Source of the DNA: an uncultured delta proteobacterium
GTDB lineage: Bacteria; Desulfobacterota; Syntrophobacteria; BM002
NCBI GenBank assembly: GCA_963712115.1
Contig: CAVQGX010000030.1
Coordinates: 96,001-160,000 of the forward strand
DNA length: 64,000 nt
Direction of reading: 5' to 3'
Shown here: in pieces, positions 1 through 64,000 of the stretch
Layout: each line of letters starts with the position of its first letter
Numbering within the stretch: position 1 is the stretch's first letter
The notes under the pieces: model-generated
Seen by the model: only the letters and a program-made list of their open reading frames with translations
Database searches by the model: none
What the model was told of the DNA's origin: nothing
Made by a program: the position numbers and the translations under genes

Positions 1-2
1 TT

Positions 3-1310
3 CTGATATTGGGCTTGCTGGCCACTTTTACCCTCCATCTCATAAACGGACTCCATTTCTATTTCCCTTCAGTACCGCAGATTCCGACCTTGATCCTTGC
101 CGGTCCGTATTTCCCCAAACATGGCCTGTTTTCTGGCTTCCACAAGCTGAAAATCTTCATCTACCCCGCCTTTATCGGGTTTGCCTTTGTAACCTCTCGG
201 CAGATTTCTTTCAGTTTCTGGTTCTTCTTTTTCTTGGGCGGCCTATTGTTTGGCTTGCTGGGTGTTTTGGGTTACAACATACCCACCGCTGCTTTGGGTG
301 TGACCTTTGGTCCCACCCTTTCACGTCCGGAAGAAACTCAGGTAATAGGCGCTTACGCTGTCTTCTTTATCTTCATCCTCTGGCTGGCTCGCTATCACCT
401 GCTGGATGTTACGCGGCAGTGCTTCTTCATAGGCAAAAGGAAAGAATCCGAGGTGAGATGGGCTTCTTCGAGGATTTCCGGTTGGGGATTTTGGCTGGGA
501 ACATCAATGCTTGTCTTCTGGTGTCTAAAGTTCGGCATGCCTCTGAAAGTGGCACTCCTCCTTCTAGGCGCCTTCTTTTTTATTATGCTGGTGACCAGCA
601 AGGTGGTCTGTCAGGGGGGTATTCCATATTTCACCCTTTCTGCCGCTCCTACAGATGGACTGCTCTCCTTTTTCGGCTCGCGTTTCTTTACTAGTCTGGG
701 GCTGACCATGGCAGCGGTTATGCAAAAGGTGATGTTTGTGGATCTGCGGGAATCCATGATGCCTTCGCTGGTTCATGGTGCCAAGGTAAGTGAAGGCGTC
801 CGCAACAGGGGGATTATCTTTACAGGGATTATCCTAGCGGTTATTGCTGGGGTAGTGGTCTCCTTCGTGGCAATGCTCGCTCTGTGTCACAAATACGGAA
901 TCCGCGGACTCCAGATGGATTGGGCCACTCGCACGACACTGGGCGTATACGAAAATGTCCAGCGTCTCCTGGATGCTCCCGGTGAACCGCGTCAGTGGGT
1001 GCTAATATTCTCAGCTGTCGGTGCGGTTATTATGCTGGTTCTGGTGATTTTGTATCAACGTTTTTACTGGTGGCCAATCCATCCCATAGGCTACCTAACG
1101 GCCTACAGCTCAGCAATGCGGATTCTCTGGTTCAGCTTCGTGGTGGGCTGGCTCTGTAACCATTTGAGTCTCAGATACGGAGGAGTATCGCTCTTCAAGA
1201 AGGTGCGATTATTCTTCATTGGCTTGATTATAGGGGATTTTCTCATGGCAGGCTCCTGGGCTCTGGTAGGTCTGTTCACCTTTGCAAGCTACCAGGTCTT
1301 ACCAACTTGA
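3..1310 (+). CDS. Multi-pass membrane protein, DUF6785/DUF6784-like (5' partial)
   Basis: Frame is open to the window edge; many hydrophobic segments; C-terminal WWPIHPIGY and FFIGLIIGD motifs recalled from this family. Confidence 0.6.
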   Translation: MILGLLATFTLHLINGLHFYFPSVPQIPTLILAGPYFPKHGLFSGFHKLKIFIYPAFIGFAFVTSRQISFSFWFFFFLGGLLFGLLGVLGYNIPTAALGVTFGPTLSRPEETQVIGAYAVFFIFILWLARYHLLDVTRQCFFIGKRKESEVRWASSRISGWGFWLGTSMLVFWCLKFGMPLKVALLLLGAFFFIMLVTSKVVCQGGIPYFTLSAAPTDGLLSFFGSRFFTSLGLTMAAVMQKVMFVDLRESMMPSLVHGAKVSEGVRNRGIIFTGIILAVIAGVVVSFVAMLALCHKYGIRGLQMDWATRTTLGVYENVQRLLDAPGEPRQWVLIFSAVGAVIMLVLVILYQRFYWWPIHPIGYLTAYSSAMRILWFSFVVGWLCNHLSLRYGGVSLFKKVRLFFIGLIIGDFLMAGSWALVGLFTFASYQVLPT

Positions 1311-1317
1311 GTTAACC

Positions 1318-1382
1318 CGGAACTCGGATCGCGGAATTGGGAATTATTTTGTTCCCCTCCGCATTCCGCGTTCCGAATTCCC
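1318..1382. repeat. Inverted pair of GCGGAAT/ATTCCGC heptamer arrays
   Basis: cggaactcggatcgcggaattgggaatt ... ccgcattccgcgttccgaattccc. Confidence 0.65.
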
Positions 1383-1392
1383 ACTTAAAAAG

Positions 1393-3354
1393 ATGTACGA
1401 CGATAAAGAGCTGCGAGAGTACCGAGACCTTTTGAAGGTGCCGGATCATTTTGAGGAAGGCTTCGACTGGAAAACAATTGTTGGCGCCATTTTCATCGGC
1501 TTCCTCATGATGCCAGGCAGCATGTACCTGCAGCTTGTAATAGGTACGGGCATCGGTCCAGCAGCCCGTTGGGTGACCATAATTCTTTTTGCTGAGCTGG
1601 CCAAAAGGTCTTACAGCGAACTAAAGCAGCAGGAGATTTTCCTCCTCTACTACATGGCGGGGGCTGCCCTGGCATCACCCTTTCAGGGGCTGCTCTGGAA
1701 CCAGTATCTGGTCCAGTCAGATGCCGCCAAGATGTTGGGACTCACTGAATTCATCCCTCAGTGGGTGGCACCGCCCATAGGTTCTGAATCTCTCCTGGAA
1801 CGCACTTTCTTTCACCGCGATTGGATGATCCCCATTTTACTTCTGGTTGGGTCTCAGATCATTCAACGTATCGATCATTTTGGTCTCGGCTATGCTCTTT
1901 TTAGGATTACCTCTGATGTGGAAAAACTTCCTTTCCCCATGGCACCGGTGGGAGCCCTGGGGACAATGGCTCTGGCCGAATCCACAGAAGATAAGCAAAA
2001 GAGTTGGAAATGGCGCGTTTTCTCCATTGGCGGAGTCATTGGCTTGGCTTTCGGCTCCCTGTACGTGCTTTTGCCAGCTGTCTCCGGCTTGCTTTTGACT
2101 GAACCAATCCGTCTCATTCCTATTCCTTGGATTGATTTAACCCGCCACACTGAGGATGTATTGCCGGCAGTAGCCACTGGCCTGCAGTTCGATCTGGGGC
2201 TTATATTCATTGGTATGGTCTTACCATTTTGGGCGGTAATGGGCGGACTGGTGGGATTGATAATCACGGTAGCGGCTAACCCGGTTCTTTACAAACATGG
2301 GATACTCCACCGCTGGCGCCCGGGCATGGCTACCGTTGATACCGTTTTCGCCAACAACTTCGATTTTTATATGAGTTTTGGTATTGGCCTGGGACTCGCC
2401 ATTGGCCTGATAGGCGTGTGGTATGTTCTGCGCTCTTTTTGGAATAGCGGTGGAGGTCAACGGGTTAGTTTTAAAGAACTCTTTAAGCCGCCACCCGGCA
2501 GGGGTGATTTCAATTTTTGGATCTCCATAGGCATCTATGTTTTCTCCACTCTGGCCTATACGGGCCTCTGTGTCTGGCTGGTTCCCAAATTTCCCTGGAT
2601 TTTCTTCCTTGGCTATGGCTTCATCTATACGCCGGTCATCTCTTACATTACCGCCCGCATGGAGGGCATTGCCGGACAGTTCGTCAGTTTACCCCTGGTG
2701 CGAGAGGCGAGTTTCATTGCAGGGGCCAAATTCTTTGGCTATCAGGGAATTGAGATCTGGTACGCCCCCATTCCCATTCACAACTACGGGGCGGCCACTG
2801 TAGAGTTTCGCAAGATAGAACTCACCGGAACAAGCATCCGGGGTATCATCAAGGCGGAGATTGTGGTTTTTCCGGTTGTTATGGTGGCAAGCCTTCTTTT
2901 TTCGCAGTTCATCTGGCGGTTGGCGCCTATACCCTCCAGTAGCTATCCCTATGCCCAGGAGCTTTGGCATCTGCAGGCCTTAAACACCTTGCTTATGCAA
3001 ACTTCGACTTTGGAGGGAAATTCCCTTTTCTTCCAGGCGCTGAAGGGAAGTTACGTTTTGGGTGGATTGGGCTTTGGTATAGTGACCTATGTCGTACTCA
3101 ATCTGGTGGGCTTACCGGTACTCCTGGTGTACGGAGTAGTTCGTGGCTTGGGCCAGTCTACCCCCCATGGCATGATCCTGGAGGTGGTGGGTGCCTTCCT
3201 GGGGCGCTTTTTTTTCCTCAAGCGCTACGGTACAATGTGGCGACAGTATGCACCTGTTCTATTGGCGGGTTTTTCCTGCGGAATGGGTCTTACCGGTATG
3301 TTCGCCATGGGAGTAACCCTCATTCTCAAATCCCTCGGCAAGCTGGCCTATTAG
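1393..3354 (+). CDS. OPT-like oligopeptide transporter family membrane protein
   Basis: About 650 aa, many TM helices, EKLPFPMAPVGA resembles the OPT LPFP motif; ATG 1393 preferred because the upstream ORF extension is repeat-derived. Confidence 0.65.
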   Translation: MYDDKELREYRDLLKVPDHFEEGFDWKTIVGAIFIGFLMMPGSMYLQLVIGTGIGPAARWVTIILFAELAKRSYSELKQQEIFLLYYMAGAALASPFQGLLWNQYLVQSDAAKMLGLTEFIPQWVAPPIGSESLLERTFFHRDWMIPILLLVGSQIIQRIDHFGLGYALFRITSDVEKLPFPMAPVGALGTMALAESTEDKQKSWKWRVFSIGGVIGLAFGSLYVLLPAVSGLLLTEPIRLIPIPWIDLTRHTEDVLPAVATGLQFDLGLIFIGMVLPFWAVMGGLVGLIITVAANPVLYKHGILHRWRPGMATVDTVFANNFDFYMSFGIGLGLAIGLIGVWYVLRSFWNSGGGQRVSFKELFKPPPGRGDFNFWISIGIYVFSTLAYTGLCVWLVPKFPWIFFLGYGFIYTPVISYITARMEGIAGQFVSLPLVREASFIAGAKFFGYQGIEIWYAPIPIHNYGAATVEFRKIELTGTSIRGIIKAEIVVFPVVMVASLLFSQFIWRLAPIPSSSYPYAQELWHLQALNTLLMQTSTLEGNSLFFQALKGSYVLGGLGFGIVTYVVLNLVGLPVLLVYGVVRGLGQSTPHGMILEVVGAFLGRFFFLKRYGTMWRQYAPVLLAGFSCGMGLTGMFAMGVTLILKSLGKLAY

Positions 3355-3740
3355 CTCATAGTAAAGAAGTTGATTAGTCAAATCGTCAAATCGTCGAATA
3401 GTCAATTCGTTCAAATCGTTGAAGCCGTTCAAATCGTTTAAGTCGTTAAAGCCGTTGAAATCGTTGAAACCGTTCAGGTGGTTAATTAGTTAATTAGTCG
3501 ATTAGTCAATTCGTTCAAATCGTTAATTCGTCATTGAGGCCATTCATAACCATTTGACTATTCGACAAATTGACGATTTGACTTGCTGCCCTCTGACCGC
3601 TGACCTCCGACTTCTGACTTCTGTTTTCCTTCGTCTGTCTTCTACCTTTTACAACAAATGACAGCGCAGCGTAGTGACCTAATGACGCCGAAGGCAAATG
3701 ACTGTTCTGTCTTCTGCCCCCGTCTCGCTCTTCTCGCATT
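3352..3740. repeat. Composite intergenic short-repeat array (8-mer AATTAGTC, 9-mer ATCGTTCAA, 7-mer CTCTGAC, GTCTCGC) with a 63-bp dispersed core
   Basis: Read directly; 3467-3624 is the reverse complement of 8776-8933; 3641-3703 is the reverse complement of 11256-11318 and 15489-15551. Confidence 0.9.
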
Positions 3741-3745
3741 ATTCC

Positions 3746-4333
3746 CTACCACGCATGCGGTCGAATCCAGTCTGTAACAGCGCCCGATGACTGGTAACCC
3801 TCAAGTCGGCTCAGTTCCTTGCCGGATTGGAACAGGACCAAAGTGGGCGTTCCACCTACTCGATATAAAGTCGGAACATACTGATTAATATCCACGTTCA
3901 AGGAGCCGACGCTAAGGCGACCTTCGTAATCTTTAGCTATTTTGTTAATGGTGGGGCTAAGTAACTTGCAAGGACCGCAATTGGGCGAAAAGAAGTTGAC
4001 TAAAGCAGGGATAGGTGAACGCAATACAGTTTCAGTGAAGTTTTGATCTGACAGCAACAAAGGTGCACCTTGGGTAGAAAAGTTCAAGGCAAGAGGGGCC
4101 TTGCATTTCCCGCAGATCGGCTGATCTCCAACCCTCTTGATAGGGATTTTGTTGCTAGTTTGGCATTGCTTGCAGGATAGGATCAATGCACCAGTACGAA
4201 TCGGAGATGACTGGGAAAAAAGTTGTCCCTTACATTTACCACAGTTGGGACTCTGCGCCAGCCTAGATGCTGACAGCTTGTTTCTTGTGCCGCAATTGCT
4301 GCATCTAATGTAGTAATCTGTGTTGTTTGCCAT
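3746..4333 (-). CDS. TrxC-like thioredoxin with two N-terminal zinc fingers
   Basis: CSNC..CGKC and CKQC..CGKC modules, then a thioredoxin domain with NCGPC and GTPTL. Confidence 0.85.
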   Translation of the reverse strand: MANNTDYYIRCSNCGTRNKLSASRLAQSPNCGKCKGQLFSQSSPIRTGALILSCKQCQTSNKIPIKRVGDQPICGKCKAPLALNFSTQGAPLLLSDQNFTETVLRSPIPALVNFFSPNCGPCKLLSPTINKIAKDYEGRLSVGSLNVDINQYVPTLYRVGGTPTLVLFQSGKELSRLEGYQSSGAVTDWIRPHAW

Positions 4334-4637
4334 ATCTGTGAATCACCCCTGAGTTAAGAATCCAGGCCCGGCCACCGGCCCAGAGGGCCTATGGGAATAC
4401 CTGCTCAGCTAGCAGCGGGCAACTGGCAGCTGGCAGAAGTCAGAGATCAGAGGTCGGAAGTCAGTGGTTTCTATCCCTTTTCAGATCCGCAATCCGCAAT
4501 CCGAAATGTCGCCCTTTGCTCCATGCCCTCAGCCCATGGAAGATCTCACTGTGCAAAGGAGGACCAGGTTTCCGAGACTGTAATCAAATATAAATTACAT
4601 TAAGAATGAGATTGGTTCTGTCAAGAAGGGAAGGGGG

Positions 4638-4790
4638 GATTGGAGATTGTGGATTTTAGATTGCAGAATCCTGAAACTTATAGTTTGGACCAGCACACTT
4701 GATTCGAACTGGATAGGCTGTTCCCCCGGGCACTAGGGGAAAGATGGCAGGGTTCCTAAATCTACAATCTTAGATCTACAATCTAAAATC
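4638..4790. repeat. Inverted pair of GATTGTA/TACAATC-type heptamer arrays
   Basis: gattggagattgtggattttagattg ... aatctacaatcttagatctacaatctaaaatc. Confidence 0.75.
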
Positions 4791-5558
4791 TTAGGCTAGG
4801 TCCAAATCAGGCGGTTGGGTCTTGGCGTATTCTTCATCCTCATCCGGCTCAACTTCAGGCTCGGGCCCGATGTTATCTTTGACATCATCGGGCAAAGCGC
4901 CATAGTTGATTCGGAGATAGGGAGCACCTATGCCGGGCGGGCGGTTCTTGTCGTATTTTACTGGCTCTCCCAGTTGTTGTTCGGTGGTAATGATTCGAAC
5001 TCCTTCACTTCCACCTGCCACACAGACTGAGACCTGGTCATCTGGGAAGCGGGCCCAGAAGATATTCACTTGGGCTGCTCCTTCTTTGGACCAACCGATG
5101 ACCCGTCGCTCCTTCTGATCTTTACTGAGAATCAGCCATACCTCATCGCTCTTGTGGATGTCAGAGAGAAGGCGAACCTTTTCCTTTTTTTCCTTTCTAG
5201 AGGTGTCTACCCCGACGTCGTAAAAGAAGGTGTTGACTATCTTTAAAACATCGGGAGGTAGGTCACGAGGCTCTAGAGATATGTGGCTCAACATCCATCC
5301 AGGTGGGAGGTCTTTTTCTTCTGGGTTGAAAGGAACAGTTTCCTCCGAGTTGGCCAGGATGCGCAGACCCGCGTCACCGCCGACCACCAACAGATCGATG
5401 AAACCACTAGACAATTCAGCCCAAAACACGCTTAGGTCGCACGGTCCGGACTTGGACCAACCAACCACAATTCGATGGAGCCGGTCTTCTAAGCTAGGAA
5501 GAATAAGGTATCTAGTTTTATACGCGTTTGAAACAGGAAATATAATTTCTTTCGCCAT
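4791..5558 (-). CDS. Hypothetical protein with an internal tandem domain duplication
   Basis: RIVVGWSKSG..VFWA..VVGGDAGLRI..PPG is repeated as RRVIGWSKEG..IFWA..VAGGSEGVRI..PPG. Confidence 0.75.
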   Translation of the reverse strand: MAKEIIFPVSNAYKTRYLILPSLEDRLHRIVVGWSKSGPCDLSVFWAELSSGFIDLLVVGGDAGLRILANSEETVPFNPEEKDLPPGWMLSHISLEPRDLPPDVLKIVNTFFYDVGVDTSRKEKKEKVRLLSDIHKSDEVWLILSKDQKERRVIGWSKEGAAQVNIFWARFPDDQVSVCVAGGSEGVRIITTEQQLGEPVKYDKNRPPGIGAPYLRINYGALPDDVKDNIGPEPEVEPDEDEEYAKTQPPDLDLA

Positions 5559-5649
5559 TGCCCAGAACCCATCGGATTTGATCAGACAGAAATACTAGCA
5601 GAGGTTAGGGATTTTTGCCAACAGGTAAATGGTCTTCCCTCGATTCGTT

Positions 5650-5666
5650 TGCAATGCTTGTGCCAG
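5650..5666 (-). promoter_or_regulatory. Sigma54 (-24/-12) promoter for the 4791-5558 gene
   Basis: Minus strand CTGGCAC-AAGCA-TTGCA, full match to YTGGCAC-N5-TTGCW. Confidence 0.8.
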
Positions 5667-5800
5667 TCACGAGAAGCTAAGGCTCAATATAAGTTTATTT
5701 AATTCTAGCAAACCTGGTCCTCCGGGTCAGGTCAGTTCTCAATGGCTTCGCCGGTAAAGATGGCGAGGGCTTTTGGAGTTTTGGAGTACTAGAGGGATAG

Positions 5801-5932
5801 AAATTCCAAATCACAAATCACAAATTTCAAATAAATCACAATAACCAAAATTCAAAATTCCAAACCTGTTTCGGTCATTTGGTATTGGAATTTAAGATTT
5901 GTTTGTAATTTGGTGCTTGGAGTTTGGGATTT
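5801..5932. repeat. Gene-less AAATYCC/GGRATTT inverted arm pair nested in a GGAGTACT/ACTCCA pair
   Basis: 65-nt left arm and 66-nt right arm are colinear with the arms flanking the gene at 25529-25894; outer arms at about 5773-5790 and 5945-5960. Confidence 0.85.
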
Positions 5933-6162
5933 CAGTGACTTCACCACTCCATTACTCCAGCATACCGCGGCAAGAGCGAAAGACCTTGGCTCCCCTTCGG
6001 GGGATGGCAAGGGCCCGGATTCTTTATTTTACTCTTGCTCTTTAAGGTCTTCTGGGGATAAATGTAGAAGGACGCATAGCGCTTTAGGCACCCTAACAAA
6101 ATACTAATTCTTGCTACGCGATCTTTCGGGATTTGCGCTTGCCCTGCTGGGACAGAGGTCAA

Positions 6163-7071
6163 ATGAATAGTGTGAATTTGGATTCTTGGAAAACTGTGGC
6201 CTGGAACGGAATCAGTATGAGAGTGCCTTCTCAGTGGGAGGTAAGCTCTTTGGCAAAATCTTACCTTCAGCTTGATGACGGCATGGGCCCTGTACTTGAG
6301 CTGAAGTGGCAACAAGTGAAAGGTGTTTTTTCCCACCAGGATCATCTGAAAAAGCTGGCTCGCCATTCCAGATCTGTTCCTGGACTAAGTTTCCAGCAAA
6401 CTTCTTTGCCAGAGGAGTGGCGGCAAGCTCTGCGTCATTTTGAGACTCAATGCTTTGAGTGGCAGGGTGGAGAAATAAATGGGAAAGGGGTTGTTTTGTA
6501 TTGTCCGGCGAGTCAACAGGCCAGCCTGCTGCAATTTTATCAGCAGAGGGGTTTAGGCGGCTCTGAGGTACACTTGGGCGTGTTAGATTCATTTCGGGAC
6601 CATTGTGAACAAGACATGGTAAGATGGTCATTATTCGGCCTCAATGCGCTTATGCCAAAATCATTTGGGCTGGTACGATATCGTTTTGAGCCGGGCCACT
6701 ACCAGTTGGAGTTCAAAGATCGTCAGGAGTGTGTCGACCTTAATCGCTGGGGGCCAGCTGATTTGCTTCTCAGGAAGAGTGATCTTCGTCACTGGTTTGA
6801 AAAGAGGTGCAACGAATTAGACTGGTGCAAGTTGGCAAGCATCCGAGAGCATAATTATCAGGGGAGGCCTGCTCTTTATGGAGAAAACCGAGGTCCGGAT
6901 ACCCTCTCAGTGAGGCTTTGGGCAAGGATATCCAGGAAATTGCCCAATGTGTGGATTCGCATCTGGCACCTTTCTTCACAGAACCAGATCCTCGGTGTGG
7001 CGGCACGTGGCTTGAAATCTTTGGATGAATACTTGCTTGAGGAAATCTGCAGAAACTATGATATGGCCTAG
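6163..7071 (+). CDS. Hypothetical protein coupled to the PqqD-family gene
   Basis: About 300 aa ORF overlapping the next gene; no recognised motif. Confidence 0.7.
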   Translation: MNSVNLDSWKTVAWNGISMRVPSQWEVSSLAKSYLQLDDGMGPVLELKWQQVKGVFSHQDHLKKLARHSRSVPGLSFQQTSLPEEWRQALRHFETQCFEWQGGEINGKGVVLYCPASQQASLLQFYQQRGLGGSEVHLGVLDSFRDHCEQDMVRWSLFGLNALMPKSFGLVRYRFEPGHYQLEFKDRQECVDLNRWGPADLLLRKSDLRHWFEKRCNELDWCKLASIREHNYQGRPALYGENRGPDTLSVRLWARISRKLPNVWIRIWHLSSQNQILGVAARGLKSLDEYLLEEICRNYDMA

Positions 7072-7492
7072 AAGGAAAAAGCTGCAGAAACATCACCTCA
7101 TGAGCGAACCTTCCACTAGGGCAGAGGCTTTTGCCTATTGTCCAGTTAAAAATCGAGAGGTGCTGGAAGAGGAGCTGGAAGGGGGTGCAATGGTGCTAAC
7201 CTATCCCCTAGTGATACGGCCTTGGCTGGCAGGTGTCGCTCAGAGGCTTGGGCTGCAGTCCAGTGAACCTCTAACCAGAAGGCTTGAACTTGATGAAATG
7301 GGGAGTCTCACCTGGAGTCTTCTAGACGGTAAACGTACTGTGCAAGATGTTGTGGACTTCTTATGTCGTCGCTATAAACTAAACCGTAGGGAGGCAGAAG
7401 TTGCAACGACCGGATTTCTTCGCGAGCTTGGTAAGCGAGGTCTTATTGGACTACGATCACCCCATGAGGAGGATAGAGAGAAATCCACTTGA
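7058..7492 (+). CDS. PqqD-family (RiPP recognition element-like) protein
   Basis: LELDEMGSLTWSLLDGKRTVQDVV...FLRELGKRGLI pattern. Confidence 0.8.
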   Translation: MIWPRRKKLQKHHLMSEPSTRAEAFAYCPVKNREVLEEELEGGAMVLTYPLVIRPWLAGVAQRLGLQSSEPLTRRLELDEMGSLTWSLLDGKRTVQDVVDFLCRRYKLNRREAEVATTGFLRELGKRGLIGLRSPHEEDREKST

Positions 7493-7550
7493 CAAAGAGA
7501 TGAACCTCTCGGCACCATGTTAAACCCTTTGACCAGGTAGGAGGTGTACA

Positions 7551-8474
7551 ATGCGTATAGTAGTGGTTGGGCAGGCGCCCTTTGGTGCCAAAGTACTGGA
7601 GGGACTGCTGGAAAAGGGAGAAGAGGTGGTGGCAGTATATACCCCTCCTGACAAAGGGAGTAGACTGGACCCTCTAAAGGAAGCAGCACTTGCCAAAGGA
7701 ATTGCGATTTATCAACCAGCAACCTATAAAGATGATCAAGTTTTCGCCGAATACAAAGACCTCAAACCTGACCTGACAATTTTGGCTTTTGTAACTGACA
7801 TTATTCCTGAAAAGTTTTTCACTGAACCCTCTCTCGGCACCATCTGTTACCATCCCTCTCTTCTCCCCCTGCACCGTGGCGCTAGCGCCATAAACTGGGC
7901 GATCATTATGGGTAGAGCCAAGACTGGTCTGACCATTTTTTGGCCGGACGGTGGAATCGATACAGGCCCAATTCTTCTCCAAAAGGAGGTGGAGATCGGA
8001 CCGGATGATACCACCGGGTCCATCTACTTCAATTATCTTTTCCCCATGGGAGTTGATGCCATCCTCGAGTCTGTAGATCTGATCAAAGAGGGCAAGGCCC
8101 CCAAAATTCAACAGGCGAAAGAAGGAGCCACTTACGAGCAGCCGTGCAGTGGTCGTGTGGCTGCCATAGACTGGGAAAGATCTGGCCAAGAAGTTTACAA
8201 TTTAGTGCGAGGCTGTGATCCTCAACCCGGGGCGTACAGTAAATTGAAGGAAGAAAAAGTCTGTTTTTACGGCGCTAGGCTCTTGCGGGAGTCCACTGAA
8301 GAGGTTCCTGGTACGGTAGTAAAAATAGACCCGGAGGGCTTTCAGGTAGCTGTGGAGGGAGGAAAACTGGCTGTCAGTAAAGTAAGGCCGGAGACTGGGG
8401 GCAAAATGGAGGCTGCGGCCTTTGCCTCGGAAAGAGGATTAGAAATAGGAGATCGATTTAGCAATGACGGGTGA
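7551..8474 (+). CDS. Formyltransferase (Fmt / 10-formyl-THF hydrolase N-terminal family)
   Basis: YHPSLLPLHRGASAINW, DGGIDTGPILLQ, RGCDPQPGA; AGGAGG RBS. Confidence 0.85.
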   Translation: MRIVVVGQAPFGAKVLEGLLEKGEEVVAVYTPPDKGSRLDPLKEAALAKGIAIYQPATYKDDQVFAEYKDLKPDLTILAFVTDIIPEKFFTEPSLGTICYHPSLLPLHRGASAINWAIIMGRAKTGLTIFWPDGGIDTGPILLQKEVEIGPDDTTGSIYFNYLFPMGVDAILESVDLIKEGKAPKIQQAKEGATYEQPCSGRVAAIDWERSGQEVYNLVRGCDPQPGAYSKLKEEKVCFYGARLLRESTEEVPGTVVKIDPEGFQVAVEGGKLAVSKVRPETGGKMEAAAFASERGLEIGDRFSNDG

Positions 8475-8718
8475 GACAGAACCAGACAAAGGGGAGATGG
8501 AGGAGGAGAACCGCCGAATACGGACCCTAAGACTCTTGGTGGATTTCTCTCTGGCTTACCTCGCCCAGACTAACTTGCCCCTGGAAGAGGCGCAGGCAGT
8601 CGTGGAAGGAGTTAAAAAACAGGCCTTGCGCCTTTTTCCAGAAAAGGAGGAGACCTTCGACCTGATTTACCTCCCAAGGTTTCGCCGTTTACTGAGGGAA
8701 AAGTATCACTTGCATTAG
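8464..8718 (+). CDS. Small hypothetical protein
   Basis: Overlaps the formyltransferase stop; LFPEKEETFDLIYLPRFRR. Confidence 0.7.
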   Translation: MTGETEPDKGEMEEENRRIRTLRLLVDFSLAYLAQTNLPLEEAQAVVEGVKKQALRLFPEKEETFDLIYLPRFRRLLREKYHLH

Positions 8719-8985
8719 CGCAGAGCGAATAGCGCTCTGCGCGGCGGGACGGGGATAGAGGTCAGAGGGCGGAGGACAGAAGTCAGAAGTCGGAGATCAG
8801 CGGTCAGAGGGCAGCAAGTCAAATCGTCAATTTGTCGAATAGTCAAATGGTTATGAATGGCCTCAATGACGAATTAACGATTTGAACGAATTGACTAATC
8901 GACTAATTAACTAATTAACCACCTGAACGGTTTGAACGATTCAACCACCTGAACGGTTTGAAGGCTTTGAAAGACTGCAACGGAT
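8716..8985. repeat. Composite intergenic short-repeat array
   Basis: GTCAGAG, GTCAAATC, GACTAATT and TTGAACGAT units; 8776-8933 is an inverted copy of 3467-3624. Confidence 0.9.
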
Positions 8986-8998
8986 AGCACTTAAAATC

Positions 8999-9769
8999 AT
9001 GAAAGAAATCTACCTACGCTTGATGAACGAATCGCGCTGCATTGCTTCTCGTTACGAGTTACCTGAATTCTACCGGCGATTCAAGCCTTCACTGGCAATT
9101 TCACGGCGTATTTTTTTTGATAACCCGTTGCTTATTCATTGCAGAGAGTTAGTTACCCCGCAATATCCGGGTGATTTTGGTCATGGACTTCAACATGCCA
9201 CCAAGGTGAGTGTTGATGCAGGTACCATTGTTCTTTTGGAAGGTGAGAAGTATTTTACTGTTCAAGCAGAATTAGAGCGTGCGGTTGTGCTGGTTCAACT
9301 CGCAGGACTTCTCCACGATTTAAAAAGGATGGAACACAAGCACGCCTCCGCCGGCGCTAAGGCGGCCAGAAAACTCCTATATGATTTTCCCCTCAGTCAC
9401 CCAGAGGTAAATTGCGTGGCAGAGGCCATAGCTAATCATGAAGCATTTTCTGAGCCCCAAATGTGCGAAACGCTAACAGGCCAACTGGTAGCCGATGCGC
9501 TCTATGACGCAGACAAATTCCGCTGGGGCCCGGACAATTTTACCCATACAGTCTGGTACATGATGAGTTACCACCAAGTAGACATAGCCGAGCTGTTTGG
9601 TCGCTTCCCATGGGGTGTAGATGGTATCGTCAGGATCAAGGATACTTTCAGAACGAATATAGGGGTTCAGTACGGCCCGGAGATCATCGATTTAGGAGTA
9701 AGGATCGGCAAAGAGATCTATCAACATCTGCAGAAATATCTACACTCGTTTAACCCGGATGTTTCATGA
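8999..9769 (+). CDS. HD-domain phosphohydrolase
   Basis: GHGLQHA, GLLHD, IANH, LYDADK; the stop codon lies inside the terminal repeat of the downstream MITE. Confidence 0.8.
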   Translation: MKEIYLRLMNESRCIASRYELPEFYRRFKPSLAISRRIFFDNPLLIHCRELVTPQYPGDFGHGLQHATKVSVDAGTIVLLEGEKYFTVQAELERAVVLVQLAGLLHDLKRMEHKHASAGAKAARKLLYDFPLSHPEVNCVAEAIANHEAFSEPQMCETLTGQLVADALYDADKFRWGPDNFTHTVWYMMSYHQVDIAELFGRFPWGVDGIVRIKDTFRTNIGVQYGPEIIDLGVRIGKEIYQHLQKYLHSFNPDVS

Positions 9770-10100
9770 ATCCGCCTAAGGCGGACCACGGATATGGCCG
9801 TCCTTCTCTCCGAGCAGTAGGCTCTACGAGCCGGACGCCGTGCGTCCTCGGGTGTCGGCCCCTGCGACGTACCATTCAGGTAGGCCTCGGCTTCGATCTT
9901 GGATTTGGGATTTCGGATCTCGGATTCTTGAGTACAATTAATGATATCGAACTTAACAGTTCAGATTTCACCATTTGTTTTCTGGTTCTCACGTACTCTT
10001 CAGCAAATTTTAAATCCGCAATCCGCATTCCGCAATCGTCGACCCGGCGGCCCGCCCATCTTCGTGGTCTGGTGACAGTAATTCATGAAATATCCGGGTT
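9752..10100. mobile_element. MITE-like element with 20-bp TIRs, carrying a nested heptamer-arm insertion
   Basis: AACCCGGATGTTTCATGAAT ... ATTCATGAAATATCCGGGTT; body matches the reverse complement of 22802-22985. Confidence 0.8.
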
Positions 10101-10138
10101 GAGAGAGTTGGGAGGAGACTCTAGAGAGTAGTCTTCAA

Positions 10139-11164
10139 GTGGACATGGAGACGGAGGGTAAGATTGCCCAGGGTGAAAGGGATGTGATGGTTTTCAATGA
10201 AAGCGAAGGCATCGACGGACTTCGCATAGGTCAGGTGACAGACAAAGAAAATAACACTGGTTGCACCGTTGTGCTGGCCGAAAATGGTGCTGTTGCAGGA
10301 GTTGATGTACGTGGAGGGGCACCAGGAACACACGGAACCGATGCCTTACGACCGGAAAACCTGGTAGAGCGACTACACGCAGTGGTCCTTACCGGTGGTA
10401 GTGCTTTTGGGTTAGCCTCGGTACAGGGAGTTATGCGATACCTACGTCAAAGGAATTGTGGTTTTCAAACCGAATACGGAGTGGTTCCTATTGTAAGCGG
10501 TGCAGTAGTTTTCGATCTCGGTCTAAACAGAAGTGAAACGCTTCCAGACGCCGATATGGGCTATCGAGCATGTGAAAATTCTTCAAAAGCGGGTGCTGAA
10601 CAGGGATGCGTGGGTGCAGGTACCGGTGCGACAGTGGGAAAGCTTTTCGGACTTGAACGTGCCATGAAGGGCGGACAAGGCTTCGCCTCTCTTGTTTCCC
10701 CCAATGGACTGAGGCTTTGGGTCCTGGCAGTAGTTAATGCTTTCGGTGACATTCGCAACCATGAGAATGGTCAGTTACTGGCAGGGGTGCGCACTAGAGA
10801 CGGACGGCGACTGGCAAATGCAGCTGCAAGCCTGACTGAGTTGGAAGTTTTGAGGGGTTTCTCGGCCACAAACACTGTCTTGGGTGTAGTGAGCACCAAT
10901 GCCACCCTTTCAAAAGCTGAACTCACGAGGGTGGCTCAAATGGCTCATGATGGTATTGCTCGTGCCGTTGTTCCTTCCCACACTCTTTACGATGGTGACA
11001 CCATCTTTGCCTTGAGTACGGGGTCTCATGGGCGAGTTGAGACAACTGTTGTTGGCGCGATTGCTGCCCAGTTAATGGGCCAAGCTATTGTCAACGCGGT
11101 TGTCCATGCTGTTGGGGTGGATAACCTTCCCGCCTACCAGGACCTTTTTGGAAATAGCCCATAG
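10139..11164 (+). CDS. P1/DmpA-family (S58) peptidase
   Basis: VDVRGGAPGT, LTGGSAFGL, GAGTGA, NTVLGVV, HTLYDGD; exact start uncertain. Confidence 0.85.
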   Translation: MDMETEGKIAQGERDVMVFNESEGIDGLRIGQVTDKENNTGCTVVLAENGAVAGVDVRGGAPGTHGTDALRPENLVERLHAVVLTGGSAFGLASVQGVMRYLRQRNCGFQTEYGVVPIVSGAVVFDLGLNRSETLPDADMGYRACENSSKAGAEQGCVGAGTGATVGKLFGLERAMKGGQGFASLVSPNGLRLWVLAVVNAFGDIRNHENGQLLAGVRTRDGRRLANAAASLTELEVLRGFSATNTVLGVVSTNATLSKAELTRVAQMAHDGIARAVVPSHTLYDGDTIFALSTGSHGRVETTVVGAIAAQLMGQAIVNAVVHAVGVDNLPAYQDLFGNSP

Positions 11165-11480
11165 CGCAAAGCGCTTCGCGGCTGGTAAACAGTAAACGGT
11201 GAACGGTAAGCAGCGAGACGGGCGAGACTTGCGAGACGGGGGCAGAAGACAGAGTAGTCATTTGCCTTCGGCGTCATTAGGTCACTACGCTGCGCTGTCA
11301 TTTGTTGTAAAAGGTAGAGGACAGACGACGGAAAACAGAAGTCAGAAGTCGGAGGTCGGAGGTCAGAGAAAAGCGAGTTATTGGCTGATCTTTTGCTTAT
11401 AACGTATAACAAATAACGAATAACAACTCGTACCGTTCACCGTTTACCATTTAACGATTTCAACGACTTGAACGTTTTTA
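11162..11480. repeat. Composite intergenic short-repeat array
   Basis: CGGTAAA ... TTTACCG outer pair enclosing GCGAGAC, GTCAGAG and ATAACGA units and the 63-bp core; 11352-11437 nearly identical to 16525-16610. Confidence 0.9.
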
Positions 11481-11546
11481 ACCAGTGGGAGAATTGACAA
11501 CCGCACTGCAAATTCCTCTGGAATTAATGGAAATAGGAGTAAAAAC

Positions 11547-12113
11547 TTGAAGTCGATTATAAACTTTTTTTTTGAATTAGGCATGTTGAAGAAAACTCCA
11601 AGGAGTGGGTACCAGTTTCTCGGTTCAGGACGAGAGTCTGTAGCTGATCACGCTTTTCGAGTGGCGACAATTGGCTTCACCATGGCGAGGCTGGACAAGG
11701 AAGCCGACGCCTTTACCGTAATGCGGATGTGTTTGTTTCACGATCTTCCTGAGTCCCGCACGGGTGACCTAAACTACGTAAACAAACGCTATGTTGAAGT
11801 TAAGGAGGACCAGGCTATAAAGGATCTGGCCAAGACACTTCCCTTCGGCGAAGAAATTCAGGATTTGTTGGAAGAGTTTAAAGGAGGAAAGACCCGAGAG
11901 GCCCAGTTGGCTCGGGACGCAGATCAATTGGATCTCATTTTGGAACTGAAGGAACATCAGGATTTAGGCAACCGCTATGCCAAGGATTGGATCCAATTCG
12001 CCCTTAAACGGCTGAAAACGGATTTGGGCAAACGGTTGGCGGTACAGGTTTTAGAGACTGATTCTACCGCCTGGTGGTTCGAGGGGAGGGATCATTGGTG
12101 GACTGCTGAATAG
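11547..12113 (+). CDS. HD-domain hydrolase (YfbR/HDDC2-like 5'-deoxynucleotidase)
   Basis: LKKTPRSG, ESVADH, LFHDLPESRTGD, DADQLD. Confidence 0.85.
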   Translation: MKSIINFFFELGMLKKTPRSGYQFLGSGRESVADHAFRVATIGFTMARLDKEADAFTVMRMCLFHDLPESRTGDLNYVNKRYVEVKEDQAIKDLAKTLPFGEEIQDLLEEFKGGKTREAQLARDADQLDLILELKEHQDLGNRYAKDWIQFALKRLKTDLGKRLAVQVLETDSTAWWFEGRDHWWTAE

Positions 12114-12214
12114 CAAGCTGTCGGCGAGAGGCGCGAGAAGAGATCATTCAATCCTTTTCATCCCAGACCTCTCGTCTCGCCCGACATCCCGTCTCGTAGC
12201 GCCACGTAGTGGCG

Positions 12215-13276
12215 CTAGGCGACCGTGATGGAATTCTTGCCCACATCTTTGCTTCTGTAGAGAGAGTTGTCTGCCAGTTGTAGCAGTTCTTTCTTGTCTG
12301 AGGCATCAGTGGGATAATTGGCTATACCGAAGCTGGCGGTCAATTTGATAGCGAGGTTCAGGTCCTGGAGGAAAGTCGCATCCGCCAATGCCTTGCGGAT
12401 GGCAACCACTTTATCAAAGGCCGAATTTTTGTCCTGGCCCGGCAAGATTATTACATATTCATCCCCACCGTAGCGCACCAACCGATCATCTTGTTCTAGC
12501 TTTGAATCTATAACCTCAGCAGCCTCTCGTAAAATTTTGCTCCCGAGTAGGTGTCCGTGCTTGTCTACGTGTTCCTTGAAGTTATCCAAGTCAAGGAACA
12601 CCAAGGAAACTTCCTGCCCTTGGTGCAGCAACAGGTCCAAGTGCTGATGCATGAAGCGGGTGTTGTAATAACTCGACACGTCGTCAGTGATGCTCAGGGA
12701 CTCGATCTTTCTGTAGGTGCGAGCATTATGGATGGCGATGGCTACATAATCGGCTAGGATGGATAGCAGGGGCATGAAATTGTCCTGGAAGAGAGACATG
12801 TCTTCAGGGTTTATTATTTCAATGACGCCAATTACCGCACCCTGCATTTTAAGAGGAAGACAAATGATAGAGCGAGTGACGAAGCCGGTGAGATCGTCCA
12901 CTTTATTACTGAAGCGAGGGTCACGTCGAACCTCCGGCACCAACATTGGCTCACCGGAAAGGGCAACGGTACCTGCTATTCCTTCGCCAAGCTGTATTCG
13001 CACGTCGGCCAAGGAACCTTTATCTAAACCAACTACCACCTCGAAATATAGCTCCTGTGTCTCAGGATCCAGCAGGAACAAGGTCCAGTTTTTCGCCTTA
13101 ATAAGCTCACTTAATCTTTTAAGTATGATTATTAGTATCTGGTCCATGTTAAAAGTTGAGGTGAGAGCCTTGCCAATCTCAACGCAGGTCATCAGCTGTT
13201 GAATGTAAATGGAACTCTCTTCAGGTGAATTGGTGTGGGTGGGTAACAGATCTACTTCTTTGAATAGCTCATCCAT
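12215..13276 (-). CDS. GAF-GGDEF diguanylate cyclase
   Basis: GAF (GEGIAGTVA, DPRF, IICLPL) plus DLDNFK..GH and RYGGDEY; start set at ATG 13276, downstream of the sigma54 site. Confidence 0.9.
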   Translation of the reverse strand: MDELFKEVDLLPTHTNSPEESSIYIQQLMTCVEIGKALTSTFNMDQILIIILKRLSELIKAKNWTLFLLDPETQELYFEVVVGLDKGSLADVRIQLGEGIAGTVALSGEPMLVPEVRRDPRFSNKVDDLTGFVTRSIICLPLKMQGAVIGVIEIINPEDMSLFQDNFMPLLSILADYVAIAIHNARTYRKIESLSITDDVSSYYNTRFMHQHLDLLLHQGQEVSLVFLDLDNFKEHVDKHGHLLGSKILREAAEVIDSKLEQDDRLVRYGGDEYVIILPGQDKNSAFDKVVAIRKALADATFLQDLNLAIKLTASFGIANYPTDASDKKELLQLADNSLYRSKDVGKNSITVA

Positions 13277-13322
13277 GGGCGATCCACTGCCTTTGTTATT
13301 GCTTATACACCGAATTAGGTAA

Positions 13323-13338
13323 AGCAACCTTCATGCCA
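13323..13338 (-). promoter_or_regulatory. Sigma54 promoter for the diguanylate cyclase
   Basis: Minus strand TGGCAT-GAAGG-TTGCT. Confidence 0.7.
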
Positions 13339-13580
13339 ACACCAAAGTTTAAGAGGACAGAAGACAGAAGACAGAAGACAGAAGTCAGAGGTCAGAGGTC
13401 AGAGATCAGTGAGTTATAGGCTGATCTTTTGCGTATAACGAATAACGGATAACGGATAACGGATAACATCTCATACCGCTCACTGCTCACCGCTACCGCT
13501 TACCATAAGGACTACCTCTTGAATCAATTGTAACACCTATGCTACTTAGGATGGACACTATAGTGAAAAGGAAGTGCTAA

Positions 13581-14270
13581 ATGAGCAAGAGTGATCTCGA
13601 CGAGCACCTTCAGGATATCGAGAAGGATTACAAGACTGAGATTGTTCCCATAACCGTATCCGGGCTGTCCTTGCGCTGTCTGAGGATAGCCGACTTAGAC
13701 GAGATAATCCTCGACCAGCTAGGCACGGGTGATCTCAATGGGGCAGAGCTTCCCTACTGGGGAAAAATCTGGGAGGCGAGCATTCTCCTGGCGGCTTACT
13801 TGATAGCCCAGCCTGTAGTGCCAGGGAGACAGATCCTTGAGATTGGCACGGGTCTTGGGGTTAGTGGCCTTTTTGCGGCCGCATGCGGCCATGATGTAAC
13901 ACTATCTGATCATAAAAAGGAGATCATCAGATTCATCAGGGCAAATATTTTATTGAACAAATTGGACAATGTGGACGTTATTAATGTTGACTGGACCAAA
14001 CCAACCTCAAACCAACTCTACGACTGGATTGTGGGCTCGGAGGTGGTATACCACCGGCCAACCTATGATTCCTTGGTGCAGTTTTTTCAACAGGCGCTGA
14101 AGCCTCACGGTACTATTTTTCTCGCCAAGAGCACGAGTCTACCGGCCAACGCTTTTTTTTCAAAACTCACACAGTATTTTAAGTTTAAAAAACTGGACAA
14201 AGTAATGCGTTCTGGGGATCAACAATATGCCATCAGTCTCTATGCAATCAAGAGGAAGGATGAGACTTAG
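13581..14270 (+). CDS. Class I SAM-dependent methyltransferase (family 16-like)
   Basis: PYWGKIWEASILLA, ILEIGTGLG, IVGSEVVY. Confidence 0.85.
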   Translation: MSKSDLDEHLQDIEKDYKTEIVPITVSGLSLRCLRIADLDEIILDQLGTGDLNGAELPYWGKIWEASILLAAYLIAQPVVPGRQILEIGTGLGVSGLFAAACGHDVTLSDHKKEIIRFIRANILLNKLDNVDVINVDWTKPTSNQLYDWIVGSEVVYHRPTYDSLVQFFQQALKPHGTIFLAKSTSLPANAFFSKLTQYFKFKKLDKVMRSGDQQYAISLYAIKRKDET

Positions 14271-14506
14271 CTCACAGCTCATAGCTCGAAAGGAGTTCGT
14301 CAATTAGTTAATTAGTTGATTAGAGAACTAGAGAATTAGTTAATACAGTTAAGCAGTTGACCGTTTACCGTTCACCATTTACGATTTGAACGACTTTAAC
14401 GACTTCAACGATTTGAACGATTTGAACGGCTGCAACGAATGAACTAATTCTCTAATTACCTAATTCTCTAATTGACCTTGACTGTCTGCTGCGAGCTGCC
14501 TGCTGC
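14268..14506. repeat. Composite intergenic short-repeat array
   Basis: AGCTCAC; AATTAGTT ... CTAATT inverted pair enclosing TTTACCG and TTGAACGAT units; CTGCCTG. Confidence 0.85.
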
Positions 14507-14519
14507 TTTGGGGTGATCA

Positions 14520-15428
14520 ATGAGATTAACCTTCTTGGGAACAGGTTCTGCCTGGTCCCTACCTGAGATAGGTTGTGACTGCTTGATATGCCGGCAAATG
14601 CATAAAAACGAAGAGACTCGTCTCCGCACTTCTTTTTACCTGGAGGGGCGAGAGAAGTTATTGATTGATTGCGGGCCGGACATAGTGCGGCAATGGTGGA
14701 CTAACGGCTTGAAGTCACTAGACGGAGTGCTCATAACTCACGAGCACGGAGATCATTATCTGGGCCTCGATGAGTTGGTTGCTTTACGACGTTCCACTGA
14801 TCCCGGTAACTGGCATCCCATTCCCACCTACGCCACGGAAAGTTCCTGGGAGACCATTGAGCTTCGTTTCGGGTATCTTCTGGAGAAAACCCTGGAGAAA
14901 AGATTGGTTGTCCCCGGCGAACCGCTGCCTGGATTGCAAACCAGGGTGGTTCCTTTCAAAACTTACCACGGGCCGATGGCAAAGGGGGCGGTGGGCTACG
15001 CGTTTGAGGACGGAGGAAAAAGGCTGGTTTACACTTCTGATCTGCTCCATCTCGAGGGGCAAGAGGACATATTGCGCCACCCAGATGCACTAGTCATTCA
15101 GTCTCACTGGCTCAATGAACCTGAGTTTAACCGGCCATCACTGCTTAGCTTGCAGCGGGCATTGCCGATGATTCGTGCCTGGCAACCTAGAGAAAAGGTT
15201 TTTCTGGTTCATATCTCGGACGCCGATCAGGTGCCCGGTGACCCGGCCAACCATTACCTCAAAAAGATACCCCCTGCAGCTCCGCTCAAGGACCCGCAGA
15301 CAGGCATTGCATATCCCGTTCCGACCTGTCAGGCGGAATGGCAAGAGACAGCTGAGAGAGCCTTTAAAGACAGCGGTATATATATACCAGTGCAGGTCGC
15401 TTATGATGGACTAGCGGTCGAAATTTAG
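14520..15428 (+). CDS. Metallo-beta-lactamase-fold hydrolase (PhnP-like)
   Basis: FLGTGS, GCDCLIC, LLIDCGPD, THEHGDH. Confidence 0.85.
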   Translation: MRLTFLGTGSAWSLPEIGCDCLICRQMHKNEETRLRTSFYLEGREKLLIDCGPDIVRQWWTNGLKSLDGVLITHEHGDHYLGLDELVALRRSTDPGNWHPIPTYATESSWETIELRFGYLLEKTLEKRLVVPGEPLPGLQTRVVPFKTYHGPMAKGAVGYAFEDGGKRLVYTSDLLHLEGQEDILRHPDALVIQSHWLNEPEFNRPSLLSLQRALPMIRAWQPREKVFLVHISDADQVPGDPANHYLKKIPPAAPLKDPQTGIAYPVPTCQAEWQETAERAFKDSGIYIPVQVAYDGLAVEI

Positions 15429-15730
15429 CACGCAGAGCTCTCGGGGCATAGAGTAAGAAATCAGGGGTCGGGGGTTAGAAGACAGAGCAGTCATTTGCCT
15501 TCGGCGTCATTAGGTCACTACGCTGCGCTGTCATTTGTTGTAAAAGGTAGAAGACAGAGGGCAGAGGACAGACGACAGAAGTCAGAGGTCGGAGATCAGA
15601 GGTCGGAGATCAGAGGTCGGAGATCAGAGGTCGGAGATCAGAGGTCAGAGATCCTAAGTTAGAGATTAACGAATAACGAATAACAAATAACATCTCATAC
15701 CGCTCACTGCTTACCGCTTACTGCTTACAA
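15426..15730. repeat. Composite array with four perfect tandem copies of TCAGAGGTCGGAGA and the 63-bp core
   Basis: 14-bp tandem at about 15582-15651; core at 15489-15551; ATAACGA and CTTACCG arrays follow. Confidence 0.9.
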
Positions 15731-15763
15731 TTTGTAACAGATAACGAACTTGGGCTTTCGGTT

Positions 15764-16471
15764 ATGAAAGAACAACATCTCGAAATACTCTCGGATGGCC
15801 TGAAAATTCGAGCTGTACTACACACTCCGGATACCGCTTCCTGGCCCTTGGTTATATTGTGTCACGGGTTTTTGAGCTACAAAGACAGCTCAAAATACAG
15901 ACAGCTAGCCCAGGTATTTGCTCGAGAATCAATCGCCACGGTTAGGTTTGACTTCAGAGGCTGCGGTGAAAGTGAAGGGTTATTGTCTGAAAGCTCGATT
16001 TCCAGACGGTGGAGAGATTTGCAAAGGGTGATTGACGAGAGCGTGGACTTAAAGGATTTTGATGGACGTCTGGGTTTATTGGGAAGCAGCTTAGGTGGTT
16101 ACCTGGCTCTCCTGGAGGTAAGTCATAATTCTAAAGTTCGCTGTGCTGCGGTATGGTCCACCCCTTCCCACCTCCTCGATCTGGCGAAACGACTCCCTAA
16201 AGTTTCTCCAGTGGAATTCTCCCAGGAATGCTACGAAGACCTGCTCACAGTGGAGCTCCTTCCTCGCTTAAAAAATGTCCAGCGTGTTCTCATCGTACAT
16301 GGCCAGGAGGACCAACAGGTTCCGCCCGAACACGCCTCGAGATTGTATGAAGTGCTAGATGAGCCCAAGGCTCTTCATATCTTAGAGGGAGCTGATCACC
16401 GGTTAACTGCGTCAGAGTGGAGAGAGGAGGCTATTCGCCTCACCATGGAATGGTTCAAGAGGTTCCTTTGA
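15764..16471 (+). CDS. Alpha/beta hydrolase
   Basis: LCHGF, FDFRGCGES, GSSLGG, HGQEDQQV, GADH. Confidence 0.9.
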   Translation: MKEQHLEILSDGLKIRAVLHTPDTASWPLVILCHGFLSYKDSSKYRQLAQVFARESIATVRFDFRGCGESEGLLSESSISRRWRDLQRVIDESVDLKDFDGRLGLLGSSLGGYLALLEVSHNSKVRCAAVWSTPSHLLDLAKRLPKVSPVEFSQECYEDLLTVELLPRLKNVQRVLIVHGQEDQQVPPEHASRLYEVLDEPKALHILEGADHRLTASEWREEAIRLTMEWFKRFL

Positions 16472-16726
16472 GTCAGGGGTCGGGGGTCAGGCGTCAGAGG
16501 GCAGAGGACAGAGGTCGGAAGTCAGAGGTCGGAGGTCAGAGAAAAGCGAGTTATTGGCTGATCTTTTGCGTATAACGTATAACAAATAACGAATAACAAC
16601 TCGTACCGTTTACCGTTCACGACTTAAAGGCTTTTAACCATTTGACTACTCGACCAATCGACGAGTTGACTAATTCTCTAATCAACCAATTGACGAACTC
16701 CTGTGAGCTTTCAGCTGTGAGCTGAC

Positions 16727-19700
16727 TTACATTATCTTGCCAGTCAGTTTGTAACGTGCGTCCAAAACCAGGCTGAAAAGTGCTGGAATCAGGAAAAGGG
16801 TGAATATAGTGGAAAGGGCAAGGCCACCCACAACCACGCTGCCCAGTCCCCGATAGAGCTCAGAGCCGGCGCCGCGGAAAAGCACTAGGGGCAGCATGCC
16901 GAAAACACTGGTGGTGGTGCTCATGAATATGGGTCTGATTCTGTTCCTCACCGCTTCACGGATAGCCTCCCGCCTCTCCAATCCTTCTTGCCGCATGTGG
17001 TTGAGACTCTGGTGCACTATTAAGATGGCGTTGTTCACCACCGTGCCGATTAGGATGATGAAGCCCAACATGGTGAGCACGTCCAGAGCCTGATATTCGA
17101 TAAAAGTGCTTACCAACCACAAGCCGGCGAAACCCCCGGCGGCCGCCAACGGAACGCTGAACATAATAACGAAAGGGTACAAAAAGCTGGCGAATAGCGC
17201 CGCCATAAGCAAATAAGTGATCACCAGCGCCAGGATGAAGTTCCACTGCAAAGCTCTCCGGGTGACCACAAGGTCGTCAGCGGTGCCGGCAAGGTTAATA
17301 TTGTAAAGGCTGCCGAGTTCTCCGCTGTTCTTGAGGGGGGGGATTATCTGATTTTCTATGATCTGCATGGCCGTTTCAAGAGGCGTCTCCTTTGGCGGCC
17401 GCACCTGAATGGTGATAGCTCTCTGGCGCTCTATGTGGTTGATCTGGGTGGGACCGGCCACCCAACGAACATCTGTCACTGACCCCAGTGTGATCAACTG
17501 GCCGTCACGAGTTCGCAATAAAAGATTGTCGAAGTCCTGAGTGCGTTGGGTGGAGGAGGACCGACCCATCAGAGTTAGGTCGATTTCTTTGCCCTCGTGC
17601 TGGTAGTCGCTAACCTTGCGACCGTCCAGCAGGGTGTCCACTGCTTCGCCGATGTCCCGAGCTGCAAGTCCTAGGCTGGCAGCTCGGACACGGTCAGGAA
17701 TTATCTGGATTTCTGGATTGCCCAGATCGAGACTAGGAATGGGACGTATCTGAGAACCTGGTAGCAATTGCATGGACTGACCGAAGATGCGGGCTCCGAT
17801 CTGCACCAACTGCACCATGTCCGGTCCAGTGATGTCTATGTCGATGGTTCGGCCTGAGCTGATGCCCCGGCCGAACAAGCTGCTCTGATAGGAAGTAGCG
17901 TAGAATCCAGGAATCTTGGTCAGCTCTTGTTTGAAAATTGGAACCAGGTCTCTGGCTTTGAGCGGATCCTCAGTGGAGGCACCGGCAAACATTAGGCGAC
18001 CGAGAGCCACATAGAAAAGATTGCGGATCCGGGGTTCGCGAAATTCGGTCGTTGCCTCCTTAGTCTCCACTCCCTTCCAGTAAGGTTCGAGGTTCTCAAC
18101 GATTTCTTTTCCAATGTCGTCCAGCTCTTCGAGATTGTAACCGGGTGGGGGGAGCAGAAAGTTGAAGACAAAATTCCGGTTGCCCTCGGGTAAATATTCA
18201 GAGGGTGGCGATAGCCATAATGCCATGCCCAGAGACAAGCCCGTCAGCACAAGGACGACCGCCAACCGAGCCGGTACGGACTCTGTAACTTTATAATTAA
18301 AGTTGGCCACCCATTCGGTAAATCTGTGAGCAAAGTTGTCGAGTCGCCTAAGTGCTTTGCTAAGAGCGGAAACTTGTACCACTGAGTCGTAGGTGTCGTT
18401 CCCAGCCGGTTTGGATCCCGGATTGGCTGATACACCGTGCATTTGTTGATATTTCACTGCCAATTTGGCCTTGCGCCTTTCACGGAAAAACCCAAGGATT
18501 TTAGCTGCAAACGTGGGAATAACCGTGATGGAAACGATCAGACTCAGGGCCACGGCACAGCTGATGGCAATAGCGATGTCCTTGAACAGCTGGCCGGCTT
18601 CTTCCTGTACATAGACCACAGGGATAAAGACCGCCATGGTTGTCAGGGTACTGGCCAGCACCGCGCCCCAAACCTCAGTGGTGCCCCTGTAAGCTGCAAC
18701 AACTCGGGATTCTCCCAGTTCTCGGTGCCGGTCAATGTTTTCCAGCACTACAATGGCTGCGTCCACCACCATGCCCACGGCAAAGGCTAGTCCAGCCAGG
18801 CTGATGACGTTAATGTTGCGACCAAAGAAGGTCATCATCAGGAAAGTGCCCACCACGCTTATAGGAATGGCGGTGGCAATGATCAAGGTGCTGTTGATCG
18901 AACGGAGAAAGAGGATGAGCACCAAAACTGCCAGCGTGCCTCCCACAAACAAGTTCTGGCGCACCAGATCAATGGCGCTTTCGATGTATTCGGTCTCGTC
19001 ATAAACCTGGCGAAGTCGCATTCCCCGCTCTTTGAGAAGACCTGCATTCAATTCGGTAATGGCCTGCCGAACCCCCTTCATCACCTGGATGACATTGGCA
19101 CCTGTCTGGCGCTTACAATTGACAGCAATGGTTGGCCGGTCCTTCTCATGAACGGTGGCGGTAGGCTTTGCGTAACCGAGGCGAACCTCGGCAACGTCAT
19201 AGACATAGATAGGAGCGCCGTTGATGTATTTGATCACCACATTTGCCACATCCTGTGGCGACTGGTACTGACCAACAGTTCTGGCAATGAACTTACGTTT
19301 ACCCTCATCAAAATCCCCGGCACTGATATTTTCATTTTCACTATTCAGTGCAACGGCAACTTCGGCTATGCTGATGCGGTGCGCAGCCAGGGAGTCGGGG
19401 TCAAAGATGACCTGCATTTCCGGCTCGACCCCGCCATAAATTTCTGATTCAGCGACTCCTGGGATCCTCTCAAACCGCGGCTTAATGAAGTCTTTGATGA
19501 ACTGGTACTCGGTGGCAATATTGGTGTTGTCACCGCTGAGACGCTCGAGAACAATCCAGGCAATGGCGTTTTGCTGACTTCCGGAGGAGACCAGCACGGG
19601 CTCTTCGGCCTCATCCGGGTACTCCGGCACTTGGTTGAGATTGTTGGATACTTTTAAGAGAGCGGCGTTAGGGTCGGTGCCTACCTGAAATTTGAGAGTA

Positions 19701-19972
19701 ATCGTGCCGCGACCATAGAAACTCTCGCTTTTCATTTCCACGAGGCCTTCGACGCTCTTGAGGACATCCTCCTGTTCGTCGATGATCTCCCGTTCAACCT
19801 CTTGAGGGCTTGCTCCCGTCCAGATGGTATTAACAGTAATCTCGGCTTTGTCCACATTCGGTGTGAGTTGCACTGGAATGCGGAGAAGGGCAATCAGCCC
19901 AAACATCACCAAGAGAATGACTCCCACGATCACGGTGATAGGATTCTTTATGGAGGCATCTACTAGTTTCAT
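16727..19972 (-). CDS. RND efflux permease (AcrB/AcrD/AcrF family)
   Basis: 1081 aa; GMVVDAAIVVLENI, GTVVNNAIL, RIRPIFM. Confidence 0.95.
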   Translation of the reverse strand: MKLVDASIKNPITVIVGVILLVMFGLIALLRIPVQLTPNVDKAEITVNTIWTGASPQEVEREIIDEQEDVLKSVEGLVEMKSESFYGRGTITLKFQVGTDPNAALLKVSNNLNQVPEYPDEAEEPVLVSSGSQQNAIAWIVLERLSGDNTNIATEYQFIKDFIKPRFERIPGVAESEIYGGVEPEMQVIFDPDSLAAHRISIAEVAVALNSENENISAGDFDEGKRKFIARTVGQYQSPQDVANVVIKYINGAPIYVYDVAEVRLGYAKPTATVHEKDRPTIAVNCKRQTGANVIQVMKGVRQAITELNAGLLKERGMRLRQVYDETEYIESAIDLVRQNLFVGGTLAVLVLILFLRSINSTLIIATAIPISVVGTFLMMTFFGRNINVISLAGLAFAVGMVVDAAIVVLENIDRHRELGESRVVAAYRGTTEVWGAVLASTLTTMAVFIPVVYVQEEAGQLFKDIAIAISCAVALSLIVSITVIPTFAAKILGFFRERRKAKLAVKYQQMHGVSANPGSKPAGNDTYDSVVQVSALSKALRRLDNFAHRFTEWVANFNYKVTESVPARLAVVLVLTGLSLGMALWLSPPSEYLPEGNRNFVFNFLLPPPGYNLEELDDIGKEIVENLEPYWKGVETKEATTEFREPRIRNLFYVALGRLMFAGASTEDPLKARDLVPIFKQELTKIPGFYATSYQSSLFGRGISSGRTIDIDITGPDMVQLVQIGARIFGQSMQLLPGSQIRPIPSLDLGNPEIQIIPDRVRAASLGLAARDIGEAVDTLLDGRKVSDYQHEGKEIDLTLMGRSSSTQRTQDFDNLLLRTRDGQLITLGSVTDVRWVAGPTQINHIERQRAITIQVRPPKETPLETAMQIIENQIIPPLKNSGELGSLYNINLAGTADDLVVTRRALQWNFILALVITYLLMAALFASFLYPFVIMFSVPLAAAGGFAGLWLVSTFIEYQALDVLTMLGFIILIGTVVNNAILIVHQSLNHMRQEGLERREAIREAVRNRIRPIFMSTTTSVFGMLPLVLFRGAGSELYRGLGSVVVGGLALSTIFTLFLIPALFSLVLDARYKLTGKIM

Positions 19973-19980
19973 CTGGTCTT

Positions 19981-20071
19981 AGTTCCAGGTTCCAGGTTCA
20001 AAGTTTCAAATTATGATCCTCATTAGGTTTTTATAGATTAAACTTGAAACTTTGAACTTGGTACTTTGAAC
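19981..20071. repeat. Gene-less GTTCCAG/AACTTGA inverted heptamer pair inside the RND operon
   Basis: agttccaggttccaggttcaaagtttcaaa ... aacttgaaactttgaacttggtactttgaac. Confidence 0.8.
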
Positions 20072-21166
20072 TCATTTGATAATTTGTACAGGCTGTCCAG
20101 GACGGAGCCTTTCATTACCCCTGGTGACCACCTGCATACCTGGTTCGAGCGGCCCTTTGACTTCTATCAAGCTATCCGAGGCATTACCCAGTTCGACTGG
20201 CAGCGGCTGTGCTGTTCCCTCGCGCACCACAAAAACTAGGTGCTTTTGACCCACATTTACCACTGCGTCTTTGGGCACCGCCAGTACTGAGCCTGGTTTG
20301 CCAATGGCCAGGTTAACCCTGCAAAGCATGCCGCCCTTAATGTGATTGTCGCTGTTCTCAACCGAGACTTTGATTGGGAAAGTCCGACTGGCTGAGTCGC
20401 CCACAGGAATGATAGCCGCAATCTTACCTTTGAATTTCTCCGGGTTCAGGGCATCAACCTGAACATTGGTACTTCCTCCCAACACGAGCTTGGGCACGTA
20501 GCGCTCGGGTACGTCCACCAAAATGTCCATGATGCTGAGATCGGCAACTGTGACTATCGGTCCGCCCTTTTCTACCCACTGACCAACTTCAGTATATTCT
20601 TTCACCACAAAGCCGGAGAAAGGCGCGCGGATGATTTTTTTGGCGATAGAGTCCTCTTTGTGCTCTATCTCAGCCTCTAAGCTACGGACCCTCGCCTCCA
20701 GGGATTGGACCTCGGCTAGATTGTCTGTGTACTGTTTGTCAGAAATGGTTTCTGTCGCCAGCAACTTAGATGACCTGGTCAAATCTGCGCGAGCCCTGCT
20801 CAATTGAGATTGGGTGTCGGCTTTATTGGCCTGGGCCCCTTTGAGTTCAATTCTGAGAAGACTGTCTTCTAAACGAGCAAGAATGGCTCCCTTTTTTACA
20901 AAATCTCCCTCACTCACATCGAATTTTTCTACGATACCCTCAATATCTGAGGCCAGTACGCTGGTCAACTTTGGTTGAGCCGTGCCAATGAGCTGAACCT
21001 GTGGCGCAATCTCCACTCGGGTTACTTCGGCGACTTTAACCAGAGCAGCTGGAGGTGCTTTTTCTTGAGCTTGACTTGTGGAGATCTGCATAACAGAAAA
21101 GTGGAAAAACGCGGCAATTAAAAGCAGAGCGATCCGCAAAGTATTCCCCGGTATCAACTTGGTCAT
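20072..21166 (-). CDS. RND periplasmic adaptor (membrane fusion protein)
   Basis: N-terminal signal/TM, EGDFVKKG, IRAPFSG, VPKDAV, GNERLRPG. Confidence 0.92.
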   Translation of the reverse strand: MTKLIPGNTLRIALLLIAAFFHFSVMQISTSQAQEKAPPAALVKVAEVTRVEIAPQVQLIGTAQPKLTSVLASDIEGIVEKFDVSEGDFVKKGAILARLEDSLLRIELKGAQANKADTQSQLSRARADLTRSSKLLATETISDKQYTDNLAEVQSLEARVRSLEAEIEHKEDSIAKKIIRAPFSGFVVKEYTEVGQWVEKGGPIVTVADLSIMDILVDVPERYVPKLVLGGSTNVQVDALNPEKFKGKIAAIIPVGDSASRTFPIKVSVENSDNHIKGGMLCRVNLAIGKPGSVLAVPKDAVVNVGQKHLVFVVREGTAQPLPVELGNASDSLIEVKGPLEPGMQVVTRGNERLRPGQPVQIIK

Positions 21167-21461
21167 AGAGGGCTCCTAATCTGCCTTGGAACGTTTGAAT
21201 ATCCAAAACAAATAGTTTAGCACGCACCATGCCTAGTTACAAGAAGCAGAAGCAGAGCGTATAGCGTCAATTGGTTGATTAGAGAACTAGTCAACTCGTC
21301 GATTGGTCGAGTAGTCAAATCGTTAAAGCCAATGAAGACGTCCATCACAGAGGTCAGAAGTCGGAGATCAGAGATCAGCTTTAACCCTGACCTCCGACAT
21401 CTGATCTCTGACCTCTAAGTTCTACCTGCTGCCAGGTAAAATCTGTCATCTGTCGTCTATC

Positions 21462-21995
21462 CTAGACGTTTATATCGCAAAGATGGAGGGATGGTAGGTT
21501 GCGATAGAGCTGCCTGTAATCCATGCCGTAACCCACCACGAAAACGTCGGGAATGTCGAAGCCGGTGAAGCTTATGGGAAGGGGTACTATGCGACGAATG
21601 GACCGATCCAGCAATGTACAAATCTTAATACTCTCAGGATTTCTCGCTTCCAGGTGCCGAATGAGGTATCCGAGGGTGAGACCGGTGTCTATGATGTCCT
21701 CTACAATGACTACGTTTTTGCCGGTGATAGACTCGTCTAAGTCTTTTAAAATCTTTACAGCGCCCGGGGAGCCCTCAACACCTTCATAGCTGGAGATTGC
21801 CATAAAATCGAGTGAGTGAGGGATTTCAATATTTCTGACCAAGTCAGCCAAAAAAACGAAAGAACCCTTTAGTATACCCAAGAGAACCAACTCCTTGCCT
21901 CGGTAGGCAGCGGAAATCATTTTGCCAAGTTCTTTAACGCGACCTTGGATCTGTTCAGCGCTGAAATAGACTTCACCTAGTGGATCCTTTTTCAT
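21462..21995 (-). CDS. hpt: Hypoxanthine phosphoribosyltransferase
   Basis: GILKGSF, VVIVEDIIDTGLTL, FVVGYGMDY. Confidence 0.95.
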   Translation of the reverse strand: MKKDPLGEVYFSAEQIQGRVKELGKMISAAYRGKELVLLGILKGSFVFLADLVRNIEIPHSLDFMAISSYEGVEGSPGAVKILKDLDESITGKNVVIVEDIIDTGLTLGYLIRHLEARNPESIKICTLLDRSIRRIVPLPISFTGFDIPDVFVVGYGMDYRQLYRNLPSLHLCDINV

Positions 21996-22067
21996 AATAT
22001 TTCCTCATTGACGCGTAGGCTTCTAAAAGGGTGGCAGAAGGATTTGTCTTCTAAGGATTCCTGCGGC

Positions 22068-22691
22068 CTATTCTTTTTTTGGCGTGTGCGATCCGATATT
22101 ATTCGCAGAAATTCCAAATTTGACCAATAAAGCTTTGTAGTCTTTGCCGTAAAACAATTTGATAGGGATGTCAGGATAATGTTGTTCAAAAAGACGGACC
22201 TTCCGATTCTTCTTGGTTACCAGGGACTGTTTCATCGTGGTTAGTTCGATGAAAATGCCGTAATCGGGAAGATAGAAGTCGGGTGTAAAAGATTCTCGAA
22301 CATAACCCTCAGCATCCCAGGCAATGGGGAAAGTTGTAGGTTCATATTCCCAGCTTATTTTGTAGAAATCGAGAATGCGGGCAAACTCCTGCTCACTCTC
22401 ATTGGCAAAAGGGAGTGTGCGGCTCTGCTGGTAGGCCTGAGCATTGTCGTAGTCATCAAGTTCGCCCCTATCGGAGAGTATTGTTTCTATTTCATTTATA
22501 GCTCGTTTCATCTCAGGTAGCAGAGCGACTGGGATAGATGTCCTTGATTCTACCACTGCTTCACCATCTCCATTCTTCTCGGTTTGCAGCTGTAGAAAAA
22601 GACCCTGTTTGGACTCCAGTAGACTCACTGTAGCTTCCTTGTTTGCACCTATGGTGAACTTCTTTTCAAAAAGTGAAACTTCAGCAGACAC
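22068..22691 (-). CDS. Hypothetical protein with a C-terminal PD-(D/E)XK-like domain, upstream of hpt
   Basis: SEQEFARILD, WEYEP, FTPDFYLP, FIELTT. Confidence 0.65.
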   Translation of the reverse strand: MSAEVSLFEKKFTIGANKEATVSLLESKQGLFLQLQTEKNGDGEAVVESRTSIPVALLPEMKRAINEIETILSDRGELDDYDNAQAYQQSRTLPFANESEQEFARILDFYKISWEYEPTTFPIAWDAEGYVRESFTPDFYLPDYGIFIELTTMKQSLVTKKNRKVRLFEQHYPDIPIKLFYGKDYKALLVKFGISANNIGSHTPKKE

Positions 22692-22801
22692 GGGTATCTC
22701 CTAATGGCAGGACCATAGTGAGGTTATCTTGTTGAAAAGTTCTCTATCTAAGTTCACAGTCTTTAATTAAACTTAGAGGCTGTTGTCAAGCAAAAGTTCA
22801 C

Positions 22802-22985
22802 TAGCCCGGATGTTTCATGAATTGCTGTCACGAGAGCACGAAGATGGGCGGGCCACCGGGCAACCGCAGGGTGTTGGTCCCGAGGCGCACCTGAATGGTA
22901 CGTCGCAGGGACCAACACCCGAGGACGGCAGGAAGGATGCCCATATTCGTGGTCGCAGTAAGCGATTCATGGAATATCCGGGCTA
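22802..22985. mobile_element. MITE-like element (uninterrupted copy)
   Basis: TAGCCCGGATGTTTCATGAAT ... ATTCATGGAATATCCGGGCTA; CTAG at both ends; homologous to 9752-10100. Confidence 0.8.
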
Positions 22986-23234
22986 GATCACTCGAAGCCT
23001 CGATTGTTTGGTTTCTAGCCCGGTAAAGACTGACCTCCCCTTCTTGATCGGGCTTTTCGTGCATGTTATAGTTCCTCTTATACTTTTTATATTCGGTTTT
23101 CTCGTCACTAATAAAGCACTCTGCTCCTAGGACATGGAGGACCCATAAGGGATAATCCCACAGCGCTGTGGGGTGCTATATTTTTTTCCGTATTACAGGT
23201 CATACAAAAATAGTCATTAAGGACGGAGCAATCA

Positions 23235-23576
23235 ATGTCCAAAGAAGGTGACCTGGTACTAGTGCATGTAGAAGATAGTCCGGCCTTTTTTGCCCGAATC
23301 GAATGCATAAGTCCAGATGTTAAGCGCGACTGGTACCAGGTAACCCTGCTGGTTCTGCAGGTGCCGCTAGTTGAGGTTACTTGGATATTGAAAGAGGAAT
23401 ACATTAGCGGAGTCTCTTTCACCATGGGAGGGAAAAGGGTGGTTATGGAGCGTGTTGTGGCTCCTCCCAAAATGCTACCGCCAGACGAGGATAGTAAATC
23501 GCAAAAATATCCCAAGAAAAAGCCAAGTCCTGACAGGGAGACAGGCAAAGTCATATCTTTGTTTGAAAGGAAATAA
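23235..23576 (+). CDS. Hypothetical protein
   Basis: GGAG RBS; beta-rich N-terminus; KVISLF C-terminus. Confidence 0.75.
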   Translation: MSKEGDLVLVHVEDSPAFFARIECISPDVKRDWYQVTLLVLQVPLVEVTWILKEEYISGVSFTMGGKRVVMERVVAPPKMLPPDEDSKSQKYPKKKPSPDRETGKVISLFERK

Positions 23577-23942
23577 TTGATCCATGCCCTCGCCCCCCAC
23601 CACACAAATTCCCCATCAAGAGTAAGTTGTAAGCAGTCAGCGGTAAGCGGTATAATTTGTTATCCGTTTCCGAAGAACCTCAGCCTTTTACTCTCAGTCC
23701 TCTGACCTCCGATCTCTGTCTTCTGCCAGCTGCCTGTTTAGCCAGTTGAGCCAGTTTAGCGCGTTTAGCCCGTTGGCCATCAGAACAAGAAAGAATTCCA
23801 CGTTCCGCCTTTAAATCCTCGTCTCGCCCGTCTCGCTCATCTCGCCACCCTTACACTAAACCATTGTAATTCTGCATGATTTGCGCTATATTGCACTAGT
23901 CTGGGTATTTCGCAAAGGAAAATAAATATCCACGGTCGGAGC

Positions 23943-23968
23943 AAGCGATTCATGAAACATCCGGGCTA
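23943..23968. repeat. Solo MITE terminal repeat
   Basis: AAGCGATTCATGAAACATCCGGGCTA matches the right end of 22802-22985. Confidence 0.75.
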
Positions 23969-23982
23969 TATGAGGTGACGGG

Positions 23983-24522
23983 ATGCCCGACTTCTTTGAA
24001 TTCCCCCAAATCGAAGGCGAGAGGCGGATCAACTCGCGTGTCTACTTGCGCGAGATTAAAGGTAGGGTTGAGGTTTTTAAGGATGGGGAAGTATATGCTG
24101 TTTTTGCTGAAAACGACAGGGAATTTCGTAAGGCGGTTATGATTCAGTTAGCTCGTCTTGGTGCTGCAAGTTTCCGGGAACTCTGTGCTGGTTTTCAGGT
24201 TGACCGTGAGACCTTGGAAAGATACCTCATTCGCTCTCAGGAAAGTGGTCTCCGTGCTGTGATGGACGACAAGCCCGGCCCTAAAGGCCCGTGGAAGGCT
24301 GATGATGTTACGCGCCTGGAGGTGATCAAAGAATACGTCAATGAACCCGGAATCTCTGACAGTGAGATTGCTCGACGAGTCTCGGCACGACGGCCTATTC
24401 AAGTAGACCATAAAATGGTAAACCGTATTCTTCGTCATGCCGGTCTGAAGGCCTCACCGGAGGTTGATTCCGTGAGCGACGAATCCCCAGCCAACCAACT
24501 CGCCCTCCGTTTCAAGACCTAA
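23983..24522 (+). CDS. Helix-turn-helix protein resembling a transposase N-terminal/ORFA module
   Basis: Two HTH-like segments (FRELCAGFQVDRETLERY; SDSEIARRV..VNRIL) joined by KPGPKGPWK; no catalytic domain. Confidence 0.6.
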   Translation: MPDFFEFPQIEGERRINSRVYLREIKGRVEVFKDGEVYAVFAENDREFRKAVMIQLARLGAASFRELCAGFQVDRETLERYLIRSQESGLRAVMDDKPGPKGPWKADDVTRLEVIKEYVNEPGISDSEIARRVSARRPIQVDHKMVNRILRHAGLKASPEVDSVSDESPANQLALRFKT

Positions 24523-24753
24523 CCTTAGGGTTAATTTGTCGATTAGTTAATTAGTTGATTCGTCAATTAGTTGATTAGGGAATTTGATAATTAGTTAAAT
24601 AGTTCCAATACTTAACCGCTTACGGCTTACTGCTTACGGCTTACCAATACCGTTTACCGTTCACCGTTTACGACATAACGACTTCTATGATTTTTACGAC
24701 TTTTACGATCTCCGAACGATTTGACTATTCGACCAATCGACCAATTGACGAAA

Positions 24754-25071
24754 TTAATAATACGTCTCGACAAATTTCTCTAGGTAGGCATAATAGATGG
24801 GCTGCATCTCGGTGAACTCGATGGCCATACCATCTGGTTCGCTTCTTCTGACAACACCTTTGGCCACAATGGGAAGGTATTGGGACTCGAGTGGAATTTG
24901 GAACTGAAGATTCACCTCAGTGTCCACTGGGAGGGGCTTGGCTGTTTCAATGAAGCATCCCAGGGGATTCAAATCCCTGATCATCCAGTCTTTCTCTTCG
25001 AAGACCCTGATGCCAAATTCCAAGCGTGGATAGCGTCTCCTGCTTTCGATATCCAATGATTCCTCCGCCAT
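24754..25071 (-). CDS. PilZ domain protein
   Basis: RRYPR (RxxxR) and DLNPLG (D/NxSxxG-like) motifs; GMAIEF. Confidence 0.85.
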   Translation of the reverse strand: MAEESLDIESRRRYPRLEFGIRVFEEKDWMIRDLNPLGCFIETAKPLPVDTEVNLQFQIPLESQYLPIVAKGVVRRSEPDGMAIEFTEMQPIYYAYLEKFVETYY

Positions 25072-25232
25072 ATGAAACTCCCCATATCACTCTGCAAATC
25101 AAGGGCCTCTGACTTGCGCCACTCCCGAGCATATAATTAAAGCTTGTTTGAAGGCAAACAAATAAAACAATTTTATCTAAATTTTGATTGTTTCCCTTGG
25201 CCCATATTTTGGGCCTCACGGTGGTGTAGTTA

Positions 25233-25248
25233 TGCAATCGGTATGCCA
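25233..25248 (-). promoter_or_regulatory. Sigma54 promoter for the PilZ gene
   Basis: Minus strand TGGCAT-ACCGA-TTGCA. Confidence 0.7.
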
Positions 25249-25443
25249 TAAATCCCGGATGTATAGAAAATAATTCGAATTTTTTGAATCGATTTTTCCA
25301 CAATATTCACGAACCACCATTTACAAATTAAAGGTTTCTACGGCTTCCTGTGAGCTATGAGCTTTCAGCTGTCAGCTAACTTGACGCCTTCAACATTTTG
25401 AACGACTTGAACGCTTTGAACGACTTGCCCCCCTCTTTCCCCC

Positions 25444-25473
25444 TTGACTTTCACCTAACTTTCACCCTATAAT
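25444..25473 (+). promoter_or_regulatory. Sigma70 promoter of the SOS cassette with an overlapping direct-repeat operator
   Basis: TTGACT-N18-TATAAT; ACTTTCACC at 25447-25455 and 25458-25466. Confidence 0.7.
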
Positions 25474-25488
25474 TCAAACATAGTTTGT

Positions 25489-25960
25489 AAATCCGAAATC
25501 CCAAGCACGAAATCCTAAACAAATTCAAATGTCCAAAGCACAAAATTCAAAACAATACGATTTGGAAGATCGCACTCTGGCTTTTGCTAAAGATGTACGC
25601 AGTTTCGTGAAAAAACTGCCGAAAACTTTAGCCAATATCGAAGACGGCAGACAGCTGATCAAAGCCCCCGGCTCCGTTGGTGCCAATTACATTGAAGCTA
25701 ATGAAGCTTTAAGCAAAAAAGATTTCATTATGAGAATTAAGATATGTCGCAAGGAGGGGAAAGAAAGCCGATATTGGCTGAGGTTGATTAGCACGGAAGA
25801 CATTAGAGAACTTGAAGAAGAAAGACGAGATTTGGAAAGAGAAGCCAGCGAGCTCACCAGTATTTTTGGTTCCATCCTGACTAAAAGCTCATGATGTTTT
25901 GGTGATTTGAAATTGGGATTTGGGATTTGTTTAGGATTTAGGATTTAGATATTGGGATTT
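25489..25960 (+). mobile_element. Four-helix-bundle cassette 1 (AAATCCY arms)
   Basis: Left arm 25489-25553 and right arm 25895-25960 are in-register inverted heptamer arrays; mobility is inferred. Confidence 0.6.
25529..25894 (+). CDS. Four helix bundle protein (23S rRNA IVP / bAvd-like)
   Basis: DLEDRT..F, QLIKAPGSVGANYIEA, SKKDF, ESRYWLRL. Confidence 0.9.
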   Translation: MSKAQNSKQYDLEDRTLAFAKDVRSFVKKLPKTLANIEDGRQLIKAPGSVGANYIEANEALSKKDFIMRIKICRKEGKESRYWLRLISTEDIRELEEERRDLEREASELTSIFGSILTKSS

Positions 25961-26038
25961 TCCCTAATCACCGTTTACCGTTCACCATTTACGAATTGAC
26001 TAATCAACGAATTGACCAATTGACTCAGAGGTATACCC

Positions 26039-26641
26039 ATGCAACTCACAAAACAGCAAACCCGAGTCTATAGCTATCTGGAGACCTATCTTCGCCGGAA
26101 AGGTAGGCCGCCATCTTACCAAGAAATCCAGGATTACTTTGGCTTTGGTTCCCTAAACTCAGTGGTCAAGCACCTCAAGCAGCTTGAACGCAAGGGCTAT
26201 CTGGAGAGTCCCTGGGGTAATCAGAAACGGGCTTTTCGCCTTCTACCTCTGCGAACAACTGCGGCTACCATACCCTTTCTCGGGAGGGTAGCTGCCGGCG
26301 CTCCCATCGAGGCTGTAGATATACCCGAAGCGGTGGAAGTGCCCGAAAGCCTGCTTGCCGGCGGTAACAACTTCGCCCTTCAAGTGCAAGGAGAGTCGAT
26401 GATCGATGAGGGCATTCGCGACGGGGATGTACTCATAATCCGAAAACAGGACCATGCTGACAATGGTCAGACCGTGGTGGCACAGATCGAAGGGGAGGCC
26501 ACAATAAAGAAGTTTTACCAGCGGGACGGTAGGGTGGAACTACGACCGGCGAATGAGGAACTGAAACCTCTCGTGGTTCCCGCCGAAAAGGTAGAAATCA
26601 TCGGCGTGGTTGTAGGGCTAGTCCGGCATTATAAGAGATAA
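26039..26641 (+). CDS. lexA: LexA repressor
   Basis: LT..Q, PPSYQEI winged HTH; VAAG cleavage site; GESM serine and TIKK lysine. Confidence 0.95.
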   Translation: MQLTKQQTRVYSYLETYLRRKGRPPSYQEIQDYFGFGSLNSVVKHLKQLERKGYLESPWGNQKRAFRLLPLRTTAATIPFLGRVAAGAPIEAVDIPEAVEVPESLLAGGNNFALQVQGESMIDEGIRDGDVLIIRKQDHADNGQTVVAQIEGEATIKKFYQRDGRVELRPANEELKPLVVPAEKVEIIGVVVGLVRHYKR

Positions 26642-26657
26642 CGCAAAGCGTTTTCCG

Positions 26658-27200
26658 GCGAGACGAGCGAGACGGGAGGTCGAGCGAGACGGGGATTAAA
26701 TATCAAAATGATTACGCAGGTAATTACATGAGAAAGGGGCGCCATTATGAGTAAAAGCAAAAAGGTTAGTCGGTTCGAAGATTTGGAAGTTTGGCAGGAA
26801 GGATGTGATCTCGCTGTTCAAATTTACAAGCTGTCGAGAGAAGGAAAACTTGCAAGGGATTATGGTCTCAGGGATCAGATGACTAAATCCGCAGTTTCTA
26901 TTCCCTCAAACATAGCCGAGGGTAAGGAGCGTGAGACGGCACCAGAACTTATCCGCTACCTTTACATTGCCAAAGGCTCTACTGGTGAGTTGCAAACACA
27001 AATATACATAGCTCAGAGAATCGGCTACGTGGACGAAGGAACATCCTACAACCTTATTCAGCAAACCAAAGTTTTGTCCAAAAAACTAGGCAGCTTCATT
27101 CAATACCTTAAAAGAAACGTTGAGCTAGCGAGAAAGTGAGACAAGATAAAAAGGTCTGATCATTACTCGTCTCGCCCGTCTCGCTCGTCTCGCGTCTCGC
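26658..27200 (+). mobile_element. Four-helix-bundle cassette 2 (GCGAGACGG arms)
   Basis: gcgagacgagcgagacgggaggtcgagcgagacggg ... ctcgtctcgcccgtctcgctcgtctcgcgtctcgc; mobility is inferred. Confidence 0.6.
26747..27139 (+). CDS. Four helix bundle protein (23S rRNA IVP / bAvd-like)
   Basis: FEDLEVWQ, DQMTKSAVSIPSNIAEG, AKGSTGELQTQ, GY. Confidence 0.92.
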   Translation: MSKSKKVSRFEDLEVWQEGCDLAVQIYKLSREGKLARDYGLRDQMTKSAVSIPSNIAEGKERETAPELIRYLYIAKGSTGELQTQIYIAQRIGYVDEGTSYNLIQQTKVLSKKLGSFIQYLKRNVELARK

Positions 27201-27210
27201 GAAAATTGCT

Positions 27211-28446
27211 ATGCTTCGCGAAAAGATGATAAGCGAAATCTTACACTTAGATATCCGCGACTTCTGCATTGCCCTGGAACGGCAGCGACGGCCTGATCTG
27301 AGGGAATGGCCGGTAGTCGTCGCACCGGGGCAGGGGCGAACGGTGGTCCAGGCTGTCTCTCCCGAAGCCCGAGAGGAAGGCATACATCCGGGTATGGTCG
27401 TGGCTCGGGCCCGACAGTATTGCCGCCGTCTTACTGTGCTGCCTCCGGATTTCTCGCTCTATCGGCAAGCCCAGGAAAAGATAGTGACCGCTTTAGGAAG
27501 GTTTTCGCCCTTGGTGGAGCCGGCCTCCTGGGGACATTTCTTTGTTGATGCCACCGGGACTCGTCGCCTCTGGGGGGGGTTGCTCGATAGGGCTGATCTG
27601 ATGCGGCGATTGGTGGATACAGAATTTCAACTGGATACTGCTGTGGGTGTGGCCAGCAACAAACTGGTGAGCCGGGTTGCCTCCCGGGTGGTGAAGGCTC
27701 GGGAATTGTGTGATGTTTTTCCTGGACTGGAGGCTTCTTTCCTCTCACCTCTGGCGGTAAATGTTCTTCCCGGGGTGGGGGAAGTGACCACCGCCAGATT
27801 GCTAGCCGAACTTAATCTTCAAACCGCGGGAGAATTAGCCCACGTCTCCCCAATGCTTTTGAGTCAGATATTTGGAGCCGTGGGGCAAAGGCTTCGGAGC
27901 ATGGCTTTGGGAGAAGATCCCTCACCGGTGCTAACACCGAAAGCCGTGCCCATGTTGCGGGAAGAGGTTCAACTGCCGGAAGATGATAATCACCGGCATA
28001 GGTTGTTGGGTTATCTCTATGGGCTCGTTGAAGCACTGGGCCGCCGGTTGCGTTCCCAAAATCGCTGTCCCGGTGAACTGGCCCTTACAGCGACCTATGC
28101 AGACGGTGTTCAGGCGAGGGCGCGGGAGCGACTTGCTGTTGCCGGCTGTGAATTTCATTTGGACAGTTTTCTATATGAGGCAGCGTTACGGCTTTTCACT
28201 CAGGCTGTTCAGCGACGTATACGCTTAAGACGTTTGTCTCTAAACGTCGCCCATCTCCAGACCCCTTTCGGCCAACTGGCCTTATTCCCCTGGGACGACC
28301 CCGGCCGGGGCAAAGAGGTCAAGCTACTACGGGCTATCGACCAAGTCCGCCACCGTTTCGGTAACGAGGTGCTTTACTATGGACGCACGGAGGTCAGACG
28401 ACGGAGGACAGAGATCAGACGTCAGAGGTCAGAGGACAGAACTTAA
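27211..28446 (+). CDS. imuB: Y-family polymerase homolog, ImuB-like (catalytic acidic residues degenerate)
   Basis: HLDIRDF instead of DMDAF; SWGHFFVD instead of SIDEAFLD; QLALF clamp motif; upstream of dnaE2; last ~20 aa are encoded by a repeat arm. Confidence 0.8.
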   Translation: MLREKMISEILHLDIRDFCIALERQRRPDLREWPVVVAPGQGRTVVQAVSPEAREEGIHPGMVVARARQYCRRLTVLPPDFSLYRQAQEKIVTALGRFSPLVEPASWGHFFVDATGTRRLWGGLLDRADLMRRLVDTEFQLDTAVGVASNKLVSRVASRVVKARELCDVFPGLEASFLSPLAVNVLPGVGEVTTARLLAELNLQTAGELAHVSPMLLSQIFGAVGQRLRSMALGEDPSPVLTPKAVPMLREEVQLPEDDNHRHRLLGYLYGLVEALGRRLRSQNRCPGELALTATYADGVQARARERLAVAGCEFHLDSFLYEAALRLFTQAVQRRIRLRRLSLNVAHLQTPFGQLALFPWDDPGRGKEVKLLRAIDQVRHRFGNEVLYYGRTEVRRRRTEIRRQRSEDRT

Positions 28447-28906
28447 GGGGTGACCAAAAATGCGCATTAATTCTGCAAAAGAGCTGAAGGTCTATCAAGA
28501 AGCTTACAGCTTGGCGATGGAGATTTTTGAAATCAGTAAGCAATGGCCACCCGAAGAGAAGTATTCTCTCATAGATCAGGTCAGACGATCATCCCGCTCA
28601 GTCTGTACAAATTTGCGTGAGGCCTGGTCGAAGAGGAGATATAAAGCACATTTCGTCAGCAAATTAACTGATTCCGATGGTGAAAATAGTGAGACTGATA
28701 CCTGGTTGGATTTTGCAAAAGATTGCGGATACGTGGAAAAAAGTGATCACACTCGACTGACGGAGAGATGTACGCGTGTCGGAAAGATGCTTGGGTCTAT
28801 GCTCAACAACCCTACACCGTTTTTAAGACGCTGACTTCTGATCTCCGATCTCCGATTTCTTATTTGCTGACCTCTGACCTCCGACTTCTGACCTCTGTGA
28901 TAGACG
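28389..28906 (+). mobile_element. Four-helix-bundle cassette 3 (GTCAGAG arms)
   Basis: ggaggtcagacgacggaggacagagatcagacgtcagaggtcagaggacaga ... ctgacttctgatctccgatctccga..ctgacctctgacctccgacttctgacctctg; mobility is inferred. Confidence 0.6.
28460..28834 (+). CDS. Four helix bundle protein (23S rRNA IVP / bAvd-like)
   Basis: ELKVYQ, EEKYSLIDQVRRSSRSVCTNLREAW, ETDTWLDFAKDCGY. Confidence 0.92.
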   Translation: MRINSAKELKVYQEAYSLAMEIFEISKQWPPEEKYSLIDQVRRSSRSVCTNLREAWSKRRYKAHFVSKLTDSDGENSETDTWLDFAKDCGYVEKSDHTRLTERCTRVGKMLGSMLNNPTPFLRR

Positions 28907-28933
28907 ATTTTAACGGCTCGGGACCGGAAGCCA

Positions 28934-31903
28934 ATGTTTATTCATCTCCACACTCACTCCTGTTACTCGTTGATGCGCGGCGCCAGTCAGCTGGAAGCAC
29001 TGGTCACAGCAGCGCGCCGGCGCGGTATGACCCATCTGGCCATCACTGATACCAATGGCTTCTATGGTCTCCCCAATTTTCTTGAAATAGCCAGAAAACA
29101 TAAAATCTCTCCCATTGTGGGAGTTCAGGTAACCGCCCGGGACGGAGAAGCGGTACTGCTGGCCAGGACCCCTGAAGCCTATCCGTACCTGAGCGAACTG
29201 GTAAGTTGTCGACATCTAGAGGATACTTTTTCCCTGACTTCAGCTCTGGCTTCCGGTCTTCCCGGCTTGGCTGTGCTTAGTTCTGATTTGGAGCTGCTCT
29301 CAAGGCTACAAGGGTGTGCCGAGCTCTATGTGGAAATACGTCCTGGTGCAGAAGGGGAGGGGCCTTTAAGATTTGCCCGGGAACGCCAGTTACCCAGAGT
29401 GGCCACCAATGCAGTCTACTTCGCCGATCCGGAAGGCTATTCCTTGCACCGATTGCTGCGCGCCATTGATTTGAACACCACCCTTACCAATCTACCCGAG
29501 GATGAAGTGGTCCACCCGGGACAGTGGTTAAAATCTACCGGACAAATGGCAGTCCACTTTCCCCATTGCCCAGAGGCTATGGCTGAAGCTATTCACCTTG
29601 CTCATCGCTGCCACACGGAGTGGAACTTCAGTGGCCAGATCTTTCCTCACTACCGGGATCAGGAGCGGGATCACTTTCAACTCTTACGACAAAAATGTTT
29701 GGAAGGAGTGAACTGGCGCTACGGTGAGATGAATCCGGCGGTGGCCGAGCGTCTGGAAGAAGAGCTTTCCCTTATTCGGGACAAAGGTTTCACCGACTAT
29801 TTCTTAATCGTAGCAGACATTGTCCAGGATGCACCAATAACCTGTGGACGGGGCAGTGCTGCCGCAAGTCTGGTGAGCTATCTTCTCGGCATTACCCACG
29901 TTGATCCCATCCGCCACCAGCTTTTCTTTGGCCGATTTCTCAGTCCCAATCGGCGGGACTTTCCCGACATTGACGTGGATTTCCCCTGGGATGAGCGGGA
30001 TGAAATACTCGATTCTGTGGAACGTGCCTATGGCAGTGAACGAACCGCCATGGTGGCCAATCACGTAGGTTTTCGCAGCAGGGCTGCAGTTCGGGAGGTG
30101 GCCAAGGTATATGGAATAACACCGGCGGAAATCAAAGAGGTAACCAGGCGGCTTTCCTTTTTCGGTCGCCCCACAAAGATCCCGGAGCGAATGGCCCGCC
30201 ACCCCAAATTCAGGAATTTACACCTGGAACCACCATGGCCTGAAATTTTCCAGTTAGCCGGTCGGTTGGAAGGTATTCCCCGCCACCTTTCCGTGCATTG
30301 TGGCGGCACTATTATTGTTCCAGATCAGGTTCAGCGCTATGTGCCTGTGCAGCGGGCCACTAAAGGGGTGCGAGTAATTCAGTGGGAAAAGGATCAAGCC
30401 GAGGCGGCCGGTCTGGTAAAGATCGATCTATTGGGTAATCGCTCTTTAGCAGTGATTCGTGACACCCTTGCTGCTATTCGCCACAACACCGGGAGAAATA
30501 TCTCTTATGCCCAGCTCAACCCTGTTGATAATCCTGCCACCCAGGAGTTGATTGCCAGGGGTGAGACCATGGGTGTTTTTTACGTGGAATCACCTGCCAT
30601 ACGCCAGCTACAGCAAATGACCGGGCGGGGTGACTACGAGCATTTGGTCATTCACTCATCGATTATTCGCCCGGCAGCCAACCGCTACATTTTGGAATAT
30701 GTGCGACGCCTCAAAGGTGGTTCATATAGGAGCCTACATCCGGTTCTGGATGAGGTGCTCGCCGAGAACTATGGCATCATGGTGTACCAGGAGGACGTCT
30801 CCCAGATTGCCATGAAACTGGCGGGGTTCGATCCTGCCGAGGCTGACACTTTGCGCAAGATTTTGTCCTGGAAAAGTAAAGAACGACTGGCCGACTATCG
30901 CACCCATTTTTTTGAAGGCAGCCGCCAAAGAGGGGTGAGCCGCGAGGTAAGCGAAACTGTTTGGGAAATGATCGAATCTTTCGGGGGCTACAGCTTCTGC
31001 AAGCCTCATTCGGCCAGCTATGCCCTGGTGAGCTTCAAGTCAGCTTATCTCAAGGTACATTATCCTGCCGAGTTCATGGCTGCGGTGATTTCCAATGGCG
31101 GGGGGTATTATTCCACTTTTGCCTATGTTTCCGAGGCCAGGCGGATGGGGCTACAGGTTCTGGGGCCGGATGTCAACGGTAGCGCCATCGAATACACAGG
31201 CAAAGATCGAACTTTGCGGGTGGGATTGATGCAACTTCAAGGATTTCCACGTGATGTTGCCGAGACCATCGTCAGCGAACGGCTTGAGAATGGGCTTTTT
31301 AACTCCCTGGACGATTTTTGTCTGAGAGTTAATCTTGAACCTGCCGCCGCCCGAATTTTAGTGCAAAGTGGGGCTTTAGACAGCATCTCCGGCGGGCTAA
31401 ATCGGCCGCAAATGCTCTGGCGGTTTTATGGTGAACCGAAAGATCAGGCCGTTGGCCAATCCTTTTCCCTTGTGCCCGTTGCCATCGATCCATCCCAATG
31501 GCCCCAGGTTGAAGACTATGATCGCTCTACCAAACTGTCCCATGAACGGGAGACCCTGGGTTTCATACTTTCAGTTCACCCTTTGAGGGTTTATGGTCGA
31601 AAGATTGCTGCCAGTGGGCGCAAAATCGTGCCGGCCAGTGAGCTCTCCAGATACGTGGGCCGAAGAGTAACCCTTGCAGCATGGTCCATAACCGGAAAAG
31701 AGGTAGTTACTAAAAAGGGCGACCCCATGGAGTTTGTCTCTTTCGAGGATGAGACCGCCATCTTCGAGACCACCTTCTTCCCCAAAGCTTACCAACGCTT
31801 CTGCCAGATACTGGATATGAACCGCGCCTATCTCCTCACCGGTCTAGTTCAAGAACAGTACGACACGGTGAGTGTTAATGTGGAGCAGATCCAGCGATTG
31901 TAG
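28934..31903 (+). CDS. dnaE2: Error-prone DNA polymerase III alpha (DnaE2/ImuC)
   Basis: PHP HLHTHS, GRGSAAAS, PDIDVDF, SVHCGG, KIDLLG, YSFCKPHS; short 989 aa form in lexA-imuB context. Confidence 0.9.
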   Translation: MFIHLHTHSCYSLMRGASQLEALVTAARRRGMTHLAITDTNGFYGLPNFLEIARKHKISPIVGVQVTARDGEAVLLARTPEAYPYLSELVSCRHLEDTFSLTSALASGLPGLAVLSSDLELLSRLQGCAELYVEIRPGAEGEGPLRFARERQLPRVATNAVYFADPEGYSLHRLLRAIDLNTTLTNLPEDEVVHPGQWLKSTGQMAVHFPHCPEAMAEAIHLAHRCHTEWNFSGQIFPHYRDQERDHFQLLRQKCLEGVNWRYGEMNPAVAERLEEELSLIRDKGFTDYFLIVADIVQDAPITCGRGSAAASLVSYLLGITHVDPIRHQLFFGRFLSPNRRDFPDIDVDFPWDERDEILDSVERAYGSERTAMVANHVGFRSRAAVREVAKVYGITPAEIKEVTRRLSFFGRPTKIPERMARHPKFRNLHLEPPWPEIFQLAGRLEGIPRHLSVHCGGTIIVPDQVQRYVPVQRATKGVRVIQWEKDQAEAAGLVKIDLLGNRSLAVIRDTLAAIRHNTGRNISYAQLNPVDNPATQELIARGETMGVFYVESPAIRQLQQMTGRGDYEHLVIHSSIIRPAANRYILEYVRRLKGGSYRSLHPVLDEVLAENYGIMVYQEDVSQIAMKLAGFDPAEADTLRKILSWKSKERLADYRTHFFEGSRQRGVSREVSETVWEMIESFGGYSFCKPHSASYALVSFKSAYLKVHYPAEFMAAVISNGGGYYSTFAYVSEARRMGLQVLGPDVNGSAIEYTGKDRTLRVGLMQLQGFPRDVAETIVSERLENGLFNSLDDFCLRVNLEPAAARILVQSGALDSISGGLNRPQMLWRFYGEPKDQAVGQSFSLVPVAIDPSQWPQVEDYDRSTKLSHERETLGFILSVHPLRVYGRKIAASGRKIVPASELSRYVGRRVTLAAWSITGKEVVTKKGDPMEFVSFEDETAIFETTFFPKAYQRFCQILDMNRAYLLTGLVQEQYDTVSVNVEQIQRL

Positions 31904-31964
31904 TATTGGTCAACTGGTCAACTAGTCGATTGGTCAAAGGTCGGTGAAGGAACGGTAAACGGAT

Positions 31965-32243
31965 CAAGCAGAGACTGGTCTATCATGGCTCAAGCTTTGA
32001 ATTAACAGTTGAACTACGCAAACAGAGACTGCCGGTGATGAAAATTCGCTGATTCTCAATGGCAGGCGCGGTCTCAGTCAGCATCCGCGCTGAATGACTT
32101 CATTAGTTCCTGCCAACGCAAAGGGATCTCTGGCGCAGTTCATCTGTAATCGGCTTGGCTATCTAACTGGTGATACTTTTGAACATGGAGAGGAAATAAC
32201 TTCTACTGGGCTCATGATACTGAGAAATGACCTGGCCGAGTGA
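31965..32243 (+). pseudogene. Decayed four helix bundle gene (cassette 4, CGGTAAA/TTTACCG arms)
   Basis: 32112-32243 reads ANAKGSLAQFICNRLGYL..., compare IAKGSTGELQTQIYIAQRIGYV in 26747; frameshifted fragments FELTVEL, GDE, VSV and NDFI upstream; arms at 31942-31962 and about 32243-32302. Confidence 0.65.
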
Positions 32244-32380
32244 CTGTTTGCCGTTCAATCCGTCACAACAACACTGTTTACCGCTTACCGTTCACTGTTT
32301 ACGACATATCGATTTCATTGACTTAACAAATCTACCCATGTTATTAAGACACTTCCTCAATCTGATGGAGTAAAGACTCG

Positions 32381-33598
32381 TTGCTTGAAACGACCGAAAA
32401 ACCTACTTCGCCTGTCAAAATTGGAGTGCGACAACACTCCACTCCTATCCTTTTCAGTTTGTGCATACTGACCTTCAGCAGTGCGAACTTGATGCTTAGC
32501 TTTTTTCTTCCTGTGTACATGAAAGCACAGGGCCTAACTGACGGTCAAATTGGAACAGTATTTGGGCTTATGTCCATATCTGCTCTGATATTGATGTTTC
32601 CTTTGGGTGTCCTTTCGGACCTTTTCCCGCCGCGACGACTAGTGCTTTATGGTGTTTGTATCTTTATTCTTTATTCTTGGCAGATTCTTACGGCGGAAAT
32701 TTATTGGCAATTTCTTCTGGTTGCTCCATTGGGGGGGCTAGCAGTTTCTACTTTTTTTATCGTTCTATATGCTTTGTTTTTGAAAGTAATAGACAAGAAC
32801 CAGGTTGGCAAGAAAATCGCCTTTTACCAGTCTGGCATGTATCTTGGCCTCGGAATTGGGCCTGCTATCGGTGGACTGCTGATCCGTGAGGGAGGTTTTG
32901 GAGCCCTGCTTTGGGGGGTGCTGGCTGGAGGACTGGTTGTTTTGATTCTCGTTTTGAAGTTGCCTGAAACAGACACTATCCGTCTAGATCTGGGCGGTTA
33001 TAAGCGCGACCTCCATCAGGGCCGAATTGTCCTTTTCCTTCTCCTTGTTTTTACTTATCCCATTCATTTTGGGGTTGAGCAGACTGCCCTTACTTTGCTC
33101 ATGAAAGAGAGCCTTGGTTTTTCCTTTACCAACATCGGTCTAGTTTATCTCATGATCGGCATCTGGATGGCTTTCCTTGCTCCTTTTGCCGGGCATCGCT
33201 TTGATACTAGTCAGAGCCTTCGAGCTCTTCTTATCTGTGGATTGGCCATTTCTGGAACTTTTCAAATTCTTACCGCCATGGTCTCCTCCCTTCCCTCTAT
33301 GGTCATAGTGCGGCTCCTCCACACCGTAGGTGATGTAATGATGATCCTGTCAATAGGAGTGATGACTGCTGCTTTTTTCCCCGAGGCGAGAATGGGAGGC
33401 AACTCTGCAGTTGTTGTGGCCATTCGTACCTGTGGCATATTCACGGGGAATTTAGGATCTGGTTTCATCAATGGTGCACTGGGCTACGGTTACAGCTTTG
33501 CCATCAGCGGAGGTGTCCTCCTACTTTTTGTAATCTTGACAGGCGGTGCCATGGGACGCCTCCTGATAGTCAACAAGGACTCGGACTCCTCTAATTAG
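32381..33598 (+). CDS. MFS transporter
   Basis: About 12 TM segments; GVLSDLFPPR motif A-like; GPAIGG. Confidence 0.85.
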   Translation: MLETTEKPTSPVKIGVRQHSTPILFSLCILTFSSANLMLSFFLPVYMKAQGLTDGQIGTVFGLMSISALILMFPLGVLSDLFPPRRLVLYGVCIFILYSWQILTAEIYWQFLLVAPLGGLAVSTFFIVLYALFLKVIDKNQVGKKIAFYQSGMYLGLGIGPAIGGLLIREGGFGALLWGVLAGGLVVLILVLKLPETDTIRLDLGGYKRDLHQGRIVLFLLLVFTYPIHFGVEQTALTLLMKESLGFSFTNIGLVYLMIGIWMAFLAPFAGHRFDTSQSLRALLICGLAISGTFQILTAMVSSLPSMVIVRLLHTVGDVMMILSIGVMTAAFFPEARMGGNSAVVVAIRTCGIFTGNLGSGFINGALGYGYSFAISGGVLLLFVILTGGAMGRLLIVNKDSDSSN

Positions 33599-33780
33599 TC
33601 AAATAGTCAACTCGTCGATTAGTCAATTCGGCCATTAGTTAATTGGTCAATTAGTGGACTAGTCAATTAGTGAAATCGTTGAGGGTAAAGAGCAGCCGGT
33701 AAGCGATTCAGAGGTAATGGGTAATAGGTTATGGGTTATGAGTGACAACCTATCACCTATGGCCTATAAACCATCACCGG
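33595..33780. repeat. 8-mer AATTAGTC array plus GGTAATG/CCATCAC-type inverted heptamer pair
   Basis: ggtaatgggtaataggttatgggttatg ... cctatcacctatggcctataaaccatcacc; similar pair at 38967-39030. Confidence 0.8.
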
Positions 33781-34390
33781 CGAGGCCCGTAGGTCGGATG
33801 GTTCCGCGGAGCGGGTTCATCCGACAACAATTTACTGAACCACCGAGCTATTTGATATCACAAGGAACAAAGTATCTACAGTTTATTTACATTTTTTTAC
33901 AATTAATTAACAATAAGTTTTTCCATAACAGTAATCTACAGTATATGTACAACTTTGGTACAAATTAGAAACGAATAAATAACAACTTTAAAATAAAAAA
34001 AATTTTATATTGACAATTTGATATGTTTTGAGAGAATGCGTTCATTATTGAACATATATATACCTACCAAGTGATCTAATATCGACTTAAGTTGGGCACA
34101 ATGCGAGTCTTCAATCGCGCTAATGTCAACTGCTTCCAGTAAACTTGATTGAGTTATCAACCCATACTTCTATCTCTACTGTCGGTGGCAGACTGTAACC
34201 GAGTTGGCGAAGCTATGCTCCAGTTACGCTGGAGCACGAGACGGGAGGTCGGGCAAGACGGCGATACGAGAAATCTCTTCAACGGATTTGACTATTTGAC
34301 AATTCGACGAATTGACCTAACTGTGAGCTGTGAGCTTTCAGCTGTGAGCTAAGTTGACAACTTTGACGACTTGAAAGATCGGAGAAAAAA

Positions 34391-34597
34391 ATGATCCTCC
34401 GCTTATGCCTTTCATGTAATTATCACGAAATAAGAGAAGAGCTCGAAACCAGGGTGACCTATTGTCTTAAGGAAAACTGCTGGTCTCAGTACTCGAAGTG
34501 TGTGGCTACAAGAGCCATAGAGCGATTCTTGGAACAAGAGCGCATCGAAGTGCCACCATTCTTTTCGGCCTTATCTCACTTATACAGCGAGTTCTAA
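34391..34597 (+). CDS. Small cysteine-rich hypothetical protein
   Basis: GGAGA RBS; CLSCNYH..YCLKENCWSQYSKC. Confidence 0.65.
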   Translation: MILRLCLSCNYHEIREELETRVTYCLKENCWSQYSKCVATRAIERFLEQERIEVPPFFSALSHLYSEF

Positions 34598-34751
34598 CCT
34601 GATTATTTCCTGTTCTGCCATCTGTCATCCGCCCTCTGCTTTCTGACTTCTGTTCTCTAATCTCTGACCTCTGGTTAAATGAAAAACGGACGACCGTGGT
34701 GTATAAAGGAATTACCGAAAAACCAAAACACACCACAAAGTAGGTCGTCCA

Positions 34752-35804
34752 ATGAAAAAGGTAGCATATCTGGCTATAGATGTACATGCAGGTCACTGTG
34801 TTCTCGGCCACATGGATTTTGATGGAACTTTTATTGGAAACAGAAGATTTCCCACATCCGAGCGACACATTATCCAGGCCCTCAAAGCTGTTAAAGCAAA
34901 GGAGAAGTATCTGGCACTGGAAGAAAGTAACCTTGCCTATTGGGCTGCCCAGGTGGCCAGACCCTATGTAACCGAAGTCATCTCCTCTGATCCCAGGGAG
35001 AACGCCTTGATCTACCGCAGTGCCAACAAGAGAGATAAGGTTGATACCCACAAGTTGTGCCGTCTTCTTAGACTGGGGGAGTTGAACCGGGTTTATCATG
35101 CTGAAAATGATGACCGCGCCATATTTAAGTCGGCGGTTCAACACTATATAGATCTTCGCGATCAGCAGGTGGTGTTGAAGAACAAGATTAAAGCTATGTA
35201 CCGTCACTGGGGTGTTATTGAGGTAACAGGCCAAGCCGTCTATGGCACCAGCCGTGATGATTATCTGCAAAGGGTGAAGCATCTTCATATTCGCAATCAA
35301 CTTCATCGTCTCTATTGTCTAATGGATGAAACCGAGTCCATGCAAAAAAGAGCTCTTAAGGCAATGAAGCAACTCGGGCGTAAATATCCTGAGATCAAAG
35401 AATTCGAAAAGATGCCTGGCATAGGGGAGATTCTTTCCCATATTTTCGATGCCTTCATTCAAACTCCCCACCGCTTTGCTCATAAGCGTAAACTCTGGCG
35501 CTATTGCCGCTTAGGGATCACCGATCGCTCCAGCGACGGTAAACCGCTGGGATTTAAACGGCTGGACAGATCCGGTGTCTCAGAACTCAAAGCCTTGAGC
35601 TATCGAGCATGGCTTGGTGCCATGGGAGGCGATAACGAGGTTAGAAAGTTTTACTCACGCTCCTTGCGGCAGACTCTAAGCCATGTCCATGCCAGACTCA
35701 ATACCCAGCGAAAGATCATTGCCGTCATGTACGGCATGTGGAAAAGAGGAGATGCCTATAGGCCTGAACTGTTCCTGGATTCGCCACAGATGAACGTTGT
35801 CTAA
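34752..35804 (+). CDS. IS110-family transposase/recombinase
   Basis: DEDD RuvC domain (AIDVH, LEES, KRDKVD); PGIG; C-terminal GITDRSSDG serine motif. Confidence 0.9.
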   Translation: MKKVAYLAIDVHAGHCVLGHMDFDGTFIGNRRFPTSERHIIQALKAVKAKEKYLALEESNLAYWAAQVARPYVTEVISSDPRENALIYRSANKRDKVDTHKLCRLLRLGELNRVYHAENDDRAIFKSAVQHYIDLRDQQVVLKNKIKAMYRHWGVIEVTGQAVYGTSRDDYLQRVKHLHIRNQLHRLYCLMDETESMQKRALKAMKQLGRKYPEIKEFEKMPGIGEILSHIFDAFIQTPHRFAHKRKLWRYCRLGITDRSSDGKPLGFKRLDRSGVSELKALSYRAWLGAMGGDNEVRKFYSRSLRQTLSHVHARLNTQRKIIAVMYGMWKRGDAYRPELFLDSPQMNVV

Positions 35805-35809
35805 AGGAG

Positions 35810-36130
35810 ACAGCACCATTAACTGGACTGAAGTGCGCAGACCAGTCCGGCGGATCCGGGTTGCCGGGTGAGTCTCGATCAATAGAAGTCTAGCCACCCC
35901 CGATGCTTCGGGGCGACAGGCTCGACCTCTGGATAGGCCCCCGGCCTTTATACCCAATGTGACCCTAGTCATTTTCCTCTCAGGAAAAACAGACTCATAT
36001 ATGTGACTGGAAAGAACACGGCCCGCACTGTCATGTTGATCCGATCACCCGACTGTGTATGCACACTTCATAAGTTAAGTGATGGTCTGCTCCCACATGG
36101 CCAACAAGGCTCACGGTCGTCCTGTGAAGT
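35810..36130 (+). ncRNA. Candidate bridge/seek RNA in the IS110 3' non-coding region
   Basis: About 380 nt non-coding end; GACCTCTG (35924-35931) equals target-left plus core; ATATGTG (35999-36005) equals donor-left plus core; boundaries are approximate. Confidence 0.5.
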
Positions 36131-36775
36131 CAAAAACTCGATTTCACGGTAATGGATAAGTTTTTCTTTACTTCACTTTTCATATGTGACCTCTGATAAA
36201 AACGACTTCAACGATTTAACTAATTGCCTAGGTAATAGGTGATGGGTTATAGGTTTTTGCCTCTTACCCATGACCTTTTGTTCCTTTCCCGCCTGTCTCG
36301 CATTTTTCGCTTTATACCTACCGCTTACTGCTTACCGCGTAACCTTTACTAATACCTAATAATCTTTTCCCACATCTCTTTTTCCCCACCCTACAGCCGC
36401 AGCAAATCACCCACCTCTGAGCAGCCTTCAATTCCATCCACCGCATAACCCTTAATAAAATCAGTTAGGAAAGCATTTTTACCCATTTTATACCGGGTAT
36501 GTTTTGGGTAAATTTACCCATTTCTTACACGGTAAAAAATGGGTAAATTTGTGATTCAAGGTTTGAGGTAAAGATTTTTTGCTGTTTGCTGCTTAGAGCG
36601 TGTTAATTGTCGTTCATGAGAGGTTAGGAGATTTGTTCTTGAGCGTTGAGCTGTTAGTTGTTAAGGTCAAAACTTCTACAACTTGACCTAATGGGCGACG
36701 TCTATGCTACTATTTGAGATGATACTTATGAGACTTTAAATATCCGCTTACTGCTTATTAGAAAAAGAGGTGAAT

Positions 36776-37843
36776 ATGGAATTTCTTCACAAATGGCTGC
36801 CTCAGGTTTGGGCCTTTATGAATGAATCGAAGGTAATTGGTGGGGTTATTATTGTGGTGGCTTTTGCCATCCTGGCGTGGTTGGTAGATTTCATTGTGGA
36901 TCGTGTGCTCACTGCCCTGGTGCGCAAATCCAAGTTCCACTTAGATGACAAGATCCTAGAGATAATCCATCGACCTGTCTGGGTCAGCATCGTGCTAGTG
37001 GGGGCTATAACGGCTGTCCAATGGATTTCTCCTCGACCGCCTTTCCCTTTTATCTTAACAGCAGCATTGAAAAGTCTTTTGGTCTTGATCTGGGTTTTTA
37101 CTATCAACCGCATAGTACTGCGGATAGTTGAGGATTGGGTTCGCCACTGGCGCGAAGCGGGTCGTGAGGGGAGCGAGATCATCGGCCTGGTGGGAAACAT
37201 CACCAGGGTATTAGTTCTTGCCGGTGGGATTTTTCTCCTTTTGTCAATCTGGAAGATCAACATAACCCCTTTGCTCGCATCTGCAGGTATCGCAGGTGTG
37301 GCAGTTGCCCTGGCCGCAAAGGAGACGCTTTCAAACTTTTTCGGCGGTGTTACCGTCCTGCTCGATCAGCCATATAAAGTGGGGGATTACATAGTTCTTG
37401 ATTCAGGCGAAAGGGGTGAAGTAGTAGAAATTGGCCTTCGGAGCACGAGAATCACGACCAGGGATGATGTTCAAATTTCCATACCGAACGCAATCATCAC
37501 CAACACCAAGGTCATAAACGAAAGCGCCCCCGAGCCCCGTTTCCGGGTACGGATCAAAGTCGGGGTGGCTTACGGGAGCGATGTTGATCAGGTGGAAGAA
37601 ATTCTCCTCGACGTGGCTCGCAACAATCCGCACGTGTCGCCCCAACCCAAGCCTCGGGTGCGGTTTCGTGTTTTTGGGGATTCATCTCTGGATTTTGAAC
37701 TACTGTGCTGGGCCCATCGGCCCCATGACAAGGGAAGGATAATTCACGAACTGAATCGGGACATTTATAAAGTATTTGGTCAGGAAGGTGTTGTTATTCC
37801 CTTTCCTCAAAGGGATGTACATGTTCATGCGAAAAGCACATAA
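36776..37843 (+). CDS. MscS-family mechanosensitive channel
   Basis: LLASAGIAGVAVALAAKETLSN, PYKVGDYI, IGLRST, IPFPQRDV. Confidence 0.92.
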   Translation: MEFLHKWLPQVWAFMNESKVIGGVIIVVAFAILAWLVDFIVDRVLTALVRKSKFHLDDKILEIIHRPVWVSIVLVGAITAVQWISPRPPFPFILTAALKSLLVLIWVFTINRIVLRIVEDWVRHWREAGREGSEIIGLVGNITRVLVLAGGIFLLLSIWKINITPLLASAGIAGVAVALAAKETLSNFFGGVTVLLDQPYKVGDYIVLDSGERGEVVEIGLRSTRITTRDDVQISIPNAIITNTKVINESAPEPRFRVRIKVGVAYGSDVDQVEEILLDVARNNPHVSPQPKPRVRFRVFGDSSLDFELLCWAHRPHDKGRIIHELNRDIYKVFGQEGVVIPFPQRDVHVHAKST

Positions 37844-37992
37844 AAAATTGGTGAGCGGTAAACGGTTAGAAGCAAAGAATTATATTTTAAAAATACTCTT
37901 TAATTAATAATCCTTATACCGCTTACTGCGTCTTTATGCAAGGTGGTAGCCAGCAGCTTGGAACTTGGGATTTTAGACTTGGAACTTGAAGT

Positions 37993-38925
37993 ATGGAATG
38001 CATATTACTCGGCAGCGGCGGCATGATGCCAATGCCGTATAGGCTTCTTACTTCACTGGCGGTTCGGTTCAATGGCAGAATCTACATTTTCGACGCCGGT
38101 GAAGGCACCCAGCTTGGATTGAAAAAAACCAAGATAGGCATACGCGGGTTGAATGTCCTGGCGGTGAGTCATCTCCACGCCGATCACTGTCTTGGCATTC
38201 CTGGCATTATGATGCTGAAGGCACAAATCGAGGACCCTGAACCACTCACCATAATAGGCCCCCCCGGAATCAAACAGTTCGTGGAACAAGCCCACGCTAA
38301 CCTTGGTTTCTTCTTGAATTTTACCGTTAGCTTTTTGGAATGGTCAGAGCAAAACAGTGAGGTGGCTTACGAAGATGGCAAGATTCGGATCATCTGGCAT
38401 CCACTAGAACACAGCCGCTTCTGCCTGGGTTATCGTTTAGAGGAATTAGATCGACCAGGAAAATTTAAACCTCACCTAGCTACATCCCTTGAAATTCCAA
38501 AGGGGTCTCTTTGGGGCAAATTGCAGCAAGGTGAGTCGATCACCCTTGAAGATGGCACGGAGATCTCACCCGAACAGGTTTTAGGTCAGCCAAGGAGGGG
38601 ACGCCATGTAGCCTATGTGGTAGACACCAGGCCTTCAAAGGGGGTTTACCGGCTCTGCCAAGATGCGGACATTGCTTTTATGGAAGGCATGTTCCTGCCT
38701 GAGCACTCTGAACATGCGGAGGCCAAGGGACACCTTACTGTGGTGGATGCAGCCCGCATTGCCGGCAGGGCTGGGGTACGTCGTGCTGTACTGGTTCACA
38801 TCAGCCCGCGCTATAATAGTGATGAGCTATCTCTTCTGGCAGAAGCAGCCAAATCTCGCTTTAACGGGGCGGAGGTTGGTGAAGACTTTAAAGTCTACCA
38901 GGTACCGTTGCCGGAAGATGATTAA
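37993..38925 (+). CDS. rnz: Ribonuclease Z
   Basis: LGSGGMMP, FDAGEGTQ, SHLHADH, exosite GKF..PKG..WGKLQ, HISPRY. Confidence 0.9.
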   Translation: MECILLGSGGMMPMPYRLLTSLAVRFNGRIYIFDAGEGTQLGLKKTKIGIRGLNVLAVSHLHADHCLGIPGIMMLKAQIEDPEPLTIIGPPGIKQFVEQAHANLGFFLNFTVSFLEWSEQNSEVAYEDGKIRIIWHPLEHSRFCLGYRLEELDRPGKFKPHLATSLEIPKGSLWGKLQQGESITLEDGTEISPEQVLGQPRRGRHVAYVVDTRPSKGVYRLCQDADIAFMEGMFLPEHSEHAEAKGHLTVVDAARIAGRAGVRRAVLVHISPRYNSDELSLLAEAAKSRFNGAEVGEDFKVYQVPLPEDD

Positions 38926-39104
38926 GAACGCATAGCGCAAAGCGCAGAGCGCAGAACGTCGCGATAGGTGATGGGTAATGGGTAATCGGTGAGAGGTAAC
39001 CTATAACCTATGACCTATAAACCATTACCCGGCGAAGCCGTGATTTGAACGATTTGACTAATTGACTAATCGACCAATCAACCAATTGACTAAATACGAA
39101 GGAA

Positions 39105-39281
39105 ATGCCTTTGAGTCGCAGAGGGCGATTTGGAAAATATGGAGACCTCAAGAGGAAATCGAGGCTGAGGGCGGCGCGACTTGCTAAGCGCAAGAGATTC
39201 GGAGCAAATGCGTATTTGCCTGGAGGGCGGAGGAAGGCAGCAGGCAGCGGGCAACGGGCAGCCGGCAAAGGGCGGAAGTGA
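39105..39281 (+). CDS. Putative 58-aa highly basic small protein (below the ORF-track cutoff)
   Basis: AAGGA RBS; MPLSRRGRFGKYGDLKRKSRLRAARLAKRKRFGANAYLPGGRRKAAGSGQRAAGKGRK; the C-terminal part runs into a repeat arm. Confidence 0.4.
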   Translation: MPLSRRGRFGKYGDLKRKSRLRAARLAKRKRFGANAYLPGGRRKAAGSGQRAAGKGRK

Positions 39282-39534
39282 GAGGGCAGAGTGTTTCAAG
39301 GCGAGAAAAGCGAGAAAGGCGAGTAAGGCATAGGGTATGGGGAAAAGCGGCAGGCAGTGTCGTTATCCGTTATTAGTTATTTGTTATTGGGGACATCTAA
39401 AGACAGCGAGTTAAGAACAGAGTTTCTGCGAATAACGGATAACAAATAACAAATAACATCTTATACCGCTCACTGCTTACCGCTTACGGCTTACGAAAAC
39501 TAATTGACCAGTTGACCAAACAGTAAGGAAAAGA

Positions 39535-39888
39535 ATGGGGAGAAAGCCGAATCCATTGCTGCAAGAGTTCTTGGACGAGGACCTTCCTCTGCCGGAAATT
39601 GACTGGCAAACAGTGCCACCAGGGGTGAACCCAATGGATGCCTGGGACATGTTTGACGAAAACATAGAGGGTTGGGTGCCTATTTGGTTTCCCACCGGTG
39701 ACCTATTAAGCGGTAAGACATTTACCGAGTTTGAGCGCGCCTATTTTTTTAACGACGACCTTGAAAGAATTCTGAAGGCCATGCGCCGCTGGCCTTTGTG
39801 GGGAAATCCAGTTCAAAAGAAGCAGGCGGTAGCAATTGCTCTTTTGCATTTGTATTGCGAAGTGAGCAGGCTTTGTGCGAAAGTCTAG
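39535..39888 (+). CDS. Hypothetical protein
   Basis: AAGGA RBS; 117 aa; W/P-rich. Confidence 0.7.
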   Translation: MGRKPNPLLQEFLDEDLPLPEIDWQTVPPGVNPMDAWDMFDENIEGWVPIWFPTGDLLSGKTFTEFERAYFFNDDLERILKAMRRWPLWGNPVQKKQAVAIALLHLYCEVSRLCAKV

Positions 39889-40133
39889 CCCAAAGCGGGC
39901 GGCGCTTTGGGCTGCAGGACGGGAGGTCGGGCGAGACGAGCGAGACGGGATCAAGGGTCAGAAGACAGAAGACAGAAGACAGAATGCCGCATTTCGGATT
40001 GCGGATTTCGGATTTGGGATGTGAGATGAGAAACGAGAAATACCGCTTACGGCCTACTGCTTACCACTTAAGAAAACAAATTGACTAATCAACGAATTGA
40101 CTAATTGACTTGACACGAGGCGGAGAGATGACG

Positions 40134-42692
40134 ATGTCGAACTTGTATTTTTGCAAATATTTCCCTGAAACCGTTGAGGAGGATAACTTCCTCCTTCCTG
40201 ATGCCAAACCCCAGTGGAATCCCTCCAGAGACATAATACTAACCCATGTCTACTTGGATCTTGTTTTTCAATTGGAAGGGAAGAAGCTGGCGGGAAAAGC
40301 AAAGATCGCCTTTGCCTCCATCAAAAAGGAACTGAAGAGCATTTTTTTCGACTGTTGCGAATTAAAAATCGAGCGAGTAACCTCCGAAAGCGGACAAGTG
40401 CTGAAATTCAAGCAGAACGATCGAGGTGTAAAGATATATTTAGCTGAGTCTATGGGCCGCGACCAAAGTAGTACGATTAACCTTGATTATCAGGTGGAGG
40501 ACCCACGGTTAGGACTATATTTTACTGGACCAGATGAGCACTATCCCGACAAGCACTGGCAGGTTTGGAGCCAGGGTCAGGACGAGGACAACAAATACTG
40601 GTTTCCCTGCGTGGATCACCCCAGGGAAAAAGTCACCAGCGAGATTAGGGTGAAAGTAGACAAACCTTACGTAGTGGTCAGCAACGGTGTACTCAGGGAT
40701 CGATATGAAGATGGGGATGGTCGGTTGGTATATCACTGGTCAATGGAAAAACCGCACAGTATCTACCTCATTAGCCTGGCCATTGGGAGTTTTACCGAAT
40801 TATCGGATTGTTTCGAAGATATTCCTCTATCTTTTTATGTGCCCGAAGGCCGCGAAGAGCAAGGTCAGCGATCTTTCGAGAAGACAGCTGAGATCATGCA
40901 ATTCTTTTCAGAGAAGACCGGCATCCGTTACCCCTATCCACAGTATTCGCAGGTGATTGCTCAAGACTTCATCTTTGGAGGTATGGAGAATACCACCGCT
41001 ACTACCTTGACAGAAATGACTTTGCATGATGAGAGGGCTCATCTCGATTTCACCAGTGAACATCTGGTGGCGCACGAGTTAGCGCATCAATGGTTTGGGG
41101 ATCTGGTCACCTCCAAAAGCTGGAGTCACAGCTGGCTCCATGAGGGTTTCGCTACCTATTTTGACCTGCTCTACACCGAGCACGCTAAAGGAGAAGATGA
41201 ATTCTATTACCGCTTGCTCGAGAATCGGGAGACCTATTTCGAAGAGCACGATTCGAAGTATAAGCGATCTATCGTAACTAACGTCTACAGCCAACCCATT
41301 GATCTCTTTGATATGCACCTATACCCAGGTAGTGCAGCCCGACTTCATATGCTTAGACGACTCCTGGGGGAGGAGGAATGGTGGGAAATTATCAACCTTT
41401 TTCTTAAGAAACATAGGGATTCGGTAGTGGAGACAGTTGATTTCGCCCGCTGCATTGAGGAGGTTACCGGTGACAATTACGACTGGTTTTTAGACCAGTG
41501 GTTTTTTAGGCCAGGTTTTCCCTTGCTTGAATGTTCTTTCGAGTATCAGGACAAAGAAAAGACTTTGGTTTTCCATCTCAAACAGAATCAGGATGGTGAA
41601 AAGGAACAGCCACCGTTCCGCTTTCAGCTAATTGTTCGGCTGGCAGATGACAAGGGGGGAGGGGAGGATGTCCGGCTACAGATAGATGAACGGGAGCACC
41701 ATTTCTACATCCCTGCAGCTCAAGAACCTTTTATGGTTCTAGTTGACCCTGAGGATAGCGTTTTAAAAAGGTTGAAATGGAAAGCAGATAGCGGAAAACT
41801 ATGCAATCAACTGAAAAAAGCTAAGAATGTGTTAAAGCGCATTGAAGCGGCTGCTGAATTGGCAAAGGTGGGCAGTCGTGAGGCAGTGGCTGCTTTGGAA
41901 GAGTCGATGCACCAGGACCCGTTTTGGGGAGTGTCAGCACGTGCTGCTAAGGCACTGGGTGAAATTCGCACAGAGAAAGCTATGAAGGCTTTGATTGGCG
42001 GACTGAAAATCTCACACCCGAAAGCGCGTCGTGCTGTGGTAAAAGCTCTCGGAAATTTCAAGGAAGAGCAAGCTTTCAAAGCCCTAAAGCCTCTGGCGAA
42101 GAAAGACCCTTCTTATTTTGTTGAGGCTGAGGCGGTTTACGCCATCGCCCGCACTAGGATAGAGGGCGCATTTGGAGTGCTCGAGAGTGCCCTGGCGAAG
42201 GACTCTTTCAATGAAGTAATTCGGTGCAAAGCATTGGAGGGGTTTGCGGAACTGGATGATGACCAGGCCCTGCCCATACTTTATGAACACTCCCGTTATG
42301 GCAAAGCAGAAATGGTTCGAGCACAGGCCCTGCGAACACTGGGTATGATGGGGAAAAGTAGACCCAATAACAGGGAGATTTTAGAGAAGATAGGTGACGC
42401 TTTCCGGGCCCCAAGCGGTCCCAGGTCTTTTCGTGCTAAGTTGGCTGGTATCCAGGCCCTGGAATCGCTGAATCGGGAGGATGGAATTCCCATTCTAAAG
42501 AGGGTGGCCGAGGCAGAGTTGGATGGCCGCCTTGTGCGCAATGCCAGAATGGCCATAAGAAAGATCGAGAAAGGCAAGGACAAGGGTGAGGCTATTCAAA
42601 AGCTGGAAAAGAGGTTGGACGATTTTGCGGAGGAAAACAAAAAGCTGAAGGATCGCCTGGATAGACTTGAGATGCAAGCCAGTGAGGAGTAG
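40134..42692 (+). CDS. M1 family aminopeptidase with C-terminal HEAT repeats and coiled coil
   Basis: GGMEN, HELAHQWFGD..WLHEGFA; HEAT repeats such as RAAKALG and RRAVVKALG. Confidence 0.92.
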   Translation: MSNLYFCKYFPETVEEDNFLLPDAKPQWNPSRDIILTHVYLDLVFQLEGKKLAGKAKIAFASIKKELKSIFFDCCELKIERVTSESGQVLKFKQNDRGVKIYLAESMGRDQSSTINLDYQVEDPRLGLYFTGPDEHYPDKHWQVWSQGQDEDNKYWFPCVDHPREKVTSEIRVKVDKPYVVVSNGVLRDRYEDGDGRLVYHWSMEKPHSIYLISLAIGSFTELSDCFEDIPLSFYVPEGREEQGQRSFEKTAEIMQFFSEKTGIRYPYPQYSQVIAQDFIFGGMENTTATTLTEMTLHDERAHLDFTSEHLVAHELAHQWFGDLVTSKSWSHSWLHEGFATYFDLLYTEHAKGEDEFYYRLLENRETYFEEHDSKYKRSIVTNVYSQPIDLFDMHLYPGSAARLHMLRRLLGEEEWWEIINLFLKKHRDSVVETVDFARCIEEVTGDNYDWFLDQWFFRPGFPLLECSFEYQDKEKTLVFHLKQNQDGEKEQPPFRFQLIVRLADDKGGGEDVRLQIDEREHHFYIPAAQEPFMVLVDPEDSVLKRLKWKADSGKLCNQLKKAKNVLKRIEAAAELAKVGSREAVAALEESMHQDPFWGVSARAAKALGEIRTEKAMKALIGGLKISHPKARRAVVKALGNFKEEQAFKALKPLAKKDPSYFVEAEAVYAIARTRIEGAFGVLESALAKDSFNEVIRCKALEGFAELDDDQALPILYEHSRYGKAEMVRAQALRTLGMMGKSRPNNREILEKIGDAFRAPSGPRSFRAKLAGIQALESLNREDGIPILKRVAEAELDGRLVRNARMAIRKIEKGKDKGEAIQKLEKRLDDFAEENKKLKDRLDRLEMQASEE

Positions 42693-43052
42693 GCAGAGGG
42701 CATAGGGCATGGGGATATGGGGCGAGACGAGAGGTCGGGGTGAAGAGAGTTCAGGTGATGGGTAACAGGCAGCAGGCAGTGTCGTTATCCGTTATTAGTT
42801 ATTTGTTATTCAGGAGAGCTGTCGCAATGAGCTGCCTTAACGATTTCAACGGCTTGAACGTCTTCAACGGTTTTAACGAATTGACTAGTCGACTAATTAA
42901 CTAATTAACGATTTAACGAGTTGACCAGAACCTGGAACTCAAAGGTAAATTCGGATGTCTTGTAAAGTAAGTGACTAACCAAGCCTGCCCTTGAATAGTT
43001 GGGTGGTTTCTATTATGCTGAAAACAAATTGCTATTTAGGAGGCCTAAGCCA

Positions 43053-43841
43053 TTGACCGTCAATATAGAGATTCTCTCAGAAGTTGAACTCCATGAACCT
43101 CTTCTCCTTGCAGCGTGGCCAGGAATGGGACACGTTGCTCTGAAAGCCTTTGTTTTCTTGCACGAGGCACTTAAGGCCCAGAACTTGGCGTTTGTTGAAG
43201 AGGCTGAATTTTTTCGTATCCCCGGCATCTCAATCCAGGATGGGTTAGTTCAGTCCACTCTTTTGCCCAAAAGCGGCTTCTACTATTCGAGGCGGGACGG
43301 TAAGGCAAACGATCTCTTGTTTTTCGTGGGTGATCAACAGCCGGTAGGCGGAAAGGAGTACCATCTGGCCTCTGCACTGCTGAATTTTGCTGGCAGCCTA
43401 GGAGTTAAGAAGGTCATAACCGCTGCTGCTATGCCGACTGCCATTAACCACTATCAGCCTTCTCAGGTATGGGTCACTGCCACACACCATAACCTTCTTT
43501 CTGATCTATCACCCTATTGCGAAAAAGTGCTGCGGGAGGGACAAATCTCCGGAATGAACGGGCTGCTGCTAGGAGTCGCAAAACAGTTGGGGATGGAGGG
43601 GTTTTGCCTATTGGGAGAGATACCCTTTTATACTACTGAGATTGAAAACCCAAAAGCCTCAATGTCTGTACTGCGAGTGCTGGGTAAGATTTTAGGCTTG
43701 CGGTTAGACTTGAGGGAATTGGAAGAGCTCGCAGAAGAGACGGAGAAGGAAATAGATAACTATCTACTTGAGCTGCAGCAACGGGAACAAGAGGAAGACA
43801 AGCAAACCGAAGATCAGGAGGGACCGGTTACAGTTCATTGA
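43053..43841 (+). CDS. PAC2 (proteasome assembly chaperone 2) family protein
   Basis: AAWPGMGHVA, GDQQP, GQISGMNGLLL, CLLGE..NPKA; AGGAGG RBS before TTG. Confidence 0.85.
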   Translation: MTVNIEILSEVELHEPLLLAAWPGMGHVALKAFVFLHEALKAQNLAFVEEAEFFRIPGISIQDGLVQSTLLPKSGFYYSRRDGKANDLLFFVGDQQPVGGKEYHLASALLNFAGSLGVKKVITAAAMPTAINHYQPSQVWVTATHHNLLSDLSPYCEKVLREGQISGMNGLLLGVAKQLGMEGFCLLGEIPFYTTEIENPKASMSVLRVLGKILGLRLDLRELEELAEETEKEIDNYLLELQQREQEEDKQTEDQEGPVTVH

Positions 43842-43988
43842 CGGTAAGCAGTAAGCAGTAAGCGGTGAGCAGAAGACAGAGATTAATATCAGAGAACTGA
43901 AGCAATACGTTAAGAAATACCCAAAGCTTAATCCGTGATTTGGCTTCTAATGCGCTTCAGTTCTTTTTTATTGTGTGGATGAAAGTCT

Positions 43989-44522
43989 ATGGTGCTTGAA
44001 GAAGAACAACAGGTTAGACTTTGGTTACAACTAGCCCATGAGGCTTACGGTGATCAGCAGGTACTGCGGGCCCTCCATTACTTCCACCGTGCTCTGGATT
44101 ATGCTCAAGAGAAAGGAATGAATGAGGAAACAGCCTCGGTGTGCCGGGACTTGGGATATGTTTACGCTCGAGAGGAGTCATTTGACAAGGCGCTCGCCTG
44201 CTTTGACCAGGGCTTGGCGATCACAGAGACCGAACTATCGATCCGAGCTGGGTTAATGGCCAACAAGGCGAGCGTGCTCGTCAGGTTAGGGGCATATCGC
44301 CCGGCATTAGAGCTGTTGGAAAAAAGTTCTGATTTGATTCGCACAGCACATAACGATTTTTCGAATGCGCCCGGAGAATTAGTTCACTCCTATGCTGCCA
44401 TGGTCAGAATGGCAGATGATCTGCGCAAGGTTGTTGACCTCCTCGACATGGGTGTTCGAGCGGATCGGATTCAGGTTGATATCAAACGGTATGAGCCACC
44501 GTGGTTTTCGGGTAAGCACTAA
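43989..44522 (+). CDS. Tetratricopeptide repeat protein
   Basis: ALHYFHRAL, LGYVY..ALACFDQGL, ALELLEKS. Confidence 0.8.
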   Translation: MVLEEEQQVRLWLQLAHEAYGDQQVLRALHYFHRALDYAQEKGMNEETASVCRDLGYVYAREESFDKALACFDQGLAITETELSIRAGLMANKASVLVRLGAYRPALELLEKSSDLIRTAHNDFSNAPGELVHSYAAMVRMADDLRKVVDLLDMGVRADRIQVDIKRYEPPWFSGKH

Positions 44523-44720
44523 GCAGAGGTCAGAGGTCGGAGATCAGAAGTCAGATTTCAGCTGGCAGCTCGCACCCGGCAGCTCGCAGGTTAGGTTAAT
44601 TAGAGAATTAGAGAATTGGGTAAGTCTCAGAAAACGTTACAGTTCACCGTTTACCTTTTACCATTCACTTAAACTAATCAACCAATCAACTAATTGACTA
44701 TTTAACTAACCGAAGAACAA

Positions 44721-45773
44721 ATGAAAAAAACCGCTCCAAGTAAAAAAACCTGCAACCTGATGCAGCAGGGCTATCGTCCAGGGAGTTGCCTTGTGGCGAC
44801 AGGAAACAAACGCCAGTTGGCCTGTGAGGCAACCCTGCGTCTACAGGAAGGTGAGTGGCAGCGTCTAATCACCAGCATGCATCTTTCCAGACCCGAAAAT
44901 TATTTCTCCATCTATCAATCAGGATGCAACCTTTCCTGTAGAAAGTGTCATTCCTGGTATTTCAGTAAAGAGGCAACAGGGGAGTGGCTCAGCCCCCATG
45001 ATATTTTTCTAAATGTAAAGAACTACGAGATGCAGGTAACACTCGTGGAGCCGAGGGAACGCTGTACAGCTTGGCATGCACACGAATCTTGCCACTGTTG
45101 CGGTTCCTGTGTTCTGACTGGTGAGAGGTCCCCTCGCTGTCCCGGGGTTTTAGAGCCTCAAGACATTAACATAAGTCCCCAGGGTTTTGGTCCGGCAAGA
45201 AATATCGTTGGTTTCACCGGTGGAGACCTCACCTGTCGCCCAGATTTTTACTCCCAGTGCGCTCAGCTTATCAAGGAAAATACCAACCTTTGGGTCCTTA
45301 TAGAAACGAACGGGTATGGATTGACTCCCGAGAATTTGGACATGCTGAGAGAGAGTGGTACTGACGGCTTCTGGCTCGACATCAAGGCCGAAAATTCAGA
45401 CCGACATCAGTGGCTAACAGGCTGCGACAACCAATGGATTCTACAACTGCCAGAGGAGATGCTTAAGAGGAATTTCGTTGTTGAAGTACTCTCCCTCTAT
45501 ATACCTGAGGTGGTGGAAGCTGAAGAGTTGGGAAGGATTGCCAGCCGTTTGGCCGCTGTTGATCCAACTATTCCTTTCACCATTCTGGCATTTTTTCCTC
45601 AATACAAGATGAAGGATGCACGAACTCCAACTGTTGAGGACATAGTCCGAGCTTACGAGAATGCTAAAGCTGCTGGACTCACAAGCATTAGGCTTGGTAA
45701 TTTGGGTGTGTTTGCTAAGACTGTGGAGGACTACCGTTATCTGGAAGAATATGTGGACAGTGATGCCTATTAA
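44721..45773 (+). CDS. Radical SAM protein (PFL-activase / AmmeMemoRadiSam-like)
   Basis: GCNLSCRKCH, extra CHCCGSC cluster, FTGGD, IETNG, LDIKA. Confidence 0.85.
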   Translation: MKKTAPSKKTCNLMQQGYRPGSCLVATGNKRQLACEATLRLQEGEWQRLITSMHLSRPENYFSIYQSGCNLSCRKCHSWYFSKEATGEWLSPHDIFLNVKNYEMQVTLVEPRERCTAWHAHESCHCCGSCVLTGERSPRCPGVLEPQDINISPQGFGPARNIVGFTGGDLTCRPDFYSQCAQLIKENTNLWVLIETNGYGLTPENLDMLRESGTDGFWLDIKAENSDRHQWLTGCDNQWILQLPEEMLKRNFVVEVLSLYIPEVVEAEELGRIASRLAAVDPTIPFTILAFFPQYKMKDARTPTVEDIVRAYENAKAAGLTSIRLGNLGVFAKTVEDYRYLEEYVDSDAY

Positions 45774-46102
45774 ACGCATAGCGCAAAGCGCATAGCGTCT
45801 CCATAGGTGATGGGGAATAGTTCACAGGTAATAGGTAATGAGTGATGGGTGAGAGGTCAGAGGACAGAATTTCGAATTTGGGATTGCGGATTTCGAAATG
45901 TTTGAAGGTCTCTACGATTCCTACGACTTCTGCGATTTGAACGAGATACTGCTGACCGCTTACTGCTTACCGCTTAAGAAGAGAATTGACTAATCAACTA
46001 ATCGACGAATTGACTAAAGCTGATAGGTTTGAAAAACATCTTGCGTCGATACGAAAATCTCGTTTAGAATTAAAGGCTAGTTAACAAATAGGGAGAAGAA
46101 GA

Positions 46103-46378
46103 ATGGGAAATTGGACAGTCAAGAAGGTGCCCATCACAGCTGACAGTGGAGATGTGGAGGAGCGTGAGGGTATAATTGAGGGTCAGGGCTCAGTCATGCT
46201 AGACGATTGTCCCTTCAAGCAAGAAGTTACAGATGCAACAGGGAAGGTGATCAAAGTTGAGTGCGCCGATGACACTGGAGTCAGAAAATGTGAACCTGAT
46301 GCGGAAGATTGTAAACTCCAACAGTGGATGGATTCGGTTAAAGCATTTATACGTCAAATCGATGTCGACGCCCTGTGA
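46103..46378 (+). CDS. Small acidic hypothetical protein with four cysteines
   Basis: GGGAG RBS; upstream TTGCGT..TAGAAT promoter-like sequence; downstream hairpin plus T run near 46430-46456. Confidence 0.65.
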   Translation: MGNWTVKKVPITADSGDVEEREGIIEGQGSVMLDDCPFKQEVTDATGKVIKVECADDTGVRKCEPDAEDCKLQQWMDSVKAFIRQIDVDAL

Positions 46379-46910
46379 AATTTGTGCCACTGCCCAACGG
46401 GGCATTAGTTTAGAAAGGAACGCGGGTCAGGAGTGTATCTCTCCCCCGCGTTTTTGGTCTCGAGCGCAAGGCGCATGGGCACTTCGCGCGGCAAGGCGGG
46501 AGGTCGGGATTAGCTGGAAAGGCGAAAAAGGGTTATCAGGTTATAGGTGACGGGTGAGAGGTCAGAGATCAGATGTCGGAGGTCAGAAGACAGACGACAG
46601 ATTTCAGCAGGCAGCAGCAGCAGGCAGAAGTCAGAGGACGGAGGTCTGAAGTCACTAGGACAGTTGTTCATAGTTCAGAGCGTTCAAAGTTTAAAGTTAG
46701 AACGAATTATAGGCTGATCTTTTGGGAAGTAACGTATAACAAATAACGAATAACATTTCGTGCGGTTTACCGTTTACCGTTCACGGTTTTACGACTTGAG
46801 CGACTTTAACGATTTCAACGATTTTAACGGTTTAACCGTTGACGGTTTGCTTTGCACCTTTTAAATTCAAACTATCGCCTCAAAGACTTGCACAAGTAGA
46901 GAAACCTTAA

Positions 46911-47984
46911 ATGAGAATCATACGGAGAGAAACGCATAAAATTCATGTTGGGAACGTTGCTGTTGGCGGCGATGCCCCAGTAGTAGTACAGTCCATGTGC
47001 AGTACTGACACTCGAGATATCCGCGCCTCCTTGCAGCAGATTAGCCGTCTGGCTGAGGTGGGTTGTGAACTTATTCGACTCGCCGTACTGGATGATAAGG
47101 CAGTAGAGGCCTTAAAAATCATTAAAGAGGAAGCTCCCATACCCCTCATCGCTGATATTCATTTTGATCATCGCCTCGCTCTAGGTGCACTAAAGGCGGG
47201 TGTGGATGGTTTGCGGATCAACCCCGGAAACATCGGCGGTGACAAAGCTGTGGCCAAAGTGGTACGGGCAGCCGCTGAGCGGAGGGTTCCCATTCGCATT
47301 GGGGTGAACTCCGGGTCTTTGGATAAGGACCTGCACCAGCGCTACGGCGGTGCCACCCCAGAGGCCATGGTGGAAAGTGCTCTTCGCCAGATACAATTAC
47401 TGGAATCCCTACAATTTCATGAGATCAAAATCTCCTTGAAGTCATCCGATGTTATGACCATGGTGGATTCTTACCGCCTCCTTGCTGACAAGGTTGCTTA
47501 CCCTCTGCATTTGGGTGTAACTGAAGCGGGGACTTTGATCAGTGGCACGGCGAAGTCAGCAATTGGCATTGGCCTGTTGCTGGCTGAGGGTATTGGTGAC
47601 ACTATTCGGGTATCGCTTACCAGTGACCCCATCGACGAGATAAAGGCCGCCTATGAAATCCTCAGGGCACTGAAGCTGCGGGAGAGAGGAGTAGAAGTAA
47701 TTTCCTGCCCCACCTGCGGTCGCTGCGAGATAGACATTATAGGTCTGACCCACGAAGTAGAGAAGCGGCTGTTAACGGTCAAAACCCCACTAAAGGTAGC
47801 TATCATGGGATGTGTGGTCAATGGACCGGGAGAGGCGAAGGAGGCAGATGTGGGCATTGCAGGTGGACGAGGCCAGGGAATTCTTTTCAAGAAAGGGGAG
47901 ATAGTCGAGAAGCTAGCTGAAGACGAGTTGATGCCCAGGCTTCTCAAGGAAATTTCGTCAATGGTTGATGAGGAGATTCTCTAG
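46911..47984 (+). CDS. ispG: (E)-4-hydroxy-3-methylbut-2-enyl-diphosphate synthase
   Basis: VQSM, ADIHFD, RINPGN, HLGVTEAG, SCPTCGR, MGCVVNGPGE. Confidence 0.97.
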   Translation: MRIIRRETHKIHVGNVAVGGDAPVVVQSMCSTDTRDIRASLQQISRLAEVGCELIRLAVLDDKAVEALKIIKEEAPIPLIADIHFDHRLALGALKAGVDGLRINPGNIGGDKAVAKVVRAAAERRVPIRIGVNSGSLDKDLHQRYGGATPEAMVESALRQIQLLESLQFHEIKISLKSSDVMTMVDSYRLLADKVAYPLHLGVTEAGTLISGTAKSAIGIGLLLAEGIGDTIRVSLTSDPIDEIKAAYEILRALKLRERGVEVISCPTCGRCEIDIIGLTHEVEKRLLTVKTPLKVAIMGCVVNGPGEAKEADVGIAGGRGQGILFKKGEIVEKLAEDELMPRLLKEISSMVDEEIL

Positions 47985-48015
47985 CGCTGCGCGCAGACGA
48001 CATCAAGTAAAAATC

Positions 48016-48114
48016 AGAGGTCAGAGATCAGATGTCGGAGGTCAGAAATCAGATGCTGGAGGTTAGGGCTAAAGCTGATTTCTGATCTCCGACTTCTGAC
48101 CTCTGTGATGGACG
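48016..48114. repeat. Gene-less GTCAGAG/CTCTGAC inverted arm pair
   Basis: Reverse complement of 21339-21416 plus a 21-bp (3x7) expansion; end 48087-48118 matches the cassette 3 end 28879-28910. Confidence 0.85.
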
Positions 48115-48181
48115 ATTTCAACGATTTCAACGGTTTAACTTTAGTTGATCTATTTTACACCATGCGGCATGGGGGAGGTAA

Positions 48182-49621
<1,440 letters not shown>

Positions 49622-49749
49622 CTGGCGAGACGCGCGAGACGCGCGAGACGTGAAAGAGCTGGAGTACTGGAGTTCTTTTACACTCGACCTCCAGTCTCGC
49701 CCGACCTCCCGTCTCGCTGTTTATGCGCCTCGCGCATAAAGAATTCGTT

Positions 49750-51906
49750 ATGATTCGTCTCAACGATATAGTCGATCAAGTCCTCTCCTATCACCCCGAA
49801 GCTGACGTCAGTCTGATCGAAAAAGCATACGTTTACTCAGCTAAGGTACATGCAGGACAGGTGCGACTATCGGGTGAGCCCTACCTTATGCATCCCCTAG
49901 GGGTGGCCGACATCCTGGCGAGGATGAGACTCGACGTTTTCAGCATAGCCTCTGGTCTTCTCCACGATACTCTAGAAGATACCGACACTAAACTGGATGA
50001 CTTGAAGCGTCTTTTTGGCACCGAAGTCACTCAAATAGTCGATGGCGTGACCAAGATCGGTAGATTTGAGTTTAGCAGTCACGAGGAGCGCCAGGCTGAA
50101 AACATGCGCAAGATGATCTTGGCCATGGCCGATGACATTAGAGTAGTTCTGATCAAATTGGCAGACAGGCTTCACAACATGCGTACCCTAAATTATCACG
50201 TTGTGGGGAAACAGCGGCTCATAGCCCGGGAGACGATGGATATTTATGCTCCCCTGGCAGGAAGGTTAGGCATTGACTGGATCAAGACCGAGTTGGAGGA
50301 CCTTTCTTTCTCCTACCTAGACTCTGATGTTTATGAGGAGATTGTCAGCGGTTTGAAGAGAAACGAAGGAGAGCGTGAACGCTATATCAAAGAAGTCAAG
50401 GATGTTATCGAGGAGAAATTAGCAGAACTAGACCTGAAGGGGAAGGTAAGCGGTCGACCGAAACACATCTACTCCATCTACAAAAAAATGATCGTCCAGA
50501 ACCTGGACTTAGAGCACATTTATGACATCATAGCCTTCCGGATTATCCTAAACAGCATTCGCGAATGCTATGAGGCTTTGGGGGTGATTCATTCCTCGTG
50601 GAAACCTATCCCGGGCCGTTTCAAAGACTACATTGGCATGCCCAAGGCCAACATGTACCAATCCTTGCACACCACGGTAATTGGACCCTACGGCGAAAGG
50701 GTCGAGATTCAGATTCGCACAGAGGAGATGCATCGCATCGCCAATGAAGGGATTGCGGCACACTGGGTGTACAAAGAAGGAAGGAGTGTTCCAGAAAGCG
50801 ACAGCAAGCGTTTCACCTGGCTTCGCGAACTGCTGGAATGGCAACAAGACCTCAAGGACCCGAGAGAATTTCTCGAAACGGTTCGAGTGGATCTTTTCCC
50901 CGATGATGTCTACGTATTTACCCCAAACGGGGATGTAAGGGCTTTTCCACGAGGCTCCACACCGATAGATTTTGCCTACAGCGTTCATACCGAAGTAGGG
51001 AATCAATGCACCGGAGCGAAAGTTAATGGGAAGTTGGTGCCACTCAAGTACGAGTTGAAGAACGGTGACATCGTCGAGATTATCACCTCTTCCAAGCACG
51101 TGCCCAGTAAAGACTGGCTCAAGATAGTAAAAACCTCCAGAGCCCGGACGCGCATTCGTTACTGGATCAAGACCGAGGAGAGAGAAAGGAGCATTACTCT
51201 CGGCCGGGAAATCTGCGAACGTGAATTTCGCAAACATGGTAAGAATTTCACCAAATACCTCAATTCTGACGAATTTCTCCAAGTAGCCAAATCGTTCTCT
51301 CTCCAGAAGGTGGAAGACCTACTCGCCAGTATCGGCTACGGGAAGATCTCCGCCTTGCAAGCTATTGGCAAACTAACGAGTTTGATAGAGCCGGAGGAAA
51401 AACCGGACGAACTCTTAATAGAGCGACCGGAGCGCAAAGAACGGCCCTTGCACCGAGGCGGAGTTTTGGTGAAAGGGGTGGATGACATCTTGGTGCGGTT
51501 CGCCAAGTGCTGCAACCCCCTGCCCGGTGAGCAGATTGCCGGCTTTATCACTCGGGGAAGGGGCGTGTCGGTTCACCGGGCGGACTGCCCGAGCTTGCTC
51601 AGCAGTGGCTTTGAGCGGCGAATCGAGGTGGACTGGGACAGAGACGCCGAAGAGGTCCATCCTGTAGGGTTAGCCGTGATTTGTGCCAACGTTAAAGGCA
51701 TGCTGGCCGCCATCAGCGGCGCATTGAGTAATCATGATATCAATATTTTACAGGCCAACGTTCGCACCCGAGTCGACAATCGAGCAGAATGTAAGTTTGT
51801 TGTAGAAGTCAGGGACACCGACCATTTGTTGGGTGCAATGGCGGCGGTGCGGAAGATCAAAAATGTAATCGACGTGCAGAGGTCTTCTGTTTTGGATGTT
51901 CAGTAA
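49750..51906 (+). CDS. relA: Bifunctional (p)ppGpp synthetase/hydrolase (RelA/SpoT)
   Basis: HD domain (LLHDTLED, KLADRLHN), synthetase YQSLHT, TGS, AKCCNP and ACT domains. Confidence 0.95.
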   Translation: MIRLNDIVDQVLSYHPEADVSLIEKAYVYSAKVHAGQVRLSGEPYLMHPLGVADILARMRLDVFSIASGLLHDTLEDTDTKLDDLKRLFGTEVTQIVDGVTKIGRFEFSSHEERQAENMRKMILAMADDIRVVLIKLADRLHNMRTLNYHVVGKQRLIARETMDIYAPLAGRLGIDWIKTELEDLSFSYLDSDVYEEIVSGLKRNEGERERYIKEVKDVIEEKLAELDLKGKVSGRPKHIYSIYKKMIVQNLDLEHIYDIIAFRIILNSIRECYEALGVIHSSWKPIPGRFKDYIGMPKANMYQSLHTTVIGPYGERVEIQIRTEEMHRIANEGIAAHWVYKEGRSVPESDSKRFTWLRELLEWQQDLKDPREFLETVRVDLFPDDVYVFTPNGDVRAFPRGSTPIDFAYSVHTEVGNQCTGAKVNGKLVPLKYELKNGDIVEIITSSKHVPSKDWLKIVKTSRARTRIRYWIKTEERERSITLGREICEREFRKHGKNFTKYLNSDEFLQVAKSFSLQKVEDLLASIGYGKISALQAIGKLTSLIEPEEKPDELLIERPERKERPLHRGGVLVKGVDDILVRFAKCCNPLPGEQIAGFITRGRGVSVHRADCPSLLSSGFERRIEVDWDRDAEEVHPVGLAVICANVKGMLAAISGALSNHDINILQANVRTRVDNRAECKFVVEVRDTDHLLGAMAAVRKIKNVIDVQRSSVLDVQ

Positions 51907-51966
51907 TCGGGAGTGATTGCTTAGTTCTGGAGGTATTCCATAATTCCGACTTTGAGCGGAGCAAAT

Positions 51967-52158
51967 CTAGGCAGGTTTAAGCACCTTGCCCGACCTTAGA
52001 CAACGCGTACAGATTTTAATGTAGCGGACAACGCCGTTCTGTACTGAACGAACCCGCTGTAAATTGGGATACCATCGCCTTTTGGTTTTGTTATTAGCGT
52101 GACTGACATTGTGCCCCGTTTGAGGGCCTTTCCCGCATATCTGGCAAACCTTGGACAT
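51967..52158 (-). CDS. rpmB: 50S ribosomal protein L28
   Basis: [30 protein letters not shown]. Confidence 0.97.
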
Positions 52159-52353
52159 TATTTCATACCTCCAATCGGAGTGGCTAATCTCAAATTCTGC
52201 CTAATATTGCTAAGTCGACAAATAAGCCTAGCACATTTCCCAGTGCACAACAATCGAGCTTTTTAACACGGCCAGTCCAATTTGACAAGACAAAAAAGTA
52301 AATTCTCATATTGGCTTGGCACAATATAAAATTGATGGATGTGCCATATGAGA

Positions 52354-53394
52354 TCACTCAATCACTACAGGGGGTTCCTTTTTCTCCCGACTGTGAATCG
52401 TCCCTATGTGGAAGGCCTTTTCACCCATGCCGTGAAGCAACTCGAGGGCCCCTTCCAAATGTTTCGCAGGTAAAACCAAGACAAAACCGATGCCGTTGTT
52501 AAAGACCCGGTACATTTCGTGGTCGGAAATTTTTCCATGCTGTTGGAGGAATGAAAAAATGGAGGGCACCTCCCAGTTTCCTCCTCTGAGTCGGGCCTGG
52601 CAGGCCGATGGAAGGATTCTGGGTAAGTTGTCGTAAAAGCCTCCACCGGTGATGTGAGCCATTCCCGAGATCTTGAATTCTCGCAAAGCCACGTGAACGG
52701 TCTCTGCATAAATGCGAGTGGGGCGCAAAAGTTCCTCGGCAACGGTGCAGCCGCATGGCGGAATAACGTCGTTGGCAGAGAGGCCTAAATCCTGGAAGAT
52801 GATACGCCGGACTAAAGAATAGCCATTGCTGTGGAGACCACTAGAGGCGAGGCCGATAATTTCATCTCCCACACGGATATCTGAGCCGTCGATGATGGAG
52901 TCCTTTTCCACTGCACCGACAGCAAAACCTGCGAGATCGTATTCACCCTCACCGTAAAAATCTGGCATCTCAGCTGTTTCACCGCCGATGAGAGAACATT
53001 TTGCCTGGCGACAACCTTTGGCTATACCGGTGATGATGTCGGTTACCAAATCTAAATTCATGCGACCTATGGACAAGTAATCCAGGAAAAAAAGCGGCCT
53101 AGCCCCCTGGACAAGGATATCGTTAACACTCATTGCCACCAGGTCGATACCCACTGTGTCGTGTTTGTTTGCCAGACAAGCAACTTTGAGTTTGGTGCCA
53201 ATTCCATCAGTTGAACTCACCAGAACTGGTTGTTCGTAATTAAGGTGGCCGAGAGAATAAAGGCTGCCAAAGCCGCCCACATCGGTGATAACGCCAGCGT
53301 GAAAGGTAGATTTGACCACTGGTCTAATCCTGGCGACTAGCTCGGATGCAGCATCGAGATCCACGCCAGCTTCCTTATACAAATCTCTACTCAT
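52354..53394 (-). CDS. purM: Phosphoribosylformylglycinamidine cyclo-ligase
   Basis: YKEAGVD, TDGIGTK, GGETAEMP, SSGLHSNGYS, HITGGG. Confidence 0.97.
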   Translation of the reverse strand: MSRDLYKEAGVDLDAASELVARIRPVVKSTFHAGVITDVGGFGSLYSLGHLNYEQPVLVSSTDGIGTKLKVACLANKHDTVGIDLVAMSVNDILVQGARPLFFLDYLSIGRMNLDLVTDIITGIAKGCRQAKCSLIGGETAEMPDFYGEGEYDLAGFAVGAVEKDSIIDGSDIRVGDEIIGLASSGLHSNGYSLVRRIIFQDLGLSANDVIPPCGCTVAEELLRPTRIYAETVHVALREFKISGMAHITGGGFYDNLPRILPSACQARLRGGNWEVPSIFSFLQQHGKISDHEMYRVFNNGIGFVLVLPAKHLEGALELLHGMGEKAFHIGTIHSREKKEPPVVIE

Positions 53395-53598
53395 AATTTA
53401 GCCTCCATCTGCATGCAGATACCCGACTATCGGTATTTCAATAATTGCCGTTAAGGTCCAATCCTAGACTAGGCGAAGAAGCGACTTAGGACCCTACTTC
53501 TGTTGGTGCCGTAAAGGGCGTGCTTTTTATTGCCTTAACCTCATTCTAGATAATGGGTTAGAGGGGTGTCAATTGCTTTAGTGGTAGGGAAAAACTTT

Positions 53599-53627
53599 TT
53601 GACAAGGGTTACGCCTTGCGGTATTTT
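53599..53627 (+). promoter_or_regulatory. Sigma70 promoter candidate
   Basis: TTGACA-N17-TATTTT upstream of the aminotransferase. Confidence 0.5.
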
Positions 53628-53659
53628 TACCAAATCTCAAAAAACAAGGGACGGTGACT

Positions 53660-54841
53660 ATGAGTGAGCCATTGATAAAGTTCAGCCGCATGCGGCGACT
53701 ACCTCCTTATGTTTTTGCCCAAGTGAACGAGCTCAAAATGAAGCTAAGGCGCGAGGGCAAAGACATCGTTGATTTGGGTATGGGCAACCCTGATTTACCG
53801 ACTCCCCAGCACATCATCGACAAATTGCTCGAGGCAGCCCAGAAACCGCACAACCATCGCTACTCAGCTTCCCGGGGTATTACCAAACTGAGAGAAGCCA
53901 TAGCTGACTGGTACGGACGCCGATATGACGTGGATATAGATCCGGATACAGAGGCAGTTGTGACCATTGGGGCCAAAGAAGGGCTTTCTCACTTGGTGCT
54001 TTCTCTAATAAGTCCAGGAGACGTTGTTTTTGCCCCTAATCCTACTTATCCAATTCATCCTTATTCGGTAATCATCGCTGGTGGAGATTTGCGAAGTATA
54101 CCAATCGAGAAAGGTCGAGACTTCTTTGAGGATTTGCAGGTGGCGACCAAACAGACCTGGCCGCAGCCGAAGATGCTGATAATCTCATATCCCCATAATC
54201 CTACTACAGAGGTTGTGGATCTAGACTTTTTCCAAAAGATCTGCGATTTCGCCAAAGAACATGAGATCATTTTGGTACACGATTTGGCCTATGCTGATCT
54301 AGTTTTTGATCAAGAAATGGCCCCCAGTTTTCTCCAGGTGAAGGGTGCCAAAGATATCGGAGTCGAATTCTTTTCCCTGTCAAAAAGTTACTCCATGCCA
54401 GGATGGCGTGTTGGCTTCTGTGTCGGCAACGCTGAAATCATTTCAGCACTAACACGAATAAAGAGTTATCTTGATTACGGGATCTTTCAGCCTATCCAGA
54501 TTGCTTCAATTATTGCGCTTAACTCGGACCAGGCTTGTGTCAAGGAGATAGTCGAGATCTACCGCTCTCGACGAGACGTTTTAGTGGATGGCTTGAATCG
54601 TGTTGGCTGGCCTACTGACAAGCCTAAAGCGACTATGTTTGTCTGGTCGAAAATTCCCAAAGAGTTCTTAGAAATGGGATCAGTGGAGTTTTCCAAGTTC
54701 TTAATTCGTGAAGCCGGGGTTGCAGTCTCTCCCGGGCGAGGCTTTGGAGAATACGGCGATGACTACGTGCGTTTCGCCTTGGTGGAGAACGAAGAACGAA
54801 CCCGCCAGGCTCTACGTGGGATTCGTCGTGTACTGCGCTGA
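53660..54841 (+). CDS. Class I/II PLP aminotransferase (AlaC/YfdZ or LL-DAP aminotransferase-like)
   Basis: [39 protein letters not shown]. Confidence 0.9.
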
Positions 54842-54882
54842 TATGAAGCGCGTCGAACATCTATAGGTGGGCGGTTTTTTGG

Positions 54883-54927
54883 AAGACACCAGAAAGGGAA
54901 AAAATTTCCCCTTTCTGGTGTCTTTTT
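54883..54927 (+). terminator. Intrinsic terminator-like hairpin
   Basis: AAGACACCAGAAAGGG / CCCTTTCTGGTGTCTT stem followed by a T run. Confidence 0.65.
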
Positions 54928-55138
54928 GATCTGCCCATAGGCGCATTAGGAAGCGAGACTGGCGAGACTGGCGAGACTGGCGAGACGTGTTTCACAGCTA
55001 CTGATTTAAACTATCGACCACGTCTTTTTCGCTCTCGCACGTCTCGCCCGACCTCCCGTCTCGCTGTCCGATACACAGTCATAGTATGATTTGAAAACAG
55101 TATAGCATCCAACTATTAATCAGAGTGCAGGATAGATT

Positions 55139-56461
55139 ATGAAGGACATACAGATAGGTTTAATTGGACTTGGCACGGTGGGCTGTGGTTTGGTTAAGGT
55201 TCTAGAGGACAACAGCAAGATTCTTCAAGAACGGCTAGGTGTGCCGCTAAGACTCAAAAAGGTGGTGGATATCGACCTGGAAAGACCTAGACCGGTCTCT
55301 CTTCCAAAGGAAGTTCTTTCCACCCAGGTAGAGGACATTCTGGCGGATGAGGAAATTCAAATTGTTGTGGAGCTCATAGGAGGCATGGAGCCAGCCAAGA
55401 CCTTCATTTTGGAGTCGATGAAACGGGGCAAACACGTGGTCACCGCCAACAAAGCTCTGCTGGCTATTCATGGCAGTGAGCTGTTCGCGGTAGCCCGGGA
55501 ACAGGAGGTCAGCATCGCTTTTGAGGGAGCCGTTGGCGGTGGCATTCCTCTTATTCGCTCCTTGCGTGAAGGCTTGATAGCAAACCGGATCGGCCACATC
55601 TATGGGATTCTAAATGGTACGGCAAATTACATTCTCACCCGCATGGCTCGCGAGGGAACTACTTTCGCCGAAGCCCTCAGCGAGGCGCAGGCACAGGGCA
55701 TTGCCGAAGCCGACCCCCGTTTGGACGTTGAGGGAGTGGACGCAGCCCACAAGATAGCTGTTCTCAGCTCACTTGCCTACTGTTGTGAGATAGATTTCGA
55801 TCAAATTCACATAGAGGGTATTTCCCAGATCGATCCGTCTGATATCCAGTTTGCCGAAGACTTCGGCTATCAAATAAAGCTCTTGGCCATTTCACGCAGT
55901 GACGGGGAGAGGATCGAAGTGAGGGTGCATCCAACAATGATTCCCCAAGAGCACATGCTGGCCAAGGTTGAGGGCGCTTACAATGCTGTCCACATTTCTG
56001 GCGATGCTGTGGGTGACGTCATGTTTTACGGTCTGGGTGCCGGCATGATGCCTACAGGTAGTGCGGTGGTCAGTGACCTGCTGGACCTGGGGCGAGATCT
56101 TCTGGCTGGCAGGGGTGTGAGAATTTCGCCCTTGGCCTGTGACGGCAAAGCGGTGGTGCAACGCAAGATCAAGCCCATGGAAGAGTTGGTAATCAATTAC
56201 TATTTCAGATTCTCGGCGATGGATCGCCCAGGGGTGCTATCTAAGATTTCCGGTATACTTGGTAGTCATGACATCAGCATTGCCTCGGTGATTCAGAAGG
56301 GCAGGCAGGTAGAAGGCTCAGTGCCCTTGGTAATGATGACTCATGAAGCAAGAGAACGTGATGTTCGTCTGGCCCTAGCTGAGATAGATGAACTTAAGGT
56401 GGTTACAGCAGCCACCAAGCTAATTAGGGTAGAGAACGAAACGTCAGTTGCTAATTCCTAG
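55139..56461 (+). CDS. hom: Homoserine dehydrogenase with ACT domain
   Basis: GLGTVG, VVTANK, GGGIP, GILNGTANYIL, DRPGVL. Confidence 0.95.
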   Translation: MKDIQIGLIGLGTVGCGLVKVLEDNSKILQERLGVPLRLKKVVDIDLERPRPVSLPKEVLSTQVEDILADEEIQIVVELIGGMEPAKTFILESMKRGKHVVTANKALLAIHGSELFAVAREQEVSIAFEGAVGGGIPLIRSLREGLIANRIGHIYGILNGTANYILTRMAREGTTFAEALSEAQAQGIAEADPRLDVEGVDAAHKIAVLSSLAYCCEIDFDQIHIEGISQIDPSDIQFAEDFGYQIKLLAISRSDGERIEVRVHPTMIPQEHMLAKVEGAYNAVHISGDAVGDVMFYGLGAGMMPTGSAVVSDLLDLGRDLLAGRGVRISPLACDGKAVVQRKIKPMEELVINYYFRFSAMDRPGVLSKISGILGSHDISIASVIQKGRQVEGSVPLVMMTHEARERDVRLALAEIDELKVVTAATKLIRVENETSVANS

Positions 56462-56686
56462 GTGTTCACCTGGCAGCCTCAAAAGAAAAGAGGTCAGAGG
56501 TCGGAGGTCAGAGGGCAGATGGGTAATTAGAAAATTAGAGAATTAGAGAATTAGTTAAATACTCAAGTAGTTACCGTTTACCATTCACCTTTCACCATTT
56601 ACTAATGCTGATCAACTACCTGCTTGCTGCCTGCTGCAGGCTTTGCTTCAAGCCAAATCCGACAGGCGAAAAACGAGTGTTATGAA

Positions 56687-57910
56687 ATGGAAGACCGCAA
56701 ATCGAAATACCTGATTTTGGTGGGCGATGGAATGGCCGATGAGGCTCAGAAAGAGCTAGACGGCAAAACACCTCTAGATGCGGCTCAAACTCCCCACATG
56801 GACCGACTTGCCTCCAGTGGTATTCTTGGACTGACTGAGACAATTGGGCCTCACCAAGAGCCTGGAAGTGATGTGGCAAATATGGCCATTTTGGGTTACG
56901 ACCCTGATCGATTCCATACTGGACGCGCTCCTCTGGAAGCCGCCAGTATGGGAGTTAACCTGTTGCCCGGCGAAGTGGCTTTCAGGTGCAATCTGGTGAC
57001 AATTGAAATCAATCCTGACGGGGAGCTCATTTTGGCAGACTATTCAGCGGGCCATATATCCAGCGAAAATGGCAGAGTACTCATTACAGCTCTACAGAAA
57101 AGCTTGGGAAATGAATGGTTCCAGTTTTATCCAGGGGTCAGCTACCGCCACCTTCTTGTCTGGCGGGGCGGGCGATCTGATCTCACCATCACTCCTCCCC
57201 ATGACGTCATCGGTCAGCCGGTAGCCGAATACTGGCAGGTGTACCACGAAGTCCCCGATCTTAGATCCCTAATGGAATCTGCCCGTGAGGTTCTAGGGGA
57301 ACAGGAGTTGAACCGGCAGTTTGTTGCACAGGGCAAGCGACCAGCCAATGCCATCTGGCTTTGGGGACAGGGGTTAGCTCCCGTCATGCCGAGCCTAACC
57401 GAACGGTTTGGCATTCGGGGGGTGGTTATTTCAGCAGTGGACTTACTGAAAGGACTGGGGATTTGTTCTGGTCTCGAGGCATTGTCAGTTCCAGGGGCCA
57501 CCGGATATTTGGACACCAATTATAAAGGCAAGGTTGTCGCAGCTCTGGATGCTTTACAGGATAAAGATTTTGTCTATTTGCACGTAGAGGCCCCAGACGA
57601 GGCATCTCACGAAGGGAACCTGGGGCTAAAGATAGAAGCCATAGAGGCCTTTGATGCCAATGTGGTTGGACCGATACTTGAAGAATCCAGTAATTTGCCC
57701 GACCTTCGAATAATGGTTATTACTGATCATCTGACTCCCATCCGAACTCGCACTCACGCCAAGGGACTTGTTCCCTTTGCAGTTTGTGACTTTCCTGCTG
57801 GCCAGGTTACCAGCCGGAGAGGGTTTTCTGAAGGAAATGCGGCAGGAACTGGACTGGTTGTCAAGCCTGGGCACATGTTGATGGAGAGGTTTATCAAAGG
57901 CGATTTTTAG
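56687..57910 (+). CDS. apgM: Cofactor-independent phosphoglycerate mutase, ApgM type
   Basis: GDGMAD, PGSDVAN, YLHVEAPDEASHEG, TDHLTP. Confidence 0.88.
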   Translation: MEDRKSKYLILVGDGMADEAQKELDGKTPLDAAQTPHMDRLASSGILGLTETIGPHQEPGSDVANMAILGYDPDRFHTGRAPLEAASMGVNLLPGEVAFRCNLVTIEINPDGELILADYSAGHISSENGRVLITALQKSLGNEWFQFYPGVSYRHLLVWRGGRSDLTITPPHDVIGQPVAEYWQVYHEVPDLRSLMESAREVLGEQELNRQFVAQGKRPANAIWLWGQGLAPVMPSLTERFGIRGVVISAVDLLKGLGICSGLEALSVPGATGYLDTNYKGKVVAALDALQDKDFVYLHVEAPDEASHEGNLGLKIEAIEAFDANVVGPILEESSNLPDLRIMVITDHLTPIRTRTHAKGLVPFAVCDFPAGQVTSRRGFSEGNAAGTGLVVKPGHMLMERFIKGDF

Positions 57911-58161
57911 CAAAGGGCATAGAGTAAAAAATCAGGGGTCAGGGGTCAGAGGACAGAAGAAGAGGACAACTGGCAGGAGGCAGCTAGCAGGTAGTTAATT
58001 AGAGAATTAGACAATTGGAGAATTAGTGAAGGAAGTCGGTTATTTACGGATTAACCGTTTACCGTTTACTAATAACTAATTACCTAATCAACTAATTAAC
58101 GGTTTTAAAGATTTGAACGACTTCAACGTTTTCAACGGTTTTAACGATCTGTGAAAAGAGA

Positions 58162-58599
58162 ATGACTGAATCCTTTCGGGCAGAGCAAAGAGTGTTATAC
58201 GGTGATACCGATTCCATGGGGGTAGCCTATTATGCCAATTACTTGAAATGGTTCGAAATCGGTCGCACCGAGCTCTTCCGAACCGTTGGGAGCACTTATC
58301 GGTCGTGGGAAGGGCGTGGTTGTTTTCTGCCGGTATATGAAGCTTATTGCCGCTACCACAAACCAGCCCGCTATGATGATATTATCCGCATAGAGACCGC
58401 CTTTTCTCTCGGGGGCAAACTGAGACTGCGCTTTGATTATCGACTTTTCCACAAAGAGAATGGAACGCTTCTGGCAGAAGGATATACTGTGCATGTGTGC
58501 ACGGATAGAGATGGTCGAGTGATCAAGCCCCCACCAGAGTTGAGAAAACTTCTCAAGCAAATGGAAGAAATGTCAAGCGACGAGCATGGTAAGGAGTAG
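58162..58599 (+). CDS. Acyl-CoA thioesterase (YbgC/4HBT family)
   Basis: YGDTDSMGVAYYANYLKWFEIGRTE, PARYDD. Confidence 0.9.
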   Translation: MTESFRAEQRVLYGDTDSMGVAYYANYLKWFEIGRTELFRTVGSTYRSWEGRGCFLPVYEAYCRYHKPARYDDIIRIETAFSLGGKLRLRFDYRLFHKENGTLLAEGYTVHVCTDRDGRVIKPPPELRKLLKQMEEMSSDEHGKE

Positions 58600-58751
58600 G
58601 TAGCTCTTCCTAGGGAGAATGGAACAGCGGGACGTTCTCCACATGCGTGACGAGTATTGGTGCGAAAGGCGAGAAAAGTGTCAGGCGAGAAAGGGAAAAG
58701 ACACACGGCGCGGGGCGTAACCCTTTGCTACGAGCGGAGTAAATCGGAGAA

Positions 58752-59489
58752 ATGTTGATAATTCCTGCCATCGACTTGAAAGAAGGGCGATGTGTGCGCT
58801 TGCAGCGAGGAGTAATGTCTACGGCCACGATCTATTCCGACAATCCGGCTTTGACAGCAAGACGGTGGGAAGCGCAAGGAGCCCAATGGCTGCACGTGGT
58901 GGACTTAGATGGTGCCTTTGCCAAGAAACCCAAGAACCTGGCGGCCGTTGCTGCAATTGTCGACTCCGTTGGTATACCAGTTCAGGTGGGCGGGGGTGTG
59001 CGCACGCTAGAGACTCTTGCTGCTTATCTTGAGATAGGAGTGGAGCGTGTGGTAATGGGGACAGCTGCCCACAGTAATCCGGAAATATTGGTGCAGGCTT
59101 GTCAAAGTTTTCCAGGGAAAGTTGTTTTGGGGATAGACAGCCGCAAGGGTAGAGTTGCAATTGAGGGATGGAGCCAGACCACTGATGTAGGGTCAGGGGA
59201 CTTGGCAGTCAGGTTTGAAAACCTGGCTCTTGCAGCTATTGTCTACACTGACATCTCCAGAGACGGCATGCAGACTGGTCCAAATGTAGAAGCGACCCGA
59301 CAGCTGGCTCGAGCGGTGAAAAGGCCTGTTATTGCATCAGGGGGAGTGGGGAATCTTGACCATATCCGAGCACTCTTGCCCCTTGAACAAGACGGGGTAA
59401 TAGGAGTGATTGTTGGTCGTGCACTCTATAGTGGAAGTGTGGAGTTGAGTGAAGCCATTGCTCTGGCGAGGGGAATTCCTGGGGCATAG
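58752..59489 (+). CDS. hisA: ProFAR isomerase
   Basis: IPAIDLKEGRCVRL, LHVVDLDGA, QVGGG, YTDISRDG, ASGG. Confidence 0.96.
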   Translation: MLIIPAIDLKEGRCVRLQRGVMSTATIYSDNPALTARRWEAQGAQWLHVVDLDGAFAKKPKNLAAVAAIVDSVGIPVQVGGGVRTLETLAAYLEIGVERVVMGTAAHSNPEILVQACQSFPGKVVLGIDSRKGRVAIEGWSQTTDVGSGDLAVRFENLALAAIVYTDISRDGMQTGPNVEATRQLARAVKRPVIASGGVGNLDHIRALLPLEQDGVIGVIVGRALYSGSVELSEAIALARGIPGA

Positions 59490-59703
59490 GGCATAGGGTA
59501 AAGAGTTAGAGGTCAGAGAACAGAGGTCAGATATCAGAGGACAGAAGGCAGGAGGCAGAATTTCGAATTGCGGATTTCGAAATGAGAAATTACCGCATTG
59601 TGATTTCAGCGAATTTAAGGATTTGAACGACTTGAACGTTTTCAACGGTTTCAACGATTTGACTAATCGACTGATTTTCGATTTGAACAAAGCTTGCTTT
59701 TGG

Positions 59704-59731
59704 TTGACAAATTCTGAAGAAAAGCTATAAT
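59704..59731 (+). promoter_or_regulatory. Consensus sigma70 promoter of the (rpsU)-yqeY-mutS2-dnaG region
   Basis: TTGACA-N16-TATAAT. Confidence 0.8.
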
Positions 59732-59759
59732 TACAAGTTTAAGTGCACAATTGCACAAC

Positions 59760-59915
59760 CAGAAGAACCAATTGGGCGGCACGAAGGGGAAATGGCTTGC
59801 CGGCATCCTAATTAAGCTCCGCAAACAAGCACATTACTAGAACCGAAAAAGGAAAGAGCTGGCGGCAACCATAGGGGAGCTGAAAGGGATGGACAAAAGA
59901 GGAAGAGGCCAATGA
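59760..59915 (+). pseudogene. rpsU: Degenerate 30S ribosomal protein S21 gene
   Basis: 59799-59867 reads AGILIKLRKQAHY*NRKRKELAA, matching the bS21 core; TAG at 59838; frame ends in TGA overlapping the yqeY ATG; 5' boundary approximate. Confidence 0.6.
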
Positions 59916-60358
59916 ATCTCCAGGCTGAAATTTCTGCAGCACTGAAGGATGCCATGCGGGCAAAGGATGAGGCCAAACTGGCCAGCCTGAGGTTGGTGCT
60001 CACTGCCATTAAGAATAGGGAGAAAGAAGTCCGCCGGTCCCTTGAGAATCCAGAAATTATTTCGCTCATCTCTACCCAGATTAAACAGAGAAAGGAATCC
60101 ATAGATTATTATCGTAAGGCCGGCAGGGACGATTTGGTAAAGGCAGAAGAAAGCGAACTTCAGATACTACAGGCCTACATGCCGGAGGAGCTTTCCGCGG
60201 AAGAGATGTCTCAGGCACTTGATGAGGTTATTTCTGAGGTTGGTGCCGTCAGCATAAAGGACATGGGCAAAGTAATGAAGGCAGCCATGGCCAAGCTGGC
60301 GGGCAGGGCGGATGGCCGTGTGATTAATGAAATGGTTAAGGCAAAACTTTCTGGCTAG
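59912..60358 (+). CDS. GatB/YqeY domain protein
   Basis: AMRAKD, IKQRKES, YMPEELS, DMGKVM, GRADG. Confidence 0.92.
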   Translation: MNLQAEISAALKDAMRAKDEAKLASLRLVLTAIKNREKEVRRSLENPEIISLISTQIKQRKESIDYYRKAGRDDLVKAEESELQILQAYMPEELSAEEMSQALDEVISEVGAVSIKDMGKVMKAAMAKLAGRADGRVINEMVKAKLSG

Positions 60359-60711
60359 CTCCGAACTGTTTGGACTAAAATCGGAGTGTAACAGCTTTTT
60401 GGGGCACATTTTAACAACTTGCATCTCACATTCAACTACATCTCCTTCTCATCTAGTGGCACGACCTGTCCAGGAGGCAGGCTTGCAAATACTCTTCGAT
60501 TTATCAGCGAGCAGTAATTCTCACTATGCTTTTTCATTAGAAGCCGAGAAAACTGGTCCTTTGCGCAAGATCAGAGGTCCATGGCTTTGCCCTTAAAAAT
60601 GTCCAGGGGATTTGAAGTATGGGGTGAGCTCAAAGACAGGCCCTGAGGGCCTGGATGGTTTACCCTAGTTGAGAGCATCAAGCCGTTGCTTTCTTCCCAC
60701 CATGGAGTGAT

Positions 60712-63159
60712 ATGGACAGCCAATCTCTTCGTGTCCTTGAGTTTCAACATATCCAAAGCTTTCTACAGTCACTTGCCCTCACTGGACCTGGACGGCAAGC
60801 AGTGGCGCATGTCCGTCCCATAACGGACAAAGAGCAAATCCAGGTCTTGCTCGACCAAGTAACAGAACTCAAGGAATATCTGCAAATCGGTAATTCGCTG
60901 CCCCTCGGAGGCATTCATGAACTTGTTAGTACCATTGAGCAAGTGAGTGGTTCCGGGCAATCGTTGCAGCCTGCTGAGCTCCTTGACGTGGCTGAGACCT
61001 TGAGAGCGACTAGTACACTGCAGCAGTTGGTGAGCCGCTGCGAGGCACAGTATGGCAGACTGGCAGATCTCCTGGGGAATCTGGAGCCGATACCGGAGTT
61101 GGAAAGGAAGATCAGTCGAGCTATTGATCATCGAGGTCAAATAAAAGACGGAGCTAGTCAAGAACTTGGGCGAATCAGAAAAGAGATTGGCGATGTGCGC
61201 AAGCGTCTCCATGAAGAGCTCGAAGAAGTTTTGGAAAAGCAGGCTTCCCAGAAGACGCTACAGGAGAAGCTAATTAGCGTTCGCAACGACCGGCTGGTAA
61301 TTCCTCTCCGCAGTGGTGCCAAAGGGGCGCTAGAGGGTATTGTGCACGCTACTTCCCACAGTGGTGCCACCTGCTTTGTAGAACCGCTCTCTGCTGTACC
61401 TCTCAACAACCGACTCAGTCAAGCCCGGAGTCGCGAACGGGAAGAGGAAGCACGAATCCTCCGGGAATTGACCGACGCTGTGTTGGCAGCTGCAGAAGTT
61501 ATCCGACACAACGAGAGCTGGTTGGGATTCATAGACTGTGTACATGCCAAGGTCCGCTTGAGCACTCTTCTCATTGCTCGTGCCCCCCAGATTGACGACG
61601 GTGGCAGGATACGACTACTTCAGGCTTCCCATCCCATTTTAGCTTTGCAGGAAGGGGCCCAGAAGACCTCTTCATTACCCTCTGCGCTGACTGAAGTAGT
61701 CTTGGGGGCTGAAGTATCTGAAAGGAGCAAATCCGAGCAGACAGAGGTTGTGCCAATAGACCTCTACCTCGATGAAGATCAAAAGACCATGATAATCAGC
61801 GGTGCGAACACTGGAGGTAAGACTGTATCTTTGAAAACCCTTGGTCTTTTAGGTGCTATGGTGCAGGCCGGGCTACACATTCCAGTGGCTGAGGGTAGCG
61901 AATGGCCGGTGCTGACGAATATATTTGCCGAAATTGGTGACGAACAAGACGTGCGGGCCCATCTGAGTACGTTTTCAGCCAGAATCCAGAGATTGGTGAC
62001 AATGTTGAAAAAGGTTGACCGTCGCTCTCTTGTGCTGCTCGATGAAATCGGAACTGGCACTGATCCAGCGGAAGGTGCTGGCCTTGCGTTGGCCCTGCTG
62101 GATCAACTCAGGAAACAGGGGCCCTTTGTTATGGTTACAACCCACTACCACCTTATTAAGGCATACGGCATGCTCCATGAAGAGGTGGAAAACGTTTCAG
62201 TGGCCTTTGATGAAAAGAGTGGGCGTCCCACCTATCAGTTGATTTATGGTCATCCTGGAACCAGTAATGCCCTACAGATAGCCGCCGACCTCGGCATGCC
62301 CTCGAACATTTTGGAGACAGCCCGAGGCTATGTCGATAAAGACGAGAGTAGAGCAATTGATTTGATTCGAGAACTGACTGATACTTTGAGGAGGACCAAG
62401 ACCGAAGAAGAGCACTTGAGATCACAGCGACGGAAGTTGGAACTTGCGCAGGATGAATTGGTGCAACAGCGAAGCCGGCTTGTCGAGTCTCGTGAGAGGA
62501 TTTTAAGCGAACTGCGGGAGCAAGGTGGGGAGTTAATCGAAGGGGCCGAAAAAGAGCTGAAATCAGCCATTGCCCTTTTACAGAAAGCCGGCATGCGAGA
62601 GGCGATGGGGGTTCGTAAGAGGGTTAGGGAGGTCAAAAAAGAGCTGCGGTCCGCACTGAAATCACAAGCACAGCCAGAGTATAGGGGGGTGAAACCTTCT
62701 GCGGAAGGGCAGTTGGTTCGTCTGCGCGGTCTTGGCTCCAGTGGAACCCTTGTTAAAATAAAAGACCAAGGACGTCGCGCAGAAGTGCAAGTGGGCCCGA
62801 AGCGGGTGGAAGTGGACATGGAGGTCCTTGAACTCTTGACAACTGAGCAGGGTGAAGACAGCAGAACAACAAGGATGAACGGGATTAGAATATTTCGTGA
62901 GGAACCTGAGACCTGTCAGCAGCGATTGCACTTGGTGGGGCTCAGGGTGGAAGAGGCACTTCCTCTACTGGATAAAGCGATTGATCGGGCGCTTATGGAT
63001 GGTTGCAGCCAAATTCACGTAGTTCATGGACACGGCACCGGAAAGCTGCGCAAGGCGGTGCAAGACTTCCTCAGTGACCATTCCGTGGTCAAAGGGTTTC
63101 ATCCTGAAAACCAGAGCGCTGGAGGCACCGGGGTTACAGTGGTTGAGCTCAAGGACTGA
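60712..63159 (+). CDS. mutS2: MutS2 with Smr domain
   Basis: SGANTGGKT, IGDEQ, LSTFS, LLDEIGTGTDP, TTHY; Smr HGHGTGKL..GGTGVT. Confidence 0.95.
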   Translation: MDSQSLRVLEFQHIQSFLQSLALTGPGRQAVAHVRPITDKEQIQVLLDQVTELKEYLQIGNSLPLGGIHELVSTIEQVSGSGQSLQPAELLDVAETLRATSTLQQLVSRCEAQYGRLADLLGNLEPIPELERKISRAIDHRGQIKDGASQELGRIRKEIGDVRKRLHEELEEVLEKQASQKTLQEKLISVRNDRLVIPLRSGAKGALEGIVHATSHSGATCFVEPLSAVPLNNRLSQARSREREEEARILRELTDAVLAAAEVIRHNESWLGFIDCVHAKVRLSTLLIARAPQIDDGGRIRLLQASHPILALQEGAQKTSSLPSALTEVVLGAEVSERSKSEQTEVVPIDLYLDEDQKTMIISGANTGGKTVSLKTLGLLGAMVQAGLHIPVAEGSEWPVLTNIFAEIGDEQDVRAHLSTFSARIQRLVTMLKKVDRRSLVLLDEIGTGTDPAEGAGLALALLDQLRKQGPFVMVTTHYHLIKAYGMLHEEVENVSVAFDEKSGRPTYQLIYGHPGTSNALQIAADLGMPSNILETARGYVDKDESRAIDLIRELTDTLRRTKTEEEHLRSQRRKLELAQDELVQQRSRLVESRERILSELREQGGELIEGAEKELKSAIALLQKAGMREAMGVRKRVREVKKELRSALKSQAQPEYRGVKPSAEGQLVRLRGLGSSGTLVKIKDQGRRAEVQVGPKRVEVDMEVLELLTTEQGEDSRTTRMNGIRIFREEPETCQQRLHLVGLRVEEALPLLDKAIDRALMDGCSQIHVVHGHGTGKLRKAVQDFLSDHSVVKGFHPENQSAGGTGVTVVELKD

Positions 63160-63409
63160 GCGCTTTGAGCTCAGTCCACACACTAAGCACTTATAAAAGT
63201 ATAAGATAACCATTTGATAAAATTATTTAAAATAGTTTTGATTTGAAAAACTAGTTTAAGTTTGTTGATGCAAATTAAATGGCTTGATTTTGGCGGATGG
63301 AACCAACATCTCTAAGCTTTTGACTAATTTTTTAAGCAGTGCTTGTTGCCGAGTTATTAGTGCCTACTGCCTAGTGTTTAGTGCCTAGTGGACAAAGTGG
63401 GGACCAAAA

Positions 63410-64000
63410 GTGGGTCGAATCAATCGAGAGGTAATTGAAGAGGTCAGAGCCAGTGCCAACATAGTTGATGTGGTGGGCTCTTATGTAGCTCTCCGCAAGA
63501 GGGGCAAGAATTATCTCGGCAATTGTCCATTTCATTCTGAAAAAGAGCCGTCGTTCACTGTGAGTAACGAGAAGCAGATTTTTCACTGCTTCGGCTGTGG
63601 CGCCAGCGGCAGTGTTTTCGATTTCGTCATGCGGACGCGAAATCTCACCTTTGCCGAGGCCGTGAAAGAGTTGGCTAATCGTTTTGGTATTCCTCTACCC
63701 CAGGAAAAAGATACACCTCAGGCAAAGAAGATCCGTGAGATGGCGGAGCGGTTGCGTCAGCTTAATAGCCTGGCAGCCAGTTATTTTAACCGAAGTTTGC
63801 TGGATAGAAGTTCTGGGAAGATAGCCCGAGAATACTTGCGAAGTCGAGGTATGGGCGATGAAACTATCCAGGATTTCCAGCTAGGTTATGCTCCCAAGAG
63901 TTGGGACGGCCTGAAACGCTTTCTTATAAGAGAAAAAGTTGATCTGAAAGTGGCGGCTCAGGCGGGGCTATTGGTGCAGAAATCTGAGGGGGACAGTTAT
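63410..64000 (+). CDS. dnaG: DNA primase (3' partial; absent from the ORF track)
   Basis: GTG start; NCPFHSEKEPSF..FHCFGCGASG CHC2 zinc finger; YLRSRG..FQLGYAP. Confidence 0.93.
   Translation, partial: MGRINREVIEEVRASANIVDVVGSYVALRKRGKNYLGNCPFHSEKEPSFTVSNEKQIFHCFGCGASGSVFDFVMRTRNLTFAEAVKELANRFGIPLPQEKDTPQAKKIREMAERLRQLNSLAASYFNRSLLDRSSGKIAREYLRSRGMGDETIQDFQLGYAPKSWDGLKRFLIREKVDLKVAAQAGLLVQKSEGDSY

Follow-up and report, generated by a model that had tools for sequence, protein, structure and literature searches.

A 1517-bp element at positions 34672-36188 of the window (the whole 64,000-nucleotide stretch of DNA analysed, from an uncultured delta proteobacterium) is very probably an intact, recently active IS110-family member organised in the IS1111 manner. 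The RNA specified 3′ of its transposase gene appears, from sequence comparison, to be a bridge/seek RNA directed at arrays of the heptamer CTGACCT. The element carries a TG core at each end and has subterminal inverted repeats. The left junction (34666-34685) reads ...GACCTC, TG, GTTAAATGAAAA, and the right junction (36177-36196) reads TTTTCATATG, TG, ACCTCTGA. An initial annotation had called an IS110/IS1111 element here, and the open reading frame at 34752-35804 indeed matches two IS110-family Pfam domains; the junction and guide-like strings that it named are all present where it placed them. The features of the element outside the RNA, all on the + strand, are as follows.

34659-34671, +, left target flank; the left-target guide would read GACCTC (34666-34671), which precedes all three full genome copies
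34672-34673, +, left copy of the TG core; one of the two TG copies belongs to the target
34674-34751, +, left end, with a candidate -10 TTAAAT (34675-34680) and ATGAAAA (34679-34685)
34688-34698, +, left subterminal inverted-repeat arm, GGACGACCGTG, of an 11-bp perfect inverted repeat
34752-35804, +, transposase/recombinase gene of the IS110 family, 350 aa, with DEDD N-terminal and Transposase_20 C-terminal domains
36112-36122, +, right subterminal inverted-repeat arm, CACGGTCGTCC
36167-36188, +, right terminus, with a candidate -35 TTTACT (36167-36172), TTTTCAT (36177-36183), ATG and the core TG (36187-36188)
36189-36195, +, right target flank, positions RT1-7, ACCTCTG

Several properties place the element near the IS1111 subgroup. 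The non-coding DNA is mostly 3′ of the transposase gene (384 nt vs 78 nt on the 5′ side), as is typical of that subgroup, and the inverted repeat (34688-98/36112-22) is perfect over 11 bp, within the 7-17 bp expected of IS1111; ATGAAAA and TTTTCAT lie close to the tips, and the left-end motif is conserved among relatives. Insertion is site-specific, with a 2-nt core common to both ends and no longer target duplication, as in IS110 elements generally. The transposase scores 38.3 bits with PF01548 (DEDD_Tnp_IS110; cut-off 29, residues 8-149) and 33.4 bits with PF02371 (Transposase_20; cut-off 21.3, residues 218-301). It falls below the cut-off of the NCBIfam IS110 equivalog NF033542 (82 bits vs 140) even though the match covers model positions 1-341 of 343, and for this reason the protein is regarded as a divergent IS110 member. 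The peptide GITDRSSDG at residues 255-263 can be compared with the IS1111 motif GL-P----S(t)G: the Ser and Gly are there, the Pro is absent and the spacing is shorter. A plasmid collection gave a single transposase match, at 21.7% identity; the likeness to IS1111 is judged by organisation and RNA, the transposase being very distant from the proteins of that collection.

By sequence, alignment to IS621 (8wt6) is confined to the C-terminal half of the transposase (E 7e-5), where S261 falls at the Ser of YESG. IS621 and ISCro4 are the only solved structures matched in a sequence search. Across 22 relatives, residues D10, E57/E58, D95, D98 and S261 do not vary, the N-terminal part having been read from sequence alone, and the spacing of D10, E57/58, D95 and D98 presumably resembles that of the IS621 residues. 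An AlphaFold2 model built with the 22-sequence alignment is poor (mean pLDDT 51.3, pTM 0.32).

The genome has three full copies, 99.6-100% identical, and two fragments. All three full copies are inserted as GACCTC, TG ... TG, ACYTCTG within CTGACCT-type arrays, with the right flanks ACCTCTG, ACTTCTG and ACCTCTG, and the right end of one fragment adjoins ACTCCTG, followed by two ACCTCTG units. Three of three full copies and one fragment end therefore lie at the same CTGACCT-array target, which was the outcome that the initial annotation anticipated for other copies. In the other fragment-related observation of note, one genome fragment retains the RNA gene and the right end without the transposase. 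The initial annotation had also proposed that excision restores a perfect heptamer array. The 7-nt phase is indeed kept, but the array is short and imperfect, with two exact CTCTGAC units between degenerate ones.

Such sites are abundant. The 14-mer site with at most one mismatch is found 31 times in the window vs 0.04 expected, and GACCTCTGACYTCT occurs 55 times in the genome, its all-C form 29 times vs 0.03 expected. The genome has 11 other IS110-family genes, and none of the three multi-copy lineages examined among them is flanked by heptamer arrays. A search with the flanks through the genus's 17 other genomes gave mostly repeat noise and recovered no orthologous empty site; in the best left-flank orthologue (L099) the intergenic region differs, and the right-flank orthologue is on a different contig. 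In the limited set of literature searched, no paper ties IS110/IS1111 elements to heptamer tandem repeats.

Relatives were collected from metagenomes (80 loci) and from the same genus (3 loci). They have their ends in common and differ in their flanks. Fifty-two distinct relative loci, with transposases 62-95% identical in amino acids, form the covariation set. Of 21 other genomes in the order, 3 had a transposase match, and these 3 belong to the 17 of the same genus; no match at E<=1e-40 was found in 400 other genomes sampled from the phylum.

Across the relatives, the 3′ non-coding region shows a conserved fold. The predicted RNA features, again on the + strand, are listed below; the stems are those of the covariation-supported structure.

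35850-36026, +, candidate bridge/seek RNA core, 177 nt, closed by stem P0
35850-53/36023-26, +, stem P0
35858-61/35952-55, +, stem P1′
35863-68/35940-45, +, stem P2
35872-75/35935-38, +, stem P3
35883-35890, +, right-target guide, TAGAAGTC, the reverse complement of core G plus RT1-7
35892-95/35919-22, +, stem P4
35924-35932, +, left-target guide, GACCTC plus core TG, then G, the first left-end base
35956-35965, +, candidate left-IS-end guide (weak), AATGTGACCC, in the 5′ arm of the donor loop, with no covariation
35967-70/35992-95, +, stem P5
35972-76/35984-88, +, stem P6
35999-36007, +, donor guide, ATATGTG (core preceded by the 5 terminal nt of the right end), then AC, equal to RT1-2

Folding and covariation analysis, the check that had been suggested for this region, yields a covarying structure with the guides in loops. 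Over its 31 base pairs, 97.4% of cells are paired across relatives, and compensatory changes are seen in 15 of the 31; none of 500 shuffles was equally good, and slid controls were paired at 33-51%. The G:U pairs agree with an RNA of the + strand, and the guides fall in unpaired arms or internal loops. A permissive Rfam 15 search of 34400-36500 gave no relevant family. Among the closest relatives compared for this (88-91% aa), the otherwise conserved region varies at the guide positions, and within this genome two of the three substitutions in the C47 copy lie in guides. Guide types among relatives include CGCCTTTG and AACCCTTG.

The guides themselves were examined for covariation with the DNA that they would read. 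In each of four separate tests over the 52 loci (left-target guide, right-target guide, donor guide and the two bases that follow it), 0 of 10000 permutations scored as high as the cognate combination, a count that overstates independence since the sequences are related. The left-target guide, GACCTCTG at 35924-35931, had been noticed in the initial annotation as a match to the left target and core. It covaries with left flank plus core in the 52 relatives (cognate 6.69/8 vs non-cognate 4.15); it has top-strand sense and forms the 3′ arm of the target-binding loop. At least 7 of 8 positions match in 31/52 loci and all 8 in 13/52, with 6 or fewer in 21/52; each relative locus with an imperfect match represents a single observed insertion. 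For the right-target guide, the weakly held candidate GTCA (35968-35971) had to be given up: it is invariant across relatives despite their differing targets, and is the 5′ strand of stem P5. The guide is found instead at 35883-35890, as a top-strand complement in the 5′ arm of the target-binding loop (cognate 5.12/7 vs non-cognate 3.02/7; 4 or fewer of 7 in 13/52 loci). It pairs fully with the flank ACTTCTG of copy 2, by six Watson-Crick pairs and one U:G wobble.

The donor guide with core, ATATGTG at 35999-36005, which the initial annotation had matched to a donor end, covaries with the right IS end and core in the 52 relatives. It forms the 3′ arm of the donor loop, and its cognate score is 6.77/7 vs 5.85 for non-cognate; 7/7 positions match in 40/52 loci, and it tracks the right-end variants CATGTG, CATACG and CATATGCG. 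The base 3′ of this guide equals RT1 in 36/52 loci, and the two bases 3′ of it score 0.98/2 against their own RT1-2 vs 0.52. By analogy, the base after the donor guide, in following the first right-flank base, is likely comparable to a handshake guide. In seven of the 52 loci the core is CG, and there the left flank, the right flank, the target guide and the donor guide all have CG.

Could the protein alone pick the target, the non-coding matches being chance or captured pieces of target? A lone 8-mer match carries little significance in 384 nt of sequence (by a rough estimate, about 0.1 expected), and tandem-repeat targets are low in complexity. The weight for the guides comes, however, from the common target of the copies, the abundance of sites and the covariation of guides with flanks, not from a single 8-mer. 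The four permutation tests and the TG to CG switch mirrored in both guides stand against protein-only choice, and misplaced ends cannot explain the guides, as these are buried 180-300 nt within the element and flanked by conserved stems that covary. Target choice by protein alone is strongly disfavoured and is given very little credence. An RNA programmed against the CTGACCT/GTCAGAG repeat, as the initial annotation suggested, is supported by the common target of the copies together with guide/flank covariation in relatives.

The other side of the donor is less clear. The earlier remark that no clear guide is seen there holds: a covarying left-IS-end guide was not found by mutual information, by pairwise comparison of close relatives that differ in their left ends, or by alignment-free longest matches. 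TCATTT near 35969 was rejected as a left-end guide as it belongs to stems P5/P6, and TCATAT as it belongs to the donor guide. Perhaps recognition is hybrid, with the RNA setting the target and the right end and the protein reading the left end, e.g. via the subterminal inverted repeat. This is a minority possibility, though one to be taken seriously. The segment 35956-35965 is invariant while left-end positions 3 and 5 vary (GTTAAATG, GTAATATG, GCCAAATG, GCAGCATG and others), the complements to an element's own end in alignment-free searches are at most 5-7 nt long and fall within stems or the donor guide, and the 11-bp perfect subterminal inverted repeat exists. Siddiquee et al. have also suggested that the two families may recognise their ends in different ways (PMC11187229). 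Nevertheless, about 7 of the 10 positions of 35956-35965 can still pair with the core and left end, among them an uninterrupted ACC that faces core base 2 and left-end bases 1 and 2; in most relatives ACCA faces the entire core. A short invariant guide, moreover, cannot covary where the bases that it reads never vary. IS621 tolerates imperfect donor pairing, which also argues against a need for hybrid recognition.

It is also conceivable, although improbable, that the genome copies are no longer mobile and that the guide-like segments are relics of earlier activity. The right-target guide of the window copy has one mismatch to its own flank, ACCTCTG. The guide allele that the C47 copy has in common with both fragments (36003 G>C) mismatches its own right end. 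In addition, two copies are truncated, and the candidate promoter at the circle junction of the window copy is weak, with a score of 8/12. Single mismatches are, on the other hand, common at real insertion sites of relatives, and the near identity of the three full copies, with their identical open 350-aa frames, points to recent transposition.

That junction promoter, TTTACT-N17-TTAAAT, had been predicted in the initial annotation. Its two parts (36167-36172 and 34675-34680) would indeed be brought to 17 nt apart, with one core between them, on circularization; this is a reading of the letters. No sigma-70-like promoter was found within the linear element, and terminator-like sites are all inside the transposase gene. 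Metatranscriptome contigs contain parts of the element in four runs from four studies, and those over the RNA region (35764-36084, 35847-36089 and 35843-36153, from three studies) include two that stop at 36084 and 36089; they are not counted for expression or for a 3′ end, as contigs cannot show strand, ends or level.

In the favoured interpretation, that of an RNA-programmed and recently active element, the 3′ non-coding region would encode a structured RNA of ~180 nt from the gene strand, acting as the bridge/seek RNA. In its target loop, the 5′ arm (35883-35890) would pair with right-flank sequence on the top strand, and the 3′ arm (35924-35931) with left flank and core on the bottom strand. 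In the donor loop, the 3′ arm (35999-36005) would likewise read the bottom strand, there at the right IS end and core, and the one or two bases past it match the first right-flank bases, in the manner of the IS621 handshake guides. GACCTC-TG-ACYTCT, the site so programmed, amounts to two CTGACCT units, and the genome offers dozens of such sites. Presumably the RNA is produced and bound by the recombinase, and excision would yield a circle with the junction promoter; an order of strand exchange can be proposed on the same footing.

The closest parallels are IS1111 elements with seekRNA (ISEc11, ISPa11, ISKpn4 and ISPst6; PMC11187229), which likewise have a long 3′ non-coding region and subterminal inverted repeats, and whose transposases are 330-350 aa (350 aa here). 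In IS1111 seekRNAs the top-strand complement is 5′ of the bottom-strand complement (PMC11187229), and here too 35883-35890 precedes 35924-35931. The short seekRNA forms are 82-96 nt vs the 98-nt target domain (35858-35955) here, and the long forms 148-172 nt vs 177 nt for 35850-36026 (PMC13604230). IS1111 elements also have a circle-junction promoter, which is here a candidate. They differ in that the present target is not a unique site, REP or attC but a tandem repeat of 7 nt, and in that the inverted-repeat arms here are asymmetric, 16 nt from the left end vs 66 nt from the right.

The IS621 bridge RNA system (PMC11208160, PMC11208158, PDB 8wt6) is alike in its DEDD plus serine recombinase, in the 2-nt core present in the guides, in a handshake-like base beside a guide, which here covaries with non-cognate DNA, and in a target that is a repeated host sequence. 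It is also alike in having two loops that each read both strands of target or donor, the reading of the left IS end being a candidate here. In contrast to IS621, the RNA is 3′ rather than 5′ of the gene, the order of arms is reversed, with the top-strand complement first, as if the RNA were flipped, and the handshake-like bases come after the bottom-strand-pairing arm. The predicted target domain is, in addition, nested in an outer stem by which the donor loop is closed as well.

IS621 and ISPpu9 in REP, and IS1111-attC elements, likewise land in abundant short host repeats, and such a landing site provides many safe intergenic targets. REP and attC are palindromic stem-loop sites, whereas the target here repeats directly in tandem every 7 nt; as a consequence, most of one target guide is complementary to the other. 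The fragment that lacks the transposase recalls the ssr9-'tnp module of ISPpu9 (PMC12288879). Relatives of the present element may already be among the seekRNA folds of Siddiquee et al. or the predicted bridge RNAs of Durrant (Supplementary Table 5).

Taken jointly, the observations allow a broader and more tentative interpretation, which is rather doubtful as a whole: a deep-branching IS1111-like clade with dozens of reprogrammed guides, an RNA that mirrors that of IS621, and a right end that alone is specified by RNA. If true, the clade would be a natural series of dozens of reprogrammed RNAs aimed mostly at 7-8-nt tandem repeats, with the left end read by protein via the subterminal repeat. 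Reversed arms with the handshake on the bottom-strand arm would mean that, relative to the gene, the other strand is the first to be exchanged. A target with a period of 7 would let the two target guides pair together, and this guide-guide pairing could keep the RNA shut while it is free, to be opened by the protein.

As far as sequence can tell, the element is a well-supported further case of the known RNA-guided IS110/IS1111 elements, with guides matched to heptamer repeats, and belongs to a clade that appears to branch deeply and is directed largely at 7-8-nt tandem repeats. RNA-guided recombinases of this kind are under development as genome-editing tools. The clade gives about 40 distinct natural guide pairs with observed insertion sites, as well as a defined TG to CG core switch and a handshake-like position, and so offers a ready rule set for IS1111-type RNA from a lineage far from those studied. 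It also ties a mobile element to the tandem-repeat arrays that fill intergenic regions of a Desulfobacterota genome, arrays which can act as landing pads.

The element at positions 34672–36188 is a new and divergent RNA-guided insertion sequence of the IS110/IS1111 type, a kind already known. Re-reading of the sequence found all the strings quoted from it in the initial annotation at the positions assigned to them. Its main features are:

34752–35804: transposase open reading frame, 350 aa, with both IS110-family Pfam domains at scores above gathering
34688–34698 and 36112–36122: subterminal inverted repeat, 11 bp, perfect
closer to the element tips: second inverted repeat ATGAAAA/TTTTCAT, 7 bp
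35850–36026, + strand: candidate bridge/seek RNA with a target loop and a donor loop

The NCBIfam IS110 model matches the product over its full length, yet scores 82 bits against a cut-off of 140. The C-terminal half of the transposase is alignable with the IS621 recombinase (PDB 8wt6; E 7e-5), with S261 opposite the YESG-motif serine, and an alignment of 22 relatives shows no variation at D10, E57/E58, D95, D98 or S261. The non-coding sequence measures 384 nt 3′ of the transposase gene compared with 78 nt 5′ of it.

The source genome contains three full copies (99.6–100% identity) and two fragments; the window itself corresponds to 96001–160000 of its contig C30. The left junction of all three full copies reads GACCTC and then TG, and the right junctions read TG followed by ACCTCTG, ACTTCTG and ACCTCTG, such that every full copy is flanked by a CTGACCT-type target. 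In the fragment that retains a right end, ACTCCTG comes next and is followed by two ACCTCTG units. Genome-wide there are 55 occurrences of the 14-nt site GACCTCTGACYTCT. Its all-C form is present 29 times where base composition predicts 0.03, and 31 sites with no more than one mismatch lie in the window, against an expectation of 0.04. Perfect period-7 runs of at least three units number 73 genome-wide; at periods 5, 6, 8, 9 and 10 there are 0–8. It had been claimed that excision restores a perfect heptamer array. The 7-nt phase is indeed kept, but the local array is short, and 'perfect' is an overstatement because only two units are exact and their neighbours are degenerate.

The intergenic regions of the window are dense with short adjoining tandem arrays of periods 7, 8 and 9 (e.g. 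3377–3623, 13352–13504, 15549–15728, 24530–24749 and 46553–46848), whose units differ (CTGACCT, TACCGCT, ATAACGA, GTTAATTA, ACGATTTGA and others); TRF reports 170 rows of tandem repeats. The genome also has 11 further IS110-family transposase genes of several other lineages, on contigs C41, C42, C36, C48, C54, C9, C29, C18, C34, C3 and C13. No heptamer arrays flank the elements of the three multi-copy lineages examined, one of which has subterminal repeats (ATGAAAAAGC/GCTTTTTCAT) like those of IS1111-type elements.

A protein search with the transposase at E ≤ 1e-10 returned 1423 proteins; the top 120 are 71–99% identical and metagenomic nearly throughout. At E ≤ 1e-40 the 400 further genomes sampled in the phylum gave no match; a plasmid collection gave a single match, at 21.7% identity, and the element was found in 3 of 17 genomes of the same genus. 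A metagenome scan produced 80 loci with 62–95% amino acid identity. The end motifs are conserved in these loci, which allowed both ends and flanks to be identified in 68 elements. Flanks vary by sublineage, and many are short tandem repeats, e.g. CTGTCCT, CCTGACA, CGCCTTTG and AACCCTTG; some sublineages have non-repeat insertion sites. For 62 distinct reconstructed sites, periods 7 and 8 give a mean self-identity of 0.38 and 0.31, respectively, and other periods 0.23–0.28.

Several of the relatives' loci have unusual junctions. L008, L026 and L027 share an identical 16 nt of right flank and differ in their left flanks; this flank may be part of a larger repeat; alternatively, all three may be recombinants. 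In L045 the right-end motif occurs twice, at a distance of 50 nt, and 190 nt beyond lies a second left end; the 'right flank' of its first copy resembles the element's own right-end sequence, which suggests insertion beside a partial copy. In L042, L064, L052 and L050 the two ends have unequal core dinucleotides (TG/TA, TT/TG or an extra G), which could reflect insertion at a mismatched-core site or later mutation.

In the closest aligned relatives (88–91% amino acid identity) the non-coding region is conserved except in patches, and these include the two segments singled out in the initial annotation. The first, the left-target guide with core (35924–35931), covaries with the left flank and core: per position, 63–95% of sequences have in 35925–35931 a base identical to that of the left flank (−5 to −1) or to the first core base. 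The G after this guide matches the left end's first base in every case, both bases being invariant. The second, the donor guide with core (35999–36005), represents the final five right-end bases plus the core and follows the right-end variants CATGTG, CATACG and CATATGCG. Position 36006 equals the first right-flank base in 36 of 52 loci, and 36007 the second in 15 of 52. The right-target guide is found at 35883–35890, where the sequence is reverse-complementary to the core G and right flank; it ends shortly before a conserved TAG, which it directly adjoins in some lineages. The GTCA at 35968–35971, proposed earlier for this role, is ruled out, as it never varies and forms one strand of a stem.

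Permutation tests were performed on 52 distinct loci, which between them have 39 different left-target and 38 different right-target guide sequences. Cognate and non-cognate matches averaged 6.69/8 and 4.15 for the left-target guide, 6.77/7 and 5.85 for the donor guide, 0.98/2 and 0.52 for the two bases after the donor guide, and 5.12/7 and 3.02 for the right-target guide, the last scored, for cognate and non-cognate pairings equally, in whichever of two registers was better. In all four tests, not one of 10000 permutations came up to the mean observed, counts that overstate independence because the sequences are related. In the seven loci whose core is CG, this dinucleotide is found jointly in left flank, right flank, target guide and donor guide. 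Six elements stand outside the 52 rows: L034, L048, L050 and L085, whose insertions disturb the alignment, and the two other source-genome copies, which differ from the window copy only by two allele substitutions. By inspection, guides and flanks are in good agreement in L034, L050 and L085, and the left-target guide of L048 has just 5/8 matches. The observation is real, and its main interpretation, an RNA programmed against the heptamer repeat, is supported.

The suggested folding and covariation analysis of the non-coding region yields covarying stems with the guides in loop arms. RNAalifold predicts seven helices from 52 sequences (alignment A2). Two predicted pairs between the target guides were removed before counting; they reflect the near reverse complementarity that a period-7 target imposes on the right-target and left-target guides. 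Across the remaining 31 pairs, 97.4% of cells are standard pairs, and 15 pairs show compensatory change. None of 500 shuffles was as good, and sliding one partner by 1–3 columns lowered pairing to 33–51%. Helices P0 and P1′ carry little information either way because they are conserved without compensatory change. G:U pairs are frequent and compatible with the + strand only. In the predicted fold, the target guides form both arms of the internal loop between P3 and P4, and the donor guide is the 3′ arm of the loop between P5 and P0.

MITE-like insertions of ~150 nt with long terminal inverted repeats are present in three sublineages (L034; L048/L049/L051; L050), where they occupy the loop of the donor loop's distal hairpin and leave the target loop intact. 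In L085 the insertion is a different one and lies farther downstream.

In each loop of the IS621 RNA, the 5′ arm is reported to pair with the bottom strand on the left side and the 3′ arm with the top strand on the right side; two bases beside the 3′ arms, the handshake guides, pair with non-cognate DNA after strand exchange (PMC11208158). IS1111-family seekRNAs are described as having the top-strand complement first, opposite to the IS110 type, and the non-coding region downstream (Siddiquee et al., PMC11187229). The present element shares both the arm order and the downstream location with the IS1111 family. Seen on the other strand, it has the IS621 arrangement, with 36006 exactly at the position of the donor-loop handshake guide; the RNA arrangement therefore appears to be a mirror of IS621.

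A second guide allele is present in the source genome, distinguished by A>C at 35887 (right-target guide) together with G>C at 36003 (donor guide). The two substitutions are linked; the full copy on C47 (G000:C47:2224-3740) has this allele, as do the fragments G000:C30:230902-231910 and G000:C30:24579-25007. The 36003 change leaves the donor guide mismatched to the element's own right end. The right-target guide of the window copy pairs fully with the ACTTCTG flank of copy 2 (six Watson–Crick pairs and one U:G wobble) and has one mismatch to its own flank. The fragment G000:C30:24579-25007, outside the window, lies inside a CTGACCT array and retains the last 45 nt of the gene, the entire non-coding RNA region and the right end. 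As an RNA gene without a transposase, it recalls the ssr9-'tnp module of ISPpu9.

No guide covarying with the left IS end was found across the relatives. About 7 of 10 positions of the arm 35956–35965 can pair with the core and left end, and the arm is invariant although the left end varies at positions 3 and 5. In 68/68 full elements a promoter-like arrangement lies across the end junction at the same place, with the −35 in the right end, the −10 in the left end and a spacer of 17 nt (64/68) or 16 nt (4/68). It scores at least 9/12 in 37 of the 68; the window copy scores 8/12. No promoter-like site was found inside the linear element. Judged by sequence, this is compatible with expression from a circle, as published for ISEc11 (cited in PMC11187229). 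Metatranscriptome contigs from four studies cover the element in part, with the RNA region mostly included; strand, ends and level are not readable from them.

The value of this element lies in its unusually clean comparative record of guide reprogramming, in the many tandem repeats among its targets, and in an RNA architecture that is now open to testing.
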